Assembly: GCA_020060565.1 (NCBI GenBank)
Contig: JAGVAE010000003.1
Location: 20,072 to 84,071 of the forward strand
Direction of reading: 5' to 3'
DNA length: 64,000 nucleotides
Source of the DNA: Candidatus Woesebacteria bacterium
GTDB lineage: Bacteria > Patescibacteriota > Microgenomatia > UBA8517
Positions 1 through 64,000 of the stretch are shown in pieces. A program made the translations under genes and the position numbers. A model generated the notes under the pieces. The model did not search any database and was not told where the DNA came from. It was given only the letters and a program-made list of their open reading frames with translations. How positions within the stretch are numbered: the first letter of the stretch is position 1; each line of letters begins with the position of its first letter.

Positions 1-1800
1 TATTTTAAAGTAAAAGACTCCAGAAAAAAACTTGGTGAGCTTGCTTCTGAATTCTACGACAGCCCAAGTAAAAAACTAAAAATTATAGGAGTTACAGGAA
101 CTAAGGGTAAAACTACAACAGTCCATTTAATTTATCACATACTAACTTCACTTGGAAAAAAAGTCGGACTTGTTTCATCTATTGCAGCAAAGATTGGAGA
201 GCGCGAAGTTGATACTGGATTTCATGTCACAAGCCCTAATGTGGTTTCACTTCACAAATTTTTAAAAGAAATGGTGACGGCAGGTTGTGAATATGCAGTA
301 ATTGAAGTTAGTTCTCACGGGATAGATCAAAAAAGAATTGAGGGTGTTGAATTTGAAGTTGGGGTTTTAACCAATATTGCTCCAGAACACCTTGATTATC
401 ACAAAACCTTAAAAGAATACAAAAGAATAAAAATGTCCTTTATTGACTCATGTAGACAAAAAGTAATAGCTCCTACAGAAACAAATCTAAAAGTAATTTC
501 TGGATTTTTTAATAATCTAAATGCAGAAGCAGCAATAAAAACTGTAAAACTTTTAGGTTTTGATAAAGATAAAGCGCAAAATACACTTAAATCATTTGGA
601 CTTCCAGTTGGAAGACTTGAGGAAATAAAGAATGAACTGGGTATAAAGATAATTGTTGATTTTGCCCACACTCCCGATTCACTTTTTGCAGCCTTGACTC
701 ATTTAAGAAAGGAAACCAAAGGAAAATTATTTTCAGTTTTTGGCTGTGCAGGAGAAAGGGATCATAGAAAACGTCGAAAAATGGGCAAAATATCAAGTGA
801 TTTAGCAGATTTTTCAGTTTTTACTGCAGAGGATCCAAGAAGTGAAAAGTTAACAGATATTTTTAAACTTATGAAAAAAGATGCAAAAAATTACGTTTGC
901 GTACCCGAACGGGGAGAGGCAGTTGCATATGCACTAAGCAAAGCTACGAAGGGAGATACTGTAGCATTCTTTGGAAAAGGACATGAGACCAGTATGGCAT
1001 ATGATGGTTTTGAACACTTGTGGCGCGATCAAAAAGCTATCAGGAATTATTTGAAAAGAGATCTGACAATCTCAGCAATTATTCTTGCCGCAGGAAAAGG
1101 ATCGCGTATGCATTCAAATAAGCCCAAAGTAATTCATAAGATTTGTGGAAAACCTATGATCACATATACTTTGGAAAACCTAAGAGGAAGTGGGGTTGGA
1201 GAGATTATTGCAGTAGTTTCATTCAAGAAGAACTTAGTTATAAAGGTAATTGAGGGGGCAGTCAAATTTGCAGTTCAGAATAACCCCAAAGGTGGAACAG
1301 CGGATGCAGCAAAAACAGGTTATTCCCAAGTGTCAGCTAATATCAAAACATTAATTGTTATCAATGGGGACGATAGTGCTTTTTATACACCAGAAACTAT
1401 TAAGAAAATAATTGAAATTCATAGAGAAAGAGAAAGAAAACTAACATTCGTTTCATTAATGAAAGACAATCCCACAGGTTTAGGACGTGTAATACGTGGA
1501 GAAAATGGTTTAATTACTAAAATTGTTGAGGAAAAAGATGCGACTTCTGAAGAAAGAAAAACTAAAGAAGTAAATGATGGCCTTTATGTATTTGATAGAA
1601 AATGGTTTGATGGAAACATCCAAAAAGTCAAAAAAGGACCGCAAGGAGAGTACTACTTGGTGGACTTAATTAAACTTGCAATTGATCAAGGAGATAGAAT
1701 GGCAACATATACTCTTCCCAACGATCTTGAGTGGCAGGGAATTAATACTCCAGAAGAACTTGAAAAAGCTAAACAAAAAATGGAGGCGAGAATAAAATGA
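1..1800 (+). CDS. murE: UDP-N-acetylmuramoyl-tripeptide ligase MurE (5' partial) fused to a GlmU-like N-terminal sugar-1-phosphate uridyltransferase domain. MurE part is about 1-1060, nucleotidyltransferase part about 1069-1800.
   Basis: Frame 1 is open from base 1, so the gene starts upstream of the window. The Mur ligase P-loop GVTGTKGKTTT lies at about nt 85-115. The MurE C-terminal domain motifs DFAHTPDSL, FGCAGERD and GKGHE are present. The C-terminal ~245 aa (ISAIILAAGKGSRM, PTGLGRVIRGENG, IVEEKDATSEERK, GEYYLVDLIKLA) match the GlmU uridyltransferase domain closely. There is no acetyltransferase beta-helix. Confidence 0.8.
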   Translation, partial: YFKVKDSRKKLGELASEFYDSPSKKLKIIGVTGTKGKTTTVHLIYHILTSLGKKVGLVSSIAAKIGEREVDTGFHVTSPNVVSLHKFLKEMVTAGCEYAVIEVSSHGIDQKRIEGVEFEVGVLTNIAPEHLDYHKTLKEYKRIKMSFIDSCRQKVIAPTETNLKVISGFFNNLNAEAAIKTVKLLGFDKDKAQNTLKSFGLPVGRLEEIKNELGIKIIVDFAHTPDSLFAALTHLRKETKGKLFSVFGCAGERDHRKRRKMGKISSDLADFSVFTAEDPRSEKLTDIFKLMKKDAKNYVCVPERGEAVAYALSKATKGDTVAFFGKGHETSMAYDGFEHLWRDQKAIRNYLKRDLTISAIILAAGKGSRMHSNKPKVIHKICGKPMITYTLENLRGSGVGEIIAVVSFKKNLVIKVIEGAVKFAVQNNPKGGTADAAKTGYSQVSANIKTLIVINGDDSAFYTPETIKKIIEIHRERERKLTFVSLMKDNPTGLGRVIRGENGLITKIVEEKDATSEERKTKEVNDGLYVFDRKWFDGNIQKVKKGPQGEYYLVDLIKLAIDQGDRMATYTLPNDLEWQGINTPEELEKAKQKMEARIK

Positions 1801-3914
1801 AACTTCACTTTGTTGGTATTGGGGGGAGTGGAATATCTGGTGTTGCGAGTTTAGCTGAAAAATTTGGCTACAATGTAACTGGTTGCGATTTAGAAATGGG
1901 TGGACACAGTGTAGACCATATTAAAGATGTTGACTTAGTAATCGTTACACCTGCAGTTTTTTATCAAAATAACAACCACCCAGAAATATTGGAAGCTAAA
2001 AAACAAAAAAAACTCATGACATGGGAGGAATTTTTGGGAAAGGTTTTATTAAAAGATAAAAAACTAATTTGTATTGCTGGAACTCACGGTAAATCCACCA
2101 CAACTGCAATGGCGGCAAAACTATTAATAGACAACGGATTTGATCCAGTTGTTGTGGTTGGGGCAAAAGTATCCGAGTGGAATGGTAACTCCCGATACGG
2201 TGAAGGTGAATATGCAGTTGTTGAGGCCGATGAATTCAACAATAACTTTCTTTTCTATAATCCTGACATTGCAATTATTAATAACATTGAATTTGACCAT
2301 CCAGATTTTTTCAAAAATGAAAAAGAGGTAAGAGCTAGTTTTGATAAATTTATAAAGAATTTAAAAGGAGAAAAAATATTAATAACTGAGAAGGACAGTC
2401 AAAACAAAAAATTCAATCTGAAACTCTTAGGTGAACACAATCAAAAAAATGCCAATATGGTTTACATATTGGGAAAGAAATTAGGAATTAGGGATGAGGA
2501 TATAGTTAGGTCTCTGGAATATTTTAAAGGAATCAGTAGAAGATTAGAATTAATTGTAGATAGAGGTGGAATTGAAATTTATGATGATTATGCACATCAC
2601 CCAACTGCTATTAAAACAACTTTTGAAGGTTTAAGGCGTGAGTATCCTAAGGCAAAAATATTAGCAATAGTTGAGCCGCATGGATATAAAAGAACAAAAG
2701 CACTTTTAAAAAACTATAATGGGGTTTTTGATAATGTAGATAGAGTGATTGTTGGTCCTATTTTTCCAGCTCGTGATAAAGTAGATAATTCGATTACGCC
2801 AGAATTAGTAGCCAAGGCATCAGGTCATAAAAACGCAAGTGGATTTAGTAGTTTTGAAGACGTCATTGAAGATTGTAAATTGATAATTGGTAATTACAAT
2901 GTAGTTGTCGTCATGGGTGCTGGAAAAAGTAATTATTGGGCAAAAGAAATTGTAGGACTATTGCCAGTTAGCTTTTCTGACATTACAACCTTTAGGATTG
3001 GAGGAAAAATAAAGAAATGTTTTGAAGTTAAAAATGAATCAGAAATTAGAGGCGCTTTAGATTATGCAGACAAAAACAATTTTCCTATTTTTATACTTGG
3101 AGGAGGTAGTGATATATTGGCTTCAGACAAAAAGTTTAATGGTGTTGTCATTAAATATACATCAAGTAGTATTTTAGTTGGAGAAGATGGAATAGTAACT
3201 GCTGACGCAGGTGCTAGTTGGGATAGATTAGTAGAGGAAACGGTAAAAAGTGATCTTGCGGGTTTGGAATGTCTTTCAGGTATTCCTGGAACGGTTGGAG
3301 CATCTCCCATTCAAAACATAGGGGCTTACGGTCAAGAACTTGCAGATACATTTATCAAATTAGTGGCATACGATATTGAAAAAAGAAAATTTGTAACTTT
3401 TGATAAGAAAGCTTGCAATTTTGGTTATAGAGAAAGTATTTTTAAACAACCGCAGTATTGGCAAAAATTCATAATTACAAAAGTTACTTTTAAACTCTCA
3501 AGATACACAGATACAGATATAACCCTAGAGAATATTAGAGAAGAAATATTAAGAGTTAGATCAGAAAAACTTGAAGATCCACAAAACATCCCGAACGCAG
3601 GATCCTTTTTCAAAAATCCAGTTATTGATTTACAACAAAAAGAAAAGATTATTTCAAAGTATCCAGGAGTTGTTATTTACTCTTTTGAAAATAGGTATAA
3701 AGTATCTGCGGCCTGGTTAATAGAAAGTTGTGGCTGGAAAGGAAAGGAATATAAATCAGCATCAGTTTCGTCTAAGCACGCTCTAATACTTATAAATAAA
3801 AATGGTAAAGCGAAGGCTGAAGATGTTTTAGAACTTTCTGACAAAATAATTTCTGATGTATATAAAAAGTTTGGAATAAAATTGGAGAGAGAAGTACAGT
3901 TAATAAATTTTTAA
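1797..3914 (+). CDS. murC: Bifunctional MurC-MurB fusion: UDP-N-acetylmuramate--L-alanine ligase (about 1797-2960) plus UDP-N-acetylenolpyruvoylglucosamine reductase (about 2970-3914)
   Basis: The N-terminus VGIGGSGISGVA...AGTHGKSTTT is a MurC-type Mur ligase. The C-terminal ~310 aa (FRIGGKI...LGGGSDIL...GLECLSGIPGTVGASPIQNIGAYG) is a MurB FAD-binding/reductase domain. The ATGA start overlaps the murE stop. Confidence 0.8.
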   Translation: MKLHFVGIGGSGISGVASLAEKFGYNVTGCDLEMGGHSVDHIKDVDLVIVTPAVFYQNNNHPEILEAKKQKKLMTWEEFLGKVLLKDKKLICIAGTHGKSTTTAMAAKLLIDNGFDPVVVVGAKVSEWNGNSRYGEGEYAVVEADEFNNNFLFYNPDIAIINNIEFDHPDFFKNEKEVRASFDKFIKNLKGEKILITEKDSQNKKFNLKLLGEHNQKNANMVYILGKKLGIRDEDIVRSLEYFKGISRRLELIVDRGGIEIYDDYAHHPTAIKTTFEGLRREYPKAKILAIVEPHGYKRTKALLKNYNGVFDNVDRVIVGPIFPARDKVDNSITPELVAKASGHKNASGFSSFEDVIEDCKLIIGNYNVVVVMGAGKSNYWAKEIVGLLPVSFSDITTFRIGGKIKKCFEVKNESEIRGALDYADKNNFPIFILGGGSDILASDKKFNGVVIKYTSSSILVGEDGIVTADAGASWDRLVEETVKSDLAGLECLSGIPGTVGASPIQNIGAYGQELADTFIKLVAYDIEKRKFVTFDKKACNFGYRESIFKQPQYWQKFIITKVTFKLSRYTDTDITLENIREEILRVRSEKLEDPQNIPNAGSFFKNPVIDLQQKEKIISKYPGVVIYSFENRYKVSAAWLIESCGWKGKEYKSASVSSKHALILINKNGKAKAEDVLELSDKIISDVYKKFGIKLEREVQLINF

Positions 3915-3916
3915 AT

Positions 3917-5161
3917 ATGACAAATTTTAAAAACAAAAATGTAGCAGTTCTGGGTTATGGGCTTGAAGGACAAGATGCAGAAAAATTTCTCAAATCTCAA
4001 GGTGCTAAGGTCACAATTCTCGATAGGAAATTTAATGAACATTACTTAAGAGAACTATCTAAGTATGACATTATTGTTCGTTCACCTGGCGTATATAGAT
4101 TTTTACCTGAAATTGTAGAAGCTGAAAAAAAAGGAGTAAAAATTACCTCTCCCATTAATATATTTTTTAAAGAGTGTAAAGGAAAAATAATTGGAGTAAC
4201 AGGAACTAAAGGAAAAGGAACCACCTCAACATTAATTTATGAGATTTTAAAGGCAGATAATCGTGAAGTTATTTTGTCAGGTAATATTGGCAAACCATAT
4301 TTAGAATTACTTCCAAAAATAACAAATGATAGTTGGGTGGTGATGGAGATGTCTTCATTTCAATTGATTGATTTAGATATAAGTCCCCATATATCTGTTG
4401 TTCTAAACATTACTCTTGATCACATGGATTGGCATAAAGATAGACAGGAATACGTAAATGCAAAGAAAAATATTGTAAGTCATCAAAATTCCAATGATTT
4501 TGCAATTATTAACTCTGAATACGAAACACCAAAAAGCTTTGAAGGTTTAGGAAAAGGAAAACTAATAGAATTCTCAAAACAAAACCTTGAGTCAAAATTT
4601 AAAAAAGATTTACTTCTTCGTGGAGAACACAATCTGGAAAACATTGCCGCTGCGGTTGCAGTCGCAAAAGTTGTTGGTATTAATGAAGACACAATTAGTA
4701 ATGTTGTAAAAGAATTCAAAGGACTTGAACACCGATTGGAGCTGGTTGATACAATAAATGATGTTACTTTCTATAACGATTCGTTTGCAACAGGTCCCCA
4801 ACCTACAATTGCGGCAATAAATTCTTTTTGCGAACCTGAAACAATTATTTTGGGAGGGAGTGATAAGGGATTGGATTATAAAGAACTAAGAGAAGAAATT
4901 GAAAAAAGGGAGAATATAAAAAATATTATATTAATAGGTGAAATTGGAACAAAAATTGGAGAAGGACTCAGAAATAAAAATGTTATAAATTTAGGTAAGA
5001 TTTCTATGATAGAGATAGTCAAAAAAGCGTATGAAATAACACCCAAGGGTGGTGTGGTAATTTTATCTCCAGCGGCTGCCAGTTTTGATATGTTTAAAAA
5101 CTATAAAGATCGCGGTCTTCAATTCAAAAAAGCTGTGGAGAAAATTAAGAATGAACAATAG
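3917..5161 (+). CDS. murD: UDP-N-acetylmuramoylalanine--D-glutamate ligase MurD
   Basis: VAVLGYGLEGQ Rossmann start; GVTGTKGKGTTS P-loop; Mur ligase C-terminal domain. Confidence 0.8.
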   Translation: MTNFKNKNVAVLGYGLEGQDAEKFLKSQGAKVTILDRKFNEHYLRELSKYDIIVRSPGVYRFLPEIVEAEKKGVKITSPINIFFKECKGKIIGVTGTKGKGTTSTLIYEILKADNREVILSGNIGKPYLELLPKITNDSWVVMEMSSFQLIDLDISPHISVVLNITLDHMDWHKDRQEYVNAKKNIVSHQNSNDFAIINSEYETPKSFEGLGKGKLIEFSKQNLESKFKKDLLLRGEHNLENIAAAVAVAKVVGINEDTISNVVKEFKGLEHRLELVDTINDVTFYNDSFATGPQPTIAAINSFCEPETIILGGSDKGLDYKELREEIEKRENIKNIILIGEIGTKIGEGLRNKNVINLGKISMIEIVKKAYEITPKGGVVILSPAAASFDMFKNYKDRGLQFKKAVEKIKNEQ

Positions 5162-5921
5162 ACCAATTGGAATCTTTGACTCTGGACTTGGAGGCCTCAC
5201 TGTAGTTAAAGAAATAATTAAGCTTTTACCTAATGAAGATATTATTTATTTGGGAGATACTGCTAGAGTTCCATACGGAACAAGAAGTAAAGAAACTGTT
5301 ACAAAGTTTTCTTTAGAAGATGCTAAGTTTCTCTTTTATAAAAAAGTTAAATGTATGGTCATGGCATGTAATACCGCAACAGCATTGGCAGAAAGTGAGT
5401 TAAGAAAACAATTTCATATCCCCATATTTGATGTGATATCCCCAGCAATAAAAGATGCTAAAAAAATATCAAAGACGAGAAAAATTGGAGTAATTGGGAC
5501 AAGTGCAACAATTCATAGTGGTGCATATAATGCTTCATTTTCAAAAGCTTGTCCACTCTTTGTACCATTTATAGAGGAAGGAGAAGTAAACAGTAAAGCT
5601 TTACGTATAGTAGCAAAAGAATACCTTTCGGAGTTTAAAAATAAAAAAATTGACACTCTGATAATGGGCTGTACTCATTATCCGATTATTAAAAATATAA
5701 TTAAAAGCATTTTGGGAACAAAAATTAATCTAGTTAACCCTGGAGAGTCCGTTGCAAAGGAAATGTCAGATTATTTGATTAAAAATAGTATGTTAAATAG
5801 TCAAAAAACAATTGGCAAAAGAAGCTACTTTGTAACAGATTACACAGAACATTTTATAAAAGTTGCTGAAATGTTTTTGGGGGATAGAATTAAAAACAAT
5901 ATAAAGAAAGTAATCCTATGA
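5151..5921 (+). CDS. murI: Glutamate racemase MurI
   Basis: The start was moved to the ATG at 5151 (MNNRPIGIFDSGLGGLTV), which overlaps the murD stop. Racemase motifs MACNTAT and GCTHYP are present. Confidence 0.8.
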   Translation: MNNRPIGIFDSGLGGLTVVKEIIKLLPNEDIIYLGDTARVPYGTRSKETVTKFSLEDAKFLFYKKVKCMVMACNTATALAESELRKQFHIPIFDVISPAIKDAKKISKTRKIGVIGTSATIHSGAYNASFSKACPLFVPFIEEGEVNSKALRIVAKEYLSEFKNKKIDTLIMGCTHYPIIKNIIKSILGTKINLVNPGESVAKEMSDYLIKNSMLNSQKTIGKRSYFVTDYTEHFIKVAEMFLGDRIKNNIKKVIL

Positions 5922-6958
5922 AAAATAAAATTAAAGTAGCCGTTCTTATGGGAGGAAAATCTCCAGAGCATGAGATATCTGTATTATCAGGTCAGCAAGT
6001 AGTTAAGAATCTTAATAAAAAGAAATATGAAATTTTGCCAGTCGTTATATCAAAAGATGGAACAAAGTGGCAGTTGACCAGTGTTGAAAGTATCCTGTCT
6101 TTGAAAAATCCAATCAATCTAAAAGGAACAAAAACTGAAATTGTTATACAAAATAAAAAAGAACTTACGCAAGAATCTTTATCCTCAGAAAAAGGAATAG
6201 ATGTTGTTTTTATAGCAATACATGGGCCTTTCGGAGAAGATGGAACAATTCAAGATATTCTTGAAGCTTCGGAAATTCCTTATACAGGGTCAGGAATATT
6301 AGCTTCTTCTTTAGGGATGGATAAAGCGATGTTTCGGAAAGTAATGGTGGCTGAAAAAATAGATATACCGAAATATGTGGTGGTTGATAAAAATGATAAG
6401 CAAAACTATATTTTTGAATCGTTAGGAAAACCTCCCTATTTTGTAAAGCCATCTGATCAAGGTTCTTCGGTTGGTTCTTCATTTGTTAAAACAAAAAAAG
6501 ATTTAGCGAGAGCTTTAAAGATAGCATTTAAATATAGTGATATGGTTTTGGTGGACGAATACATAAAAGGATTGGAGGTTACATGTGCTGTTATTGGAAA
6601 TGACAAGCCTATTGCCTTGCCTATTACTGAGATACATCCACTTAAAGGTGATTTTTTTGATTACGAGTCAAAATATAGCGGACACGGTTCTGAAGAAATA
6701 ACACCAGCTCGTGTTTCAATGTCATTAACTAAAAAAATTCAAAAGCTTTCAATTGATGTTTATAAAGCAATTGGTTGCAGGGGTTTTGGTAGAGTAGATT
6801 TTATTATTAAAAATAGAAAGTCCCCAGTTGTATTGGAGATTAATACAGTACCAGGTCTAACTTCAGAATCACTTTTGCCAAAGGCAGCAAAAGCTGCGGG
6901 TATAAATTATCCCGAACTTCTTGATACAATAATTAAATATGCAACAGAAAAAAACTAA
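5918..6958 (+). CDS. ddl: D-alanine--D-alanine ligase
   Basis: KIKVAVLMGGKSPEHEISVLSG N-terminus; ATP-grasp domain; placed within the mur cluster. Confidence 0.8.
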   Translation: MKNKIKVAVLMGGKSPEHEISVLSGQQVVKNLNKKKYEILPVVISKDGTKWQLTSVESILSLKNPINLKGTKTEIVIQNKKELTQESLSSEKGIDVVFIAIHGPFGEDGTIQDILEASEIPYTGSGILASSLGMDKAMFRKVMVAEKIDIPKYVVVDKNDKQNYIFESLGKPPYFVKPSDQGSSVGSSFVKTKKDLARALKIAFKYSDMVLVDEYIKGLEVTCAVIGNDKPIALPITEIHPLKGDFFDYESKYSGHGSEEITPARVSMSLTKKIQKLSIDVYKAIGCRGFGRVDFIIKNRKSPVVLEINTVPGLTSESLLPKAAKAAGINYPELLDTIIKYATEKN

Positions 6959-8057
6959 TCCAATTATTCAATGGTGGTTGACACCGAAGTTTCCTTTAAT
7001 TCACTTGGGGGATAAAACCAGTTTTATTAAAAAATGGCTAATACATCCAATTAAAAGAAGGATTGCTAGATGGTATTTAAAATATCTCCAGAGTCATGGT
7101 GGTATTAAAGTAATAGCAATAACGGGTAGTGCAGGAAAAACTACAACCAAAGAAATGTTAGCAGCTATTCTTAAACTTGAAGGAAAAACAATTTATTCAA
7201 AAGAAAATATTGATCCAATTTATAACATCCCAACAACTATTCTAAGAACCCCGATAGGAACAAAATATTTAATTTTAGAAATGGGAGTTGAGTATCCAGG
7301 AGAAATGGATTTCTATCTTTGGTTGGCAAAACCAGACATTGGAGTCATTACCAACATCTTTCCAACGCATTTGGAGTTTCTGGGGAATGTCGAAGGGGTT
7401 TTGAAAGAAAAATCTAAATTAGTTTTGAGTTTGAGTAAAGAAGATACTGCAGTTCTAAATTCTGGAGACAGTCAGTTAAAAGAAATAGCTTCTAAATTGA
7501 AAGCCAACATTCAATGGTTTGAGTCTAATAAAGATCAACTAACAGAAGATGCATTTGCAGCAGCCACCGTTGCAGACTCTTTAAATGTACCAAAGAATAA
7601 AATTTTTGAAGGATTGAAACAATATCAAAAGCCTAAACACCGTCTCTCAATAATTAAGTTAAAAACAGGTACGGTTATTTTAGACGACTCTTACAATAGT
7701 AATCCCCAGGCGCTTTCAAAAACATTAAAATTCTTTATCCATATAGCTGGTAAACATAATAAAATTGCGGTATTGGGAGACATGAAAGAACTTGGGAAAC
7801 TTGAAGAAAGTTTTCATAGAGAGGTGGGACGGGAAATCTCAAAGATGAATTTTCAAGCAGTTATTGGAGTTGGGAGCGCAATTAAATTTCTGATCGATGA
7901 GATAAATAGAAGTAATAACTATACAAAAACCTATTTTGTCGCCAAACAAGAAGATGTTTTGCCTGTAATTTCTCCATATTTACAGGACGACAATTATGTT
8001 TTAATCAAAGGTTCCCGTTCTATTGCGCTTGATAAACTGGTGGACGCCCTCGTATAA
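6939..8057 (+). CDS. murF: UDP-MurNAc-pentapeptide synthetase MurF (short form lacking the usual N-terminal domain)
   Basis: P-loop ITGSAGKTTTKEM sits at about residue 63. Mur ligase central and C-terminal domains are present. The protein is 372 aa against a typical ~450 aa. Confidence 0.7.
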   Translation: MQQKKTNPIIQWWLTPKFPLIHLGDKTSFIKKWLIHPIKRRIARWYLKYLQSHGGIKVIAITGSAGKTTTKEMLAAILKLEGKTIYSKENIDPIYNIPTTILRTPIGTKYLILEMGVEYPGEMDFYLWLAKPDIGVITNIFPTHLEFLGNVEGVLKEKSKLVLSLSKEDTAVLNSGDSQLKEIASKLKANIQWFESNKDQLTEDAFAAATVADSLNVPKNKIFEGLKQYQKPKHRLSIIKLKTGTVILDDSYNSNPQALSKTLKFFIHIAGKHNKIAVLGDMKELGKLEESFHREVGREISKMNFQAVIGVGSAIKFLIDEINRSNNYTKTYFVAKQEDVLPVISPYLQDDNYVLIKGSRSIALDKLVDALV

Positions 8058-8074
8058 TTGAACTTAAGAAAGAT

Positions 8075-9130
8075 ATGAATACACCCAATCTAATGCCGCT
8101 CGCTCTGGGACTTGTAATTTTTTCTTTCTTAATCTCCTCGGTTCTTATAGTTCCTTTTATTAACCTTCTTTATAAACTCAAGTTTACCAGGCGTAAAGAA
8201 GCCCCAAAACATGGGAAAATTCCACTGTTTGATAGAATGCATGACAAAAAAGCGGGTACTCCAGTTGGTGGTGGAGTACTTATAATTGCTCTAGTATGTG
8301 TTCTTTTTGCTATTCTATTTCCTTTGGCTTCATACTTAGGGGTTTATATAAAAGCCGCTTATAACCTTAAATGGGAATTGATTGTAATATTCTTTACATT
8401 TATTTCATTCGGTCTTTTGGGACTTTCGGACGATTCCATGAAGCTTTTTGCCAAACCAACAAAAGGAATTTTGGGTCTGTGGTTTGGACTGAGGCGCAGA
8501 CAAAAATTTATTCTTCAATGGATTTTGGCATTTATAATTGGATACTTTATTTATAACAACTTGGGAATTCATATTGTTCACATACCATTTCTTGGTAGAG
8601 TTATAGATCTTGGGGTTTGGTATGTACCACTTTCTGCTTTTGTAATTGTATCTTTCTCAAATGCGTACAATATTACAGATGGGTTAGATGGATTAGCTAC
8701 AGGACTTCTTCTAATTTGCTTGGCTGCGTTTTCGGTAATAGTAGCAAGTAATATTGACACACCCATTTCACTTTTTATTTCTCTCTGGATGGGCGCACTT
8801 ATTGCATTTTTATATTTCAATATTTGGCCAGCCAGAATTTTTATGGGAGATACTGGAGCTTTATCTTTTGGAGCCACACTTGCTGTCATTGGGCTTTTGA
8901 CGGGAAGTATTATTGCATTAGTTGTAATGGGTGGAATATTTATTCTGGAGGTTGCATCCTCAGGAATCCAGATGCTGTCTTGGAAATTTAGGAATAAACC
9001 ATTTTTCAAAATAGCACCAGCACACAATATATTTTTAGCAAAAGGTTGGGAAGAACCCAAAATTGTTATGAGAGCCTGGCTTTTGGGGATTATGCTTTCT
9101 GTCTTTGGTCTTTGGCTTTCAACAATATAG
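8075..9130 (+). CDS. mraY: Phospho-N-acetylmuramoyl-pentapeptide transferase MraY
   Basis: Polytopic membrane protein; NAYNITDGLDGLATG motif. Confidence 0.85.
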   Translation: MNTPNLMPLALGLVIFSFLISSVLIVPFINLLYKLKFTRRKEAPKHGKIPLFDRMHDKKAGTPVGGGVLIIALVCVLFAILFPLASYLGVYIKAAYNLKWELIVIFFTFISFGLLGLSDDSMKLFAKPTKGILGLWFGLRRRQKFILQWILAFIIGYFIYNNLGIHIVHIPFLGRVIDLGVWYVPLSAFVIVSFSNAYNITDGLDGLATGLLLICLAAFSVIVASNIDTPISLFISLWMGALIAFLYFNIWPARIFMGDTGALSFGATLAVIGLLTGSIIALVVMGGIFILEVASSGIQMLSWKFRNKPFFKIAPAHNIFLAKGWEEPKIVMRAWLLGIMLSVFGLWLSTI

Positions 9131-9143
9131 TTAAATTAGTAAT

Positions 9144-10247
9144 GTGCGAAAAATTAAACTTGCCAAACAAAAAATTGCATTTGATAAGAGTCTTCTGGTT
9201 TTAGTTTTAATATTTGTTTTTGTTGGACTTGTTGCTGTTGCTGATGCCTCTGCTCCTCAATCCCAAAACATGTTTGGAGATAAATTTTATCTATTTAAGC
9301 AACAGTTAATGTGGGCAGGGGTGGGGATTGTTGCTTTATTTGTTACCTCAAAAATTAGTTACAAATTTTGGGAAAAAGTAGCCACGCCTTTCTTTTTCTT
9401 TAGTCTCATACTTCTTGTAGTGGTACTTCTGCCGGGTTTAGGATATAAAGCTTTGGGTGCAAGACGTTGGATAGACACTGGATTATTTAGTATTCAGCCA
9501 TCAGAACTTATTAAAATAGGTTTGACTATGTATTTGGCCAAAGTTGCCTCAAAAGGGAAAAACACTCTATCATATTTTGTTCCCCTTGCAGTTGTGGCAG
9601 GTCTAATCATGCTTCAGCCTGATTTGGGTACTACAATGGTTGTAGCAATTTTGGGACTATCTCAGATATTTGTTTCTGGTGTAAATCTACTCCACTTTGC
9701 AGGAGGAATTGTGGCGGGAGCATTGGGTGTAGTGGGTTTAATACTGACCTCTCCATATAGAAAAGAACGACTTCTAACATTTCTTCAGATGGAGCGTGAC
9801 CCCCTGGGCTCCTCATACCATATACGTCAGATTCTATTAGGACTTGGTTCAGGTGGAATATTTGGAGTAGGACTTGGGGCTTCCCGTCAGAAGTATTTAT
9901 TTTTACCTGAAGCTTCAACAGATTCCATATTTGCAGTAATTGCAGAAGAAGTTGGGCTAATTGGAGCTGTTGCAATTATTATTCTTTTTGGACTATTTAT
10001 ATATAAAGGAATGGTTATAGCAATGAGAGCTCCCGATACCTTTTCGAAAGTGTTGGCAACGGGAATTGTAGCCTGGATAGGAGGACAGGCATTTCTAAAC
10101 ATTGCAGCAATGGTTGCTGTGGTTCCTCTAACTGGAATTCCTTTGCCATTTTTCTCATATGGAGGAAGCAGTCTCGTGACCATCCTTATAGCATGCGGTA
10201 TACTCTTAAATATCAGTAAGTTTTCAACAAAGGAAGCTAAACACTAA
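9144..10247 (+). CDS. ftsW: SEDS family peptidoglycan glycosyltransferase (FtsW-like)
   Basis: About 10 TM segments; SEDS signature region (RWIDTGLFSIQPSELIKI; PEASTDSIFAVIAEEVG); sits between mraY and murG. Confidence 0.75.
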   Translation: MRKIKLAKQKIAFDKSLLVLVLIFVFVGLVAVADASAPQSQNMFGDKFYLFKQQLMWAGVGIVALFVTSKISYKFWEKVATPFFFFSLILLVVVLLPGLGYKALGARRWIDTGLFSIQPSELIKIGLTMYLAKVASKGKNTLSYFVPLAVVAGLIMLQPDLGTTMVVAILGLSQIFVSGVNLLHFAGGIVAGALGVVGLILTSPYRKERLLTFLQMERDPLGSSYHIRQILLGLGSGGIFGVGLGASRQKYLFLPEASTDSIFAVIAEEVGLIGAVAIIILFGLFIYKGMVIAMRAPDTFSKVLATGIVAWIGGQAFLNIAAMVAVVPLTGIPLPFFSYGGSSLVTILIACGILLNISKFSTKEAKH

Positions 10248-10660
10248 TCTCCGTCATATATTTTTCTCGGATACTGGGGTTTAATATTACGAAGGATGGC
10301 GTTAGATTCTACCCACTTTAATAATTCTATTTCTGGGGAATTATCAATTATAGGTTTCCCATCTGATCCAATACTCATTACAAACGAGGTTTCTTCCTCT
10401 CTTAACTCATAAGGATATAGTTCAGTATTTAAATTTCCTCTGACATTTCTGTCAAGTAATTCACTAATTGTTTTTGGCTGCCCTTTTGGTTTAGGGGTGA
10501 TTCCGACCCATGTTTCAGGACTGATGCCCATAGTTTTGAATGATATCATCATTTTCAAGTCCTGTAAAACATAGAATATCAAATTGTATTGGGTTAGTAG
10601 TCCACAATTGATATACTTAAGTATATGGATAAAAAGAGAATACTCCTTACTGGTGGGCAT
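10244..10660 (-). CDS. Hypothetical protein, antisense in the ftsW-murG gap
   Basis: A 138-aa ORF fills the 377-nt gap between ftsW and murG and overlaps the murG start by about 35 nt. No recognisable motifs. Confidence 0.3.
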   Translation of the reverse strand: MPTSKEYSLFIHILKYINCGLLTQYNLIFYVLQDLKMMISFKTMGISPETWVGITPKPKGQPKTISELLDRNVRGNLNTELYPYELREEETSFVMSIGSDGKPIIDNSPEIELLKWVESNAILRNIKPQYPRKIYDGD

Positions 10661-11731
10661 GCGGCTACAACGGGAATTGCTGTGGTTGAAGAAATTAGAA
10701 AAACAGAAAAATTAAAAGATTTAGAAATCTTTTGGGTTGGTTCCCAAACTGCGATTGAAGGATCGAAAATTTCCACAATGGAATCTCAGATATTTCCAAG
10801 AATTGGAGTTTCCTTCATCCCCATTAGTGCAGGTAAAATTCAAACTAAATTTACTCGTCATACAATTCCTTCAGTTCTAAAAATCCCAGTGGGGCTCATT
10901 CAGGCATTTTGGTTTTTACTTAAAATCAGACCCAATGTTGTCCTTTCTTTTGGTGGATATTCATCCTTTCCAATAGTTCTTTGGTCTTGGTTTTTTAGGA
11001 TCCCCGTAATACTGCATGAACAAACAGTTGCGGCGGGACGGGCTTCCATCTCCTCCGCCTTTTTTGCAACAAAGATTGCACTGGCTAGAACGGAAAGCCA
11101 AAAATACTTTCCAATTGGAAAATCAATTGTTACAGGTAACCCCTTGATGTCAAATATCTTAAATATTGTTCCTAAAGATAACCCAAGCAAATCTCCCACA
11201 ATCCTTGTCATTGGAGGCTCACGTGGATCGAATTTTTTAAATGAGCTAATAACTGATATTGCAGTCAAACTTCTTTCCCAATTCACCATAATTCATGTAA
11301 CAGGAATGAGGGATTTTGAAAAAGTTGAAAAGTTTAAAGAAACGCTTCCACAAGATTTGAAACAAAATTACAAAACCTATTTATCAATAAATCCTACAGA
11401 AATGGGAAGCTACTATTCTCAGGCGGATATAATCATTAGTAGATCGGGGGCAAATTCCATTTCGGAAATTCTTTATGCAAGACGCCCCACAATATTAATA
11501 CCACTTCCTAGAACTTTCATGGGGGAGCAAGTAAAAAATGCCAGATATGCCGAGAGCTTTGGATTTTCATTCGTCTTTCTTGAGAAAGAAGCTACCCCTG
11601 AGGTAATTATTAAAGAAATAAACAAACTCTTGGCAGATTGGCAAAAGATTATGGAGAAAGCAAACGGTAAGGATAACCCTGACATAAATGCTTCAAAGAA
11701 AGTAGTAGACTTGGTTTCTACTTATATATGA
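10625..11731 (+). CDS. murG: Undecaprenyldiphospho-muramoylpentapeptide beta-N-acetylglucosaminyltransferase MurG
   Basis: N-terminal ILLTGGHAATTGIAV G-loop and a GT28 C-terminal domain (IIHVTGMRDFE...ADIIISRSGANSISE). Confidence 0.8.
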   Translation: MDKKRILLTGGHAATTGIAVVEEIRKTEKLKDLEIFWVGSQTAIEGSKISTMESQIFPRIGVSFIPISAGKIQTKFTRHTIPSVLKIPVGLIQAFWFLLKIRPNVVLSFGGYSSFPIVLWSWFFRIPVILHEQTVAAGRASISSAFFATKIALARTESQKYFPIGKSIVTGNPLMSNILNIVPKDNPSKSPTILVIGGSRGSNFLNELITDIAVKLLSQFTIIHVTGMRDFEKVEKFKETLPQDLKQNYKTYLSINPTEMGSYYSQADIIISRSGANSISEILYARRPTILIPLPRTFMGEQVKNARYAESFGFSFVFLEKEATPEVIIKEINKLLADWQKIMEKANGKDNPDINASKKVVDLVSTYI

Positions 11732-12384
11732 TAAAGAAATTTTTCTCATGGTTTGCAGTAGTTTTTGTTATGGTTTTAGTTTTATCTCCATTTTTAATAA
11801 CCCAGTTTTTGATTAAAGTAAAAATAGAATGCTTAAGTCAATTTGGACAATGTCCACTCGAAGTAAACTCTAAACTCGAAATTCTAAACTCTAAGAATTT
11901 ATGGCAGACAAAATCAGAAATTGCAAAAATTTTAAAAAAAGATTCATTGATTTCTGATTTTTCAATGCAATACAAGCTTCCTAATATTCTTCAAGTTAAT
12001 CTATTAGTAAAAAAGCCTATGTTTGCAATTAAAGATGCGTCATTGGGTAAAATATTTACGGTTGACGCGACTGGAAATATTCTTTCTGAAGTATCATCAA
12101 CCACGCTTCCTATGGTTGTACAAAATGACCAGATGATAAATACATACACACTTAATCTCATGCTTGGTATATATCAAATGTATCAAGTAGGATATGGAAC
12201 GATAGTAAATGATGCTTTGGTTGTTGATATACCTAATGGACTTAGAGTAATATTTCCAGTAAGAGGTGATGAACCTGAGGTTTTGCTTGGTGCATTAAGA
12301 TTAATATATTCGAAAGTTACGACAGAATATGCAGGGGTCTATTCTGAGATTGACATGAGGTACAAGAATCCTGTATTAAGGTAG
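11728..12384 (+). CDS. ftsQ: Cell division protein FtsQ/DivIB-like (POTRA)
   Basis: Single N-terminal TM segment and a small periplasmic domain; lies between murG and ftsA; starts with an ATGA overlap. Confidence 0.55.
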   Translation: MIKKFFSWFAVVFVMVLVLSPFLITQFLIKVKIECLSQFGQCPLEVNSKLEILNSKNLWQTKSEIAKILKKDSLISDFSMQYKLPNILQVNLLVKKPMFAIKDASLGKIFTVDATGNILSEVSSTTLPMVVQNDQMINTYTLNLMLGIYQMYQVGYGTIVNDALVVDIPNGLRVIFPVRGDEPEVLLGALRLIYSKVTTEYAGVYSEIDMRYKNPVLR

Positions 12385-12404
12385 TATTGTAAGTAAAAAG
12401 ACAT

Positions 12405-13670
12405 ATGACTAAATCACGAATTATTGCAGGAATTGAGTTGGGATCAAATAAAATTGCTACTTTAATTTCCCAAGTTGCGGTTGACCCCATTACAATGGAG
12501 ACTTCAATTAATATTATGGGTGCAGCTTCTTCTGAATCTCGAGGAATTAAAAAAGGACAGATAGTTGATATTGAAGATGCAGTTGAGGCAATAATCTCAT
12601 CGGTTGAAGCAGCTGAAAGAATGGCGGGATATAACCTTGAATCAGCCTATATTGCTTTGGGGGGAGCCCACATTCATTCACAAAACAGTCATGGTGTTGT
12701 TGCCATCTCAGAACCAAACGGTGAGATAAATCAAAATGATGTGGATCGTGCAATAGAGGCCGCATCAGCAGTATCCATGCCAACTTCTCGTGAGATCGTA
12801 CACGTTTTACCGAGAGAATATGTGGTTGATGGTGAAGCAGGGGTTCATGACCCAGTGGGCATGAATGGAGTAAGGTTGGAAGTTGACACACATATAGTAT
12901 CAGCGGGTGCATCAGCTATAAAGAACGTAAGAAAAGCGGTAAATGAAGTAGGAATTCAAATTGAAGATTTGGTTTTTTCAGGAATTGCCTCGGCAGAAGC
13001 AGTACTTTCACCAACAGAAAAAGAATTAGGGTGTGTTTTAATTGATATTGGTGGCGGAACAACTTCAATAGCTGCATATATTGATGGATCATTAAGTTAT
13101 TCAGGAGTAATCCCAGTGGGGGCAAAAAATGTAACCAATGATTTAGCAATTGGTCTTAGGGTTTCTTTAGAAACCGCAGAAAAAATAAAATTAGCACTAT
13201 CTTCTAAAAAGAAAGTAGAAGAGTCAGATGAAATGGATTTGGTAAGTCTTGGTGTAACTGAAGTAACTAAAATTTCAAGGAAAACTCTTTTGGAAGGAAT
13301 TATAAGACCGCGTATGAATGAAATTTTTACAATGGTTAGAATGGAGTTGGATAGGGAAGGACTTGCAAATAGAATTCCTTCAGGAGCGATAATCACAGGC
13401 GGTGGATCAGAAACCGCAGGAGCAGTTGAATCAGCAAAAAGAATGTTAAGTTTACCCGTAAGAGCAGGGATCCCAACAGGTGTAACAGGACTGATTGATG
13501 ATGTGATAAATCCATCTTTTTCTACATGTGTGGGACTTATTCTTTATGGTGCGCGCGATATACCTCAAAACGAAAACTTGACAAGATTTACAAAAAAGAT
13601 AAAACTACCAGGTGCGGCCAGTGGAATGTTTGGAAAAATAATTTCGTCAATTAAGGATTTATTGCCTTAG
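12405..13670 (+). CDS. ftsA: Cell division protein FtsA
   Basis: Actin-like ATPase fold (IAGIELGSNKI...; DIGGGTTSIAAY); immediately upstream of ftsZ. Confidence 0.85.
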   Translation: MTKSRIIAGIELGSNKIATLISQVAVDPITMETSINIMGAASSESRGIKKGQIVDIEDAVEAIISSVEAAERMAGYNLESAYIALGGAHIHSQNSHGVVAISEPNGEINQNDVDRAIEAASAVSMPTSREIVHVLPREYVVDGEAGVHDPVGMNGVRLEVDTHIVSAGASAIKNVRKAVNEVGIQIEDLVFSGIASAEAVLSPTEKELGCVLIDIGGGTTSIAAYIDGSLSYSGVIPVGAKNVTNDLAIGLRVSLETAEKIKLALSSKKKVEESDEMDLVSLGVTEVTKISRKTLLEGIIRPRMNEIFTMVRMELDREGLANRIPSGAIITGGGSETAGAVESAKRMLSLPVRAGIPTGVTGLIDDVINPSFSTCVGLILYGARDIPQNENLTRFTKKIKLPGAASGMFGKIISSIKDLLP

Positions 13671-13748
13671 GATAAAATCTTCTGCCCAAAGTATCGTTCG
13701 CTTGTTTTTTACTCCTGCTTTAGATACAATGCGGCGACACATATAAAT

Positions 13749-14909
13749 ATGGCACTTGTTAAACCAGATAGCGCAAGAATAGCAAAAATAAAAGTAATTG
13801 GAGTGGGTGGTGGTGGTGGAAATGCAATCTCCTCCATGATTGATTCGGGAAACATAAGTGGGGTTGAATTCATTGCAATTAATACGGATGCCCAAGTACT
13901 TCTTCAGAGTAAAGCCCCAACAAAACTTCAGATAGGTGAAAAATTAACAAAGGGACTTGGAGTTGGTGGAAATCCTGAAATAGGAACTCAAGCAGCGGAG
14001 GAATCAGTAGAGAAAATAAAAGAACTTCTAATTGATAGCGATATGGTTTTTGTTACAGCAGGAATGGGTGGGGGAACAGGAACAGGAGCAGCTCCAGTTA
14101 TTGCCCAACTTGCAAAAGAAGCAGGAGCCCTAACAGTTGGGGTTGTGACAAAACCATTTGCATTTGAAGGAACCAGGCGTGCAGTAGCAGCTGAGGATGG
14201 AATTGAAAAATTAAAAGAAACAACGGATACCTTAATAGTTATACCAAATCAAAGATTGATGGATGTTATTGATCGCAAGATGACACTTATTGAAGCGTTT
14301 AAGGTAGTTGACTCGGTATTAGGTCAAGCAGTTGGAGGAATTGCAGACATAATTACCACCGCGGGACTTGTCAACGTTGACTTTGCCGACGTCAAAACCA
14401 TTATGAAAGATGCAGGAAGCGCTCTTCTTGGAATTGGAACGGGGGTTGGAGAAAATAGAGCCCAAATGGCGGCCAGAGCAGCTGTATCATCCCCACTTCT
14501 TGATCTTTCAATAGAAGGAGCTAGAGGTGTCTTGTTTAATATCGCAGGCGGAAATGATCTAACAATGTTTGAGGTTGATGAGGCTGCAAGAATAATTAGT
14601 GGGGCAGCAGACCCCGATGCAAACGTTATCTTTGGAGCAGTTATTAAATCAGACTTAACCGATCAAGTCAGAATTACAGTCATAGCCACTGGATTTGATG
14701 AAACCAGAAGTAGAATTGCTCAAATGAGACAGCCCACACAAACTCCAATAGTCCAAGGGGTGGTTAGTGAGCCAATAAGACAAGATAATAATGTAACAGA
14801 ACAAGAGGAAGAAACAAAAAATGACCAACTAGATAATCAAAGGAGTGATGACAATGACACTTTTGGAGAAAAATTTGAAATCCCTGCTTTCCTACGCAAA
14901 ATCCACTAA
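13749..14909 (+). CDS. ftsZ: Cell division GTPase FtsZ
   Basis: Tubulin signature [10 protein letters not shown]; T7 loop region NVDFADV. Confidence 0.9.
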
Positions 14910-14911
14910 AT

Positions 14912-15415
14912 ATGACAATAGAAAGACATAATCCAGCCAAAGAAATAAAAGGTGCTAAAACAATAACTGAAGTTGAACTAATTCAATCTGCACAATCTTT
15001 TTTGGAGGCTAATGAATCAGCTGAAGGCAAAAATAGATTGGGTTTTTCATCACTGAAACCTGGAGATTTTAATATATGTTCTATTGGTAGGGTCATGATT
15101 TCAGGTGATTTTTTGAGAGTAGTCGAACCTCTTTACTCATTTTTTTATTCGGATAAACAAGGAGAAGTACTTGCGGTAAGATATAGGAGTAAAACAAAAA
15201 CTACGAAGGATAACCCTAATTTTTTCCTGACTGCAAGAAATAACAAAAATTGTAATGTCTTTGAGCTTAGGAAGATTACAAAGACAGGAAATTACATAGA
15301 GGATGTAGGTATGAGCGATCCCATAACAATAAGTTCAGATGATATCCCAACATTTAAATACATTGACGTACTTCGTAGCCTTATAATAGCTGAAACTAAA
15401 GCTGTAACTAGTTGA
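14912..15415 (+). CDS. Hypothetical protein, translationally coupled to ftsZ
   Basis: A 167-aa ORF starts 2 nt after the ftsZ stop. No recognisable domain. Confidence 0.45.
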   Translation: MTIERHNPAKEIKGAKTITEVELIQSAQSFLEANESAEGKNRLGFSSLKPGDFNICSIGRVMISGDFLRVVEPLYSFFYSDKQGEVLAVRYRSKTKTTKDNPNFFLTARNNKNCNVFELRKITKTGNYIEDVGMSDPITISSDDIPTFKYIDVLRSLIIAETKAVTS

Positions 15416-15638
15416 CTTGTAAACTTTAAACTACAACGGTAAAAAAGGGAATAAAAATATGTACAAAGACAGCTAATGAGATAAGAAATTATGTAGCTAG
15501 TGATTTGGTAAAATTTGGGAGAGTTTCACTTAGACATGCAAGAATCTATAGGTCAGTGGCCGCTGATGATTACTATTACCATACAGAAATTGACCCCAAT
15601 TTTTATCGTGGAGGAGGTTGCGCGGTTGACAGACGCGG

Positions 15639-15667
15639 TTAACAAACACATCATTATATAGTAGAAT
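15639..15667 (+). promoter_or_regulatory. Sigma-70-like promoter for ileS (TTAACA-17-TAGAAT)
   Basis: -35 TTAACA at 15639-15644, a 17-nt spacer, and -10 TAGAAT at 15662-15667. The ATG at 15676 implies a very short leader. Confidence 0.4.
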
Positions 15668-15675
15668 AGCTTCAT

Positions 15676-18633
15676 ATGGCCAAGAGCAAGCCCTATTTTG
15701 ATCCAGTTGAGCTTAATGTGAGCTTTTCTGAGCTTGAAAAAAAGCTTCTTTCTGAGTGGTACAAGAAAGGTATTGTCAAAAAGTATCTTGAGCGCAATAT
15801 TGCTTCCAAAAAATATTTCTCCTTCTTTGATGGTCCCATTACAGCCAATAACCCAATGGGAGTGCACCATGCCTGGGGAAGGACTTACAAAGATTTATGG
15901 CGCAGGTTTAAAAACATGCAAGGATATAGGCAATCTTTTCAAAATGGTTTTGACTGCCAAGGACTTTGGGTTGAGGTGGAAGTTGAAAAAGAATTAGGTT
16001 TTAAGTTCAAAAAAGACATTGAAACATTTGGAGTAGCTAAATTTGTCCAACTTTGTAAAGATCGTGTCAAGAAATATTCAGGTATCCAAACAGAACAAAC
16101 AAAAAGATTGGGTAGCTTCATGGACTGGGATCATTCCTATTACACCTTGAGTGATGACAATAACTATATGATTTGGCATTTTCTTAAGGTTTGTGCAGAT
16201 AAAGGTTGGATATATAAAGGAGCAGATTCAGTTCCTTGGTGCCCAAGGTGTGAAACAGCTATAAGCCAGCACGAGATGCTGACCGAAGATTATAAAGAGC
16301 TGACCCATCAATCAGTTTATTTAGCGTTTCCAATTGTAGGGCAAACTGATGAGTATTTAATGGTTTGGACAACAACCCCCTGGACAATACCAGCAAATAT
16401 TGCAATTGCTGTTGATGTGGATTTGGATTATTCACAAGTAGAAATTGGAAAAAGAAAATATTGGATAGCAAAGGATGCAAAAGACAGAGTACTAGCAGGA
16501 ACTCCACACAAAGTATTAAAAACCGTAAGAGGATCAAAACTTGTTGGTCTTAAATATACTGGAGCTTTTGATGATTTGCCAAAAGTTAGTGAGGTTGCAA
16601 GAGGGAAGAATGACAGATTCCATGTAGTGGTTGCCACTGACAGTATGATTATGCCAATTACAACAACTGAGGGAACAGGCATGGTTCACACTGCAGTTTC
16701 TGCAGGAACTGAAGATTTTAAACTGGGACAAAGGTTGAATCTTCCCATGATTCCCATAATTGAAGACGATGCTTCATATATGCCGAATTTAGGGGAATTT
16801 TCAGGATTAAATGCAAAAAAGCACCCTGAACTTATCTTGGACTATCTTAAAAAATTGGATTCAGAAGGAAAACATTTCTATCTTAAGATTGAAAACTACA
16901 CCCATAGATATCCTGCCTGTTGGAGATGTAAAACTGAACTTGTGTGGAAAGTAACTGACGAATGGTATATAGCCATGGATAAGCCTGGCGTATCTGATAC
17001 ACGAACGTTGCGGGAAAGAATGAAAGCTGCTGCTGACAAAATTAGTTGGGTACCTTCTTTTGGTAAAGAAAGAGAAATGGATTGGCTTAACAATATGCAC
17101 GATTGGTTGATTAGTAAAAAGAACAGATATTGGGGTCTAGCACTTCCCATTTGGGAATGCTCTAAATGCAAAAACTTTGAAGTAATAGGAAGCAAAGAGG
17201 AATTAAGAGAAAGGGCAGTTGAGGGCTGGAAAAGTTTTGAAGGTAAAACCCCTCATAAACCACAGATTGATGAGGTAAAGATAAAATGTTCAAAGTGTGG
17301 TGAATTGGCCTCAAGAATAGAACCAGTGGGTAACCCCTGGCTTGATGCAGGAATAGTAGCCTTCTCAACAGTTAGTAAAAACAATGAAGCCTGTAACTTT
17401 GAATCAACAAAAACAAAACCTTTATATTTAACAGATAAAAAATCTTGGAGAAATTGGTTTCCTGCAGATTTCATTACAGAAAGCTTTCCAGGACAGTTTA
17501 AGAATTGGTTTTATTCAATGATTGCAATGAGCACTGTTCTTGAAGATACAGCTCCTATGAAAAATGTTTTAGGTTATGCAAGTTTGGTTGGTGAGGATGG
17601 GCGCCCCATGCACAAAAGTTGGGGAAACGCAATTGAGTTTAATGAAGGAGCAGATAAAGTTGGAGCAGATGTTATGAGATGGCTGTTTGTTAGACAGAAC
17701 CCCGCGGAAAATCTTCTTTTTGGTTATAGAGTAGCTGATGAAACCAGAAGAAAATTCCATCTTAAGCTTTGGAATGTCTACAATTTCTTTGTCACTTATG
17801 CTAACTTAGATGGTTTTCAACCATCTAAAGGTGAAAGGTTAAAGGTAAAAAGTAAAAGCGTTCTAGACAGTTGGATATTATCAAGACTTAATCAAACAAT
17901 TTCAGGAGTAACCAGTGGTCTTGAAAAGTATGATGCTTACTGTTCTAGTGGTGAGATTGAAAAATTTGTTGATGATTTATCACTTTGGTACATAAGACGC
18001 TCTCGTGACAGAGTAGGTCCTGCTGCGGAATCGCCAAAAGATAAGAACAACTTTTATTCTACAACCTACTATGTTTTAGTTACCCTCTCAAAACTCCTGG
18101 CACCATTCTTGCCCTATCTTTCTGAAACTATTTATAAAAACCTAACAAAGGAAGCCTCAGTTCATTTTGTAGATTGGCCAAAAATTAGCTCAAAAGTAAA
18201 AATAAATAAAGAGTTAATAGAGGAAATGCAAAAGGCCCGAGATCTTGTGGAAAAAGCCCACTCAATACGTAAAGAACAAATGATTGCAGTGCGTCAGCCT
18301 CTTAATTCATATGCGTCAACTACAAAACCAATTTCAAAAAATCTTGAATATTTAATAAAGGACGAAATAAACGTAAAGAATTTAACTTGGAATTCTAAAA
18401 CCGATAAACTGGACACAAAAATTACTAAAGAGCTAGAAGAAGAAGCATCGGTTCGTGAACTTATGCGTAAGATTCAAGACGAAAGAAAAAAATTGGGACT
18501 GGATCTTACACAAAAAGCTGATGTAACAATTGAGAAGTTACCAACCAACTCTAAACTTGTTATTTGGATGAATAAGAAAGCACAGATAGCTAATTTGAAG
18601 GTAGGAAAGTTTAAGGTGGTAAAAGCCCCCTAA
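15676..18633 (+). CDS. ileS: Class I aminoacyl-tRNA synthetase, most likely isoleucyl-tRNA synthetase
   Basis: 985 aa. The N-terminus has a degenerate HIGH region (PMGVHHAWGRT) followed by GFDCQGLWVEVEVEKELG, which resembles IleRS GWDCHGLPIE. A WCPRCETAI zinc knuckle and a KMSKS-like MHKSWGNAIEF are present. The Ile/Val/Leu family is certain; Ile specificity is inferred. Confidence 0.6.
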   Translation: MAKSKPYFDPVELNVSFSELEKKLLSEWYKKGIVKKYLERNIASKKYFSFFDGPITANNPMGVHHAWGRTYKDLWRRFKNMQGYRQSFQNGFDCQGLWVEVEVEKELGFKFKKDIETFGVAKFVQLCKDRVKKYSGIQTEQTKRLGSFMDWDHSYYTLSDDNNYMIWHFLKVCADKGWIYKGADSVPWCPRCETAISQHEMLTEDYKELTHQSVYLAFPIVGQTDEYLMVWTTTPWTIPANIAIAVDVDLDYSQVEIGKRKYWIAKDAKDRVLAGTPHKVLKTVRGSKLVGLKYTGAFDDLPKVSEVARGKNDRFHVVVATDSMIMPITTTEGTGMVHTAVSAGTEDFKLGQRLNLPMIPIIEDDASYMPNLGEFSGLNAKKHPELILDYLKKLDSEGKHFYLKIENYTHRYPACWRCKTELVWKVTDEWYIAMDKPGVSDTRTLRERMKAAADKISWVPSFGKEREMDWLNNMHDWLISKKNRYWGLALPIWECSKCKNFEVIGSKEELRERAVEGWKSFEGKTPHKPQIDEVKIKCSKCGELASRIEPVGNPWLDAGIVAFSTVSKNNEACNFESTKTKPLYLTDKKSWRNWFPADFITESFPGQFKNWFYSMIAMSTVLEDTAPMKNVLGYASLVGEDGRPMHKSWGNAIEFNEGADKVGADVMRWLFVRQNPAENLLFGYRVADETRRKFHLKLWNVYNFFVTYANLDGFQPSKGERLKVKSKSVLDSWILSRLNQTISGVTSGLEKYDAYCSSGEIEKFVDDLSLWYIRRSRDRVGPAAESPKDKNNFYSTTYYVLVTLSKLLAPFLPYLSETIYKNLTKEASVHFVDWPKISSKVKINKELIEEMQKARDLVEKAHSIRKEQMIAVRQPLNSYASTTKPISKNLEYLIKDEINVKNLTWNSKTDKLDTKITKELEEEASVRELMRKIQDERKKLGLDLTQKADVTIEKLPTNSKLVIWMNKKAQIANLKVGKFKVVKAP

Positions 18634-19670
18634 TGTTTAAAGATATAGGTTTATCTATTTCAGTAATATTTTTAATAGCACTTAGTGTATTTATCCTCAA
18701 TTCTGTAGCTCCCACAATCTTTCCGTCGTATATAATTTACATAGTTTTGGCTCTACTTTCATTTTGGTTTTTCTCATTGATAGGTTTTGAAATAATTTCT
18801 CTTTTTTCAACTCATTTATATATTCTTTCAATATTTCTTTTGGTTGTAACACTAATTATAGGGCAAGTGACTAATGGGACAGTCCGCTGGATTCCAATAG
18901 GGTCATTTACTCTTCAACCATCAGAAATAGCCAGACCATTTTTGCTCGTATTTTTTGCAACATATCTAACTAAAGAAAAAGTAACTTTTAAAAGATTCCT
19001 AAAAGCTATGCTTCTTGTATTGGTTCCTACAGCATTGATTTTTATACAACCTTCACTAGGAGTATCAATATTAACAATAATAGGGTTTTTAGGCGTCCTA
19101 ATTGCCTCAGAATTTAATAAAAAATATTTATTGGTAGGAGCTATTGGTAGCCTTCTTCTTATTCCAATATTTTGGCAAGTAATGGCACCATATCAAAGAC
19201 AAAGACTAACAACCTTTTTAAATCCAACGTCAGACCCTTTGGGTGCGGGATATAACAGCATTCAATCAACCATTGCTGCAGGTGCAGGAGAACTAACTGG
19301 TAGGGGACTAGGAAGAGGGGTTCAAACACAACTATCATTTCTTCCAGAAAAACAGACTGACTTTATCTTTGCAGCAGTCGGGGAGGAACTTGGTTTTGTT
19401 GGAACTGGTCTAATGTTAATAGTAACATTCATGATTCTTTTTAGACTTACAAAATTTATGGAAAACTCAGCCTCACCTGCAGCCAGAGCCTATCTTAGTG
19501 GATTTTTCCTTATTTACCTAGTTCAAGTATTTGTGCATGCTGGGATGAACATTGGAATTTTTCCAGTAACAGGAATTCCCTTTCCATTGGTTTCTGCGGG
19601 AGGATCTTCTCTTCTTGCCACAATGATGGCATTAGGGATTGCACTCGGAGCCTATAGAAGAAACAATTAG
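18633..19670 (+). CDS. SEDS family protein (RodA/FtsW paralog)
   Basis: Polytopic membrane protein with SEDS motifs (WIPIGSFTLQPSEIARP; PEKQTDFIFAAVGEELG; PFPLVSAGGSS). It is the second SEDS gene in the window. Confidence 0.7.
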   Translation: MFKDIGLSISVIFLIALSVFILNSVAPTIFPSYIIYIVLALLSFWFFSLIGFEIISLFSTHLYILSIFLLVVTLIIGQVTNGTVRWIPIGSFTLQPSEIARPFLLVFFATYLTKEKVTFKRFLKAMLLVLVPTALIFIQPSLGVSILTIIGFLGVLIASEFNKKYLLVGAIGSLLLIPIFWQVMAPYQRQRLTTFLNPTSDPLGAGYNSIQSTIAAGAGELTGRGLGRGVQTQLSFLPEKQTDFIFAAVGEELGFVGTGLMLIVTFMILFRLTKFMENSASPAARAYLSGFFLIYLVQVFVHAGMNIGIFPVTGIPFPLVSAGGSSLLATMMALGIALGAYRRNN

Positions 19671-20005
19671 TATCTACCAGTGTCGTTTTCGATTTCTTCT
19701 AAATTTTGCCGTCTATGTGGTTGTGAAATTGCTCCTGTTTTGATGTTTAATCTGTCATTATTGTTTGATAGTGTTCTTGTTTGTATAGAACTCAAAGGAC
19801 TTGATTCTCCGTCGGAAGGAAGAATCATTCTTTCATGTCCTTCTTCAGGTTCAAGTCTGTGAGATAGATAAATATTTATACAATTTCTAACTGTATTTTC
19901 TGGCAACCCAAGAGTTTTGATTAGTCCCTTAATATTCAAAATTTCTCCTACGTGTTTATCGAATTCATCAGTGATCAGTTGTAGCCTGTTAATTCTATCA
20001 ATCAT
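19667..20005 (-). CDS. Hypothetical protein
   Basis: A 112-aa ORF convergent with the SEDS gene. No recognisable domain. Confidence 0.3.
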   Translation of the reverse strand: MIDRINRLQLITDEFDKHVGEILNIKGLIKTLGLPENTVRNCINIYLSHRLEPEEGHERMILPSDGESSPLSSIQTRTLSNNNDRLNIKTGAISQPHRRQNLEEIENDTGRY

Positions 20006-20007
20006 GC

Positions 20008-20036
20008 TTGTAAATATACCTTTTTTCGATTAAAAT
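20008..20036 (+). promoter_or_regulatory. Sigma-70-like promoter for rplU (TTGTAA-17-TAAAAT)
   Basis: -35 at 20008-20013, a 17-nt spacer, -10 at 20031-20036, about 11 nt before the ATG at 20048. Confidence 0.45.
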
Positions 20037-20047
20037 ACAAGTCTAAT

Positions 20048-20371
20048 ATGGCAAAACAAACACCTAGGAGCAAATACGCAGTAATTAGACTACAAGGAAA
20101 GCAGTACAAGGTTTCTGAGGGTGAGGAAATTTTGGTCGACAAAATGAACGACCTGAAAGTCACCCCCGAAGTTCTTTTGGTTGCCGATGGAGATAGTATA
20201 AAGGTGGGTAAACCACTTGTTAAAGATGCCAAAGTTAGCATCAAGATAGTTAAGGATTTTGAAAAAGGAGAGAAAATAGAGGTATATCACTTCAAAGCCA
20301 AAAGTAGGTATAAGAAACATACAGGTTTTCGCCCCCAATACACCAGAGTTTTGGTTGAAAAAATTGCTTAA
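20048..20371 (+). CDS. rplU: 50S ribosomal protein L21
   Basis: KYAVIRLQGKQYKVSEGEEILVDK...HTGFRPQYTRVLVEKI matches the L21 family. Confidence 0.85.
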   Translation: MAKQTPRSKYAVIRLQGKQYKVSEGEEILVDKMNDLKVTPEVLLVADGDSIKVGKPLVKDAKVSIKIVKDFEKGEKIEVYHFKAKSRYKKHTGFRPQYTRVLVEKIA

Positions 20372-21291
20372 CTTTCGCTTTTTCTAAAGTCCTTTATATC
20401 TTCGGGGCCGAATTTACCATCATTTTGAGATCCTGTACTTTTAACAATACCGATACACCTGGATAGTAAGGGGCAGTCTTTATGAAGGTTCTTGTTGCAG
20501 TATTTATTACCAATATGCCAAATAGTTTCTTGCAAGTATCTGGGATCAATCTTCCTTTCTTCACAAATTTTACTTAATTGAGGTACTAGTGTATTTACAC
20601 CTACTGCTTTTAAATTTCGCCTTTCCGTTAGAGAAAGAATGGCAGTTTGAAGGGCAATTCTTATAACCTGAAAATCTTGTGGAAAGCCAGACTTTTCAAT
20701 ATCATGAAATTTCCATAATCCGTGTTTATGAATCCACTGAATAGCAAGCTGAGCTAATTTAAAGTCATACCCCAAAAATGTTTTTGCCTCGATTTTTTTC
20801 TGGGTTTTTGCCTGATGATACAGATGTATTCTTTTTATAGATTCGTTGGCACTGTTATTACAGTCTATAAATAAGTTGATAATATTGTTTCCATATCTTC
20901 TGTTAAGGAGTTCTAGGTTGTACTTCCATTTTTTAACCCCATCAACAGCATATCCTGGAGGTCTAAAAAAGAGTGAACAGGATGACTTTACTTGTTGTTC
21001 TGGAGTTTGTGAAACAATATTGCCCATAAATAGCCAAGCATTTTCTTCTAAATCTTGGTTTATTAACCAATCAAAGGAGTCTTTTGTGCGTCCACCTCTT
21101 ATAAACATTGTGGTAAAAAATAGAGCCGTTGCAGCAAAGCCGTCAACATTGTGCAACGCTTCATAGTTCTTAAGTCGTTGAACAAACGGCTCTTCAGGAA
21201 AAGTGAGAGCATTTTTCTCTCTGTGAGATAGAGCAAGATCTATAACTTGATTGGTTCTATTTCTATTTATATTTAAAGCCTCGGCTGACAT
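20368..21291 (-). CDS. Hypothetical Cys-rich protein inserted antisense between rplU and rpmA (possible HhH-type glycosylase-like fold; weak)
   Basis: 307 aa with a C-terminal cluster C-x7-C-x5-C plus an upstream Cys (KICEER...KYCNKNLHKDCPLLSRC). An LKAVGVNTLVPQL segment looks helix-hairpin-helix-like. No firm family assignment. Confidence 0.35.
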   Translation of the reverse strand: MSAEALNINRNRTNQVIDLALSHREKNALTFPEEPFVQRLKNYEALHNVDGFAATALFFTTMFIRGGRTKDSFDWLINQDLEENAWLFMGNIVSQTPEQQVKSSCSLFFRPPGYAVDGVKKWKYNLELLNRRYGNNIINLFIDCNNSANESIKRIHLYHQAKTQKKIEAKTFLGYDFKLAQLAIQWIHKHGLWKFHDIEKSGFPQDFQVIRIALQTAILSLTERRNLKAVGVNTLVPQLSKICEERKIDPRYLQETIWHIGNKYCNKNLHKDCPLLSRCIGIVKSTGSQNDGKFGPEDIKDFRKSES

Positions 21292-21357
21292 GTGGAGAAT
21301 ATAACATCAATCCTAGATTTGTAAAAGATGTATATCAATCTATAACCTTCTGAGCTC

Positions 21358-21386
21358 TTGACAAGCGTGAAAATATAATTTATATT
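21358..21386 (+). promoter_or_regulatory. Sigma-70 consensus-like promoter for rpmA (TTGACA-17-TATATT)
   Basis: -35 TTGACA at 21358-21363, a 17-nt spacer, and -10 TATATT at 21381-21386. The ATG is at 21396, so the transcript is near-leaderless. Confidence 0.5.
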
Positions 21387-21395
21387 GTCTCCAAG

Positions 21396-21650
21396 ATGTC
21401 TACACACAAAGCAGCGGGTGGAAAAGCCTCACAACATGTAAGTCCAGCAGGAAAACGCCTTGAAGTTAAGGTTTCTGGAGGGGAAAAAGTCAAAACTGGA
21501 TCTATCTTGGTTAGACAAAGGGGAACAACTTTTCATAAAGGTAAAAACGTAAGAGCAGGACGAGATCATACATTGTATTCAATGGTTGACGGACTTGTGA
21601 AGTTTGGAACAAAACTTGGCAAAAAGGTAATTTCCGTAGTCAGTGCGTAA
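21396..21650 (+). CDS. rpmA: 50S ribosomal protein L27
   Basis: [59 protein letters not shown] is a canonical L27 sequence. Confidence 0.9.
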
Positions 21651-21661
21651 TTAGAAAATAT

Positions 21662-22510
21662 ATGGCAGAAGAAATAATTCAAATAGAAGTAAATCAGCTC
21701 CAACCCAATCCACTTCAGCCCCGTGGTGCCATAACCCCAGAAAGCTTAGTAGATTTAGTTGATTCAATAAGAGAGCATGGAATACTTGAGCCCCTAGTGG
21801 TTGCCAAAACCCCAGCAGGATTTCAAATAATTGCAGGAGAGCGAAGATGGAGAGCATCAAAACTTGCAGGTTTAACACATGTTCCCGTAATAGTACGTGA
21901 GACTTCTCCAAAAGGAATGCTTGAGATGGCCCTAGTTGAGAATGTCCAAAGAGTTGATCTTAATGCACTTGATAGGGCTAAAGGTTTTGAGCGCCTCATG
22001 AACGAGTTTGGTTTAACAACTAGTGAGATTGCGGTAAGAATTGGAAAATCAGTAGCTTATGTAAGTAACTCCTTAAGACTTCTTTCTCTTCCAGATGCAC
22101 TTAAGGACGGACTTCTCTCAGGACTCATCACTGAAGGTCATGCAAGAGCCCTTGCAGCCATTGACGACCCGTCTTTAATGATTGAGGCATATAAGATAGT
22201 GTTAAGAGAATCAGGCTCAGTCAGAAGGGCGGAGGAGTTAGCAAGACGAATGAAAGTAAAATCCCAACAGGAGGCAAAAAGAGGAGACCAACCCCATATT
22301 AGAGTAATCTCTGAGGAAATAGATAAAATGCAGGAAGATATGCAAAAAGCATTTATCCCACAAGATTCAGAGAGTAATGGAGTAAGCAAGAAAGTAAATG
22401 TAAAACTCATTAGATCTCAAAGAGAAACTAGACTTGTTTTTATTTTTAAAGGTGGTTTGGAAGAAACAGAAGATAAACTTCAAAGGGTATACAAGTCCGT
22501 TACTTCTTAA
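21662..22510 (+). CDS. parB: ParB/Spo0J family partition protein (orphan; no parA in the window)
   Basis: ParB box LQPNPLQPR, GERRWRASKLAG and an HTH region (TTSEIAVRIGKSVAYVSNSLRLL). Confidence 0.8.
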   Translation: MAEEIIQIEVNQLQPNPLQPRGAITPESLVDLVDSIREHGILEPLVVAKTPAGFQIIAGERRWRASKLAGLTHVPVIVRETSPKGMLEMALVENVQRVDLNALDRAKGFERLMNEFGLTTSEIAVRIGKSVAYVSNSLRLLSLPDALKDGLLSGLITEGHARALAAIDDPSLMIEAYKIVLRESGSVRRAEELARRMKVKSQQEAKRGDQPHIRVISEEIDKMQEDMQKAFIPQDSESNGVSKKVNVKLIRSQRETRLVFIFKGGLEETEDKLQRVYKSVTS

Positions 22511-22521
22511 ATAAAATATTT

Positions 22522-23115
22522 TTAATTGCCGAAGCTATAGACTGGATTTTGTGTGGCTCCAATTTTAGTAACTGGCCAATAAACTAACCAGGCCCGACCA
22601 TTGATTCCCTCACGCTCGCCATTGGGTGAAAGATTAAGTGAAACAGGTCCCCAATACCTGGAATCTGAGGAATGTTCACGGTTATCTCCCATTACAATAT
22701 AAAGTTTGTCAGGTATTTTATACTCTGTATCCTCAGTTAAAAAAGATCCTCCATATGTTGTTACACTGTTTGCAATGTATGGTTCATTTAAAAGTTTACC
22801 ATCAATATATACACGTCCGTTAAGTATTTTTACAGTTTCGCCAGGCATACCAACAATTCTTTTGATAAACTCGTCGCTTTCAGAAACTCTTTTAGGTGGC
22901 CGCAAAACAACAACATCCCCTCTTTGGGGTTTATTAAGATAGTATGTGACCTTTTCAGTTAGTAAATATTCAGAATCTTGGTAATTAGGCATCATGCTTT
23001 CACCTTCAATTTTGTGGGGACGCATGATAAGAAGATAGACAAAGAAAAAAATTCCAATTGCAAAAACAATTACTTCAGAAACATCAAGAAAGAACGCCCC
23101 AAGACGTTTGAACAT
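22522..23115 (-). CDS. lepB: Signal peptidase I
   Basis: N-terminal TM segment; catalytic Ser box GESMMPN; Lys box KRIVGMPGETV; GDNREHSSDSRYWG box E. Confidence 0.85.
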   Translation of the reverse strand: MFKRLGAFFLDVSEVIVFAIGIFFFVYLLIMRPHKIEGESMMPNYQDSEYLLTEKVTYYLNKPQRGDVVVLRPPKRVSESDEFIKRIVGMPGETVKILNGRVYIDGKLLNEPYIANSVTTYGGSFLTEDTEYKIPDKLYIVMGDNREHSSDSRYWGPVSLNLSPNGEREGINGRAWLVYWPVTKIGATQNPVYSFGN

Positions 23116-23154
23116 ACATTCATTATATTGAGGGAAGAGAGATGATTACAATAG

Positions 23155-24213
23155 TTACTTAACAATAACATTATGAGCTCCACTTTCACTGCGGCCCATA
23201 TTGGTTACTTGAATAAATCTTGCTTTGTTCCAGAACTTTTCAATATTCCTAGCTCCTGAATAGCTTAAACCAGACCTTATATTTGCAACCATTCCCTCTA
23301 AAACATCAGCCAAAGGCCCTTTGCAAGGAACTAAGCTCTCAACACCTTCAATTTGTTTAGTGTAATTATTGCCATGCTTTTCACCTTGATTTTTAATGTG
23401 TTTGGTTTTTTCTGCTAGTGAAGTGGAAGCATTATATTTTTTAAAGCAGTCACCATTAATTTCAATTTTTTCACCAGGTGCTTCGTCAGTGCCTGCAAAC
23501 TGGCTTCCAATGACAACAGCGGATGCACCAGCAGCCAAACCTTTAACAACATCACCTGAATTACTTGTCCCTCCATCACAAAGTATTGTTCGTTTCCATC
23601 TTCTTGCGGCTTTGGAGGCATTCATAACAGCTGTAATCTGTGGAACACCTGATGCTGCAACTATTCTTGTAATGCAAATTGTTCCAGGTCCAACACCAAC
23701 ACGTACCGAATCAGCACCTCTTTTAAATAAATCATCAGCACCATCTTCAGTTCCAACAACACCAGAAATAATATCAACCGTTTCTCCAAACATTCTTTTT
23801 AATTCAGATGTTGCTTCAAGAGCTTGAAGCATGTGTGCATGGGCTACATCAAGAGTTAATATATCTACCCCCGCATGAACTAGTTTCTCAGCTCTTTTTA
23901 AAAAACCTTCACGGCAGCCAACGGCAGCTGCAGCAACAACACCAGCCTTTTTAACAGCAGCAACCATATTTGCTTGTTCCTCGTCTGATGCAAACCTAGG
24001 CAAAAATCCCAAACCTCCAAGTTTTCCAAGAGTAACGGCCATTTCAACTCCTGTAACATCAGTCATGTTGATGCTTATGAGAGGAAGTTCTAGTTTTACC
24101 CTGGGTGTTATTTGTGCGGAAAGATCAACATCATTTCTGCTTTTTATTTCAGAATACTGAGGGACTAAAAGAACATCATCGTAAGAAAGACCGAGAGGAA
24201 TTATCTGATTCAT
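23155..24213 (-). CDS. guaB: IMP dehydrogenase/GMP reductase family protein (no CBS pair)
   Basis: Catalytic loop GVGPGTICITRIVAASGVPQITAV. TIM barrel of 352 aa with no CBS insertion. Confidence 0.75.
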   Translation of the reverse strand: MNQIIPLGLSYDDVLLVPQYSEIKSRNDVDLSAQITPRVKLELPLISINMTDVTGVEMAVTLGKLGGLGFLPRFASDEEQANMVAAVKKAGVVAAAAVGCREGFLKRAEKLVHAGVDILTLDVAHAHMLQALEATSELKRMFGETVDIISGVVGTEDGADDLFKRGADSVRVGVGPGTICITRIVAASGVPQITAVMNASKAARRWKRTILCDGGTSNSGDVVKGLAAGASAVVIGSQFAGTDEAPGEKIEINGDCFKKYNASTSLAEKTKHIKNQGEKHGNNYTKQIEGVESLVPCKGPLADVLEGMVANIRSGLSYSGARNIEKFWNKARFIQVTNMGRSESGAHNVIVK

Positions 24214-24291
24214 ATCGTGTAATGATATGAATCATTACGTTTAACTTTAGTAAATAAATTTTTCCCTGTCAACATGGTAAAATACAAATAA

Positions 24292-24365
24292 GGTTGCGTA
24301 GCTCAGCTGGTTAGAGCGTACGATTCACATTCGTAAGGTCCCTGGTTCGAGCCCAGGCGCGACCA
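24292..24365 (+). tRNA. tRNA-Val (anticodon CAC)
   Basis: Manual cloverleaf: acceptor GGTTGCG/CGCGACC, D-arm GCTC...GAGC, anticodon stem TACGA/TCGTA with loop TTCACAT, T-arm CCTGG-TTCGAGC-CCAGG, discriminator A. CCA is not encoded. Confidence 0.8.
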
Positions 24366-24370
24366 CAAAA

Positions 24371-25036
24371 ATGAAAAACAAACTAATATTTTTTGGGATT
24401 CTAATAGCTTTAATAAGTATAGTTCCTCTAACTATTTTACCAAATATAAATCTCTCATATGCCTTAAAGTTTCCTGTAGGGGTTGCGAGTTTAGCCATCA
24501 GGTTTTTAGGTCTTACTGCCTTTGTTTTAATGTTTTGGCAAGTTATGTTGGCTTCTAATATGGAGAAATGGATAAATAAACTGGGGGGATGGGTTTTTAA
24601 TTTTCATATTATAAACGGTATTATTATTTATTCACTGATATTTTTACATCTTTTAGCTCTTGTTCTTTTTAGGTATTTCTTAGGAATTGGGATGGATCCA
24701 ATTTTTGTTTTCCTGGGATTTTGTTTTTATTGTCAAACAAAATTGGATTTCTACTACACATTAGGAAGAATTGCTTTTTGGCTATTAACAGTAGGAGTAT
24801 TGGCTGGATTTTTTAGATCATTAAATCCATTTATGAAAGCAAACTGGAGAAAATTCCATGTACTTAATTATGTAACATTTTTAATTGTTGGAATCCATGG
24901 ATATTTATTAGGAACTGACTATCTGACACAGCCATTTTTCTACTTTTCCATAATCGCCTATCTATTGGTTCTATATACAATCATTCGCAAACTTCCCAAC
25001 CTTTTTAATACTTACAAAAAGTGGATAAATAGTTAA
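24371..25036 (+). CDS. Hypothetical polytopic membrane protein
   Basis: 221 aa with at least 5 hydrophobic helices. The annotated start sits only 6 nt after the tRNA, so the true start may be an internal Met. Confidence 0.4.
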   Translation: MKNKLIFFGILIALISIVPLTILPNINLSYALKFPVGVASLAIRFLGLTAFVLMFWQVMLASNMEKWINKLGGWVFNFHIINGIIIYSLIFLHLLALVLFRYFLGIGMDPIFVFLGFCFYCQTKLDFYYTLGRIAFWLLTVGVLAGFFRSLNPFMKANWRKFHVLNYVTFLIVGIHGYLLGTDYLTQPFFYFSIIAYLLVLYTIIRKLPNLFNTYKKWINS

Positions 25037-25037
25037 A

Positions 25038-27361
25038 TTATTTATGGAATTTAATCCAAAATCTCCATAAGTTAAACCAGAATTTGGGAAAACGTGGATA
25101 TTTATATTCTCTTATCTCACGTAGTGGATTTTTATTGATATTTTTGGAGTTAAACTCAATAATTTTGGGTTCTTGTGTAAGACCTCTAATTTTGTACTCA
25201 TTATATTCAAATTTTCCGTTTGCTAAAAACTGACCTATTATAAAAGTAGTAGTACTTGAAGTGGGGTTGATTTGTAATTGATAATCACCACTTATAGGAT
25301 CCATGATAGCAATCATTCCATTTTCGGAATTAATTACATGATTATTTTTGTCTGTTAGAGAAAAACTTCCAGGATAACCAACTAGAATCAAAGCAGATTT
25401 AGGTTCCTTGTAGGGAGGATCATTAATTCCAGGGGAGCCAAAAAATTTTAGAATTTTGTCTATTCCTTCATCTGAAGCAATTATTCCTGCATGAGACTGA
25501 TTTATTACTTCATTAGAAAAAGCACCTGGAATCTGTGCGCTTTCAACTAGCACAGTTCCATCACCGCTGTCGGAATATTCTTTTCCTACAGGTCTACCAT
25601 CTGGCCATCTAAAGTCACGAACAACGTTGATTGTTTTTAAAGTTGGGTTATTTGTTCCAGCCAAAGTGCCTACTTTTACATTCCAAAATGGAGTTACAAA
25701 ATTAGAAGGTAAATAATTATTCTTGGTCTTCATATCAGACACTGACTTAAGTTGCTTAGTTTTGTTATCTCTTAAATAATCATAAGTGGGAAGCATGTTT
25801 TGAGGGAATTGGGTGTGCCACAGTGATTAAGAAGTAATGTGGTTGCAATTTTTTGTACTAAATCATTTGTCCAGACCTCATGATTAACTATGGCTGGATA
25901 AACAAGGGTAGAGCCTTGATTTGGTGTTCCTACAGCAAGAAACTTTAAGGTCTTACCTCCATTTTGGCTTTCTATATAATTCCTTCCAATAAGCCCTCCC
26001 ATACTATGTCCAACAAGATTTATCTTTTCATCACCCAACACACTTGAATTTATTAGATCGTTTAATATTGAAGAATTGTCCCTAATATCTTTTCGCCAAT
26101 CATAATAAAAAGGAATAGGAGTCCAACCTTGTGTTGGTAAGATTGACAAAAGGGGATTATAAATGTCCTTTGCGTATGGAGCCAAAGTCCAACCACCACT
26201 ATACCCAGTATTTTTACAATTAATTAAAGCATCAACATTCCAACTAGCCCCAAGTCCTGGAATTACTACAACTTTAGTGACAGATGGAGGAGCAATGTCA
26301 TCATTAGTAATAACACAACTAATATTTTGTCCAGGCAAAAGTGTAACTGACTCTCCTAAACCACTTGGACAACCATCTCCTTCAATAGAAATAAAACTGT
26401 AACCATCAACTGAATTTTCATTAATAGTAATTGGTTCATTGGCTTTGATTTTTGTTTCAATTCCAGAAGTTACAAGATTGCCTCCCACACTTATACCAAA
26501 ATCGTTTGGTTCTAAAGTCCCGCCATTATCATTGATGACATTTTTTGTAAGAGTAATGGTTGGGACAATATCATCATTTATAATTGTGCAAACCTTAGTA
26601 TCGCCATCTGTAATAGTTTCAGAACAATCACCTTCAGTAGTTGTTGTATATCCTTCAGAAACTTCCTCGGTAACGGAATATGAACCAGCATCAAGATTTA
26701 CAATGGTTCCCGATTCCGAAGCTGTAAATGTTGGAGTTGAAACATTTGTTCCAGTAACGTTAATAGTAAAATCTTCAGCCTTAGCCCTTCCCCCATCATC
26801 ATTTATCACACGCTTAATAACTGTAAGCTCTGGTCTATTTATAGGAGCTTCGTATAAGACACCATCGTAAGAACAAATAACATTTTGAGTTTCTCCTGGA
26901 GGGTAAGCCGTAACCTTACTAAAGTTCGAAATATTTCCACTTAGATCGATACGGTAAATACCCCGTGGTATTGAATAAGTGGGAGGACTGTTTGGATAGT
27001 AAAAGAAAACAATGGCTGTATTTCCATCCCAGCCTACTACACCATTACCGACAAGACTCCAATTAAAATACGACCATCCTCCATTGTAGTCTGTGTACAA
27101 TGTGTTAAAACCTGTACTGTCCCAAGAACCACCAGGAGCTTGCCAATTGGTTATAGTCACACCTGAAACATAGAGGTTAATATTTGCTGGGTCGCCACCA
27201 TTGGTTTGTACTAAAACATCTGCGTGGTTCTGAGAAAAAGCTGCCTGATAGGTACAACTTGAGGCATATATTTTGTTTGTCGAGAAGAGAAACATGAACA
27301 GGAAAGTTACAACACTTAATATTCTAAGAAGAATTTTAGATACACCTCTCATGATATTCAT
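25038..27361 (-). pseudogene. Frameshift-split gene for a secreted prealbumin-like-repeat protein with a C-terminal alpha/beta-hydrolase (LCAT/PGAP1-like lipase) domain. ORF A is 25772-27361 and ORF B is 25038-25796, both on the minus strand.
   Basis: ORF A has a signal peptide and two approximately 60-aa repeats (VINDDGG...DF..; VINDNGG..PNDF..). It then carries the nucleophile elbow GHSMGG and stops. ORF B, in another frame, carries the matching acid SDSGDGTV and His SHAG of the same hydrolase fold. The ORF B frame opens only 10 codons upstream of its ATG. The break therefore lies within CCCTCAAAACATG, a homopolymer-rich stretch at about 25790-25830. Confidence 0.6.
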
Positions 27362-27438
27362 TCATTGTAAAACACACTCTTGTATACATGTCAAGTTTCG
27401 CAACTAAATAATATAACTAAGTATGCTAAAATTCATTT

Positions 27439-28203
27439 ATGAAAACGAAAATTACTACTGAACTAACCGAGAATAAATTGCTATATGAAAAATATCACAA
27501 TAGAAGAATGCTTCAGAAACGTATCTTAACTAAAAAAAACTTTACGTACAGATATTTGATCAATGTACTGGAAAACAGATTGAAAAATGTTAGAAATGTT
27601 TTAGATATTGGTTGTGGTACGGGTGCCATTGATTTTTATTTAGCTAATAATGGAATTTCGGTAGTTGGAATAGATATATCAACAAAAGCTGTTAGAAACG
27701 CAAGGTTAAATGCTAAAAACTTTGGATTAGCTTTAAAGACAAAATTTAATATCAATCACTTTCCTCACGATAAAATAGAAGGTAAATATGACCTTGTTAT
27801 TTGTTCGGAAGTTTTAGAGCATTTAGTTGATGATTCCAAAGCTGTCAATAAAATATTTGAATTGCTTAAGTCTGGTGGTTTAGCAGTTTTGTCTTCGCCG
27901 TCTATAAATTCGCCAATATATAAATTAGGTCTAGCTCGAAACCACGATAAGGAAGTTGGACATCTGCGACGGTATAATAATGATAACTTACTATTACTTC
28001 TAAGGAAAGCTGGTTTTAAAATAGTTGATAGCAGAAAAGTGCAGGGGTTATTACGAGAAGCTTTGTTTATATTTCCACTTGGAGAATTAATTATTAAGAT
28101 GGCAAATCGTTTTAGTTTCGTTTCAGATTTTCTTAGTATTATAGATGAGTTATTACTTGTATTTGGAGAATCAGATATTATTGTGACCGCTAAAAAAGTA
28201 TGA
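27439..28203 (+). CDS. Class I SAM-dependent methyltransferase
   Basis: Motif I VLDIGCGTGAIDFYL and a post-I acidic residue (GIDIS); MTase type 11/12-like. Confidence 0.75.
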   Translation: MKTKITTELTENKLLYEKYHNRRMLQKRILTKKNFTYRYLINVLENRLKNVRNVLDIGCGTGAIDFYLANNGISVVGIDISTKAVRNARLNAKNFGLALKTKFNINHFPHDKIEGKYDLVICSEVLEHLVDDSKAVNKIFELLKSGGLAVLSSPSINSPIYKLGLARNHDKEVGHLRRYNNDNLLLLLRKAGFKIVDSRKVQGLLREALFIFPLGELIIKMANRFSFVSDFLSIIDELLLVFGESDIIVTAKKV

Positions 28204-29285
28204 AAATAGGATTTGATGGAAGATATGCTGAGGGTGATCTTGTTGGTGTGGGGAAATATATAAAAAATATTTTGCTTGAGTTAGACAAATTGGGGATTGA
28301 GTGTGTAATTTTTTATTCCAGCCCTCCAAAAATTAAAATAGAGGGAGAAAATATTAAATCTGTTGTTTTGGGATTTAAAAATCGCTATATCTTTGAGCAA
28401 ATATTACTACCCCTAGCTTTAAAACGCGAAAAAGTTGATATGTATCATGCACTGGGTAATATTGGAGTCCCCTTATTTTGCCCCATTCCTGCAATAGTTA
28501 CAATTCATGATATTATTCCCCTGGAAATAAAAGATTATTTTTCATATTCCCCTTTACCTTTTCTTTCAAGGTTCTCATATACTACCAGGCTAATTTCTTC
28601 TTTGAAAAACGCTAATAAAATCATTGCAGTTTCAAATTATGTAAAGACTCAAGTTATTCAAAAGCTTAAAATAAATAAGGAAAAAATAAAAGTAATTTAT
28701 TCAGGAGCTCCAGAAGTTGTACAGCCAGGAAATCTCCCAAAAGATCTTGTGGGCAAAAAATATATTTTAAATCATGGAGGAATGGATATTAGAAAAAACC
28801 TAGATAGACTAATTGAAGCCTTTGCATCTACCCATGCCAAATATCCCCAGCTTAACCTTGTAATTACTGGAGAAAATAAAAGAATAAAGGCAGATCTTGC
28901 CAAACTAATTTCAAAATTAAAACTAGACGACTCAGTAATTTTTACAGGCTATGTAGATGATATGACACTAAGCGCTATTATAAAAAATGCAATTATGGAA
29001 TGTTATCCAACTCTTTCAGAAGGATTTGGTTTTCCAATTCTTGAAAGTTTTGCCTTGGGAATTCCCGTTATTTCCTCCAACACCTCTGCTATTCCAGAAG
29101 CTTCAGGAAGGGGAGCCATCTTAATTGATCCACATAGTGTTACTCAAATCTCAGAAGCTATGGAAAAGGTACTAACTGATACGGAATTAAGAAATAATAT
29201 GGTCATCCAAGGTAAGAGCCAGTACAATAGGTTTAATTGGGAAAAAACAGCAAATGAATATCTCAGTTTGTATAACAGTATTTAA
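28200..29285 (+). CDS. Glycosyltransferase family 4 (GT-B, group 1)
   Basis: C-terminal EGFGFPILESFALGIPVISSNTSAIPEASG (EX7E region). Confidence 0.8.
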   Translation: MKIGFDGRYAEGDLVGVGKYIKNILLELDKLGIECVIFYSSPPKIKIEGENIKSVVLGFKNRYIFEQILLPLALKREKVDMYHALGNIGVPLFCPIPAIVTIHDIIPLEIKDYFSYSPLPFLSRFSYTTRLISSLKNANKIIAVSNYVKTQVIQKLKINKEKIKVIYSGAPEVVQPGNLPKDLVGKKYILNHGGMDIRKNLDRLIEAFASTHAKYPQLNLVITGENKRIKADLAKLISKLKLDDSVIFTGYVDDMTLSAIIKNAIMECYPTLSEGFGFPILESFALGIPVISSNTSAIPEASGRGAILIDPHSVTQISEAMEKVLTDTELRNNMVIQGKSQYNRFNWEKTANEYLSLYNSI

Positions 29286-30192
29286 CGAAGAAAAGTCTAT
29301 TGCAGGCCTTCTTGATTCACTCCTTACTCAAACAAGAAAACCTGATGAGATCGTAATTGTTGATGGTGGATCAACTGATAAAACAGTTGAAATAATTAAC
29401 CATTATCAAAAACGCTTTGGAAAAATCAAACTTCTGAAAGAACACTGCACAAGAGCAAAAGGTAGAAACATAAGTATAGAAGTAGCTAAAAATGAAATAA
29501 TTGCAATCACGGATGCAGGTTGTATTGTCCATAAAGACTGGCTGGAAGAGATAACAAACCCATTTGTACACAAAGAGGTGGATATTGCAGCAGGTTTTTA
29601 CACAATGACAGGCAAAACCTCAATGAGTCGTGCTATGGGAGTATTTTTAGGGGTTACTCCAAACAAATTTGGAATGAATTTTCTTCCTTCCACAAGATCC
29701 ATGGCGTTTAGAAAGGAAGCCTGGGAAGAAGTTGGGGGATTCCCAGAAGGCAAAGGTAACTCAGCAGAAGATACAGACTTTAACTTTCACGCTGTTAAAA
29801 TTGGCCTCAAATACGCACGCGTGAAAACAGCTATAGTAGAGTGGGGGATGCCCCACACCTTAAAAGACTTTATTTTTAAAATTTCAGAGTATGCAAAATG
29901 GGACGTACGGTATGGAATTTGGTGGCATCCAACTCAACGTCTTGCGTCGCACAATATCAAGGCACTCTCTATATTTCTTAGGTATCTAGTAGGGCTTTGT
30001 TTACTAATTTTTTCATTTTGGTATCCCCTTCTACTCTACTTACTTGTAATACTTTTATTACTTTATTTGCTTTGGTCTTATCGAAAAGTTTTTCTAGCAT
30101 TCGGGGAGTATAAAGTTGCCATTTGGGGTCCAGTTCTCCAAATCGCCTCCGATTTTGCAGTTATACGCGGCTTTGCTTCAGGACTGCTATAA
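29254..30192 (+). CDS. Glycosyltransferase family 2, polyprenyl-phosphate sugar synthase-like (GtrB/DPM1/ArnC type)
   Basis: ISVCITVFNEEKSI, VDGGSTDKT, a DAG-like ITDAGC, and a C-terminal ~80-aa double-TM hydrophobic tail typical of Und-P-sugar synthases. Confidence 0.65.
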   Translation: MNISVCITVFNEEKSIAGLLDSLLTQTRKPDEIVIVDGGSTDKTVEIINHYQKRFGKIKLLKEHCTRAKGRNISIEVAKNEIIAITDAGCIVHKDWLEEITNPFVHKEVDIAAGFYTMTGKTSMSRAMGVFLGVTPNKFGMNFLPSTRSMAFRKEAWEEVGGFPEGKGNSAEDTDFNFHAVKIGLKYARVKTAIVEWGMPHTLKDFIFKISEYAKWDVRYGIWWHPTQRLASHNIKALSIFLRYLVGLCLLIFSFWYPLLLYLLVILLLLYLLWSYRKVFLAFGEYKVAIWGPVLQIASDFAVIRGFASGLL

Positions 30193-30199
30193 TCGGATA

Positions 30200-31417
30200 A
30201 TGGGCTATTTTAAAGACACCCTAAAAGGAATTTCCTGGATGAGTGCACTCCGAGTCATGACCAGGGGAGTAGCAATTGTAAAAATTGCAATCTTAGCTAG
30301 AATTCTTTCTCCTTCCCAGTTTGGAATATACGGCATAGCTCTTCTTGTACTGGGATTTTTAGAAGTTCTAACAGAAACAGGAATAAACGTCTTTTTAATC
30401 CAGCAAAAAGATAAGACGAAGGAGTACCTGGACTCAGCTTGGGTAGTTTCAATTGCTAGGGGAGTTCTTATTGCACTTGTTATCATACTAGCCTCCCCTA
30501 TCATTGTTTGGTTTTTCAAGGTTCCAGAAGTTAAAAACTTACTCTTTATGGTAGCAGGAGTTGCAGTTCTTCGAGGTTTCATTAACCCAATGAAGGTAAT
30601 TTTTCAAATAAAATTGGATTTTATGAAAGAGTTTTTCTTCCAGGGATTTTTATACTTAGTAGATGCTGGTTTTGCGGTTGGTATCGGAATAATTACTCAT
30701 TCAGAGTCAGCCATGATAATAGGTATGTTAATAGCCACGGCGGTTGAGGTAATACTAAGCTTTGTAATATTCAAAGATAGACCAAAGCTTAAGCTGGAGG
30801 TTGAGAAAGTTAAAGAAGTCATAAGAAGCGGTAAATGGATAACAGGAGCTGGTGTATTTTCCTATATCTTTCAAAACATAGACAATGTTGTAGTTGGAAA
30901 ATTCCTAGGAGCCACATCACTTGGCTACTACCAACAGGCATATAGCATATCCACCTTACCAGTTTCTGAGGTGGGGCAGATATTTAATAAAGTAACATTT
31001 CCTGTATATGTAAAAATATCAGAAGACAAAGAAAGGTTGAAAAAAGCTTTCCTAAAAACCTTGGGACTAATTTCTCTACTTGTGGTTTTCTTTGGCACTC
31101 TCATTTTCTTTTTCTCCCATACGTTGATCTTAATTTTCCTTGGGGAAAAATGGCTGGTAATTGAACCAGTACTTAAAATTCTTGCTATCTTTGGAGTACT
31201 TAAATCTCTTCTTAACTTTAGCTACTCAGTCTTCTTAGCTCTTAAAATGCAAAAAATTGTGATGCTTTCAGAACTAACTGGAATAGTTGGCATGTGTATT
31301 GCAATATATCCAATGGTAACAAAATTTGGAATAATAGGAGCAGGCTATTCAACAATAATTGCTTTTGTTTGCAGTTTACCTGTTGTAATTATTTATCTTT
31401 TCAAAATATTTAAATGA
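30200..31417 (+). CDS. MOP/Wzx-type oligosaccharide flippase
   Basis: The start was moved to the ATG at 30200, after the GT2 stop. 12 or more TM segments with a polysaccharide-biosynthesis (Wzx) topology (ILARILSPSQFGIYGIALLVLGFLEVLTETGIN). Confidence 0.65.
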   Translation: MGYFKDTLKGISWMSALRVMTRGVAIVKIAILARILSPSQFGIYGIALLVLGFLEVLTETGINVFLIQQKDKTKEYLDSAWVVSIARGVLIALVIILASPIIVWFFKVPEVKNLLFMVAGVAVLRGFINPMKVIFQIKLDFMKEFFFQGFLYLVDAGFAVGIGIITHSESAMIIGMLIATAVEVILSFVIFKDRPKLKLEVEKVKEVIRSGKWITGAGVFSYIFQNIDNVVVGKFLGATSLGYYQQAYSISTLPVSEVGQIFNKVTFPVYVKISEDKERLKKAFLKTLGLISLLVVFFGTLIFFFSHTLILIFLGEKWLVIEPVLKILAIFGVLKSLLNFSYSVFLALKMQKIVMLSELTGIVGMCIAIYPMVTKFGIIGAGYSTIIAFVCSLPVVIIYLFKIFK

Positions 31418-32751
31418 AGACTGTAAGAAAATATCTTCCCTTAATCTTAATTTTAGTTTTAGGAGCCTTACTGCGTATTTACAAAATTGGACCTAATTAT
31501 TATTTTAGCGGAGAACTAGGTAAAGAACTACTCTACATCCGTCAGTATGCAGAGAGCCACACCTTACCCCTTGTTGGAATGGGAACTTCCCATGAATGGC
31601 TTTCATATGGACCTTTCTATTATTGGATAATGCTTCCCATTTTTAATACTCTCGGGGGAAACCCATTTATATTATTCTGGGTTTCCTTAGTTGTTAGCCT
31701 AGTTGGTTTGACTGTTGGTTACTTTGTTTTTAAAAGAATACTAAATGAAAGAATGGCATTGGTTGCAACTGCAATTGGCGCATTTTCTCCATTTCTGATA
31801 CTGCAAACCAGACTAAGTAAGCTTCACACTTTCTTTTTTTTAATCATGCCGTGCCTTACATATCTAACCTATCTTCTTTGGAACGGCAAAAAGAAATGGA
31901 TAATTCCCACAGGACTATTATTTGGAGTTTTATTCAGTTTCCATTTTAGCCAGATTCCACTCTTAGGAGTTATTGCTTTACTATTTGTTATTAAAAGAAA
32001 CGTTTATAAAATAAAACATTGGTTACTGTTTGGACTTGGAGTTATTATCCCCAATATTACATTCCTTTGGCAGGATAGAAATATACTTCTTTGGCTTCCA
32101 TATAGAGTAGTAAACATTGCAAATAAAAATCCGATTGAGACTATTAAACTTCTAAATGAATATTTGGGTAAATCAATTTTCTGGGACAGCCGTCTTTGGA
32201 TAATTGGCTCTGTTATTTTTCTAGCAATATTTATCTATTACATCATAAAAAACAAACATAAATTTGCAAAAGAATTCATTCCTTTTTATTTGATCTCTTC
32301 AATTTCATTAATGCTCTTGGCAAACATTTTACACGGTGCCCCACCTATTCATTACTTTTTACCAATGGTGGTAGCGCAGACTATTCTTGTTGGACTCTAT
32401 CTTTCAAAAGTGAAACTTTGGCCACAGATAATAGCTCTCGTAACAGTTGTTAATATTGTAGCTTTTCAAAATGACCCAATTTTTTATAAGGATTTTACAG
32501 GTCTTGTTAAAAACAGTGATATGGTTTCCTACGCAACTCAAAATGTTATAGCAGATTTTATTGTAGCCAGTGCAAATCAAAAACCAGTGTCAATTAAAAG
32601 AGTTGGAGCTTTTGACTATTTTCCAGAAAACTACTCTCAGAATTATAAGTACTTAGTTCTTTGGAAAGGCGGCCAAGTTATTGATAGCTCAGTTAATTCT
32701 TATACAATTACCGAAGATTCAAAGAAAGGAGAAGTAAGTGTTAAAAAATGA
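31414..32751 (+). CDS. GT-C fold membrane glycosyltransferase (ArnT/PMT family 39/83-like), putative
   Basis: 445 aa with about 11 TM segments. The N-terminal loop LRIYKIGPNYYFSGELGKELLYIRQY resembles the first extracytoplasmic acidic loop of ArnT/PMT. The assignment is tentative. Confidence 0.45.
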   Translation: MKTVRKYLPLILILVLGALLRIYKIGPNYYFSGELGKELLYIRQYAESHTLPLVGMGTSHEWLSYGPFYYWIMLPIFNTLGGNPFILFWVSLVVSLVGLTVGYFVFKRILNERMALVATAIGAFSPFLILQTRLSKLHTFFFLIMPCLTYLTYLLWNGKKKWIIPTGLLFGVLFSFHFSQIPLLGVIALLFVIKRNVYKIKHWLLFGLGVIIPNITFLWQDRNILLWLPYRVVNIANKNPIETIKLLNEYLGKSIFWDSRLWIIGSVIFLAIFIYYIIKNKHKFAKEFIPFYLISSISLMLLANILHGAPPIHYFLPMVVAQTILVGLYLSKVKLWPQIIALVTVVNIVAFQNDPIFYKDFTGLVKNSDMVSYATQNVIADFIVASANQKPVSIKRVGAFDYFPENYSQNYKYLVLWKGGQVIDSSVNSYTITEDSKKGEVSVKK

Positions 32752-33328
32752 TTTTGAAATAATTACTCTAAAAAAAGACACTATTACTGATTTTGCAAAA
32801 GAAAGAAACCTTCTTTTGGCAAAATCAAAAGCAACCTGGGTTTTTTTTGTAGATTCAGATGAAACGATTACGGAAAAACTAAAACGCGAAATAGTTGAAT
32901 GGTTAAATGGTTCAATAGCCAATAATTATAACGGATTTTACGTTTACAGGAGAAATTATTTTTTAGGGCAGTATGTAGGAACAGATAAGATACTAAGATT
33001 GGGAAGGAGGGGCAAAGGACAATGGCAACGTAGAGTTCACGAAACCTGGCAAATAAAAGGTAGAGTTGGAGTACTTAAAAACCCTTTAATTCATCTCACT
33101 GCAAAGAATCTGTATGAATTTATAGGCAAGATTGATAACTATTCAACGCTTCACGCAAAAGAAAATATAGAAAGTGGGAAAAAATCAAATATTGCAAAAA
33201 TTATTTTCTACCCAATGTTTAAGTTTATTCAAAGTATGGCAATGGGGCGTGGGTTTGTTATGAGCATGTTGCAATCATTTCACTCATTTTTAGCTTGGAG
33301 TAAGGTGTGGAGGCTGCAAAATACATGA
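32738..33328 (+). CDS. GT2-like protein, short or truncated (DXD region only)
   Basis: WVFFVDSDE is a DXD-type motif. The canonical N-terminal nucleotide-binding strand is missing. 196 aa. Confidence 0.35.
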   Translation: MLKNDFEIITLKKDTITDFAKERNLLLAKSKATWVFFVDSDETITEKLKREIVEWLNGSIANNYNGFYVYRRNYFLGQYVGTDKILRLGRRGKGQWQRRVHETWQIKGRVGVLKNPLIHLTAKNLYEFIGKIDNYSTLHAKENIESGKKSNIAKIIFYPMFKFIQSMAMGRGFVMSMLQSFHSFLAWSKVWRLQNT

Positions 33329-34458
33329 ATATAAAAAAAATAATATCACCAGACTGCATTTTTGTCTTTCTTTTCTTAATCCTTTTTCCTTTCGGTCAGA
33401 TCATAAGGATTGGAATAATTCACCCAATTGATTTAGTAGTTGGAGCAGCTATGCTTTATACAATTATTAAAAAACTTGAATATCCAGAGTTTTTTAAACA
33501 TCTTAAAGTATTTCTGGTTATAGCTGTATCTTCATGGATTTTTTCTATATTTATTTTTAGACATATTGAGGTAGTATATGGCCTTTTATATCTATTTCGA
33601 CTTGCTGCTTACTTATTTTTTAGTGTTTATGTTTGGAATTTTGTTAAGAAGGAAGACTCAAATAAAAAACTTCTTCTTAATTCTCTTTTAGCAATCTCCA
33701 TAGTATCAGCCTTTTTAGGTTGGATTCAGTTTTTGATACTACCTGATATAAAACCATTTTTTGTTTGGGGTTGGGATATGCATCTATTTCGTATTGTAGG
33801 AACTTTTCTTGACCCAACATTTTTGAGCTTAATAATAGTTTTTGGATCAATAATTTCAATCCTGCAAAAAAAATGGTTTTTTACACTATTTCTTTTGCTT
33901 TCTCTAGCCTTTACCTATTCAAGAGCTGGTTATCTAGCGTTTATTGGGGCAGTTTTTGCGATTATATATTTTGAAAAGAAGTTTAAAAAGCTAATTTTTC
34001 TTGTTTTGGGGCTGGTTGTAATTGCTTTCATTCTTCCAACGGCAAAAAATCAGAGTATTGAGCTATTCAGAACATTCTCTGCAGTTTCTAGAATTGAAAA
34101 CTACAAACAAACCATAAAACTATTCTCAAAGTCACCAGTATTTGGAGTTGGCTATAACAACATGTGTATTGCATACCAGAAATACATAGGCCCTCAGGAT
34201 TTTTCCTCACATGCTTGTTCAGGTTCGGATTCAAGCATTTTGTTCGTTTTGGCCACAACAGGTATTTCTGGTTTAATTGTCCTCATTTATGCTTCGAAAA
34301 AAATAATATATAGTGCTAAGCATTCTACATACTACATACTACTTGCTACTTCTTTTGTAGCCCTTCTAGTCCATAGTCTTTTTGGCAACTCCATGTTTTA
34401 CCCATGGATAATGGGATGGATGGTGATATTGCTTTCCTTGGCAAGTTCTACTCACTGA
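33307..34458 (+). CDS. O-antigen ligase/polymerase-like membrane protein (Wzy_C/WaaL family), putative
   Basis: 383 aa with about 10 TM segments and a large external loop containing YSRAGYLAFIGA, in a glycan-assembly context. Confidence 0.45.
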   Translation: MEAAKYMNIKKIISPDCIFVFLFLILFPFGQIIRIGIIHPIDLVVGAAMLYTIIKKLEYPEFFKHLKVFLVIAVSSWIFSIFIFRHIEVVYGLLYLFRLAAYLFFSVYVWNFVKKEDSNKKLLLNSLLAISIVSAFLGWIQFLILPDIKPFFVWGWDMHLFRIVGTFLDPTFLSLIIVFGSIISILQKKWFFTLFLLLSLAFTYSRAGYLAFIGAVFAIIYFEKKFKKLIFLVLGLVVIAFILPTAKNQSIELFRTFSAVSRIENYKQTIKLFSKSPVFGVGYNNMCIAYQKYIGPQDFSSHACSGSDSSILFVLATTGISGLIVLIYASKKIIYSAKHSTYYILLATSFVALLVHSLFGNSMFYPWIMGWMVILLSLASSTH

Positions 34459-35197
34459 AGTTCAACTTAAACTCCTTCTCAACTGAGTTTCCTGCTTGGT
34501 CAACAGATTTAATAGTAAATTTATTTTCACCACCATTAAGAGTTAAAGTGTATTGATATTTTCCAGATTCCTCAACAGAAACTATCCTGTCATTGATGGT
34601 GACACTAGCACCACTATCTGTAGTGCCCTGAATTGTCACTTGGCGCTGTTCAGAGCCATTAAAACTTGCTCCATCAGAAGGACTATCAATAATTAAGCTT
34701 GGAGGATCGTTGTCAAATACAACCTTCTTTTCAATAGTTTTCTGACTTACATTACCTGAAGGATCTTGAGTAATTGCAGAAAAATTATTATCTCCATCTT
34801 TTAATCCCAAATTTTGAAAAGTAAAATTACCATCTTTATCTACCAAGACTTCCTGTTCAGTCCCATTAAATGTTAGTTTAACGGTGGCTTCTGGTTCAGC
34901 AGTTCCTGTTAGCCCTATACTTTGCTTGTTTGTATAGTCGGGAACTATATCAAACTTAGGAGGAGCTGGAGGAGTTTTGTCATTTTGAGAACTTGTTGTT
35001 CCTCCCCTTAAGTCTGAGACAAATGAAGCTACCTTTCCAACAGCAGGAATACCAACAATAACTAAAACAGCAACGGCGGCAATAGAAAGAAGAATAAGAA
35101 GAACCGCATTTCTAAAGTTCCTTTTTTCTTCTACTGATTCTAATCTCGAGTATCTTAATCTCATATTATTTGAGCCGAGGGTGGGGATCGAACCCAC
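34448..35197 (-). CDS. Membrane-anchored protein with two Ig-like/bacterial Ig-like beta-sandwich domains
   Basis: N-terminal TM anchor (AVLLILLSIAAVAVLVIVGI), a Pro-rich linker, then two approximately 85-aa repeats rich in T/G/N/D (TVKLTFNGTEQEVLVDKDGNFTF; VTIQGTTDSGASVTINDRIVSV). Confidence 0.5.
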   Translation of the reverse strand: MGSIPTLGSNNMRLRYSRLESVEEKRNFRNAVLLILLSIAAVAVLVIVGIPAVGKVASFVSDLRGGTTSSQNDKTPPAPPKFDIVPDYTNKQSIGLTGTAEPEATVKLTFNGTEQEVLVDKDGNFTFQNLGLKDGDNNFSAITQDPSGNVSQKTIEKKVVFDNDPPSLIIDSPSDGASFNGSEQRQVTIQGTTDSGASVTINDRIVSVEESGKYQYTLTLNGGENKFTIKSVDQAGNSVEKEFKLNFSE

Positions 35198-35245
35198 TAC
35201 CTGCGGTTTACGATACCGCCGCTCTACCAGCTGAGCTACCTCGGC
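35173..35245 (-). tRNA. tRNA-Thr (anticodon CGT)
   Basis: Reverse complement GCCGAGGTAGCTCAGCTGGTAGAGCGGCGGTATCGTAAACCGCAGGTAGTGGGTTCGATCCCCACCCTCGGCT folds as a 73-nt cloverleaf. Anticodon stem GCGGT/ACCGC with loop ATCGTAA. Confidence 0.7.
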
Positions 35246-35273
35246 AATAAGTTGAATTATACCACTTCAAGGG

Positions 35274-36020
35274 TTAATACCCAGTAAATTTCTCAGACCG
35301 AATCTGCCCAGATGGCACTTTCATATTTCCCAAAATCTCTTCCATTGCATCATTAAATCCTGGAGGACCACAAACCCATAGGGTACAATTTTTAATTTTT
35401 AATTTATAATTTTTAATTAATTCATTTATTTTAATTTGGTCAAGGTGGCCTTCGGTACTACTTATTACATAATGAACTCTAATGTTTGAATTATTTTTAA
35501 CTATTTCATCAAACTTTCTCTTAAAAACAATGTCGTTATCAGAGTTGGAATAAATCAAATAAATAGGATTTGCCAATTTATTATCAACAACATACTTAAT
35601 AATGCTTCTAAATGGCGTAATTCCAATTCCTCCCGCAAGGAAAACATGAGACCCCTTCTCATTCTCATCAAAAAGAAAGGTTCCATTTGGTCCATCTGCT
35701 TTAATAACCTCTCCAATTGCAAGCTCATCAAGCGTTTTCTTGTACCCCGATTCTTCTCTGATTTTGGTTGTTAGCCTAATTGAATCAGTTTCAGTTGGGG
35801 AGGAAGCTATTGTAAAAAGTCGCGTAGCGCCTTTGGCGTCAGGATAGTTTAATTTGGCAAGAGTGTAATAAAGATACTGTCCAGCGGAAAAGGAAATAGA
35901 TTTTTCAGGTTTAAAGAAAAAAGACTTGGTTCCTTTAGCTTCATCAACCTTTTTAATAAGTATTAATTTCACTTTATATATTCTACCATCACAATTTACA
36001 GTATTAAAATCTGATTGCAT
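35274..36020 (-). CDS. FNR-family FAD/NAD(P)-binding oxidoreductase
   Basis: FAD motif RLFTIASSP (RxYS type); NAD(P) motif GGIGITPFRSI; size and order match ferredoxin-NADP reductase-like proteins. Confidence 0.7.
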   Translation of the reverse strand: MQSDFNTVNCDGRIYKVKLILIKKVDEAKGTKSFFFKPEKSISFSAGQYLYYTLAKLNYPDAKGATRLFTIASSPTETDSIRLTTKIREESGYKKTLDELAIGEVIKADGPNGTFLFDENEKGSHVFLAGGIGITPFRSIIKYVVDNKLANPIYLIYSNSDNDIVFKRKFDEIVKNNSNIRVHYVISSTEGHLDQIKINELIKNYKLKIKNCTLWVCGPPGFNDAMEEILGNMKVPSGQIRSEKFTGY

Positions 36021-36043
36021 TGTGTGTTATACTATACCCCCAC

Positions 36044-36340
36044 ATGGCTAAACAAAAGAATACAGATAGAGAAAAATTTGAAAGATATGCAGAAACTTAT
36101 AAGCTTTTGGCAAATGCCAAAAGACTTGAAATCTTAAGCCTTTTGGGAAGTGGAGAAAAAATAGTTACTGATTTGGTTAATGCGATGGAGATAAGAAAAG
36201 CTAATGTCTCCCAACACCTGGCACTTCTAAGGTATTTAAAATTTGTAAAAGTAAGAAGATTAGGAAAGAATGCTTTTTATAGCCTTACAAACCCCAAAAC
36301 TGTTGAGTTCTTCAAGATAATGGACTCGATAAATAAATAA
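36044..36340 (+). CDS. ArsR/SmtB family transcriptional regulator
   Basis: Winged HTH AKRLEILSLLGSGEKIVTDLVNAMEIRKANVSQHLALLR. The start was moved to the ATG at 36044. Confidence 0.75.
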   Translation: MAKQKNTDREKFERYAETYKLLANAKRLEILSLLGSGEKIVTDLVNAMEIRKANVSQHLALLRYLKFVKVRRLGKNAFYSLTNPKTVEFFKIMDSINK

Positions 36341-36411
36341 TCAAGGACAATCACTTTTAACCTTCTTATCCATCAATCATATAGTGATAATGATAAGTAA
36401 AAAGGTGAAAT

Positions 36412-36485
36412 TGGAGCGGGATACGGGAGTTGAACCCGTTTCTCTACCTTGGGAAGGTAGCGTTAGGCCGCTTAACTAATCCCGC
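36412..36485 (-). tRNA. tRNA-Gly (anticodon CCC), CCA encoded
   Basis: Reverse complement GCGGGATTAGTTAAGCGGCCTAACGCTACCTTCCCAAGGTAGAGAAACGGGTTCAACTCCCGTATCCCGCTCCA. Anticodon stem CTACC/GGTAG with loop TTCCCAA. Confidence 0.75.
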
Positions 36486-36520
36486 GCATACGGGATAATT
36501 ATATCATTTAGGATTCCAAG

Positions 36521-37072
36521 CTACCTTAGTAACATCAAAACATTCCCAGGGTGAATTACATTTGGATTATCAAGTTTATTTGCATTTGCAATTTCAACCC
36601 ATTTATATCCATCCCCATAAGCTTTAACTGCTATATTCCAAAGACTATCCCCATGAACTACAGTATAGGAATCTGCTGTAATAGCTTGAGTATTGGACTC
36701 GATTGTTACAACTTCTTTTGTTGCAGTTGGTTGTTTTGCTGAAACTTCTGGAAGCAATATTTCCTGGCCTACTTCAAGACTTTCAGATTCAAGTTTGTTT
36801 GCAGACATTACATCTGTCCAGTTATAACCACTTCCATATACATCTTCAGAAATTGACCACAAACTTTCACCTTCGGAAACTGTATGTACTTTACCAATTT
36901 GTGATTGATTTGTTGTGGTTAATGCTTCAGGTGTAGTTTGAGATCTTTTGTCTTTAAAATAATTAACAACTAATATTCCAACTATAACTATAACAAGTGC
37001 TCCCAAAACCATACTAATGCTTTCTTCATTAAGCTTTAAATTTTTGAGGAATTTTTTTAAATCAAATTTCAA
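36521..37072 (-). CDS. Membrane-anchored protein with two LysM peptidoglycan-binding domains
   Basis: N-terminal TM segment, then two LysM repeats (HTVSEGESLWSISEDVYGSGYNW...; YTVVHGDSLWNIAVKAYGDGYKW...ANKLDNPNVIHPGNVLML). Confidence 0.8.
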   Translation of the reverse strand: MKFDLKKFLKNLKLNEESISMVLGALVIVIVGILVVNYFKDKRSQTTPEALTTTNQSQIGKVHTVSEGESLWSISEDVYGSGYNWTDVMSANKLESESLEVGQEILLPEVSAKQPTATKEVVTIESNTQAITADSYTVVHGDSLWNIAVKAYGDGYKWVEIANANKLDNPNVIHPGNVLMLLR

Positions 37073-37177
37073 TATATTTCACCCCCCTTCGCCAAGGCTT
37101 CGGAGGGGCAAGCCACCTTGGATTTTATTCAGCCTCAATTTATATTAGGATTGGTTTGAAGTCAATAGGAAGAAAAA

Positions 37178-37780
37178 CTATGTTTGTTCTCTGTTTAGAT
37201 ATTTTAAAATCCAGATGTTTGTATTTGGTATGATTACTCGATTTTTGCTTCGAATATTTTTTAGTTCTTTTACTCCAAAGACATTTCCATCATTGTCAAT
37301 GATCTGCATTAAACGAAAAAAATCTTTAGGAGTTTTATAATACAGAGCTTCAATGGTTAAATTATTTCTTCCGTAAATAATATGTTTTCCAATTCTTCCA
37401 TTACTTAAGGTAAAAAATGTCGTGATATCTAAACACTGCTTTGATGTGCTAGTCGGTAGTTTTCCACAAACCTTGATCGTTAGTTCATTTTGACCTTGTT
37501 TACCATGAAATTTTCCCTCAGAACTTAGTAGTCCACTTAAATCATCCATCTTACCCTGAATTCCACTTTCTAAACCAAAAATTTTTCTTCCTGTTATAAC
37601 TTCCGATACTGCTTTGCGTATTTCAATAAATTCATATGAAAGTTGTTCTGTTGGAGGATTTGAATAATTTTTCCCTTCATCACCCTGCAAGCAACTTGGG
37701 TTGAAGTTTTCAATTAATCGGATAAAGCGGTGTCTAAATCTTTCTTTTTCGTTAAACATTGGCAGCATTTTAACACACAT
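37178..37780 (-). CDS. Hypothetical protein
   Basis: A 200-aa ORF with no recognisable motifs. It lies between the LysM gene and the intron-containing tRNA. Confidence 0.4.
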   Translation of the reverse strand: MCVKMLPMFNEKERFRHRFIRLIENFNPSCLQGDEGKNYSNPPTEQLSYEFIEIRKAVSEVITGRKIFGLESGIQGKMDDLSGLLSSEGKFHGKQGQNELTIKVCGKLPTSTSKQCLDITTFFTLSNGRIGKHIIYGRNNLTIEALYYKTPKDFFRLMQIIDNDGNVFGVKELKNIRSKNRVIIPNTNIWILKYLNREQT

Positions 37781-37820
37781 TTTTGAAGATTCAAGCGAAT
37801 CTAAATATTGAAGCTTAATT

Positions 37821-38095
37821 GGGCGGGATCGACGAGATTCGGACTCGCAACCTCTTCCGTGCGAAAAAATCTTCTTGTTTCCAAAAAGCTCGGACTATCT
37901 CATCACCCGCAGGGTGAAATTATCACCACCTTACGGGGCCAGGTATATAGTCTCTACACATTTACACTTTCGTGCTTTAGCTCGGGATTGCCATTTTAAA
38001 GGTTTCCCCGAATTAGCCTGGTTTTACATCCCGCATTACTGCGGGACGCTGCCACAATTGACAGGGAAGCGCTCTAGCCATTGAGCTACGACCCC
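37821..38095 (-). tRNA. Intron-containing tRNA; the insert has P/Q/R/S-like group I intron elements. Exons assemble to a 73-nt tRNA with an Asp-like (GUC) anticodon loop CTGT|CAC. Exon 1 is 38061-38095 and exon 2 is about 37824-37861.
   Basis: 5' exon GGGGTCGTAGCTCAATGGCTAGAGCGCTTCCCTGT gives the acceptor, D-arm and the 5' half of the anticodon stem CTTCC. 3' exon CACGGAAGAGGTTGCGAGTCCGAATCTCGTCGATCCCG supplies GGAAG pairing with CTTCC, a T-arm GCGAG-TCCGAAT-CTCGT, acceptor CGATCCC pairing with GGGGTCG, and discriminator G. A 199-nt insert separates them. Confidence 0.6.
37862..38060 (-). ncRNA. Candidate group I intron within the tRNA anticodon loop
   Basis: 199 nt. The 5' exon ends in U and the intron ends in G, with P1 CUGU/GCAG. 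P-like AAUGCGGGAUG pairs with Q-like CAAUCCCGAG (P4). R-like GUAGAGACUAUAUACC pairs with S-like GAGAUAGUCC (P7, GACUAU/AUAGUC). There is no internal ORF. Confidence 0.6.
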
Positions 38096-38177
38096 AATAA
38101 CAAAGTATTTTAACATAGACTACCTTACTTACCAAGCCTCAACAAAACATTTCAAACATAGACTTTATCTTATAGTT

Positions 38178-38708
38178 ATGTGGTATAATACCAACATGTT
38201 AGACACAGAGAAACCTAAACAGTTTGGAACAATAAACCTTAAAGGTGGTGAGCAGGATCATATGGCTGAATGCCAAAAGCTACTGCCATTTCTGTTGGAA
38301 ATTGACTTGTCCCAAAAGGGTATGGAGATATCGAAATTTGAAAAAGTTCTTAGAGTTTTAGAAATTGTCAGGTTTTCAGAAGAAAGCTTTCCTTGGATGA
38401 TGGGGTTAGGATTTAATGAAAAGGGTAATGTTGAAAAAATTGACCTAATATCTGATCCACATTATGATGAAACAAGCATAAATCACTCAATTTTTACGGG
38501 TCAGGTTTTAGAATTTCCAAATTTCTATGAACTTTGGGAAAAACCAGAAATCTTCATAAATAATATATCCCATGTAGCATCCTATGATGGGAAAAGAAAA
38601 CCATATGATGTTATTATGGCAGGTACCAAAAGTAGGATTCTAGTATTGGGTACACCAAACGACAACTTTTTAGCAAAAAAGGATGTTATATACGAGTTAG
38701 TTAAATAA
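38178..38708 (+). CDS. Hypothetical protein
   Basis: A 176-aa ORF with no recognisable motifs. Confidence 0.4.
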   Translation: MWYNTNMLDTEKPKQFGTINLKGGEQDHMAECQKLLPFLLEIDLSQKGMEISKFEKVLRVLEIVRFSEESFPWMMGLGFNEKGNVEKIDLISDPHYDETSINHSIFTGQVLEFPNFYELWEKPEIFINNISHVASYDGKRKPYDVIMAGTKSRILVLGTPNDNFLAKKDVIYELVK

Positions 38709-38758
38709 TTGCTTGACTTAAGCTAATGAGTTACCTATAATCCTGGCTAACATAGATC

Positions 38759-39139
38759 ATGGATATAACAGTTGGTTTATTTAAAAAAGAAATTGGTTCA
38801 GACGGGAAGGCTTCATATGTGATGATTGGAGAAAATCCTCCTGTAATACATTCTGGGATTCGCTATCATGGATTCGACCATTTTAGTAAAAATGATGACT
38901 ATTTCTCTCGAATAAGTAAAGAAACTCTCGGTGTTGAGGTCTTTATGGGAGTAAAACCTGAATATTGTAAGCCAGCAATAGTGCTTGAACCGCAAATATT
39001 TGAGAGTATAGAAGATATGAGAGAGACCATTTTTTATGAAGCCAGAAAATCAGCATTTTATGGTGGACAAATAGAAATTATTGAGGATTTGTTCCCCGTA
39101 GAAGGATCGAGAATTGGAGCAGAGAGAAGCGCTTCGTAA
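38759..39139 (+). CDS. Hypothetical protein
   Basis: A 126-aa ORF with no recognisable motifs. Confidence 0.4.
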   Translation: MDITVGLFKKEIGSDGKASYVMIGENPPVIHSGIRYHGFDHFSKNDDYFSRISKETLGVEVFMGVKPEYCKPAIVLEPQIFESIEDMRETIFYEARKSAFYGGQIEIIEDLFPVEGSRIGAERSAS

Positions 39140-39172
39140 TACTCTTCAAATACCCAGCTTATAGAGTTAACT

Positions 39173-40903
39173 TTGTCGTTATATAATGAATATATGTTGG
39201 GAAATCGCGCAACCAATCTTCAAATTGCAGAACTACTTCGCGATGTAGCAGCTTCATACCAACTTAAGGACGATAACAAGTATAAGTTTCAAATAATTGC
39301 ATATGAAAGAGCAGCAGACGCAGTAGAACACGCCACAAGTGAACTTAAAGACCTTTGGGATGATGGAAAACTGAAAGACGTCCCAGGAATTGGTCCAAGT
39401 ATAGCCCAGCATTTAGGTGAGATATTTCAAAACGGTAAATCTCAACATTTTGAAGATTTAATGAAAGGAATTCCCAAAGAAGCCTTCAAACTAATGGAAC
39501 TACCAGGTATTGGAATCAAAACCGCCCTTCGATTAATCACTCAGGGTAAACCTTCTGAAGTTGAGAAATTGTTAGACCAGGTTAAAGAAAGATCAAAAGT
39601 TGCCAAACGCCACCTTCTTCCATATGCTACACATGTAGCTTCCCAGATAATTGATTGGATGCTGACTAATCCTAAAATCAAGCGTGTAGACCCACTAGGA
39701 AGCTTAAGACGCCAGGCTGCAACAGTTGGGGATATTGACTTAGCCTGTGTAACTGATGACGGGGCAGACGCACTTAATCATTTTACTAAGTATCCAGAAA
39801 CGCAAAAGATAATAGAAAAAGGGGAGCACGCAGCCTCAATTCTTCTTCCAGGCAATGTCCAGGTAGATATGATGGTTCAGCCCGAAGAAACCTATGGATC
39901 ACTTCTTCAGCATTTTACAGGCAGTAAACACCACAATATTGCCATCAGGGAATATGCTCTTAAAAAAGGATTGAGTCTAAGTGAGTATGGGATCAAGCAG
40001 TTAAAAGGTAAAAGGCAAGAGGTAAAAGCTTTTAAAACAGAGAGAGAATTTTATAATTATCTTGGATTTGATTACATAGAGCCTGAGCTTCGCGAGGATA
40101 GTGATGAATTAGATTCAGCACTTAATCATACCTTACCAAATCTAGTTAACCTAAAGGATATTAAAGCGGATCTACAAATCCATTCAGATTTTAATATTGA
40201 AACAAGTCATGATTTAGGAGAAAGTTCCATGGAAGACCTTGTGAAAAAGGGAAGTGAACTTGGTTATGAGTATTTAGCATTTACTGAACATAATCCAAGT
40301 CAAAAAGGACACACAGATAATGATATTGTGGAAATACTCAAAAGAAAGCGTGAAAAAGTAGATCAACTTAATTACTCAATTCAAGAGAAGGGGATTGGTA
40401 GTGTAAAAAAAGTGTTCAATAGCCTTGAGATTGATATCAAACCCGATGGGAGTCTACCAGTTCCAGAAACTGGTCTTAATACTTTAGATTTTGTTTTGGT
40501 TTCACTTCATTCAAGTTTTGATTTAGAACGTAGCATTCAAACAAAAAGGGTTTTGACTGCCCTAGCCCACCCCAAAGCAAAAATTTTTGCCCATCCCACA
40601 GGTAGAAAGCTTAACGAGCGAGAAGGAGCAGAGCTAAATTGGCCTGAGATATTTGATTTTTGTTTAAAAAGGAATAAATGGATTGAAATTAATTGTGACC
40701 CAATGCGATTGGATCTTCCCGACACTCTAGTTCATGAAGCCGTGAAACTTGGTGTGAAATTAACACTAGGAACCGATGCACATCATAAAGATGGATTAAA
40801 CAACATGGTCTGGGGAGTATCAGTTGCTAGGCGCGGATGGTCAGAAAAGAAAGATATAGTTAATACTAGAACCTTGAAAGAATTTGAAGAAATGTTAATA
40901 TAA
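39173..40903 (+). CDS. polX: DNA polymerase X family protein with a C-terminal PHP phosphoesterase domain
   Basis: HhH motifs (LKDVPGIGPSIAQHL; LPGIGIKTALRL); Pol-beta nucleotidyltransferase core GSLRRQAATVGDIDLACV; C-terminal PHP domain (LQIHSDFNIETSHD...FTEHNP...GTDAHH). Confidence 0.8.
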   Translation: MSLYNEYMLGNRATNLQIAELLRDVAASYQLKDDNKYKFQIIAYERAADAVEHATSELKDLWDDGKLKDVPGIGPSIAQHLGEIFQNGKSQHFEDLMKGIPKEAFKLMELPGIGIKTALRLITQGKPSEVEKLLDQVKERSKVAKRHLLPYATHVASQIIDWMLTNPKIKRVDPLGSLRRQAATVGDIDLACVTDDGADALNHFTKYPETQKIIEKGEHAASILLPGNVQVDMMVQPEETYGSLLQHFTGSKHHNIAIREYALKKGLSLSEYGIKQLKGKRQEVKAFKTEREFYNYLGFDYIEPELREDSDELDSALNHTLPNLVNLKDIKADLQIHSDFNIETSHDLGESSMEDLVKKGSELGYEYLAFTEHNPSQKGHTDNDIVEILKRKREKVDQLNYSIQEKGIGSVKKVFNSLEIDIKPDGSLPVPETGLNTLDFVLVSLHSSFDLERSIQTKRVLTALAHPKAKIFAHPTGRKLNEREGAELNWPEIFDFCLKRNKWIEINCDPMRLDLPDTLVHEAVKLGVKLTLGTDAHHKDGLNNMVWGVSVARRGWSEKKDIVNTRTLKEFEEMLI

Positions 40904-40928
40904 TAGTTCGGAGGGAGGTGAATAAATA

Positions 40929-41510
40929 ATGATTTACGCAATTTTAGCAGTCGTTTTAATAATTGTTATGTGGATTATCTCCACTTATAACTTTTTTGTC
41001 TCAACAAAAACAAGAATTGGAGCTTCCATTCAAGAAATTGGTAATCAGCTTAAACGTCAGTCTGAACTTATTCCTAACCTAATTTCATCAGCAAAGGGAT
41101 ATCTTGCTCACGAAAAAGGAATTTTTGATGAATTAAGCAATGCCAGGCGTGCAATTTCAAAAGCCGTTGAATCAGGTAATGTAGGTAAAATGGCAGATGC
41201 AGGCAAAATGCTCTCTGACGTATTACCCAAGATTCAAGTAGTAGTTGAGAGTAATCCCGAAATAAAAGGAAGTGAAGTTGTTAAAAGCTTAATGGATGAT
41301 TTGCGCGATACATCAGACAAAGTGATGTATGCCAGACGATTACTTATTGATTTAACAGCTGACTACAACGTCAAAAGAGTTACAGTTCCAAGTAGTATTG
41401 TAGCGGGAATGTTTCACTTTGAAGCCATGAAGGGTTTACAAACACCAAACTCAGAAAATTCATTGAATGTGAGTGAGGATGAAATGAAAACCCCCAAGGT
41501 TGATCTTTAA
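40929..41510 (+). CDS. lemA: LemA family protein
   Basis: N-terminal TM segment plus the LemA core (QEIGNQLKRQSELIPNLISSAKGYLAHEKGIFDELSNARRA). Confidence 0.75.
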   Translation: MIYAILAVVLIIVMWIISTYNFFVSTKTRIGASIQEIGNQLKRQSELIPNLISSAKGYLAHEKGIFDELSNARRAISKAVESGNVGKMADAGKMLSDVLPKIQVVVESNPEIKGSEVVKSLMDDLRDTSDKVMYARRLLIDLTADYNVKRVTVPSSIVAGMFHFEAMKGLQTPNSENSLNVSEDEMKTPKVDL

Positions 41511-41529
41511 TTAGATCTTTCAAAATAAC

Positions 41530-42465
41530 TTGAAAAACATTTACGAGGTTCGACAGAGTAATAAGATTAAAAGCGCAGTGATTGTTGTGCTGTTTGTTGT
41601 GTTTGTTTTTGTTGCAGCCTACATAATTACCCGTGCTTTAGGATATTACATAGGTTATGAACCGGGTGGCTTTGGCTACTTTGGAGTTGCACTAATTGTT
41701 TCTGGAGTATCCAGTTTTGTTAGTTATTACTTCTCAGATCAAATAGTTCTGGGGATTTCAGGAGCTAGAAAAGCTCACCCAATTGAAGATAAACTATTTA
41801 CCTCAGTATCCGAAAACCTCTGTATTGGAGCAGGACTTCCTAGGCCAAAACTATATGTTATAGAGGATTCTGCTCCAAATGCATTTGCAACAGGACGCGA
41901 CCCTGACCATGCAGTAATTTGTGCAACAACAGGACTTCTTACCAAACTTAATAGAACCGAGCTTGAAGGAGTTATTGCTCACGAGCTTTCCCATATAAAA
42001 AATTACGATATTCGCTTAATGTCAGTAGTATCTGTCATGGTTGGCTTAATTGCTCTTCTTGGGGATTGGTTTCTAAGGACAACCTGGCTTGGAGGGCGTG
42101 GAAATAGCCGTGAAAGCAAAGACAATGGATTGGGTGCAATACTCTTAATATTGGGACTTGTTTTTGCCCTTCTTTCGCCCTTAATTGCTCAACTAATCCA
42201 ACTGGCCATTTCAAGACGCCGTGAATTTACAGCAGATGCGGGAAGTGTGGAAATTACAAGACAACCACAAGGACTAATCTCAGCCCTCAAAAAAATTTCA
42301 GAAGACCATGAACCTTTGGAAGCCGCCAATAAAGCAACTGCACATCTTTACATAGTTAATCCATTTAAAGATAAATCAGGTCGCTCTGTAGAAAAACTTG
42401 CAGGACTGTTTAATACCCACCCACCCCTTGCAGAAAGAATTAAAACGCTTCAGGAAATGAGTTAA
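41530..42465 (+). CDS. htpX: M48 family zinc metalloprotease HtpX homolog
   Basis: HEXXH (IAHELSHIKNYD), 4 TM segments, C-terminal NTHPPLAERI. The LemA-HtpX pairing is common. Confidence 0.8.
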   Translation: MKNIYEVRQSNKIKSAVIVVLFVVFVFVAAYIITRALGYYIGYEPGGFGYFGVALIVSGVSSFVSYYFSDQIVLGISGARKAHPIEDKLFTSVSENLCIGAGLPRPKLYVIEDSAPNAFATGRDPDHAVICATTGLLTKLNRTELEGVIAHELSHIKNYDIRLMSVVSVMVGLIALLGDWFLRTTWLGGRGNSRESKDNGLGAILLILGLVFALLSPLIAQLIQLAISRRREFTADAGSVEITRQPQGLISALKKISEDHEPLEAANKATAHLYIVNPFKDKSGRSVEKLAGLFNTHPPLAERIKTLQEMS

Positions 42466-42471
42466 AGGAGT

Positions 42472-42780
42472 TTAAAAGGTGTAAATAGAAATAAATGTAT
42501 GTTCTATTCGGTCACCAGGCTTAATTTTTTTACTCCCAAGAAATGGTTTTCCAGAGAAATACCCATTAAGTGTTACAAATTTATCGAAATAGGTAGGGTC
42601 AACTAGTTTGTTGATATGTGTATTTTTATCTAGGTCTACCAATATTGTACGTACCACAGCAAGAACACTTTTATTTTGTTTAAAAGCATCTGTTGCCATA
42701 TCTATGTCACTAAATTCAAAAAAAGCTTTTAGAAACCGATCTGTGTCGCCTAGGTGCTCATAAGGAAGAATTTCACTCAT
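42472..42780 (-). CDS. Hypothetical protein
   Basis: A 102-aa ORF from the ATG at 42780. The same frame stays open about 50 codons further upstream without an ATG/GTG/TTG, so the N-terminus is uncertain. Confidence 0.35.
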   Translation of the reverse strand: MSEILPYEHLGDTDRFLKAFFEFSDIDMATDAFKQNKSVLAVVRTILVDLDKNTHINKLVDPTYFDKFVTLNGYFSGKPFLGSKKIKPGDRIEHTFISIYTF

Positions 42781-43041
42781 TTTTTTTCTGAAAATATTGT
42801 CTTTTAATTCGCTTTCAGTGCAAATTCTTTTGGGGTCTATATGTAAGATAGATGCTAGTTCTTCCGCATAGATTACAGTTTTTTTTATTATATCCAGGAA
42901 AAAATAAAATATCGGGAAGTCCTTGTGACACTTCTTCTGGAATATGTCTTATACCTGGTTCCATGTGCGCATTGTACTACACCATTATTAGTTTTCAATA
43001 ATCATATTAAGGCACTTCAAAATATGATGTAAAATGGCTTT

Positions 43042-43482
43042 GTGAGTAAACGAAAGCGTCAAACAGCGTCGTTCATTAAGTATCTTAGAACCTCCTATAC
43101 AAGGAAAGATCATAAAAAAGGAATCTTTGGAAAACACTTCTATTTATCAGAAAACAATAGGGTTACGAGAGTATATGAAAAGATAGAAACTGGTAAGATA
43201 ACTGAAGTAGTTTGTGTTTCTTTGGATATAAACATATCAGCAAACTGGGAGACAATTGTTTATTACGACAATGTCCATGGGAGTTTACATAGACACGAAA
43301 GATTGTCGATTGAAGATAAATCTGATTCGATAGTATCTATTGGAATAAGGCAGAAAGGCACAGTTAGAAGATTGTTAAAATGGGCTATTAAGGATATTTC
43401 GTTAAATTATACTAATTACAAGAAAAGATTTCTCAAGCGAAGCAATTATTCAAAGAGTAAGATTTTGGAAAATTTGTACTAG
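43042..43482 (+). CDS. Hypothetical basic protein
   Basis: A 146-aa, Lys/Arg-rich ORF with no recognisable motifs. Confidence 0.35.
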   Translation: MSKRKRQTASFIKYLRTSYTRKDHKKGIFGKHFYLSENNRVTRVYEKIETGKITEVVCVSLDINISANWETIVYYDNVHGSLHRHERLSIEDKSDSIVSIGIRQKGTVRRLLKWAIKDISLNYTNYKKRFLKRSNYSKSKILENLY

Positions 43483-43502
43483 GTGTTATTATTAGTATAG
43501 AA

Positions 43503-43754
43503 ATGTCTAAAAAGGTACAATTTGAAACAAATTTAAAGCTGTCAGATAAACTTACAGCTTATATTTCTAGCCACCCATCCCTACTTAAAAAACATGGAGA
43601 GAGTTCCTATGTCTTGTTTGTAGAAGGGAATGAAGAATTGAATGAAATGAACACTAAACTGTTGGAAAATATCAAATCTAGCGAAAAATCTGTAATTAAG
43701 GCTACACATACAACTAACAAGAAAAACCCCTGGAAGTTTGAGTTTGCTTATTAA
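43503..43754 (+). CDS. Hypothetical small protein
   Basis: An 83-aa ORF starting 20 nt after the preceding ORF. No recognisable motifs. Confidence 0.3.
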   Translation: MSKKVQFETNLKLSDKLTAYISSHPSLLKKHGESSYVLFVEGNEELNEMNTKLLENIKSSEKSVIKATHTTNKKNPWKFEFAY

Positions 43755-43799
43755 TTTGATCTTCTTGCTTCAGAGCGTGTTTCATTTTAAGATACTAGT

Positions 43800-44108
43800 A
43801 TGGCAAGGCTTACAAAAGCAGATGTTTTGCATGTTGCAAGACTAGCAAAATTAAACCTAACAGATAATGAAATTAAAAAGTTTCTTCCTCAGCTTTCTTC
43901 TATTGTAGATTATATAAGTGAGCTTGAAAAAGTTGACACTAAGAATATTGAACCAACAAGCCAGACCACTGGACTTACCAATGTTTTTAGGGGGGATGAT
44001 ATAAAATTAAGCTCAATTGATCAAAATAAGGCACTATCAGGAACAGACAAAACCCACAATGGTTATTTCAAAGTCCCAGCAATCTTAGAAGGAAGGAGTG
44101 ACAAATGA
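43800..44108 (+). CDS. gatC: Asp-tRNA(Asn)/Glu-tRNA(Gln) amidotransferase subunit C
   Basis: VLHVARLAKLNLTDNEIKKFLPQLSSIVDYISELEKVDT matches GatC. Directly upstream of gatA with an ATGA overlap. Confidence 0.8.
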   Translation: MARLTKADVLHVARLAKLNLTDNEIKKFLPQLSSIVDYISELEKVDTKNIEPTSQTTGLTNVFRGDDIKLSSIDQNKALSGTDKTHNGYFKVPAILEGRSDK

Positions 44109-45478
44109 ATACAATACCTTTTACAATCAGAGAGACAAAAGAGGGGCTTCTAGCTAAAAAGTTTTCTGCAGTAGAACTTGTTGACGAATACCTCTCACGT
44201 ATCGAAAAAAATAAAGATCTTAACGCATTCCTAACTATTTCAGATGAAGTTGCATATAAAAAAGCCAAAGAACTTGAATCAAATTTAGAAGATTTACCTC
44301 TTTTGGGAACGGTGGTGGCACACAAAGATTTATTTTTAACAGAAGGAGTAAGAACTACAGCAGCATCAAAAGTTTTGGAAAGCTACGTTCCAGCCTATTC
44401 ATCTACCGTGGTTGAGCGAATGGAAAAAGCAGGTGCAATAATGATCGGCAAAACCAATTGTGATGCTTGGGCTCACGGCGCAAGTGGAGAAAATTCTGAT
44501 TTCAGTCCAACTAAAAATCCATGGAATAAAAAACATGTTCCAGGTGGATCAAGCAGTGGCTCAGCCGCTTCAGTTGCTGCGGGTTTATCACTTGTTGCAA
44601 CAGGAACAGATACGGGAGGATCAATAAGAGAACCTGCAAATTTCTGTGGAGTTGTAGGATTTAAGCCCACATATGGAGCAGTTTCAAGATATGGCGTAAT
44701 TGCAATGTCCTCATCACTGGATAGTATTGGTTCATTTGGTCACACAGTAGAAGATGTTGAAACAATTTTCAATGTTGTTAAAGGTCCAGACGGCTTTGAC
44801 AGTACCGTTACTAATGGCCAATCACTAATTACTAATCGCAAATTTAGAATTGGAATTCCCAAGGAATATTTTATCGACGGGTTAGATCGTGAAGTAGAAA
44901 AGTCGGTTCTTACAGCTTCTCAAGTATTTAAAGATAATGGAATAGAACTAGTAGATATTAGTCTTCCTAATACGAAATACGCCATTGATGTTTATTATAT
45001 AGTTCAGCCAGCTGAGGTTTCTTCAAATTTAGGTAGGTATGATGGAATAAGATATGGAAATGGCCGTGACTTGTTCGGAGCAGAGGCAAAAAGAAGAATA
45101 ATGCTTGGAACTTACGTATTATCCGCCGGTTATTACGATGCCTACTATCTCAAAGCTCAAAAGGTAAGATCACTTCTAATCCAGGATTTTGATAATGTTT
45201 TTGAAAAAGTTGATGCGATAATAGCACCCGTTTCACCTACCCCTGCATTTAAGCTAGAAGAGAAAGCAGCTGATCCTTTACAAATGTACTTAGCTGATAT
45301 TTTTACAGTATCAGCAAACCTAGTAGGAATTCCAGGTCTTGCGGTTCCTTCAGGATTTAATTCAGAAAATCTTCCATTAGGATTTCAGCTTATGGCACCG
45401 CGTTTTTGCGAAAGTACTCTTTTTGAATTAGGAAAACTTTATCAAAAGTCGGTCAGTTATGTTCCAAAACTACCATGA
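44105..45478 (+). CDS. gatA: Glutamyl-tRNA(Gln) amidotransferase subunit A
   Basis: Amidase signature GGSSSGSAASVAAG; catalytic region KTNCDAWAHGASGENS. Confidence 0.85.
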   Translation: MNTIPFTIRETKEGLLAKKFSAVELVDEYLSRIEKNKDLNAFLTISDEVAYKKAKELESNLEDLPLLGTVVAHKDLFLTEGVRTTAASKVLESYVPAYSSTVVERMEKAGAIMIGKTNCDAWAHGASGENSDFSPTKNPWNKKHVPGGSSSGSAASVAAGLSLVATGTDTGGSIREPANFCGVVGFKPTYGAVSRYGVIAMSSSLDSIGSFGHTVEDVETIFNVVKGPDGFDSTVTNGQSLITNRKFRIGIPKEYFIDGLDREVEKSVLTASQVFKDNGIELVDISLPNTKYAIDVYYIVQPAEVSSNLGRYDGIRYGNGRDLFGAEAKRRIMLGTYVLSAGYYDAYYLKAQKVRSLLIQDFDNVFEKVDAIIAPVSPTPAFKLEEKAADPLQMYLADIFTVSANLVGIPGLAVPSGFNSENLPLGFQLMAPRFCESTLFELGKLYQKSVSYVPKLP

Positions 45479-46746
45479 TAGCTGAATTTAAATCAATATT
45501 TAAAAAACCGGGATTTATGTATTTATGGGGGTCTCAAATATTTTCTCAAGTAACAATACACATGTTGAATTTTTTGCTTTTGGCTCATCTGTATGAAGCA
45601 ACAAATTCAACTATAGCCACATCCCTCCTCTGGGTAGCATACGCTCTTCCTGCTCTTTTTATTGGACCAATTGGAGCCGCAAGCGTTGATCTTGTGAGTC
45701 GTCGTAAAACTCTAATGATAGCTAATCTTTTACAGGCTTTAACAGTTTTTGTATACATATTTATAAACCAACAATCGATTTTTATTCTTTATGCAATTGC
45801 ATTAATTTATTCATCTTTAAATCAATTTTATGGCCCAGCCGAACTCGCCACCTTACCTGGTACGGTTGGTAAGAAAATGTTAGCCAGAGCAAATAGTCTT
45901 TTTTTCACAACTTCCCAAGCAGCACTCATATTAGGTTTTGGATTTGCAGGAATTTTACAAAAACTGATTGGATTTAATGGCACATTAATTCTTGCAACAA
46001 CACTTCTGTTTTTGGCCTTTGTAAGTGTTAGTTTTTTGACTGAAGTGAAACCAAAGAAAAAACTACCTGTCGAGTTTGAAAAGGTATTAAAAACATTTTT
46101 TAATACTATTGTCGAAGGCTATGTATTTATTAAATCTAATAAAACCGTCCTATTTCCCTTACTTATTCTTCTGGGTATTCAAGCAACCCTAGCTATTATG
46201 CTTGTAAATTTACCCGTAATTGCTGCACAAATTTTAAATATCTCAGTCAGTTATTCAGGAGTTTCTTTAGTTGTTCCAGCGGGAATTGGTGCTTTGTTGG
46301 GAGCTACCTATATTCCAAGCTTAATTAAAAAAGGGTGGAGAAAGAAAAGATTAATAGATGCGGGTTTGATTATTACGGTTATTGCATTAGTAGCCATGGC
46401 CATTGGAATTCCACTCCTACCAATAGCAGTCAGGTTAACGTTTACGTCTTTTCTGATTATTGCTACAGGTATCGCCTTTGTAGCAATAAATATTCCTGCC
46501 CTTACTTTTTTGCAGGAGTCTACACCCCAATGGTTTAGAGGTAGAGTATTCGGAAATCTTTGGTTTATGACCTCCATTATTAGTATTATTCCTGTTCTTT
46601 TTACAGGAGCCATTTCAGAAATATTTGGTGTAAAAACGCTTTTAGTTTTAATGGCCGCAGGAATCCTTTTTGTATTTCTTTATTCTAAAAAAAGAGGACA
46701 AATTTTAATTGTTACTCACTTAAACTCAAATGGAAAACAAAAGTAA
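45475..46746 (+). CDS. MFS transporter
   Basis: 423 aa with about 12 TM segments and an MFS-like loop between TM2 and TM3. Inserted between gatA and gatB. Confidence 0.6.
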   Translation: MIAEFKSIFKKPGFMYLWGSQIFSQVTIHMLNFLLLAHLYEATNSTIATSLLWVAYALPALFIGPIGAASVDLVSRRKTLMIANLLQALTVFVYIFINQQSIFILYAIALIYSSLNQFYGPAELATLPGTVGKKMLARANSLFFTTSQAALILGFGFAGILQKLIGFNGTLILATTLLFLAFVSVSFLTEVKPKKKLPVEFEKVLKTFFNTIVEGYVFIKSNKTVLFPLLILLGIQATLAIMLVNLPVIAAQILNISVSYSGVSLVVPAGIGALLGATYIPSLIKKGWRKKRLIDAGLIITVIALVAMAIGIPLLPIAVRLTFTSFLIIATGIAFVAINIPALTFLQESTPQWFRGRVFGNLWFMTSIISIIPVLFTGAISEIFGVKTLLVLMAAGILFVFLYSKKRGQILIVTHLNSNGKQK

Positions 46747-48061
46747 ATATACACCAGTAATTGGTTTGGAAGTACATATAGAGCTTTCTACTATTACAAA
46801 GCTTTTCTGCAGCTGTTCCTCTGATCACTTTGCAAAGAGGCCCAATACACAAGTTTGCCCTGTTTGCATGGGTCTTCCTGGTGCATTACCTTGCACAAAC
46901 TATGATGCTGTGGTTTCAACGATTAAATTTGGACTTGCAATGGGGTCAAGGATAAATTTATTTAGTAAATTTGATAGAAAACACTATTTTTATCCAGATC
47001 TCCCTAAAAGCTATCAAATTTCTCAATACGATTTACCCTTTTGTGTAGGAGGAAGCCTGAATAACAAAAAAATCACAAGAGTTCATTTAGAAGAAGATAC
47101 AGGCAAGCTTGTACATGAAACAATAGATGGAGTAAAATGTTCCCTAATTGATTTTAATAGAAGCTCTGTTCCTCTCATGGAAATGGTTACAGAACCTGAT
47201 TTCCACGACACAGAAAGTGTTGTAGCCTTCCTAAAAGAAGTTCAGCTAATAGCCAGATACCTTGGGATAAGTAATGCTGATATGGAAAAGGGTAGCATGA
47301 GATTGGAGGCAAACATATCATTAGCGAATAGCGAAGAGCGAATAGCGAATAGGTTGCCAAATTACAAAGTAGAACTAAAAAATATAAACTCATTTAGATT
47401 TCTTGATAAGGCTATAAAGGCAGAAATACTAAGACAAGAGGAACTACTTCTTAAGGGAGAGGTTATTTCTCAAGAAACCAGAGGGTATGATGAAATAAAG
47501 CAAACAACCTACCTCCAAAGAGTTAAAGAAGAAGCTAATGATTATAGATATTTCCCAGAACCAGACCTTCCCCCAATTAGGTTTACCCAAGATCAGGTAG
47601 AGAATATCAGAAGCCAGATTCCAGAACTACCCAGTCAAAAAAGAGAAAAGATTGAAAAAGTATACGGTCTATCTAAAGACTTCGCAGATATTTTAGTATC
47701 AGACCAAAAGAGAGCAAAGTATTTTGAAGAAGCCCTTCGCCAAGCTCAGGGTAAACCAATGGTAACTGCAAAGATGGTTGCAGACTTAATGATAAACAAA
47801 AAACTAGACAAGGAATTTCCAGAACCAGCAGGACTAATTAGAAGAATACTGGAAATCTCGAACGTAAAGTATTCATCGAATGAAGAGGTTGATAATGCCG
47901 TGAAAAGTGTAATAATGACGAATGAAAAAGCAGTTAATGATTATAAGGCAGGAAACGGCAACGTTATTGGATTTTTGATGGGAATGGTACAAAAAGAATT
48001 AAATGGAAAAGGCAATGCACAAACGGTTCGTGAGAAATTATTAAAAAAATTACAAGAATGA
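46730..48061 (+). CDS. gatB: Asp-tRNA(Asn)/Glu-tRNA(Gln) amidotransferase subunit B
   Basis: N-terminal PVIGLEVHIELSTITKLFCSCS and GatB core motifs. Confidence 0.8.
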   Translation: MENKSKYTPVIGLEVHIELSTITKLFCSCSSDHFAKRPNTQVCPVCMGLPGALPCTNYDAVVSTIKFGLAMGSRINLFSKFDRKHYFYPDLPKSYQISQYDLPFCVGGSLNNKKITRVHLEEDTGKLVHETIDGVKCSLIDFNRSSVPLMEMVTEPDFHDTESVVAFLKEVQLIARYLGISNADMEKGSMRLEANISLANSEERIANRLPNYKVELKNINSFRFLDKAIKAEILRQEELLLKGEVISQETRGYDEIKQTTYLQRVKEEANDYRYFPEPDLPPIRFTQDQVENIRSQIPELPSQKREKIEKVYGLSKDFADILVSDQKRAKYFEEALRQAQGKPMVTAKMVADLMINKKLDKEFPEPAGLIRRILEISNVKYSSNEEVDNAVKSVIMTNEKAVNDYKAGNGNVIGFLMGMVQKELNGKGNAQTVREKLLKKLQE

Positions 48062-48687
48062 CAGATAAAGGATCAGAATTTAAATATGAAGCAGCAACTT
48101 TAGCAAATCTTCATCTTGGAGAAGCAAAAGTAAGTATGGATGATGAAATTGTAAAAGATAGAGGAAAGAGAGTTTTGGGTACAGACAGAGGTGCTTTTAC
48201 TTTGAGAACTTACGAAGTTGCGCAAGAGTCAATGGTTGATAAGCTGACAGGATTACTAAACAGAAAGGGTTACGAACACGAAATGAATAAATTTTATGAT
48301 TACTATAAACGTACTAGAGGGAGTTTTTGGATAGCCATGCTAGATTTAGATAATTTTAAAGGAATTAATGACACAAAGGGACATGTTTATGGAGATAATG
48401 TATTAAAAAGTTTTGGCAGATCAATTCAAGAGAGATTTAGAAAAGGTGATATATGTGGGAGATATGGTGGTGATGAAGCAATAATTATGTTGACCACAGG
48501 ATTACTCAATCCTGAAGATATTGACTTGGAAGAGAAAGACATTTCAGATCAACTTGCAAACAAAATTGGGACTGGGGTTAGTATAGGAATAGTTAAATGG
48601 GACGGTAGATCAACATTGGAAGATACTATCCAACAAGCAGATAATAAACTTTATCAAAATAAGAAGATGAGAAAAATCCAGGAATAA
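48058..48687 (+). CDS. Small GGDEF-domain protein with a variant GGDEA motif
   Basis: LTGLLNRKGY...FWIAMLDLDNFKGINDTKGHVYGDNVLKSFG...RKGDICGRYGGDEAIIML. The I-site-like RKGD lies 5 residues upstream of GGDEA. 209 aa, with no sensor domain. Confidence 0.7.
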   Translation: MTDKGSEFKYEAATLANLHLGEAKVSMDDEIVKDRGKRVLGTDRGAFTLRTYEVAQESMVDKLTGLLNRKGYEHEMNKFYDYYKRTRGSFWIAMLDLDNFKGINDTKGHVYGDNVLKSFGRSIQERFRKGDICGRYGGDEAIIMLTTGLLNPEDIDLEEKDISDQLANKIGTGVSIGIVKWDGRSTLEDTIQQADNKLYQNKKMRKIQE

Positions 48688-51600
48688 TGTCTAAATTTGT
48701 CCACCTTCATGTTCACACAGAATATTCCCTTCTTGATGGACTAAGTAATATAAAGAAGCTTTTTGCTCATGTTAAAGAACAAGGAATGGATGCAGTTGCC
48801 ATCACAGATCATGGAGTCATGTATGGAGAAATTGAATTCTATAAAGAAGGTCTAAAACAAGGCATAAAGCCTATACTTGGGATGGAGGGTTATATTACTT
48901 CAGGAGACCTTCATGATCGTCCTGAGCGTACCACACTTCAGAATTATCATCTTTTAATCTTGGCGAAAAATATAGAAGGTTATAATAATTTAATGAAACT
49001 TTCCTCAATTGCACACCTGGAAGGTTTTTACTACCGTCCACGCTTTGATAGGGAAACTCTTAAAAAATATTCTAAAGGTTTGATTGTTACCTCTGCTTGT
49101 CCTGCTGGTGAAGTTGGACAAAGTTTAATAAATGATAACTACAAAGAAGCTAAAAAAATAGTTGAGTGGTATCAAGATGTTTTTAAGGATGACTATTATC
49201 TTGAAATGCAGCGTCACGAGTCAGAAAAATGGATAGATAAAGCAGCCACAACGGAGTTAAAAAACTTAGTTTCAGAGCTTTCTGTCAATGAAAACAAATG
49301 GAATGAAGGTATACTTAAACTCTCGCGTGAATTAGGTGTACCAATAGTGGCTACAAACGATGCTCATTATATTAAACAGGAAGACGCCTTAGCTCAAGAT
49401 GCCCTAGTTTGTGTAGCAACAGGCAAAAACATGAGTGAAACCAAAAGGATGAGATACATTGATACACAAACTTATTATGTTAGAAGTCCAAAAGAAATGG
49501 AGCTTCTTTTTTCAGATCTTCCAGATGCTCTAGAAAACACGGTCAAAATTGCAGATAAATGTAATTTAGAGATTAAACTTGGAGTTTGGAGTTTTCCAAA
49601 ATTTCCACTTCCTAGGGGGGTAAGCGCAGATAAACATTTAAGAAATCTTTCACATAAAGCTTTAAAAGAAAAAATTCCAAATGCTGATAAAGAAGCTGAA
49701 ACCCGTCTTGAACATGAACTTGGAATTATTTGTCAGAAAGGTTACTCACCATATTTCTTAATTGTAAGAGATCTTGCAAACTGGGCCATTTCTCAAGGAA
49801 TAGTAACTAATACTAGAGGTTCTGCAGCAGGAAGTTTAGTCTCATACGTTTTAGGAATTACAACAGTTAATCCACTAACATATTATCTTCCCTTTGAAAG
49901 ATTTCTAAACCCGTACCGTCCCAGCCCTCCAGATATCGATTTTGATGTTGCGGACGATAGACGTGATGAGATTATTGCCTACATTACAAACAAATACGGT
50001 AAAGAAAAAGTAGCACAAATCTGTACTTTTGGAAGAATGTTGTCTCGGGCCGCAGTTAGAGATGTAGCTCGTGTTTTGGGTTACCCATATAATGTAGGAG
50101 ATAGAATAGCCAAAATAATTCCCCCTCCAAAACAAGGGTTCCCAATAACAATAGGTAAAGCCATGGAAGAAGTCCCCGATCTTAAAAGTTTATACAATAG
50201 TGATCCTGATACTAAAAAGGTATTAGATCTGGCTATGCAGGTTGAAGGCTCGGCTCGTCATGTTTCGGTCCACGCAGCAGGATTAGTGGTTGCCCCAACT
50301 GATGTTACAGATTTTGCTCCGATTCAAAAAGAGCCATCTGGAGAAAAAATAATTACTCAATACGAATTTCACACGTGCGAAGAAGTGGGACTTATCAAAT
50401 TTGACATACTAGGAATTCGCAACTTATCTATCCTTGGAGCTGCTATTGATATTGTTGAGGAAAGTGAAGATTTTAGCAGTATTAGGATTGATCTTCACAA
50501 GATTCCACTTGACGATAGAAAGACTTTTGAAATGTTGGCCAAGGGGGAAACCATGGGAGTATTTCAATTCGCGGGTGGTGGCATGACCAAGTACTTAAAA
50601 GAACTTAAACCCAATAGAGTTGAAGACCTCATGGCTATGGTTGCACTCTATCGTCCTGGCCCCATTGCAGTTATTCCTGAATATATTAAAAGAAAGAATA
50701 ATCCAAAACTTGTTAAATATTTGGATCCAAGAATGGAGAGATTTTTAAAAGCCAGTTATGGTCTTATTGTCTATCAAGACGATCTCCTTTTCTGTGCATT
50801 AGATCTAGCAGGTTATACATGGGAAGAAGCAGATAAGTTTAGGAAAGCTGTGGGAAAGAAAATTCCTGAGGAAATGGCAGCCCAGAAAGATAAATTTGTA
50901 AAAGGAATCATCGATAATGGACAAACTGAAAAATTTGCAGAGGAACTTTGGAAACTATTTGAACCGTTCCAATCCTACGGATTTAATAAAGCTCATGCGG
51001 CCTCATATGGGATAGTTGCATATTATACAGCTTATATGAAAGCTAATTACCCTGTGGAATACATGACCGCTCTTTTGACTGCAGAAAGTGGAGATACAGA
51101 GAAAGTTTCAGCAGCTATAAATGAATGTAGACGCATGGGTATTAAGGTTCTTCCTCCAGACATAAACGAAAGTGATACAGGTTTTACTATCATTAAAGAT
51201 AAAGACTCTATAAACAGTAAAGCTATTCGTTTTGGTTTTTCGGCTGTTAAAAATGTAGGGGGGGTTGCAATCGAAATAATACTTGAGGCAAGAAAAACGG
51301 GAAAATTTGAATCATTTTCCGATTTTGTAGGCAGGGTCGATGCACGAAAGGTAAACAAAAAGGTATTAGAAAGTCTAATTAAAGTAGGTGCACTTTCCAA
51401 ATATGGATGTCGTGCAGCACTTCTTGCTTCAATGGATAAAATTAGAGAAAAAATGGTCAAACCCAAAGGGGATGATAACCAACCCGGTTTATTTGCAGTC
51501 ACTGAGATAAAAAATGCGGGGCCAACTGAGGTGGTTACCATTGAAAGTATTCAAGAGTTTACAGAGGATGAACTTCAGAACCTTGAACGTCAACTATTGG

Positions 51601-52175
51601 GTTTTTCTCTTTCTGCAAAGCCAATAAGTGAAGTGATTGGGCCTCTGGAATTTCAATCAACACATAAGATATTTGAAATATCAGCAGATGAGACATATAC
51701 AGATTTAGTTAAAGTTGCGGGAGTCTTAACTGAGGTCAGAGTTATAACGACAAAAAAAACAGGAGCTGAGATGGCATTTGCAAAGGCTGAGGATGGAACT
51801 GGAATTCTAGAACTTGTGGTTTTTCCAAAGATTTTTAAAAACACAAGGGACTTTTGGGTTTCAGGCCAACCCTTACTAATCACGGGAAGAGTTGATGTTC
51901 GAGACGAGTCGCCAAATCTTCTTGTAGAGGCTATCGAAACTATGACTAGTCTCAGTGAAAAGAAAGAACGTGAGGTTTACATAAAAATTCCAAAAACTGT
52001 AGATACAAATACTTTAAAGAAGTTAAAAGAGCTTTTAACTTCGAATATGGGAGATCAAATTGCATATCTTCAATTTGAAGGAGGCAAGAGAGTAAAATTA
52101 TCCTTCAAAATAGCTTGGAATGAGTCTTTAGCCAAAGCCATTGCTGAGTGCCTGGAGATGCGATATAATAACTGA
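48687..52175 (+). CDS. dnaE: DNA polymerase III alpha subunit
   Basis: PHP start FVHLHVHTEYSLLDG; 1162 aa; polIII alpha fingers/palm region; OB fold near the C-terminus. Confidence 0.85.
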   Translation: MSKFVHLHVHTEYSLLDGLSNIKKLFAHVKEQGMDAVAITDHGVMYGEIEFYKEGLKQGIKPILGMEGYITSGDLHDRPERTTLQNYHLLILAKNIEGYNNLMKLSSIAHLEGFYYRPRFDRETLKKYSKGLIVTSACPAGEVGQSLINDNYKEAKKIVEWYQDVFKDDYYLEMQRHESEKWIDKAATTELKNLVSELSVNENKWNEGILKLSRELGVPIVATNDAHYIKQEDALAQDALVCVATGKNMSETKRMRYIDTQTYYVRSPKEMELLFSDLPDALENTVKIADKCNLEIKLGVWSFPKFPLPRGVSADKHLRNLSHKALKEKIPNADKEAETRLEHELGIICQKGYSPYFLIVRDLANWAISQGIVTNTRGSAAGSLVSYVLGITTVNPLTYYLPFERFLNPYRPSPPDIDFDVADDRRDEIIAYITNKYGKEKVAQICTFGRMLSRAAVRDVARVLGYPYNVGDRIAKIIPPPKQGFPITIGKAMEEVPDLKSLYNSDPDTKKVLDLAMQVEGSARHVSVHAAGLVVAPTDVTDFAPIQKEPSGEKIITQYEFHTCEEVGLIKFDILGIRNLSILGAAIDIVEESEDFSSIRIDLHKIPLDDRKTFEMLAKGETMGVFQFAGGGMTKYLKELKPNRVEDLMAMVALYRPGPIAVIPEYIKRKNNPKLVKYLDPRMERFLKASYGLIVYQDDLLFCALDLAGYTWEEADKFRKAVGKKIPEEMAAQKDKFVKGIIDNGQTEKFAEELWKLFEPFQSYGFNKAHAASYGIVAYYTAYMKANYPVEYMTALLTAESGDTEKVSAAINECRRMGIKVLPPDINESDTGFTIIKDKDSINSKAIRFGFSAVKNVGGVAIEIILEARKTGKFESFSDFVGRVDARKVNKKVLESLIKVGALSKYGCRAALLASMDKIREKMVKPKGDDNQPGLFAVTEIKNAGPTEVVTIESIQEFTEDELQNLERQLLGFSLSAKPISEVIGPLEFQSTHKIFEISADETYTDLVKVAGVLTEVRVITTKKTGAEMAFAKAEDGTGILELVVFPKIFKNTRDFWVSGQPLLITGRVDVRDESPNLLVEAIETMTSLSEKKEREVYIKIPKTVDTNTLKKLKELLTSNMGDQIAYLQFEGGKRVKLSFKIAWNESLAKAIAECLEMRYNN

Positions 52176-52177
52176 CT

Positions 52178-52564
52178 ATGGCACTAACAATTACATTTAA
52201 AGATGTTGAATTTGGTGTAGGAGACAAAGTGTGTGTCGTTCAAAAAATTAAGGATGGAGAAAAATTCCGTGAAGCATTTTTTGAGGGCATGGTCCTAAAA
52301 ATCAAAGGAAGAGCTCCGGGAAAAACCATAACTGTAAGAAAGATCGGAGAAGCTGGAATAGGAATAGAACGCATTTTTCCTCTAGAACTTCCTTCATTAG
52401 ATAGGATAATTGTGGTTAAAAATGGAGTAGAAGGAGTTAGGCGTGCCAAGCTTTACTACACCAGAACAAAGTCTCCAACCGAGGTAGAAATGATCTTTAA
52501 AAGGGCTGCCAAAAGAAATGCCGCCAAAACTTCTACTGTCAAGAAACGCTCTTCAAAAAAATAA
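52178..52564 (+). CDS. rplS: 50S ribosomal protein L19
   Basis: GDKVCVVQKIKDGEKFREAFFEGMVLKIKGRAPGKTITVRKIGEAGIGIERIFPLELPSLDRIIVVKNGVEGVRRAKLYYTR matches L19. Confidence 0.85.
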   Translation: MALTITFKDVEFGVGDKVCVVQKIKDGEKFREAFFEGMVLKIKGRAPGKTITVRKIGEAGIGIERIFPLELPSLDRIIVVKNGVEGVRRAKLYYTRTKSPTEVEMIFKRAAKRNAAKTSTVKKRSSKK

Positions 52565-52608
52565 ATAACTAATATATAGTTAATAGTGATGGTAAGGAGG
52601 TGATAATT

Positions 52609-52860
52609 ATGATGTATGGAAATTTAATGAATGCTAGTGCTTTAGGAAATGGAATATTTGGAGCTTGGATGGGAATCTTTTTTGTTCCCTTAATGATTTG
52701 GAGTGTTTGTTGGAAAGGATGGGCACTTTGGAAAGCTGCTCATGCTGAAAGTAAAGTCTGGTTTATAATTCTACTTTTGGTTAACACCATAGGAATACTG
52801 GACATTCTTTACATATTTGTTTTAAGTAAAGGAAAGTCAGCTCCAAAGAAAAAGAAATAA
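52609..52860 (+). CDS. Small two-TM membrane protein (PLDc_N/DUF-like)
   Basis: Strong SD AGGAGGTG 6 nt upstream of the ATG at 52609. Two hydrophobic helices and a Lys-rich tail. Confidence 0.45.
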   Translation: MMYGNLMNASALGNGIFGAWMGIFFVPLMIWSVCWKGWALWKAAHAESKVWFIILLLVNTIGILDILYIFVLSKGKSAPKKKK

Positions 52861-52872
52861 GGTTATAATTAG

Positions 52873-53394
52873 TTGATGCTTATTTTAGGGATTGATCCTG
52901 GTACTGCCACAACAGGTTATGGTGTGGTACGGCTTAATGGCAAGGGTAATGAAGTAGTTACCTGGGGGCTTATTGAAACAAGTAAAACTCTTCTCAAAGA
53001 AAAAAGATTAGATTTCATATTTGAAGAAACTCTAAATCTTCTTAAAATTCACAAGCCTGATGTTTTTGTGTTTGAAAAAGTATTTTTTTCTAATAATGCA
53101 AAAACTGTAATTGCTGTGGGTCAAGCTCAGGGTGCTATTCTTCTTGCAGCAAGTAAAACACATACACATGTTGAAGAATATGCCCCAGGAACAATTAAGA
53201 AAATGATTACGGGTAATGGGCGTGCCAACAAAAAAGAGGTACAGGAACATATAAGAAAGATTTTAGGTAGTCGCGTTAAAAGTGCAAAACATAAAAAAAC
53301 ACATTTTGATAATGCTGCAGATGCTCTTGCAATTGCCTTGACACATGCATTTAAAATAGGTGAAGGTAAAAAGGGGGTGATAAAAGTTGTTTAA
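52873..53394 (+). CDS. ruvC: Holliday junction resolvase RuvC
   Basis: MLILGIDPGTATTGYGVV with catalytic Asp; RNase H-like fold; C-terminal FDNAADALAIALTHA. Confidence 0.85.
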   Translation: MMLILGIDPGTATTGYGVVRLNGKGNEVVTWGLIETSKTLLKEKRLDFIFEETLNLLKIHKPDVFVFEKVFFSNNAKTVIAVGQAQGAILLAASKTHTHVEEYAPGTIKKMITGNGRANKKEVQEHIRKILGSRVKSAKHKKTHFDNAADALAIALTHAFKIGEGKKGVIKVV

Positions 53395-53632
53395 AATAGG
53401 TACAGTTACCCACTATTACGATAAAATTGGCGTAGCCATAATTGAACTTACCAGCACTCTTTCAGTTGGAGACAAAATAAAATTTGTTAGAAATGGAGAA
53501 GATTTATTTTCCGAAATTGTAGAATCTATTCAGGTTGAACACAAAAAACTAGATTCCGCTTCTAGCGGAGATGTGATAGGATTAAAAACTAATGAAGCGG
53601 TTAAAACTGGGGCGGAAGTCTTTAAAGAGTAA
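53387..53632 (+). CDS. Hypothetical small beta-barrel protein (EF-Tu domain-2-like pattern)
   Basis: 81 aa. The G..V..G.I..G.LSVGDKIKF...G.......V.S.......A..GD.IGLK pattern resembles a translation-factor domain II barrel. Confidence 0.35.
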   Translation: MFKIGTVTHYYDKIGVAIIELTSTLSVGDKIKFVRNGEDLFSEIVESIQVEHKKLDSASSGDVIGLKTNEAVKTGAEVFKE

Positions 53633-54029
53633 ATCCCGATCAAATATCGGTGTAAATTGGGACGAAGCTCCTGATATTGCAAAAAGATCTCTTAAATTAA
53701 TAACAGATCTTAAAATGGATTGGATTTTATTTGACAGATTATTCTTCTATAGATCAAACTACAGTAAGGCACGCGCATATGCCAGAACTTGGGGACTTCC
53801 AGCCCTTTGGCAAAGATCCCTTAACGTTGAACCAGGATATATTATTGAAGTTTTAGCAGAACATTTTGATAAATTAAACCAAAGAGAACAAGATAAAGTA
53901 ATTCTTCACGAGCTAACCCACATTCCCCATAACTTTTCAGGTGCACTAGTCCCTCATACACACAGAAAAAAGGGAAGTTTTCGTGATAAACTCAGACAAT
54001 TATATGAAGATTATCGTACTTCACGGTGA
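53592..54029 (+). CDS. Putative zinc metallopeptidase, SprT/YgjP (DUF45)-like
   Basis: HExxH region VILHELTHIPHNFSGALVPHTHRKKGSFRDKL. The start is uncertain: the ORF overlaps the preceding one by 40 nt, and the internal Met of MDWILFD is an alternative. Confidence 0.45.
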   Translation: MKRLKLGRKSLKSKSRSNIGVNWDEAPDIAKRSLKLITDLKMDWILFDRLFFYRSNYSKARAYARTWGLPALWQRSLNVEPGYIIEVLAEHFDKLNQREQDKVILHELTHIPHNFSGALVPHTHRKKGSFRDKLRQLYEDYRTSR

Positions 54030-54642
54030 TGATACTGTAAAAAGCTATGAACGCTTAATGAAGTTTGTGGCAACGGCAAAAAAAAGATCCTGGGATATCA
54101 TATATGATAGTTTTCCCAATACCCCCTCTCTTTTTGGCACTGAAAGACTAATAATTTATAGAGATTATACACTTTTAAGCAAAAATGATATAAAAAACTT
54201 TGATAGATTTGATGGAACCTTAGTTGTTTATCACACCGCGCCCCTTCCTCAAACATTTATAAAACTCATGCCAGCTGACTTTAAAATGGAAAAGTTTGAG
54301 ATGTCTCGCATCCTTTTTTCCTTTCTTGAATCTTTTTATCCAGGAAATCAAATAAAAACAATCAAACTTCTTCACGATTTAACCAAAACGCAACCAATTG
54401 AATTAACCTTCTTCATGTTGGCACGACATTTAAAAGATTTGTATGTAGCCTCCATTGATCCAAAAACAAATCAATACCCCACCTGGCGCCTCTCAAAACT
54501 AAAATCACAATCGGACAAGTTCGGAATAGAAAAACTTAAGCAAATAATCAGTAATCTAAGCGATATTGATATTGAGGTTAAAACAAGTAAAGCTGATTTA
54601 TTAACAGAGCTTGACCTCCTCATGGTCAAACAATTAGAATGA
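54004..54642 (+). CDS. holA: DNA polymerase III delta subunit-like protein (short), putative
   Basis: N-terminal MKIIVLHGDD resembles the HolA N-terminus. The helical C-terminus (LSDIDIEVKTSKADLLTELDLLMV) resembles the delta C-terminal domain. Weak. Confidence 0.35.
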   Translation: MKIIVLHGDDTVKSYERLMKFVATAKKRSWDIIYDSFPNTPSLFGTERLIIYRDYTLLSKNDIKNFDRFDGTLVVYHTAPLPQTFIKLMPADFKMEKFEMSRILFSFLESFYPGNQIKTIKLLHDLTKTQPIELTFFMLARHLKDLYVASIDPKTNQYPTWRLSKLKSQSDKFGIEKLKQIISNLSDIDIEVKTSKADLLTELDLLMVKQLE

Positions 54643-54659
54643 AAACATAAAACACACAA

Positions 54660-56033
54660 ATGGTAATCGACCCTACAATTTTTAGAGACTATGATATTCG
54701 AGCTGTTGCCAATGAACAATTAGATGTTGAGGGTGTAAAAAGAATAGCAGAAGCTATTGTAAAATTCTTCAAACCCAAAAGTATTCAAGTGGGACGTGAT
54801 ATGCGTATAACGTCGCCAGTTTTTCAGAAAGCCTTTATTGATACCATGCTTGACTGCGGTGTAAATGTTACAGATTTAGGATTGGTTTCGACTGATATGC
54901 TTTATTTCGCCTCAGGCACTTATCCAGAGGATATGGCGCTCACCCTAAGTGCCTCACATAACCCACCAGAATATAACGGAATGAAAATGGTTAAAAAAGG
55001 GGCTATTGCGATAAGTGGAGACAGTGGAATTTATGACATTAGAGATTTGGCAATAAGTAATGAGGATCTTGACGTTAAAAGTGAGACGAAAGGCGTACTA
55101 ACTTCACGAAACATAATGAATGAATGGATAACACACCTTTTAACATTTGTTGACCTAAATAAAATGAAAGGCTTTAATGTAGTTTCTGATACGGGTAATG
55201 GAATGGCTGGACATTTTATGCCGAGCCTTGAAGAAAAACTTCCATGGAAAGTAACACGTCTTTTTTATGAATTAGATGGTACTTTTCCTAACCATGTTCC
55301 AAGTCCGATTGAGGAAAAAAATCGCTTAGATTGCATAAACAAAGTCAAGGAAACTGGAGCAGATTTTGGAATGGTTTTTGACGGAGATGGTGATAGAGTT
55401 TTTATGATTGATGAAAAAGGTAGAACTCTTGCTGGAACCATAACAACGGCTATGATAGCTGAAAACTTACTCCAGAAAAACCCTGGAGCAACAATTTTGT
55501 ATAACGCAATTGTGGGCAGAATCGTACCAGAAATTGTTGAAAAAAATGGAGGCAAATCAGAAAGAGTAAGAGTTGGGCATACTTTAATTAAAGAAGCTAT
55601 GCGCCGTACCGATGCAGTCTTTTGTGGGGAGCATTCTGGCCATTACTACTTTAAACAAAATTTCTATGCCGATTCGGCAATCATAGCTGCCTTATTGGTT
55701 AGTGAGCTTATGTCAGTTACGAATAAAAAACTTTCTGAGCTTTACGACGAATATGATAAATATAAAGCTTCAAATGAGATTAATTTTGAAGTAACTGATA
55801 AAGATGGCATTATGAACGAGCTTGAGGAAGAATATAAAGCTACAGCAAAGTCGATTGATAGACTAGATGGTATTTCAATTTGGTTTGATGATTGGTGGTT
55901 TAATGTAAGACCTTCAAATACTGAACCCCTTCTTCGTCTAAACATAGAGGCAAATTCAACCCGCGAGGTTGAATTTAAAATCAAAGACTTAGTCGATCGA
56001 ATCGAGGCAATGGGTGGAAAGGAAAAAGTATAA
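54660..56033 (+). CDS. Alpha-D-phosphohexomutase (phosphoglucosamine/phosphomannomutase family)
   Basis: Active-site phosphoserine loop TLSASHNPPEYNGMK; metal-binding FDGDGDR; sugar-binding GEHSGHYYF. Confidence 0.8.
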   Translation: MVIDPTIFRDYDIRAVANEQLDVEGVKRIAEAIVKFFKPKSIQVGRDMRITSPVFQKAFIDTMLDCGVNVTDLGLVSTDMLYFASGTYPEDMALTLSASHNPPEYNGMKMVKKGAIAISGDSGIYDIRDLAISNEDLDVKSETKGVLTSRNIMNEWITHLLTFVDLNKMKGFNVVSDTGNGMAGHFMPSLEEKLPWKVTRLFYELDGTFPNHVPSPIEEKNRLDCINKVKETGADFGMVFDGDGDRVFMIDEKGRTLAGTITTAMIAENLLQKNPGATILYNAIVGRIVPEIVEKNGGKSERVRVGHTLIKEAMRRTDAVFCGEHSGHYYFKQNFYADSAIIAALLVSELMSVTNKKLSELYDEYDKYKASNEINFEVTDKDGIMNELEEEYKATAKSIDRLDGISIWFDDWWFNVRPSNTEPLLRLNIEANSTREVEFKIKDLVDRIEAMGGKEKV

Positions 56034-56041
56034 GAAATAAT

Positions 56042-57064
56042 ATGAACGAAAATATTGATTCAATGGAAATTGGAAAAGCCCTAACACTTTTTTCGGAACA
56101 AATAAAAACCACGTACGAACAGTCTCTAACTTCAAACATAGAACCCATGGAATTTGATAATGTTGTAATTTCAGGTATGGGTGGAAGCAGCAATGCAGGT
56201 AAAATCATTCAGAGTTTGCTTGAAAAAGATTCTCAAAAACCCATTTTTATTTTTAATGATTATGGACTTCCAGCTTGGGTTAATGAGAAAACTCTTGTTG
56301 TATTAAATTCATATTCGGGAAACACCGAAGAAACTTTTTCCGCATATGAGGCTGTTAAAAATATCGGCTGCAAGGTAATTGGGGTAACAACTGGCGGAAA
56401 AGTTGCTGAAATGATAAATAGTGGTGAAATAAAAGGAGCGATTGTAACAGCAAATGATACAAATCCATCAGGCTATCCAAAATCAGGCTTAGGTCTTTCA
56501 TTTGGAGTGCTTTTTGGAGCTTTAAGTAAAGTTGGTTTGATAAAAATTAGTAAAGACGAACTTTACAGCGCACTGGATGAAGTAATTAAAATTCGAGAAA
56601 CTTGGAATGTAGAGGAAATTGCAAAGTGGTCAGCTGACTGTTTGCCAGTGTTTTTTGCTGCCAGGCCGTTCTTGGGTCCTTTAAATGCTGCACGTAACGG
56701 TTGTTGTGAAATAGGACGCGTTTATACTCAATTTTATGATTTTCCAGAAATGAATCATGTTTTAATAGAAGCATTGGCTCGTCCTGAAACAGCAAAAAAG
56801 AATAAATATATATTTTTTGAAAGCAATTTTGATAATCAAAGAATAAAAATAAGATATGAGATAACAAAAAAGCTAATGGAAGAGCAAGGCTTAACCCACA
56901 TGTCATATAACCTTAAAGGTTCAACATTTTTAGCACAGTCTTTAGAGCTTGCCCATTTTGGTGCTTGGTTGGGATTTCACTATTCAATGATAAGGGGAGA
57001 GGATCCAGGTCCTGAACCTTGGATAATAAAGCTCAAAGAATCACTTTCACAACCAGTGCATTAG
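56042..57064 (+). CDS. Bifunctional phosphoglucose/phosphomannose isomerase (SIS family, archaeal type)
   Basis: VISGMGGSSNAGKI SIS motif; about 340 aa with two SIS lobes; placed within a glycolytic cluster. Confidence 0.65.
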   Translation: MNENIDSMEIGKALTLFSEQIKTTYEQSLTSNIEPMEFDNVVISGMGGSSNAGKIIQSLLEKDSQKPIFIFNDYGLPAWVNEKTLVVLNSYSGNTEETFSAYEAVKNIGCKVIGVTTGGKVAEMINSGEIKGAIVTANDTNPSGYPKSGLGLSFGVLFGALSKVGLIKISKDELYSALDEVIKIRETWNVEEIAKWSADCLPVFFAARPFLGPLNAARNGCCEIGRVYTQFYDFPEMNHVLIEALARPETAKKNKYIFFESNFDNQRIKIRYEITKKLMEEQGLTHMSYNLKGSTFLAQSLELAHFGAWLGFHYSMIRGEDPGPEPWIIKLKESLSQPVH

Positions 57065-57112
57065 GAAAAATTAACAAATAATCTTGACTATAAAAACTTT
57101 TGATGTTATAAA

Positions 57113-57580
57113 GTGGCCATGCATGAAATGGAATCAGAAACACAAACTCCCGAACATTTAATAACAAGTGTTGGAGTTGAAGATGCGGTAATTCGTTTTT
57201 TCGAGGGGATTGATCTTAAGCATAATGGAACATTTTTCATAAAAAATAAAAAAATTAATGTATCTTACGAGGAAAAAAGATTGAGAGTGGAGGCTCGTGT
57301 AGACGGAATTACTATTGCAGTTATACACCGGAATTACAATAGAGGATATTCAGCTTATTTTAGATTGCTGAGTGAAGAAGATACTAACGGAATAAGAGAT
57401 GAAGTAGTCTACAATAGAGGAATATTTGGGGGTGGAACTATAGATTTGTATAGAGGTCCTGGCATTGATTTAAGTCAAAAGGAATTAGCACGAACTCAAG
57501 CTAAGAAATTAGAAATAGCAAAACGTCTAAATATAGAGTTGAACGTTCCCACTTCTTTCAAAACTTATAATTTGAAATAG
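57113..57580 (+). CDS. Hypothetical protein
   Basis: 155-aa ORF; no recognisable motifs. Confidence 0.35.
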   Translation: MAMHEMESETQTPEHLITSVGVEDAVIRFFEGIDLKHNGTFFIKNKKINVSYEEKRLRVEARVDGITIAVIHRNYNRGYSAYFRLLSEEDTNGIRDEVVYNRGIFGGGTIDLYRGPGIDLSQKELARTQAKKLEIAKRLNIELNVPTSFKTYNLK

Positions 57581-57673
57581 AAATATACCCAGGATGTGTA
57601 TTGGTTTGAGCCATGGATACCAAAATTAAAAACATTACTTTCACAACCTATTCACTAAATGGTATAGTTAAGT

Positions 57674-59941
57674 ATGACTGTCCACCCAATTGTAGTTAAC
57701 TTCAAAGATATTGATAAGCATGATGTACCTCTGGTTGGAGGAAAGAGTGCAAACTTGGGAGAAATGATTAAAGCAGGTTTTCCAGTTCCATCTGGTTTTG
57801 CCATTACAATCAACGCCTACGACTCATTTTTAGAAGAAAATGAAGTATCAAAAAAAATATATGACATTCTAGCAACAACTGACGTTAACGATCCAGCCCA
57901 ACTTGAAAGCGCTTCAAAGAGAATCCAAAGAATGATAGAGTTATGTAAAATCCCCGATGATGTAGTCCAGGATGTCATTAAAGCCTACAAGAAGCTTTCG
58001 GGAGCATTTAAAAAGGCCTTGGTAGCTGTTAGGTCTTCTGCAACCGCGGAAGACTCAGGAAGTACCTCATTTGCGGGCCAACAAGCAAGTTTTCTTAATG
58101 TTCAAGGGGAGGCAAATTTATTAATGAGTGTTAAACAATGTTGGGCATCACTTTTTACAGCTCGCTCTATTTACTATCGTGTTGAAAATAAAATTAAACA
58201 CGAGACAGTTAAGATTTCAGTAATTGTACAAAAAATGGTTCAAAGTGAAGTCTCTGGAGTTATGTTTTCCATAGATCCTTCAAAAAACGATAAGGATAGA
58301 ATAATTATCGAATCCGTCTGGGGATTAGGAGAAATGATTGTTCAAGGAGCAGTCATTCCTGATAAATATGTAGTTCAAAAAGGAACATTTGATATTCTAT
58401 CAAAAGAAGTCTCGGATCAATCTATTCAACTGGTTGGAATAAAAGGTGGAAAAAACAAGGAAACTGAAGTCCCTCTAAATATTCGCGATAAGCAAAAGAT
58501 TACGGATGAAGAAATAATAAAACTGGCAAAAATTGCTGCAAAACTTCAGGAACATTATTATTTTCCACAGGACGCCGAATGGGCTAAGGAAAAGGGGGAA
58601 TTGTATATAGTTCAAACAAGACCAATTACAACAATTGCTCAAACTAATAAGACAGTAAAAATGGATAAAATGGATTTAAAAATTTCAGAAGTTCCAATTC
58701 TAAGTGGAGCCTCAGCTTCCCCAGGAGTAGGAACGGGTCCTGTTAAGATTTTAAAAAGTCCCAAGGAAATAAACATGCTGCAAAAGGGGGACGTATTAGT
58801 TGCACCCATGACATCTCCTGATTATGTACCTGCAATGAAAAAATCGGCTGCCATAATAACAGATGAAGGTGGTCAAACTTCTCATGCTGCAATTGTAAGT
58901 CGCGAACTTGGAATTCCCTGTGTGGTTGGCACCAAAACTGCAACCACAACCCTAAAAAATGGAATGATTGTAAGTGTTGATGGTGCATCTGGTAACATTT
59001 ATATGGGAGCTAAAGTCGCAGAAACCAATGTAAAAGAAGCTAAGAAAACTCCAACACGCTATAAGATTAAAACTGCAACTAAGGTATATGTAAACCTGGG
59101 GGAGCCAGAAAGGGCTGAGGAAATTGCCAAAATGCATGTAGATGGAGTGGGGCTTTTAAGGGCTGAGTTTATGATAGCCAACATAGGTATCCACCCCAAA
59201 GAAGCAATAAAACGAAAAGAGCAAGGAAAATTTGTAGAAAAACTGGCGAGAGATATTGAAAAATTCTGTAAAGCTTTTTATCCAAGACCTATTACATACC
59301 GTGCAACCGACTTTAAAACCAACGAGTATAGAAGTCTACCAGGTGGAAAATTTTGGGAGCCAGTTGAACCCAACCCAATGCTTGGCTTTAGGGGTGCGTT
59401 TAGGTATGTAAATAATCCCGAGGTGTTTAGTTTAGAGCTTGAAGCTATTAAAAAAGTGAGAGAGAAATTTGACAATCTTCATTTAATGATTCCATTTTGT
59501 AGATCTCCCGAAGAACTTGCTAAGGTGAGAAGATTGGTGGCTTCAGAAGGGCTTTTTGAAAGCACAACTTTTAAGTTTTTGATGATGTGTGAGATACCTA
59601 CGAACGTAATTCAGATAGAGGATTTTATAAAAGTAGGAATAGATGGAGTCTCAGTTGGCTCAAACGATTTAACAATGCTAATCCTTGGCACAGATCGTGA
59701 CAATGCTGATGTAGCTCAAGAATATAATGAAATTTCTCCAAGTGTACTTTGGGCATTGAAAAGAGTTATTAAAAAATGTGGACAGATGGGTGTAACTTGT
59801 TCAATTTGTGGGCAGGCTGCTTCAACCTACGAGGATTTGGTAAAAAAGCTAGTTAAGTGGGGAATTACATCCGTCTCAGTTAATCCAGATACCATAGATA
59901 GAACTCGAGAAATAGTAAAAAAGGCAGAGGAGGAAGTATAA
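57674..59941 (+). CDS. ppsA: Phosphoenolpyruvate synthase (pyruvate, water dikinase)
   Basis: N-terminal PPDK_N ATP-grasp; mobile phosphohistidine domain GGQTSHAAIVSRELGIPCVVG; C-terminal PEP-utilising TIM domain (CGQAAS). 755 aa fits PpsA rather than PPDK. Confidence 0.75.
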   Translation: MTVHPIVVNFKDIDKHDVPLVGGKSANLGEMIKAGFPVPSGFAITINAYDSFLEENEVSKKIYDILATTDVNDPAQLESASKRIQRMIELCKIPDDVVQDVIKAYKKLSGAFKKALVAVRSSATAEDSGSTSFAGQQASFLNVQGEANLLMSVKQCWASLFTARSIYYRVENKIKHETVKISVIVQKMVQSEVSGVMFSIDPSKNDKDRIIIESVWGLGEMIVQGAVIPDKYVVQKGTFDILSKEVSDQSIQLVGIKGGKNKETEVPLNIRDKQKITDEEIIKLAKIAAKLQEHYYFPQDAEWAKEKGELYIVQTRPITTIAQTNKTVKMDKMDLKISEVPILSGASASPGVGTGPVKILKSPKEINMLQKGDVLVAPMTSPDYVPAMKKSAAIITDEGGQTSHAAIVSRELGIPCVVGTKTATTTLKNGMIVSVDGASGNIYMGAKVAETNVKEAKKTPTRYKIKTATKVYVNLGEPERAEEIAKMHVDGVGLLRAEFMIANIGIHPKEAIKRKEQGKFVEKLARDIEKFCKAFYPRPITYRATDFKTNEYRSLPGGKFWEPVEPNPMLGFRGAFRYVNNPEVFSLELEAIKKVREKFDNLHLMIPFCRSPEELAKVRRLVASEGLFESTTFKFLMMCEIPTNVIQIEDFIKVGIDGVSVGSNDLTMLILGTDRDNADVAQEYNEISPSVLWALKRVIKKCGQMGVTCSICGQAASTYEDLVKKLVKWGITSVSVNPDTIDRTREIVKKAEEEV

Positions 59942-59943
59942 AA

Positions 59944-61212
59944 ATGTCGCAAATCAAGCACATCTGGGCTAGGGAAATATTAGATTCCAGAGGAATTCCA
60001 ACAGTTGAGGCTGCATGCATGCTGGATAATGGTGGAGTATCAGTTTCATCAGTTCCTGCGGGAACATCAACTGGTAGCCATGAAGCTCTTGAACTTCGTG
60101 ATGTTGACAATCCCAGATATCTTGGCCAAGGGGTGTTAAAAGCAGTAGAAAACGTAAATGGAATATTGGGACGTTCCTTAATAGGACTGGACCCTACTAA
60201 TCAACAAACCATAGACAATAAATTAATTGAAGTTGACGCAACCGAGAATAAAAGTAAATATGGAGCAAACGCAATACTTGCCATCTCTGAAGCTGTTTTA
60301 AAGGGGGGGGCAACTGCAGTAAATCAACCCCTTTATGCCTGGATATATCAATTGGCGTCTCGTAATAAAATTACTTCAAATGTAAAAATTCCTACAGCTC
60401 TTTTTAATATGGTTAATGGTGGATTACATGGTGCGGGAAATCTAGACTTTCAGGAATTTTGGGTAGTTCCTGCTAGCAATAAAAGCTTTGCAGAAGGTCT
60501 TCAAATAGGGGTAGAGATATACCAAACAATAGGCTTGAATCTCTCAAGACGTGGTGCAATTCATTCAGTTGGACATGAAGGTGGATATGCACCAAACCTT
60601 TTCACAAACGCAGACGCGTTCGAAGTGTTTATTGAATCTATCAAGCAAACCAATTACTCACTGGGACGTGATGTTTTTCTAGGTCTTGATGTTGCCTCTA
60701 ACTCTTTTTATAAAGACGGAGAATATGTGATAAAAGATAAAAATGCAGCGATGGACGATAGTCAATTTTTAGAATATTACAAAAGTTTATACGATCAATA
60801 TAAATTAGCTATTATTGAAGACCCATATCAAGAAGATGCTTGGGATAGTTGGAAAAAGATGGTCAGCTCAATGGGAGATTCACTACTTGTGGTAGGGGAC
60901 GATTTGTTGGCTACAAATCCTAAAAGGGTTCAAAAAGCTATTTCAGAAAAAGCTTGTAATGCGGCAGTAATAAAACCAAACCAAATAGGTACAGTTACAG
61001 AAACATTAAATGTAATCAAAATGGTAAAGGATGCTGGTTGGAAAATAGTGGTCTCGCATAGATCAGGTGAAACAAACGATAGCTTCATAGCTGATTTTTC
61101 GGTTGGTGTTGCGGCTGACTACATAAAATCAGGTGCTCCAGCAAGGGGGGAAAGAGTAGCAAAGTATAATAGACTATCCTCAATTGAACTGGAGCTTTCA
61201 AGTATAAAATAA
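59944..61212 (+). CDS. eno: Enolase
   Basis: IWAREILDSRGIPTVE and SHRSGETNDSFIADFSVG signatures. Confidence 0.9.
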   Translation: MSQIKHIWAREILDSRGIPTVEAACMLDNGGVSVSSVPAGTSTGSHEALELRDVDNPRYLGQGVLKAVENVNGILGRSLIGLDPTNQQTIDNKLIEVDATENKSKYGANAILAISEAVLKGGATAVNQPLYAWIYQLASRNKITSNVKIPTALFNMVNGGLHGAGNLDFQEFWVVPASNKSFAEGLQIGVEIYQTIGLNLSRRGAIHSVGHEGGYAPNLFTNADAFEVFIESIKQTNYSLGRDVFLGLDVASNSFYKDGEYVIKDKNAAMDDSQFLEYYKSLYDQYKLAIIEDPYQEDAWDSWKKMVSSMGDSLLVVGDDLLATNPKRVQKAISEKACNAAVIKPNQIGTVTETLNVIKMVKDAGWKIVVSHRSGETNDSFIADFSVGVAADYIKSGAPARGERVAKYNRLSSIELELSSIK

Positions 61213-61213
61213 C

Positions 61214-62872
61214 ATGAACCCAGATTCATCAAAACTTGTTCTTTTAGTAGTACTTGATGGTTGGGGTTTGGCAGCTCCTGGTCCAGGTAATGCCATATCT
61301 CAAGGAAATATAGTGAATGTAAATAAGTTTTGGGCAAGCTATCCCCATACTCAACTAGAAGCCTCTGGAGAGGCGGTCGGTCTTCCGCGAGGAGAGGTGG
61401 GAAATACTGAAACAGGACACCTTAATTTGGGAGCGGGTCGTATAGTTTACCAGGATTTACTGCGTATTAATTTAAACGTTGCTGACGGAGTTTTTTTTCA
61501 AAATGAGACTCTAATAGCCGCAATTAACCATGCTAAACAAAATAAATCAAATCTTCATTTAATGGGATTAATGGGAGCCGGGGGGGTCCATAGTAACATT
61601 GAACACCTTTACGCTTTAATCGAACTTGCTAAAAAACAAAATTTCGACAGGCTTTACCTTCATCTTTTTACTGATGGTAGAGATTCCCCACCAACAGCAG
61701 CAAAAGTTTATTTATCCCAAATTAGAGAAGTTCTTGCTAAAGAAGAAATTGGTCAAATAGCAACTATAATGGGACGGTATTGGGCTATGGATCGAGATTT
61801 AAGATGGGATAGAACAGCAAAAGCTTATTTTGCTTTAACAAAAGAGCAAGGCCATCTAGTTAAGACACCTGAGGAAGCTATTGACATGTCCTACCCAGAA
61901 GGTAAAACCGACGAATTTATCGATCCCTCAATCGTAACAGACGTAAAAGGTGTACCACTTCCTAGAGTCAAGGATAATGATGCTGTTATATTTTTTAATT
62001 TTAGAATTGATAGACCTAGACAACTGTCTCGAGCTTTTGTATTTGACGACTTTAAAACTGCAAACGTAGCTGCTGGATTTGATCCTTACCAAGTAAAATA
62101 TACAAAAACGCACCTTCCAATTGAACCAAAAGATACACAAGAACCCTTTAATAGAGGGCAAAAGCTTCAGAATCTCTTCTTTGTTACCATGACCGAATAT
62201 AGTAAACAGATAACAATGGCAGGAGCCAAAGTCGCTTTTCCGCCAGAATCGGTAAAAATTCCCTTAGGAAGAGTAATATCTGAATCAGGATTTAGGCAAC
62301 TTAGAGTATCAGAAAGTGAAAAGGAGCGTTTTGTAACCTACTATTTTAATGGTCAGCATGAAATTCCTTTTGATGGAGAGGATAGAATGATAATACCTTC
62401 ACCAAAAGTAGCTACGTACGATCTTAAGCCAGAAATGAGCGCAATTGAAATAACTGATGCAATTTTGGCAAAATTAAAAGATTCCACGGATTATAAATTT
62501 ATTTTAGTCAATTTTGCTAATCCTGATATGGTGGGTCATACAGGTAACATTGGAGCAACTGCTAAAGCTTGTGAGGTTGTTGATGAATGTTTAGGAAAGC
62601 TAGCATCCTGGATACTCGCATATGGTGGTACACTTCTTGTTACAGGAGATCACGGGAATGCAGAAGAAATGATTGATTCAAGAACTGGACAGATCGAAAC
62701 CGAACATAATGATAACCCTGTTCCTTTTATTGCCATCTCAAAAAATCTTTTGGGTAAATCTCAAGTTCTTACATCTGGAATTTTAGCTGATATAGCTCCA
62801 ACCGTACTGAAAATACTTGGAATAAATGTACCCGCAAGTATGACAGGAAGAAATCTCCTTGATATTTTGTAA
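61214..62872 (+). CDS. gpmI: 2,3-bisphosphoglycerate-independent phosphoglycerate mutase
   Basis: VVLDGWG N-terminus; [11 protein letters not shown]; [10 protein letters not shown] at the C-terminus. 552 aa. Confidence 0.85.
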
Positions 62873-62895
62873 TACAATCTATACTATTTCCTAAT

Positions 62896-63546
62896 ATGGA
62901 TATAATTTTATTTTTGATTGATTTTATTCTCCACATAGACGTTCATTTGGGAGAAATTATTTCCACTTACGGATTTGCAACTTATGCAATACTTTTTTTT
63001 ATAATATTTATAGAAACTGGTATTGTATTTACTCCATTTCTCCCTGGAGACTCACTTCTTTTTGCTGCAGGAGCATTTGCAGCCCTGGGATCTTTAAACA
63101 TAGTATCAATATTAATACTTTTAATAATTGCAGCAATCTTAGGAGACACCTGCAATTATTGGATAGGCCATTTTTTTGGAGAAAAGCTAGTAGCCAATCC
63201 AAAAGTACCTATAAACAAGAGCCATATCGAAGAAACCCAGAAATTTTTTGATAAGCATGGAGGCAAAACCATAATTCTTGCAAGGTTTGTTCCTATTGTC
63301 AGAACCTTTGCTCCGTTTGTTGCGGGCATAGGCAAAATGTCATACAAACACTTTATTTCCTATAACATCATAGGAGGAATCATTTGGGTTGTTGTTGCTA
63401 GCCTTGCAGGTTACTTCTTTGGTAATATTTCCTTTGTCAAGGAAAACTTTTCACTGATAATTTTTGCTGTAATTATTATTTCAGTTCTTCCCATGGCCAT
63501 CCCTATTGGAATTAAACTAACAAAGAGAATTATTAAAAGAATTTAA
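62896..63546 (+). CDS. DedA/VTT (SNARE-associated) family membrane protein
   Basis: [21 protein letters not shown] and GHFFGEK motifs; 4-6 TM segments. Confidence 0.75.
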
Positions 63547-63599
63547 AATCTATAATATTCCTCAATAATCACATATAATACTCAAAATTGTGTTAGCTT

Positions 63600-63998
63600 A
63601 TGATAGAAAGAAATCAGGATTATATTGAAAAGCTGATTGGTATAAATGACGTTCGTGTTAGTGTGTCAACAGCTAAAGGAATGCTATTTATTGAACAACG
63701 TGAATTGGACAATAACCTACACCCAACTGAATATTCCTTTAGGTTTGAATTTCCCTACATAGAGAGTGCTGTCGAGAGTTTCGGCTCATCATCCGTTGCT
63801 TGGGGAGCCGTATCAAACCTTTTTCTCTCAGCGTCATTATTGTCGTGTACAACTGGAATCATTAACGAAAACTTTCACATTTTTACTCGACTCCTTTGTA
63901 TATGTTGTGGTTATAGTCTTTTTCGGTTGGGAATCAATACACTAAATTTTGCTCAATATGACATAAAAACTCTCTCCTGTTTAAATAAACATCATTAA
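63600..63998 (+). CDS. Hypothetical protein
   Basis: A 132-aa ORF with a Cys-rich tail (CICCGYS). No recognisable domain. Confidence 0.3.
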   Translation: MIERNQDYIEKLIGINDVRVSVSTAKGMLFIEQRELDNNLHPTEYSFRFEFPYIESAVESFGSSSVAWGAVSNLFLSASLLSCTTGIINENFHIFTRLLCICCGYSLFRLGINTLNFAQYDIKTLSCLNKHH

Positions 63999-64000
63999 AA

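Follow-up and report, generated by a model that had tools for sequence, protein, structure and literature searches.

A single-nucleotide frameshift divides the gene for a putative exported LCAT-like lipase in a Candidatus Woesebacteria contig

Two overlapping reading frames of one gene

The window analysed here, a 64-kb stretch of DNA from an uncultivated, ultra-small bacterium of the Candidatus Woesebacteria (CPR/Microgenomates type), carries on its minus strand a gene that is divided between two open reading frames, ORF A and ORF B (Table 1). The initial annotation had placed both of them at the coordinates that we recover, to which only the strand has to be added. The two ORFs lie in different frames and overlap by 25 nt, and their open frames coincide over 25772..25828, a segment that contains CCCTCAAAACATG. 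According to a three-frame translation, the frame of ORF A ends in ...LLLNHCGTPNSLKTCFPLMII*, and the protein that it encodes as written has the truncated C-terminus ...NSLKTCFPLMII, in which the last eight residues (TCFPLMII), followed by a TAA stop, are out of frame. The same translation shows that the frame of ORF B is open for exactly ten codons (SLWHTQFPQN) upstream of its ATG, as had been annotated, and reads *SLWHTQFPQN-MLPTYDYLRD...; downstream, ORF B contains no additional stop or indel across its 252 codons. To pass from the frame of ORF A to that of ORF B, one has to assume that the DNA lacks one base or, what amounts to the same, that the ribosome shifts by -1.

In the databases the two parts exist as separate entries (P0013 for ORF B, P0050 and P0122 for ORF A), both derived from one contig of 132,504 bp. 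Judged from its translation, the N-terminus of ORF B is not hydrophobic and lacks a signal peptide of its own. Its ATG coincides with a conserved position at which M or L is found throughout the family (KN[LM]LPTY), and is therefore not an evolved start. As written, ORF A encodes the Ser of the catalytic triad and ORF B, which is in the -1 frame, the Asp and His, and no uninterrupted frame encodes all three. Because the triad is not present in one reading frame, the sequence as written represents a disrupted copy rather than a functional LCAT-like member. On the evidence of the sequence comparisons described below, ORF A and ORF B are one gene and not two, with a single protein of 774 aa as their common product.

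Table 1. Positions of the split gene, its reading frames, domains and catalytic codons in the window
Feature	Positions	Strand	Remarks
Whole ancestral gene	25038..27361	-	774 aa after restoration of one base; putative secreted multidomain LCAT-like lipase/acyltransferase; alignable over its full length with single-chain orthologues
ORF A	25772..27361	-	529 aa; signal peptide, N-terminal domain, two SpaA_2 domains, N-terminal half of the hydrolase with Ser453
ORF B	25038..25796	-	252 aa; C-terminal half of the hydrolase with Asp601 and His624, C-terminal beta-sandwich, aromatic tail
Signal-peptide-like N-terminus, MNIMRGVSKILLRILSVVTFLFMFLFSTNKIYA|SS	27263..27361	-	inferred from the translation
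N-terminal beta-rich domain, unassigned family	26846..27262	-	just 33% identity to the L001 orthologue; beta strands at residues 28-165 of the P0005 AF2 model
Two tandem prealbumin-like domains (SpaA_2, PF19403)	26285..26833	-	residues 177-265 and 266-359
LCAT/LPLA2-like alpha/beta-hydrolase domain	25428..26281	-	residues 361-645; K521 and N522 flank the frameshift
Codon of the nucleophile Ser453 (GHSMGG)	26003..26005	-	invariant in 50 orthologues
Missing-base site	25797..25806	-	peak of the repair scan; L001 reads TTTAAAAACC here
Codon of the catalytic Asp601 (SGDGTV)	25560..25562	-	ORF B frame; G-D-G invariant in 50 orthologues
Codon of the catalytic His624 (QSHAG)	25491..25493	-	ORF B frame; invariant in 50 orthologues
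C-terminal beta-sandwich	25146..25397	-	residues 656-739; strands at 563-655 of the P0005 AF2 model; best Foldseek match BlEst2 (6WPX)
Trp/Phe-rich basic C-terminal tail FPKFWFNLWRFWIKFHK	25041..25091	-	conserved in orthologues; helical in the P0005 model (residues 666-680)

Domain composition and fold of the intact product

A Pfam scan of ORF A identifies SpaA_2 (PF19403) in two stretches (56.9 bits against a cut-off of 25), which are 33% identical to each other (E 2e-9), and LCAT (PF02450) with 25.0 bits against a gathering cut-off of 21; the scan of ORF B alone gives no match. After restoration of one base, the LCAT match crosses the junction, growing from residues 419-492 (25.0 bits) to residues 419-557 (28.1 bits); it is partial, covering positions 91-236 of the 392 in the profile. 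The motif GHSMGG occupies residues 451-456 and fits the nucleophile elbow G-x-S-x-G. ORF A was initially described as ending right after this motif, but it in fact continues for a further 73 residues, to position 529. As regards ORF B, the motif SHAG was correctly described and includes His624, whereas the Asp motif, given as DGDGTV, reads DSGDGTV. The extended pattern H-S-x-G-G is, like the G-D-G and His columns, invariant in the 50-sequence alignment. The same alignment contains two invariant Cys residues, in NCK and HCG (C288 and C421 of the orthologue P0005). No second copy (paralogue) of the lipase gene was found within the window.

The evidence for the fold comes from the AF2 model of P0005, an intact orthologue, and not from a model of the window protein. 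The mean pLDDT of the P0005 model is 84.7, with values above 90 in the hydrolase region. In a Foldseek search of the PDB with this model, the top match is the lipase BlEst2 of B. licheniformis (6WPX, E 9.6e-11, 527 columns); LCAT (4X96) and lysosomal phospholipase A2 (4X90-4X97) are found with E of 3e-10 to 2e-9 and TM (target) of 0.46-0.52, and family I bacterial lipases appear lower in the list. A search of the PDB by sequence only gives just weak matches to Bacillus LipA near the nucleophile (E 0.003). In P0005 the break is equivalent to K428/N429, which lies in the middle of the hydrolase domain, inside a confidently modelled helix (residues 425-430, pLDDT >95) that is flanked by the nucleophile strand (Ser360) on one side and by the strands bearing Asp508 and His530 on the other.

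With LCAT and lysosomal phospholipase A2 (PF02450; PDB 4X90-4X97, 4X96, 5TXF) the family has in common the alpha/beta-hydrolase fold, an elbow of the GHSMGG type, the Asp motif GDGTV and a His downstream of it. However, its identity to the solved structures is 16-18%, its members are bacterial (CPR) and apparently exported, and they possess in addition the N-terminal beta-rich and prealbumin-like domains, the C-terminal beta-sandwich and the aromatic tail; the copy in the window differs further in being interrupted by the frameshift. BlEst2 (PDB 6WPX/6WPY) and EstA3 of T. tengcongensis are likewise bacterial secreted lipases that carry a C-terminal beta-sandwich behind the hydrolase domain, but they are only 11-16% identical to the family studied here, which has the LCAT-type GDGTV, other N-terminal modules and the Trp/Phe-rich tail. 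In BlEst2 and the related EstA3 this beta-sandwich packs on the hydrolase; it inhibits the enzyme according to the title of entry 6WPX, and is reportedly required for long-chain acyl substrates (PMC10816834). The tail follows the pattern FPKFWFxFWxFWxKFHK across the family and is probably an interfacial membrane-binding helix. We infer that the intact product would be an exported, membrane-interfacial lipase, phospholipase or acyltransferase.

Relatives of the gene and the position of the missing base

Homologues were searched for with a query of 414 residues that spans the break and comprises everything from the beginning of the hydrolase domain to the end of the protein, with one A restored in the CTCAAAACATG run. 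Among the 183 sequences found, the best full-length ones are single chains with 60-68% identity at 99-100% query coverage, and those with names belong to Candidatus Woesebacteria and Microgenomates; every close homologue whose contig reaches far enough crosses the break as one chain. The Ser and Asp motifs occur in one chain in 92 of the 103 homologues of at least 480 aa. The comparison with orthologues that the initial annotation had recommended thus yields single uninterrupted genes. Its converse, orthologues that are themselves two separate genes, is not the rule: one orthologue (L013) is also split, at a different site, and none, including a relative at about 85% DNA identity, is split at the site of the window. 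The orthologues vary in their N-terminal modules, which are SpaA_2 in some and PF06439 or Kelch repeats in others, and Pro/Thr-rich linkers are visible in their sequences.

The relative at about 85% DNA identity was reached through the 90% cluster of ORF B, which includes P0121, an intact protein of 771 aa encoded on the 20.9-kb Logan contig L001 (run SRR22388165). Synteny of L001 with the window extends over both flanks of the gene; one flank carries methyltransferase and glycosyltransferase genes, and the other encodes a 221-aa membrane protein, IMPDH, signal peptidase, ParB, L27 and L21. The DNA identity is 82.6-86.8% in five aligned blocks (about 17 kb in total), and no other broken gene was found in this syntenic region. 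The alignment of the gene itself, with 1803 alignable columns, contains exactly one gap, of 1 nt, and this gap is in the window: at the break L001 has TCTTTTAAAAACCTTCTTCCT (S F K N L L P) and the window TCCCTCAAAACATGCTTCCC, i.e. A5 against A4. The single-chain orthologues and this one gap bear out the initial reading of the locus, in which a frameshift has split a single alpha/beta-hydrolase gene, leaving the Ser in ORF A and the Asp and His in ORF B.

For a finer placement, every insertion of 1 nt from 25845 to 25771 was scored against a profile of 39 relatives, namely 38 full-length orthologues and P0121. Any insertion between 25828 and 25772 results in a protein of 774 aa; the score reaches its maximum of 799.7-801.4 bits at 25797-25806 and declines on both sides. 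Since the scan peaks there, the missing base lies in or adjoins the A4 run at 25798..25801 (minus strand CTCAAAACATG), within the interval of about 25790-25830, near CCCTCAAAACATG, to which the break had initially been assigned. Restoration of A5 gives ...CGTPNSLKNMLPTYDYL, which fits exactly the consensus of the orthologues at the junction, CG.P.S[FLI][KQ]N[LM]LPTY[DN]YL. A placement of the gap at 25814, in a CCC/CCCC run, as proposed by MAFFT, was rejected: it scores 5-6 bits below 25797-25806 and would destroy the conserved Ser, hydrophobic residue and Lys of S[FLI]KN. The split is not a chance appearance, because repair by one base lifts the profile score from 345 bits for the unrepaired ORF A to 801 bits. 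The lesion is a deletion of 1 nt, the position of which is fixed within about 5 nt.

Origin of the lesion and its significance

By the Nei-Gojobori method, the repaired gene of the window and its counterpart in L001 have a dN/dS of 0.082 upstream of the break (hydrolase part) and of 0.082 downstream of it (253 codons). Because the values on both sides are equal, ORF B does not exhibit relaxed evolution, and together with its intact frame this implies that it has been under purifying selection for essentially all of the divergence from L001. As far as can be judged from these comparisons, the break would be either very recent, or absent from the organism, or bypassed. Of the three explanations offered in the initial annotation, pseudogenisation and assembly indel both stand, and programmed frameshifting is very unlikely.

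We favour a genuine and very recent frameshift mutation, with a nascent pseudogene or null allele dominating the sampled population, and give it a probability of about one half. It is quite possible, too, that the organism has an intact A5 allele and a working enzyme of 774 aa, and that one A was dropped from the contig by an error of the consensus or assembly. Homopolymers are the commonest sites of sequencing indels, and the lesion affects a single base in such a run; an error would also agree with the identical dN/dS on both sides, with the lack of a second lesion in ORF B and with the conservation and synteny of the gene in relatives. Against it stands the length of the run, only 4-5 nt, in a window (35.8% G+C) that contains 1074, 469, 168, 38 and 15 homopolymers of length 4, 5, 6, 7 and 8, respectively, i.e. 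690 of at least 5 nt; the 221 runs of 6-8 nt are accompanied by no checked split, which argues for a low rate of indels. The long ORFs of the window, which reach 1162 aa, are intact, and no other split gene was found among the overlapping ORF pairs checked there. Given the many homopolymers, the lack of another checked split and the unbroken synteny with L001, the assembly of the window does not appear to be prone to indels. Young frameshift pseudogenes are common in bacterial genomes, and we lean slightly towards a real mutation over a consensus error. The preserved ORF B and the homopolymer site, which would be equally expected from an artefact, count against certainty in this respect.

Several other candidates were examined and rejected. 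The overlapping pairs 3917-5161/5085-5921 and 53592-54029/53983-54642 are not split genes, and encode a Mur ligase and a racemase, and a metallopeptidase and a holA-like protein, respectively. Misassembly by collapse of the prealbumin-like repeats is contradicted by the divergence of the two copies (33% identity) and by their distance of more than 450 nt from the break. A phase-variable (contingency) locus would be expected to have a long, mutable tract, typically of at least 7 nt, as opposed to A4 here and A5 in L001. A second copy of the junction at the strain level was sought with exact scans for the A4 and A5 patterns in JGI metagenome contigs and GTDB genomes, which returned none, and with protein-guided scans, which returned only relatives at no more than 62% identity.

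The remaining explanations let the A4 allele function. In programmed or leaky -1 recoding, part of the enzyme would again be full-length, owing either to slippage of tRNA-Lys on CUC-AAA-A or to transcriptional slippage along the A run. The attraction of this idea is that a slip of the Lys tRNA by -1 from AAA to CAA, followed by AAC, yields exactly the ancestral ...SLKNMLP..., and that ORF B is fully preserved; the intact or recoded product would in either case contain the junction peptide SLKNMLPTYDYLR. As in dnaX-type programmed -1 frameshifting, the protein continues in the -1 frame and a Lys AAA codon is found at the site, but the site lacks a heptamer of the A AAA AAG type, a stimulatory structure and conservation. 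When the codon pairs over 25772-25828 are read one by one, no X XXY YYZ heptamer is present in the 0 frame. A segment of 131 nt, which begins about 30 nt before the site and ends about 100 nt after it, is less stable than its shuffled counterparts (MFE -9.8 kcal/mol against a mean of -14 kcal/mol, z +1.53), 190 of the 200 shuffles being equally or more stable. The closest relative and the orthologues are in frame at the site, i.e. the shift is not conserved, and the tracts for which transcriptional slippage or phase variation is known are far longer than A4. Taken together, we regard recoding as highly improbable, and would give scarcely any weight to the idea that the A4 allele is kept alive by low-level tRNA-Lys slippage or stuttering of the RNA polymerase, which would restore a little full-length surface lipase. 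A weaker variant would explain the independent frameshifts in two lineages, those of the window and of L013, by repeated selection for inactivation of the enzyme.

Equally improbable is a functional split, in which ORF B would be translated separately from its own ATG, coupled to the stop of ORF A 22 nt downstream, so that the two products would act as two subunits or adopt new roles. The ATG does lie immediately after the shift, within the 25-nt overlap, and a Shine-Dalgarno-like motif accompanies just 6 of the 36 long ORFs of the window, so its absence before ORF B does not preclude initiation. However, this ATG is merely the codon of the family M/L residue; the product of ORF A would be exported and that of ORF B, with no signal peptide, would not, which would divide the triad between compartments; the break falls inside a core helix of a single folded domain, as judged from the P0005 model; and no orthologue is divided at this site.

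The ancestral gene encoded a putative Sec-exported surface or secreted enzyme of 774 residues, composed of a signal peptide, an N-terminal beta domain, a stalk of two prealbumin-like domains, an LCAT/LPLA2-type hydrolase with the triad Ser453-Asp601-His624, a beta-sandwich and an aromatic membrane-seeking tail. If the mutation is genuine, as we prefer to think, loss of one A from the A5 run has left A4 (25798..25801 of the minus strand), and translation would then leave the frame after ...NSLK and reach a stop eight codons later. The truncated product, if exported, would retain the nucleophile and lack the Asp, the His and everything downstream, and is predicted to be catalytically dead; ORF B, with no export signal, would be unable to rejoin it. 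An event of this kind, in which one base shifts the frame of a conserved gene from a known superfamily, is ordinary and reveals no new mechanism. In bacterial genomes and MAGs, young frameshift pseudogenes and consensus indels at short homopolymers present the same picture as this locus, a 1-nt change of an A run in an otherwise intact and conserved gene with no secondary lesions, and nothing sets the locus apart from this class.

For annotation, the result means that two "hypothetical proteins" are one frameshifted gene, which should be treated as a single gene of 774 aa if the reads show A5. It also draws attention to a widespread, uncharacterised family of apparently exported LCAT/LPLA2-like lipases in Microgenomates, whose N-terminal modules can be swapped and whose tail seeks membranes. 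The likely substrate of the enzyme is membrane lipids, either from a host or from a neighbour, because CPR bacteria have been reported to be unable to synthesise their own (PMC7242380), and the LCAT-like lipase of Microgenomates is accordingly a plausible tool for taking lipids from the host. Were the A4 allele leaky after all, we would be dealing with a CPR episymbiont that has down-tuned the dose of an enzyme attacking the membrane of its host. If the frameshift is real, the population sampled here has just lost this lipase.

Variable parts of the lipase gene and its flanks

The hydrolase part of the lipase-like protein is 88% identical between the window and L001, a syntenic relative, against just 33% for the N-terminal domain (26846..27262 on the minus strand of the window, compared with 9912..10424 of L001). 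From orthologue to orthologue, differing modules occupy the position of this domain, which looks like a targeting domain that is either fast-evolving or swapped. At the other end of the protein, the tail rich in Trp and Phe is basic and predicted to be helical, and may serve as an interfacial membrane anchor or as a sorting signal of an unrecognised type. Beyond it, the stop codons of the lipase gene and of a 221-aa membrane-protein gene adjoin in the window (25036..25038), unlike in L001, where these two convergent genes are separated by approximately 800 bp with a 140-aa ORF (12228..13044).

Besides the window gene, a second frameshift-split copy of the lipase is found in the contig L013, as a syntenic orthologue of about 64% identity. 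Its break (approximately 3870-3885) lies upstream of the nucleophile elbow GHSMGG, at a site different from that of the window break, and a gene for an IS200-type Y1 transposase adjoins the orthologue immediately downstream. The L013 frameshift may be either genuine or an assembly error.

Features of the window and of the contig L013
Feature	Location	Strand	Remarks
rplU (L21)	20048..20371	+	
307-aa ORF	20368..21291	opposite to rplU	within the ~970-bp stretch
C-terminal tail of the lipase, FPKFWFNLWRFWIKFHK	25041..25091	-	conserved, common to orthologues
Group I intron in tRNA gene	37822..38096	-	Rfam RF00028 match and ARAGORN
"Putative phage metallopeptidase" gene	53592..54029	+	PF18894, E 1.4e-19
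Split lipase orthologue	L013 3190..4987		ENA ERZ25039515 contig_60439

Possible mobile and phage-related DNA

In the window, rplU is separated from the L27 gene by approximately 970 bp (20372..21340) that are missing in the syntenic L001 and may represent an inserted element; the 307-aa ORF encoded there has no match in Pfam or PHROG. The group I intron is indicated by a match to RF00028 at 37871..38070, which scores 71.7 bits (Rfam gathering score 50). The tRNA gene that bears it is not called by ARAGORN at default settings; with introns allowed, the program reports tRNA-Asp(gtc). We infer splice sites that place the end of the 5' exon at U (...CTTCCCTGT) and the end of the intron at G (...TTCG, followed by CACGGAAG...), and the exons joined under this assumption fold as tRNA-Asp(GUC). 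The metallopeptidase gene, without a match in PHROG, lies directly upstream of a holA-like gene, which it overlaps and which matches the C-terminal domain of DNA polymerase III delta.

Translation initiation

Among the 36 long ORFs of the window, whose starts were assigned mechanically, six are preceded by a motif resembling the Shine-Dalgarno sequence, and most have A/T-rich sequence 5' of the start. This sequence pattern suggests that initiation in this genome is mostly independent of the Shine-Dalgarno interaction.

Follow-up and report, generated by a model that had tools for sequence, protein, structure and literature searches.

The minus strand of the window, by which we mean the whole 64-kb stretch of DNA analysed here, holds a tRNA-Asp(GUC) gene in two exons, separated by 199 nt that have the characters of a group I intron (Table 1). 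Read on that strand, the 5' exon (38095..38061, GGGGTCGTAGCTCAATGGCTAGAGCGCTTCCCTGT) comprises the 5' strand of the acceptor stem, the D arm, the 5' strand of the anticodon stem and the loop nucleotides C32, U33, G34 and U35, the last of which (38061) lies directly ahead of the 5' splice site. The 3' exon (37861..37824, CACGGAAG...CGATCCCG) resumes with C36, A37 and C38 and runs through the 3' strand of the anticodon stem, the variable loop, the T arm and the 3' strand of the acceptor stem to G73. Once joined, the exons formed a tRNA of 73 nt with a regular cloverleaf and a 7-nt anticodon loop, CUGUCAC, and ARAGORN called tRNA-Asp(GTC) after the 199 nt had been removed in silico, bearing out the interrupted cloverleaf of 73 nt that a first-pass annotation of this DNA had drawn. 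On the native sequence ARAGORN reported the split tRNA-Asp when its intron option was used, and with default settings it called no tRNA at the locus. The joined tRNA, as read from its sequence, carries G73, the anticodon G34 U35 C36, C38, G10 and the pair G2-C71, the bacterial Asp identity nucleotides known from studies of E. coli AspRS.

The CCA end is not encoded in register, CCCA (37823..37820) following directly on G73. This G73-CCCA end (window 37820-37824) is common to the related loci L015, L034, L021, L036 and L053, and a plain GCCA end is found in the relatives L009 and L030. A T ahead of G1 could pair with G73, and ARAGORN draws the acceptor stem with 8 bp and a C discriminator. Upstream of the gene, a sigma-70-like sequence is a possible promoter for the precursor, in a region where the number of such matches did not rise above the shuffled expectation.

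Table 1. Features at and around the split tRNA-Asp gene, in window coordinates
Feature	Position	Strand	Description	Basis
LysM protein gene	36521-37072		flanks the tRNA gene	
PolX-PHP polymerase gene	39173-40903		flanks the tRNA gene	
ORF, 200 aa	37178-37780	-	no Pfam or PHROG match	
ORF, 176 aa	38178-38708	+	no Pfam or PHROG match	
ORF, 126 aa	38759-39139	+	no Pfam or PHROG match	
Sigma-70-like promoter match	38107..38135	-	TTGGTA-17-TAAAAT (with TG); ends 12 nt upstream of tRNA nucleotide 1	
5' exon, tRNA-Asp(GUC)	38061..38095	-	35 nt	ARAGORN on spliced sequence
Group I intron, ORF-free	37862..38060	-	199 nt	RF00028, homology, covariation, MFE z-score
P1	38049..38064	-	exon CUGU (38064..38061) and intron CA with guide UGGCAG (38054..38049)	cmscan alignment
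P2 hairpin	38029..38046	-	GUAA (GNRA-type) loop, A-U closing pair	covariation, MFE fold
P3	38021..38017 / 37943..37939	-	encloses P4, P5, P6 and P6a (span 37939..38021)	
P4	38011..38006 / 37987..37982	-	UCGGGG/UCCCGA	
P5	38002..38001 / 37992..37991	-	covaries	
P6	37981..37980 / 37959..37958	-	invariant	
P6a	37975..37972 / 37967..37964	-	GAAA loop; covaries	
P7, pseudoknot helix	37952..37947 / 37898..37893	-	GACUAU/AUAGUC; encloses P8 (span 37893..37952)	
P8	37937..37934 / 37909..37906, plus extension	-	two of four pairs covary	
P9 hairpin	37871..37888	-	GAAA tetraloop	covariation, MFE fold
3' exon, tRNA-Asp	37824..37861	-	38 nt, ends at G73	sequence and ARAGORN
tRNA Thr-CGT, intron-less	35172-35245	-		ARAGORN
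tRNA Gly-CCC, intron-less	36412-36485	-		ARAGORN
tRNA Val-CAC, intron-less	24292-24366	+		ARAGORN

Genomic setting

The window has a GC content of about 35% and encodes fused Mur ligase/MurB proteins, FtsA, IleRS, DnaE, GatA, PPDK and iPGM. A phage origin, suggested by the clustering of tRNA genes, was rejected: megablast and blastn searches against 50,697 phage records found nothing relevant, and the window holds mur, ftsA, ileS, dnaE, gatA and ppdK. The window is bacterial chromosome. Genes for a PolX-PHP polymerase, LemA, an M48 peptidase and a LysM protein flank the split tRNA-Asp, and the same four adjoin an intron-containing tRNA-Asp in 11 related loci, where their products share 60-80% amino-acid identity with those of the window. 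Several of these 11 records bear the names Woesebacteria, Microgenomates or Patescibacteria, and on these names and the conserved gene order we assign the window to Microgenomatia/Woesebacteria-like Patescibacteria; its fused-mur gene set of small-genome type and its GC content also point to that phylum. The conserved position of the intron-bearing gene argues for vertical inheritance.

The same exons, intron and PolX/LemA/M48/LysM order recur in TPA_asm records (L008, L009, L015 and others in L002-L056) titled "uncultured Gammaproteobacteria bacterium" or "Saccharibacteria". The proteins of these records are 60-80% identical in amino acids to those of the window and of the Woesebacteria records, and their taxonomic labels are probably wrong. 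The window's cell-wall genes (241-3914) are fused, with Mur ligase middle and C-terminal domains and a nucleotidyl transferase domain in one ORF and, in the next, MurB domains joined to a complete Mur ligase; such fusions fit a reduced genome. Three intron-less tRNA genes (Thr-CGT, Gly-CCC and Val-CAC) share a 14-kb stretch with the split gene.

The genes next to the tRNA had been described as of unknown function, and the description stands, in that none of the three ORFs lying between tRNA-Asp and the LysM and PolX genes matched Pfam or PHROG. In relatives such as L015 and L009 the genes for the LysM protein and PolX directly abut the tRNA, and none of the related loci contained, by tblastn, anything corresponding to these ORFs, which may have been inserted beside the tRNA gene in this lineage. 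An exact-protein search with the 200-aa ORF likewise found no match.

Splice junction and fold of the intron

A search of Rfam, which the first-pass annotation had named as the means of checking the insert, aligned it with Intron_gpI (RF00028) from 38070 to 37871 on the minus strand. The alignment takes in all 253 positions of the model and scores 71.7 bits, where the gathering score is 50 (E = 3.2e-16), a match far beyond anything that chance could explain. The tail of 9 nt that follows P9, AUUUUUUCG, and with it the omega G in which the tail ends, lies outside the match.

Homologues were sought with a degenerate pattern derived from P1, P4 and P4' (CTGT-N7-GGCAG...AATTNNGGGAA...AATCCNNAGC) in one genome per GTDB species, and each locus was spliced in silico, those solutions being retained that had the anticodon at the junction. 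The pattern matched 56 loci, and introns at position 35/36 were assigned, besides that of the window, to tRNA-Asp(GUC) in 16, to tRNA-Asn(GUU) in 34 and to tRNA-Tyr(GUA) in two; the remaining four, at contig ends or with long introns, were not assigned to a host tRNA. The nearest relatives, L009, L015 and L034, were about 80% identical to the window, and their exons were near-identical, with one D-loop base differing. Two loci, L019 and L035, had been read as tRNA-His(GUG) with a 35/36 intron, a reading rejected when re-parsing revealed class II tRNA-Tyr(GUA) that the length filter had truncated. They are tRNA-Tyr(GUA) genes of 85 nt with group I introns of 240 nt at 35/36, and they illustrate how easily a 35/36 junction is mis-called.

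The intron lies between anticodon nucleotides U35 and C36: of the eight junctions possible around the anticodon loop, all of which were compared, only 35/36 had both a U at position -1 and an omega G, here 37862, as the last nucleotide of the intron. A junction moved by +1 or +2 leaves the mature sequence unchanged, because the intron and the 3' exon both begin with CA, yet has neither U(-1) nor omega G. Moves of -1 to -4 yield Ala anticodons, and these junctions were rejected, as none combines U(-1) with omega G: the omega G is absent from all four and U(-1) is present only at -2. This last shift, which would put the junction at 33/34 and yield tRNA-Ala(CGC), is accepted by ARAGORN. Standard tools mis-call related genes in this manner as Ala(UGC), and an Ala identity with a 33/34 junction is reported for some orthologues run through ARAGORN and tFind (PMC13011429). 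It would, however, end the intron in U instead of G, the tRNA body has the Asp features G73 and C38, the U.G wobble of P1 falls at U35 in all 18 homologues, and an orthologue sequenced after splicing had lost its intron at 35/36 (PMC13011429), such that a junction elsewhere in the loop is scarcely credible. The 35/36 junction also agrees with two predictions of the earlier annotation, a 5' splice-site U paired to an internal guide GCAG and a terminal G: U35 (38061) faces G (38052) in a wobble within CUGU/GCAG, and the intron terminates in G, as do all 16 related Asp introns. The guide, 5'-GUGGCAG-3' (38055..38049), is complementary to the entire restored anticodon loop, with the U.G wobble at U35, and its first three nucleotides, GUG (38055..38053), are predicted to pair with CAC of the 3' exon as P10.

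For the comparative test of the fold, 18 Asp introns (that of the window, the 16 scan loci and one published sequence, A2) were aligned and scored against a model of P1-P9 in which P7 was written as a pseudoknot. Paired cells made up 89.1% of the total, as against 33-50% when the 3' partners were slid by one to three columns, and 26 of the 49 pairs showed compensatory changes. None of 500 shuffles reached the observed score, although shuffle figures overstate significance because the aligned homologues are kin; a fairer yardstick is given by the slid controls, whose outcome is clear. Covariation was found in P2 (compensatory changes in all seven pairs), P3 (four of five), P5, P6a, P8 and P9 (six of seven, with 97% paired). 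In contrast, P1 (five of six pairs invariant in the 18 sequences), P4, P6 and P7 are essentially invariant and uninformative for covariation, a constancy that is expected of a catalytic core; P4, P6 and P7 are 98-100% paired, with UCGGGG/UCCCGA of P4 in 100% of cells and P7 in 98%, and for P7 covariation speaks neither for nor against. Comparison of the 18 sequences thus backs the conserved core expected of a group I intron, with helices P3-P8 and the pseudoknot of P3 and P7.

In the Rfam consensus the strands of P7 fall on the conserved segments R and S, and the R/S pairing GACUAU/AUAGUC put forward in the first-pass annotation is present as P7, which is expected to be the guanosine-binding helix. 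The P/Q pairing proposed in that annotation, CGGGAU/AUCCCG, is wrong: the two segments that it brings together are the 3' strands of P2 and P4. The true P4 is that of Table 1. For the P/Q proposal, the 18 homologues gave no support: it was 71% paired in them, a level matched by 81 of 500 shuffles and so no better than the control. Folding of the intron alone for minimum free energy yielded P2, P3, P4, P5, P6a, P8 and P9, with a z-score of -4.65. Loops L2 (GUAA), L6a (GAAA) and L9 (GAAA) are all of the GNRA type. There is no room in this intron for P7.1 or P7.2, because 1 nt separates P3' from P8.

The plus strand opposite the gene contains two ORFs, 37808-37999 and 37875-38084, which raise the question of whether small proteins are encoded there and the RNA signals are coincidental. 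Both ORFs exist mechanically, and in the window the antisense strand runs for 72 codons before a stop, but neither has a Pfam or PHROG match, and in several homologues the longest open stretch is 34-45 codons. Moreover, conservation tracks the RNA helices with their compensatory changes and not codons, and the covariance-model match stands at E = 3e-16. A protein-coding role is thus most improbable, and the earlier dismissal of both ORFs as artefacts appears reasonable, the open frame not being kept in relatives. The intron itself offers no space for a homing endonuclease gene.

Published relatives and other tRNA introns

Classical bacterial tRNA group I introns are those of cyanobacterial tRNA-Leu(UAA) at 34/35, tRNA-fMet at 33/34, tRNA-Arg(CCU) and Azoarcus tRNA-Ile(CAU) at 36/37. 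Like the intron of the window, they are of a self-splicing type of about 200-250 nt, lie in the anticodon loop, have a guide that reads that loop and bear peripheral helices capped by GNRA loops, and they share the general mechanism that the sequence of the window intron suggests for it. They differ from it in isoacceptor and in insertion position, and they belong to subgroup IC3, whereas the 35/36 introns of Patescibacteria were assigned to IA by subgroup covariance models (PMC13011429). The first-pass annotation had stated that group I tRNA introns are rare in bacteria and that those described are mostly in Leu-UAA, fMet, Ile and Arg, an argument now outdated: the settings known for group I introns in bacterial tRNAs were widened from 4 to 21 (Williams 2020, bioRxiv 10.1101/2020.01.27.920355), and group I introns at 35/36 of tRNA-Asp(GUC) and tRNA-Asn(GUU) in Patescibacteria were described by Nakagawa, Amikura, Omae and Suzuki (bioRxiv, July 2025, 10.1101/2025.07.03.662931; mSystems, January 2026, PMC13011429). 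Insertions at 35/36 were there found to be enriched in Patescibacteria, mostly without endonuclease genes, and to be the reason that tRNA-Asn and tRNA-Asp are missed by standard tools in some complete genomes of that group; the tRNA-Tyr(GUA) class was listed as well (PMC13011429). The arrangement of an intron at 35/36 of tRNA-Asp(GUC) is thus already published and experimentally validated, and the window is one more example.

Three tRNA-Asp(GUC) cases were listed by these authors (Table S3, PMC13011429), and the window precursor aligned with all three over its full length. Neither these three nor the 16 Asp loci of the scan included an exact match to the window intron, which is therefore a further species-level member distinct from the published three. 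Metagenome contigs searched for an exact 48-nt string of the intron also contained no match. The intron of Woesebacteria GW2011_GWF1_31_35 (L010, CP011214.1 / GCA_001029755.1) is about 76% identical to that of the window over the precursor. This tRNA-Asp precursor spliced itself precisely in vitro in a GTP-dependent manner, the ligated tRNA was sequenced, and a mutant with omega G changed to C stalled (PMC13011429). It shares with the window the tRNA-Asp host with near-identical exons, the 35/36 site, U(-1) and omega G, the P1 guide GGCAG, the sequences of P4, P6, P7 and J6/7, the compact ORF-free form (196 nt, compared with 199 nt) and PolX, LemA and M48 as neighbours. The two differ by compensatory changes in P2, P6a, P8 and P9, P8 being longer in the window, which also has the three extra ORFs between the tRNA and the conserved neighbours and the 3' end GCCCA; and whereas splicing of the GW2011_GWF1_31_35 intron was assayed in vitro, the window intron is known from sequence alone.

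The introns at 35/36 of tRNA-Asn(GUU) and tRNA-Tyr(GUA) in Patescibacteria (PMC13011429; Asn.4Ug of Williams 2020, tFind) have the insertion position and intron core of the window, to which they are up to 88% identical over the 5' 150 nt, but differ in host tRNA and in the pairing of the 3' exon. HNH endonuclease genes and an additional helix, P7.1, are found in some Asn introns at this site (PMC13011429), unlike the window intron, which is ORF-free with its single nucleotide between P3' and P8. A long intron also follows an Asn-like 5' exon in L018 (candidate division WOR-1, METP01000001.1, about 5915-6300 and downstream), where the interior "MPYYVYIIECSNKTLYTGI..." is similar to the beginning of a GIY-YIG endonuclease; the endonucleases listed for tRNA introns are HNH, PD-(D/E)XK and LAGLIDADG, GIY-YIG not being among them (PMC13011429).

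These relatives also bear on whether the locus is a decaying copy, with an inactive intron or a tRNA pseudogene, in a cell supplied by an intron-less tRNA-Asp elsewhere. The view of the genome spans 64 kb, within which ARAGORN found no second tRNA-Asp, and this leaves space for such a gene. Against this, the P1 guide, P3, P4, P6, P7, J6/7 and J8/7 are identical to those of the orthologue that splices in vitro or differ by compensated changes, the exons are near-identical to those of several other species (one D-loop base differing), which indicates purifying selection, and in a related complete genome the intron-containing gene was reported as the sole tRNA-Asp (PMC13011429). Decay is, by our estimate, very unlikely.

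Splicing and retention of the intron

The covariance match, the unique U(-1)/omega G junction, the cloverleaf with its Asp identity nucleotides, the covariation of the helices, and the homology and synteny with an intron that self-splices in vitro together make it highly probable that this is a functional tRNA-Asp(GUC) gene, split at U35/C36 by an ORF-free group I ribozyme of 199 nt that undergoes ordinary self-splicing. The central claim of the first-pass annotation, a compact group I intron in the anticodon loop of a tRNA-Asp(GUC), was in this way upheld by the covariance model, by splicing in silico, by comparative structure and by published orthologues.

Transcription of the gene would give a precursor about 280 nt long, in which the intron would fold into P1-P9. 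The guide 5'-GUGGCAG-3' would pair with exon CUGU and set U35 in its U.G wobble, and free guanosine at P7 would then attack the phosphate that follows U35. In the next step the G site would be taken by the terminal G (37862) while CAC of the 3' exon pairs with GUG in P10, and attack by the 3'-OH of U35 after omega G would ligate the exons and restore the anticodon loop CUGUCAC, leaving end processing and completion of CCA to produce the 73-nt tRNA body. These steps are those of the general group I mechanism. For the window sequence itself we infer the catalytic steps, P10 and the promoter, and the gene may be the only one for tRNA-Asp in the cell.

Why such an intron should persist is a further question. 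One view is that it splices as set out above but is kept since conditional splicing sets the supply of tRNA-Asp, a form of RNA-level regulation in a regulator-poor genome. The possibility was raised in PMC13011429, and many species whose genomes are very small do keep the intron where synteny is conserved, but an inability to delete the intron precisely from an essential gene present in a sole copy explains its retention equally well (PMC13011429), and we consider regulation an unlikely cause. It is doubtful, too, that ribozyme splicing of a sole tRNA-Asp gene serves as a conditional control of supply responding to, e.g., the status of guanosine nucleotides or Mg2+, in a lineage left with few of its protein regulators; the lineage-specific ORFs around the tRNA could be part of the context of such control.

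With ordinary self-splicing as the preferred reading, the window adds one lineage, and the scan 16 species-level examples of tRNA-Asp, to the published picture of ultra-small genomes that retain, in syntenic position, a ribozyme within a tRNA gene that is essential and probably single-copy, and the window intron raises no question beyond those of PMC13011429. There is a practical side to the finding: default tRNA finders miss the split tRNA-Asp, as ARAGORN did here, and a genome such as this would therefore be scored as being without tRNA-Asp, which distorts estimates of completeness for Patescibacteria.

Two loci of the scan, L005 (a MAG of Pseudomonadota) and L032 (a MAG of Thiotrichaceae), have tRNA-Asp(GUC) genes with 35/36 introns and exons of proteobacterial type (GGAGCGGTAGCTCAG...CCGCCA). 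Their introns are diverged, with longer P5 and P8. The intron class therefore occurs outside Patescibacteria too, and these cases bear on the question of horizontal transfer.

Follow-up and report, generated by a model that had tools for sequence, protein, structure and literature searches.

A small GGDEF protein with a GGDEA motif, encoded between gatB and dnaE in a Woesebacteria genome, is a candidate diguanylate cyclase

The closest described relatives of the GGDEF protein considered here are TM1788 of T. maritima (4urs/4urg), SiaD of P. aeruginosa (7e6g) and the coiled-coil GGDEF protein DgcB of C. crescentus (6ttr), with which it shared the fold, the active-site residues and the spacing of the RxxD I-site. 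It was about 23-33% identical to these proteins and differed from them by an Ala at the fifth motif position, where they have Phe, and by a lineage-specific N-terminus of 58 amino acids that includes an extra helix and a loop. No gene for a known activator of the SiaC kind lay close to it. Receptor-type GGDEF domains such as those of PelD and PopA are known to have a degenerate A-site; the RxxD I-site is common to these and the present protein, whereas their A-site is lost and that of the present protein was kept. The Hypr enzymes (GacA, Geobacter) share the GGDEF domain, and with them too a variant at motif level prompted the question of which product is made. They are distinguished from canonical cyclases by Ser/Thr where the Watson-Crick Asp would stand and by a non-Arg cross-dimer residue (PMC6456294).

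Within the window, a stretch of 64,000 nucleotides of DNA from an ultra-small CPR bacterium in the Microgenomates (Candidatus Woesebacteria), the ORF list and the sequence placed the gene on the plus strand at 48058..48687, encoding 209 amino acids with an ATG start and a TAA stop (48685-48687). No ORF of at least 50 amino acids was listed on the opposite strand of this stretch, and an identical protein was present in NCBI and JGI with the annotation 'diguanylate cyclase (GGDEF)-like protein', encoded on a contig of 132,504 nt. Both neighbours were on the same strand. The upstream gene gatB (46730..48061; Pfam GatB_N, 9.4e-102, and GatB_Yqey) shared four nucleotides with the GGDEF ORF (ATGA at 48058-48061), and dnaE, coding the DNA polymerase III alpha subunit (48687..52175; precomputed annotation of its orthologues included Pfam PHP, DNA_pol3_alpha and related families), shared one (TAATG at 48685-48689). 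Coordinates and sequence thus bore out the preliminary description of a small stand-alone GGDEF protein overlapping both genes. Further upstream, gatC (43800-44108), gatA (44105-45478) and an MFS transporter gene (45475-46746) formed part of the same tightly packed plus-strand gene string.

Synteny of the upstream gene string was also seen in lineages L019, L021, L022, L027 and L111, and the start/stop overlaps together with synteny were conserved in L019-L023, L026 and L111. A GGDEF gene lies between gatB and dnaE in many relatives as well; the lineage has conserved this gene order, which is not the oddity it was originally taken for. A scan for terminator-like sites on the plus strand found none between 42400 and 54000. 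Since the promoter and terminator counts were not above those of shuffled sequence (34 vs 37.5 and 6 vs 7.3, respectively), the scan neither defines nor breaks an operon. Co-transcription of the GGDEF gene with gatCAB and dnaE would be consistent with the packing of the genes. The GGDEF gene is probably translationally coupled to gatB and dnaE, in which case the protein would probably be made whenever the housekeeping gene string is expressed.

The catalytic domain occupied residues 59-205 (48232..48672, plus strand) and was modelled by AF2 with a pLDDT of 88-98. Both curated family cut-offs were exceeded, with Pfam PF00990 matching over residues 59-205 (102.5 bits where 23.8 is the cut-off, E 2.5e-29) and TIGR00254 matching with E 2.5e-34 (118.4 bits against 37.4). 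Foldseek matched the model to SiaD, TM1788, WspR and PleD with a probability of 1.00, the E-value for SiaD (7e6g) being 1.5e-13, while the best solved relative by sequence was the T. maritima cyclase 4urs (E 2.9e-19).

The A-site motif GGDEA (G137 G138 D139 E140 A141; 48466..48480, plus strand) and the upstream RxxD element (R128 K129 G130 D131; 48439..48450, plus strand), both noted in the preliminary description, could be read directly in the sequence. The RKGD tetrad sat five residues before GGDEA, separated from it by ICGRY, which is the canonical spacing of the I-site in product-inhibited diguanylate cyclases. The alignment showed no evident counterpart of R390 of PleD, the Arg that completes the I-site there. 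N104 and D113 were the counterparts of N335 and D344, the guanine-specifying residues of PleD, which are likewise nine residues apart. Other residues expected of a cyclase included the first metal-binding Asp (D96), the phosphate-contacting K202 and R205, and the cross-dimer R69 within DxLTGLxNR. D96, K101, N104, D105, H109, G112, D113, R128, D131, R135, G137, G138, D139, E140 and K202 did not vary among the window protein and its orthologues. Functions have been assigned (PMC6456294) to the Asn, the residue of the Asp/Ser switch, the Asp that binds Mg, the Glu acting as general base and the Arg of the cross-dimer contact. Loss of other catalytic residues had been proposed as the sign of a purely degenerate domain; that reading fails because every one of them was retained, and with the A-site intact the protein does not belong to the class of degenerate c-di-GMP receptors that have lost the A-site and kept the I-site.

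On balance the protein is probably a functional, GTP-specific and product-inhibited diguanylate cyclase of minimal design, with a helical N-terminal module of 58 amino acids and co-expression with gatCAB and dnaE. We infer its enzymatic activity, and likewise all of its downstream targets. In the proposed mechanism the two-helix module would bring two GGDEF domains together, each binding one GTP with the base recognised by Asn104 and Asp113. Mg2+ would be held by Asp96 and Asp139 and the GTP phosphates by Lys202/Arg205, Glu140 would act on the other half of the dimer as general base, with Arg69 stacked onto the guanine of the partner domain. The c-di-GMP product would then feed back through the RKGD I-site.

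The preliminary description of an essentially bare GGDEF domain holds in that this is a small stand-alone protein, but not for residues 1-58 (48058..48231, plus strand), which were conserved among orthologues and predicted to form two helices (4-20 and 43-58, the latter a stalk helix) joined by a loop (21-42). The pLDDT of this extension was 73-88, compared with 89.3 for the whole AF2 model, and M1, D3, A12, A16, L20, G21, G36, L40, T42, G45, L49, E53 and A55 were invariant among the orthologues. An exhaustive search with this region found only two other matching cluster representatives. The counterpart of helix 43-58 is probably the coiled-coil stalk of DgcB, as the length of the Foldseek match to 6ttr (170 aligned columns, TMq 0.69-0.70) suggests that the stalk is included. 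Residues 1-58 are therefore described as a candidate dimerisation or regulatory module, for which a part in dimerisation would fit the model.

The fifth motif residue was Ala141 rather than the Phe typical of cyclases. Within the window-type cluster this position was Ala in five proteins, Met in two, Val in one and Phe in one with everything else kept, and short stand-alone GGDEF proteins carried F, V, I or A. Among 114 generic and otherwise canonical GGDEF matches it was Phe in 109 and Ile or Leu in 5. Judged from these sequences the position is freely variable in the window-type family, so that GGDEA loses the functional significance first attached to it. In the AF2 model A141 was the second residue of a strand (140-145), and Ala would replace Phe at a structural and not a catalytic position, on strand beta-3 and facing the core. 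Compensation for the lost Phe by Trp181 was considered and rejected, as P0246 carries both Trp and Phe.

A related substitution is present in LchD of Lysobacter enzymogenes, a GGDEV protein that acts as a cyclase in a genetic test while its GGAAV mutant does not (PMC8035640). LchD resembles the window protein in having a small aliphatic residue for Phe, the genetic evidence being of a cyclase activity that requires the motif's D and E (PMC8035640), and one orthologue of the window protein (P0004 of L021) was itself GGDEV. LchD is however an unrelated proteobacterial protein and has Val rather than Ala. An active GGDEV enzyme and the variability within the family indicate that Phe is typical rather than required. 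No mention of a GGDEA motif, nor of a Phe-to-Ala test at the fifth position, was found in the literature.

The preliminary description had also raised a receptor role or another product on the strength of the Phe to Ala change, which is countered by the canonical specificity residues Asn104, Asp113 and Arg69. A receptor-like role could still be proposed on other grounds, with a catalytically weak or dead GGDEF domain serving as a nucleotide-binding regulator that takes up GTP at the A-site or c-di-GMP at RxxD and acts on a partner through its variable N-terminal module. Such a regulator would be consistent with the persistence of RxxD, the most constant feature of the proteins encoded at this position in related lineages (R128 in 23 of 23 and D131 in 19 of 23), including those with degenerate A-sites such as QSDEF (L027), GADEF (L035) and HGDEF (L068). 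A non-canonical fifth residue could moreover destabilise the beta-hairpin, and partners for c-di-GMP turnover were not seen nearby. A search for the EAL, HD-GYP and PilZ partners named in the preliminary description found none in the 64-kb window (Pfam, about 60 ORFs), nor any MshEN receptor, an Rfam search found no c-di-GMP riboswitch there, and the neighbouring genes in relatives included no phosphodiesterase, PilZ protein or c-di-GMP riboswitch. These absences also weigh against the reading as a working cyclase. The retention of G137, G138, D139, E140, D96, N104, D113, K202 and R69, all invariant in the orthologues, and the activity of LchD in the genetic test (PMC8035640) speak against a regulator, which we regard as unlikely.

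Neighbours of GatB relatives revealed how widely the position between gatB and dnaE is used, and the six-cluster family suggested by a word-indexed protein search proved a false impression. Of 76 related lineages, 22 had a small GGDEF gene in this slot and 41 had it empty. A GGDEF gene was also seen there in a Microgenomates genome in GenBank (GCA_000994565.1). The occupants were of many types, only 21-35% identical to one another, and RGDEF and GGDDF were found in addition to the degenerate motifs given above, which implies that catalysis is dispensable for whatever maintains a GGDEF gene in the slot. In L033 and L074 another small ORF, bearing a nucleotidyltransferase-like signature, filled the slot. 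Gapped gatB-dnaE loci contained unrelated ORFs or an MFS gene and no GGDEF remnant (best E 0.77), and a scan of genome contigs with the window protein found only generic Firmicutes/Thermotogae GGDEF genes and no orthologue.

In one Hainich groundwater population two GGDEF types occupied the slot while their flanks were about 99% identical, which amounts to a precise exchange of one cassette for another of its kind, and both alleles occurred in one groundwater well. On the GatB tree the types were intermixed, and identity between GGDEF proteins correlated only weakly with that between GatB proteins (rho 0.41). We tentatively put forward, as an unlikely but specific proposal, that the Microgenomates gatB-dnaE junction is a dedicated recombination-prone GGDEF slot where alternative small diguanylate cyclases, no more than about 25-30% identical and differing most in their N-terminal modules, would coexist as pherotype- or idiomorph-like alleles within single populations. 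The type would encode a strain-specific interaction with a host, phage or partner protein, while the output of c-di-GMP would remain linked to how the translation/replication gene string is expressed.

The cassette exchange, the interleaved types with their weak correlation to GatB and the different ORF of L033 and L074 might be taken as signs of a conflict or strain-recognition locus. The GGDEF gene would then be one of the alleles kept by balanced polymorphism, with interactions among phage, host or kin, and not ordinary housekeeping signalling, as the source of the diversity. No PADLOC match was obtained for the window protein or for four of five other slot GGDEF types tested; the type in L031 had only the weak Cas10-palm matches that are expected, and the L074 ORF had a marginal match to PDC-M63A (E 0.009). 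Without such a match and with gatB and dnaE, rather than an effector gene, adjacent, an anti-phage cyclase system (Cas10 palm or other PADLOC models) was rejected for the window protein. The window type was under purifying selection, and a locus of this kind could also encode an ordinary cyclase. A conflict locus is considered decidedly unlikely.

A Hypr-like enzyme making cGAMP or c-di-AMP instead of c-di-GMP is very improbable. It was first suspected from the odd motif, and other slot occupants do vary at the specificity position (Ser in L031, Asn in L034 and L061), but the window protein has Asp113 and not the defining Ser/Thr, and Arg69 at the cross-dimer position, on which such an identity was rejected (criteria of PMC6456294); this distinction does not involve the fifth motif residue.

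The GGDEF gene is real and under purifying selection, with a dN/dS of about 0.21 against a 76%-identical orthologue. That it persists as a neutral or decaying passenger, kept only by its place between two essential genes, could be argued from evolution faster than that of GatB (e.g. 50-57% vs 70-78% identity in the same genomes), the many empty slots and the degenerate occupants, and is highly improbable given this dN/dS, intact full-length reading frames and some 60 positions, including the whole active site, invariant in orthologues down to 50% identity.

As a protein, the window GGDEF is an ordinary-looking diguanylate cyclase, and its GGDEA motif is no ground for assuming that function was lost or changed, a caution for motif-based censuses of c-di-GMP enzymes. 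For a signalling enzyme, it is unusual to see the gene replaced one for one by those of very different cyclases while the flanks stay nearly identical. That c-di-GMP components are unexpected in minimal genomes, as had been supposed, is overstated given the many Microgenomates with a slot gene and the diguanylate cyclase genes reported in CPR genomes (PMC9938205). A genome-reduced and probably symbiotic CPR lineage would keep a minimal cyclase hard-wired in its gatCAB-dnaE gene string, and the gene is a compact candidate for asking whether c-di-GMP signalling operates in CPR bacteria.

The GGDEF gene (48058..48687, + strand; 209 aa, ATG start in the ORF list) had gatB (46730..48061) as its upstream neighbour and dnaE (48687..52175) as its downstream neighbour. 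The overlaps reported in the preliminary description were both seen in the DNA, as ATGA at the gatB junction (4 nt) and TAATG at the dnaE junction (1 nt). Residues 59-205 matched the Pfam GGDEF family (E 2.5e-29), and the protein also matched TIGR00254 (E 2.5e-34) and 48 solved GGDEF chains, the best being the T. maritima cyclase 4urs (E 2.9e-19); the closest solved relatives, TM1788, SiaD and DgcB, were approximately 23-33% identical to it. The protein is small, as first described, but it is not an entirely bare domain as residues 1-58 precede the GGDEF match. The GGDEA variant and the upstream RxxD element, at canonical spacing, were both present in the string RKGD-ICGRY-GGDEA.

Residues invariant in all orthologues (window-type proteins, down to 50% identity) included D61, T64, G65 and R69 of the DxLTGLxNR segment, the first metal Asp (D96), the conserved Lys of the DxDxFK segment (K101), the guanine-reading pair N104 and D113, spaced nine residues apart, and the conserved His of the NDxxGH segment (H109). 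Also invariant were R128 and D131 of the I-site, the conserved R135 two residues ahead of the motif, G137, G138, D139 and E140 of the A-site motif, and the phosphate-binding K202. By every sequence criterion except the motif Phe, the window protein is of the class predicted to be catalytically competent and I-site-bearing.

In the AF2 model (pLDDT 89.3, pTM 0.80) the motif forms the usual hairpin of strand 132-135, turn YGGD and strand 140-145, with Ala141 as the second residue of the latter strand adjoining the active-site-facing Glu140; from the strand geometry the Ala141 side should point into the core. The fifth motif residue was F in 109 of 114 generic GGDEF hits (I in three, L in two). 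Members of the cluster sharing 40% or more identity with the window protein had A (five), M (two), V (one) or F (one). Among the top profile-search hits, other short GGDEF proteins standing alone carried V, I, F and I, a further one (P0279, with A) being already counted in the window-type cluster. In E. coli, the GGDEV protein LchD of Lysobacter has the cyclase-like effect of inhibiting swimming, which its GGAAV mutant lacks (PMC8035640), and GGDEL/M proteins have been treated as probably active (PMC12900916). In the window-type family, then, the fifth residue occupies a structural position that tolerates substitution. No discussion of GGDEA as such was found in the literature searched.

All orthologues with readable context were flanked by gatB and dnaE, with codons that overlapped or abutted. 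Three GatB relatives picked regardless of GGDEF also had a small GGDEF ORF in the same slot, but it shared only 27-30% identity with the window protein. Scanning metagenomes with GatB added 80 further loci. With few exceptions among about 80 CPR loci sampled (L019-L110, GatB identities 47-100%), dnaE was directly 3' of gatB, so this translation-replication pair is itself conserved in the lineage. Among 76 lineages with complete GatB and a resolved junction, 22 carried a GGDEF gene between gatB and dnaE, 41 had the two genes abutting directly and 13 had another insert. On a neighbour-joining tree of the single protein GatB, only one sampled member of the clade with the window lacked a slot GGDEF, which was also present in most members of a second, distant clade; this pattern requires at least seven gains or losses. 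Slot occupants had GGDEA, GGDEV, GGDEM, GGDEF, GGEEI and GGDEY motifs as well as degenerate ones (QSDEF, GADEF, RGDEF, HGDEF and GGDDF), and nearly all retained RxxD. In two close relatives the slot held a 136-140-aa ORF in place of the GGDEF gene (L033:5309-5719 and L074, approximately 1055-1480) with an hGG...DIDh signature resembling that of Pol-beta-type nucleotidyltransferases; its only Pfam match was a sub-threshold MTPAP palm (E 0.0097), and the L074 ORF had only a marginal PADLOC match to PDC-M63A (E 0.009).

The window has a G+C content of approximately 35%. GatB relatives sharing 70-74% identity were named 'Microgenomates group bacterium' or 'Candidatus Woesebacteria bacterium', and relatives came from metagenomes of groundwater and similar sources; the host is therefore placed in the Microgenomates group of the CPR/Patescibacteria. 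Pfam scans of about 60 window ORFs identified a cell-wall and division cluster (mur genes, ftsW, murG, ftsA and ftsZ), IleRS, parB, IMPDH, a polysaccharide cluster (27.4-34.5 kb), PolX, LemA and an M48 peptidase. The cell-wall cluster featured two apparent fusions, one of Mur-ligase M/C domains with a nucleotidyl-transferase domain (241-1800, +) and one of a complete Mur ligase with MurB (FAD_binding_4 and MurB_C; 1797-3914, +). A 199-nt group I intron (37862-38060; Rfam Intron_gpI, 71.7 bits) splits a tRNA-Asp(GUC) gene (37824-38095, -) at its anticodon, between positions 35 and 36, and ARAGORN called tRNA-Asp(gtc) after in silico splicing and not in the genomic sequence. The GGDEF gene itself is part of the string gatC-gatA-MFS-gatB-GGDEF-dnaE-L19-DUF5652-ruvC, followed by glycolytic genes. 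The MFS transporter gene (45475-46746, +) shares overlapping codons with gatA and gatB, an arrangement kept in closer relatives, while in L078 and L107 an MFS gene is located between gatB and dnaE instead. No EAL, HD-GYP, PilZ or second GGDEF protein was found among these ORFs, and no c-di-GMP riboswitch by Rfam, in the 64-kb window. Missing partners in the window and degenerate relatives would suit a weakly active or inactive nucleotide-binding regulator, which we consider unlikely given the fully conserved A-site.

GGDEF and GatB identities were weakly correlated (Spearman 0.41, Mantel p ~0.002). With types defined at 40% identity, the window type formed one cluster in nine lineages, intermingled on the GatB tree with no fewer than seven other types sharing 21-35% identity with it and with one another, and GatB sister lineages carried different types (L019/L028, L022/L027, L026/L031 and L034/L035). 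Two loci from Hainich groundwater, L023 and L032, were 98.9% identical over 2,436 nt up to the gatB stop and 99.1% identical over 530 nt from 18 nt inside dnaE. Nucleotide similarity was not detectable in the intervening ~610 nt, and the slot proteins were 25-30% identical (exchanged cassette L023:2436-3046 versus L032:4251-4858; also locus L025). The window-type cassette was also present on a 726-nt contig from another replicate of the L032 well, with 54-nt ends 100% identical to the L032 flanks; such ends are the signature of an assembly-graph bubble. Going by contig structure and sample names, one habitat would thus contain, at the same locus, two very different small predicted cyclases, each with RxxD and a complete active site. 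Such swaps are compatible with a conflict or strain-recognition locus. That role is distinctly improbable; no known defence model was matched meaningfully by either Hainich allele or by any of the other slot GGDEF types tested.

Structural work on a Hypr GGDEF assigns recognition of the base's sugar face to the Asn, and the choice between GTP and promiscuous use to an Asp or Ser at the Watson-Crick face. In the same work the motif Asp is an Mg2+ ligand, the motif Glu serves as general base across the dimer, and an Arg stacking on the partner's guanine occurs in 94% of cyclases, Hypr enzymes having Tyr or another residue (PMC6456294). At each of these positions the window protein has the residue canonical for cyclases. 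Other catalytic residues, whose loss had been proposed as the mark of a degenerate domain, were thus not missing, and a Hypr identity is unsupported; a Hypr-type product, suspected from the variant motif, is contradicted by Asp113 and Arg69 and very improbable. At the Watson-Crick position, where cyclases have Asp and Hypr cGAMP synthases have Ser, Ser was seen in one slot GGDEF (L031:2927-3571) and Asn in two (L034:5298-5948 and L061:5382-6044). The Ser of L031 is combined with a GGDEF motif, a pairing described as allowing Hypr activity (PMC6456294).

Comparison with the L019 orthologue (76% identical), the one unsaturated pair, gave a dN/dS of approximately 0.21 (Nei-Gojobori), synonymous sites being saturated in more distant pairs; this selection makes a neutral passenger gene highly unlikely. 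About 60 positions were invariant across orthologues down to 50% identity, 13 of them in the N-terminal 58 residues, for which AF2 predicted a helix (4-20), a loop and a second helix (43-58) continuing into the domain. Judged from match length, helix 43-58 is probably the counterpart of the SiaD and DgcB coiled-coil stalks, and we infer a candidate dimerising or regulatory role for the module. A profile of six orthologues searched against 1.84 billion cluster representatives matched more than 500,000 GGDEF proteins, and the N-terminus was also matched in only two representatives (P0005 and P0246), so the module is lineage-specific.

The best supported reading, and one we consider reasonably probable, is that of a diguanylate cyclase that would be co-expressed constitutively with its gene string, would use GTP as its specific substrate, would be restrained by its own product and would dimerise as its N-terminal helices bring two GGDEF domains together. 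Diguanylate cyclase genes in CPR genomes were counted earlier (PMC9938205), slot homologues are present in public genomes (GCA_000994565.1, GCA_040961665.1 and GCA_040960375.1) and JGI annotates the window protein as a GGDEF-like cyclase. The part that may repay more work is the conserved slot and its like-for-like replacement.
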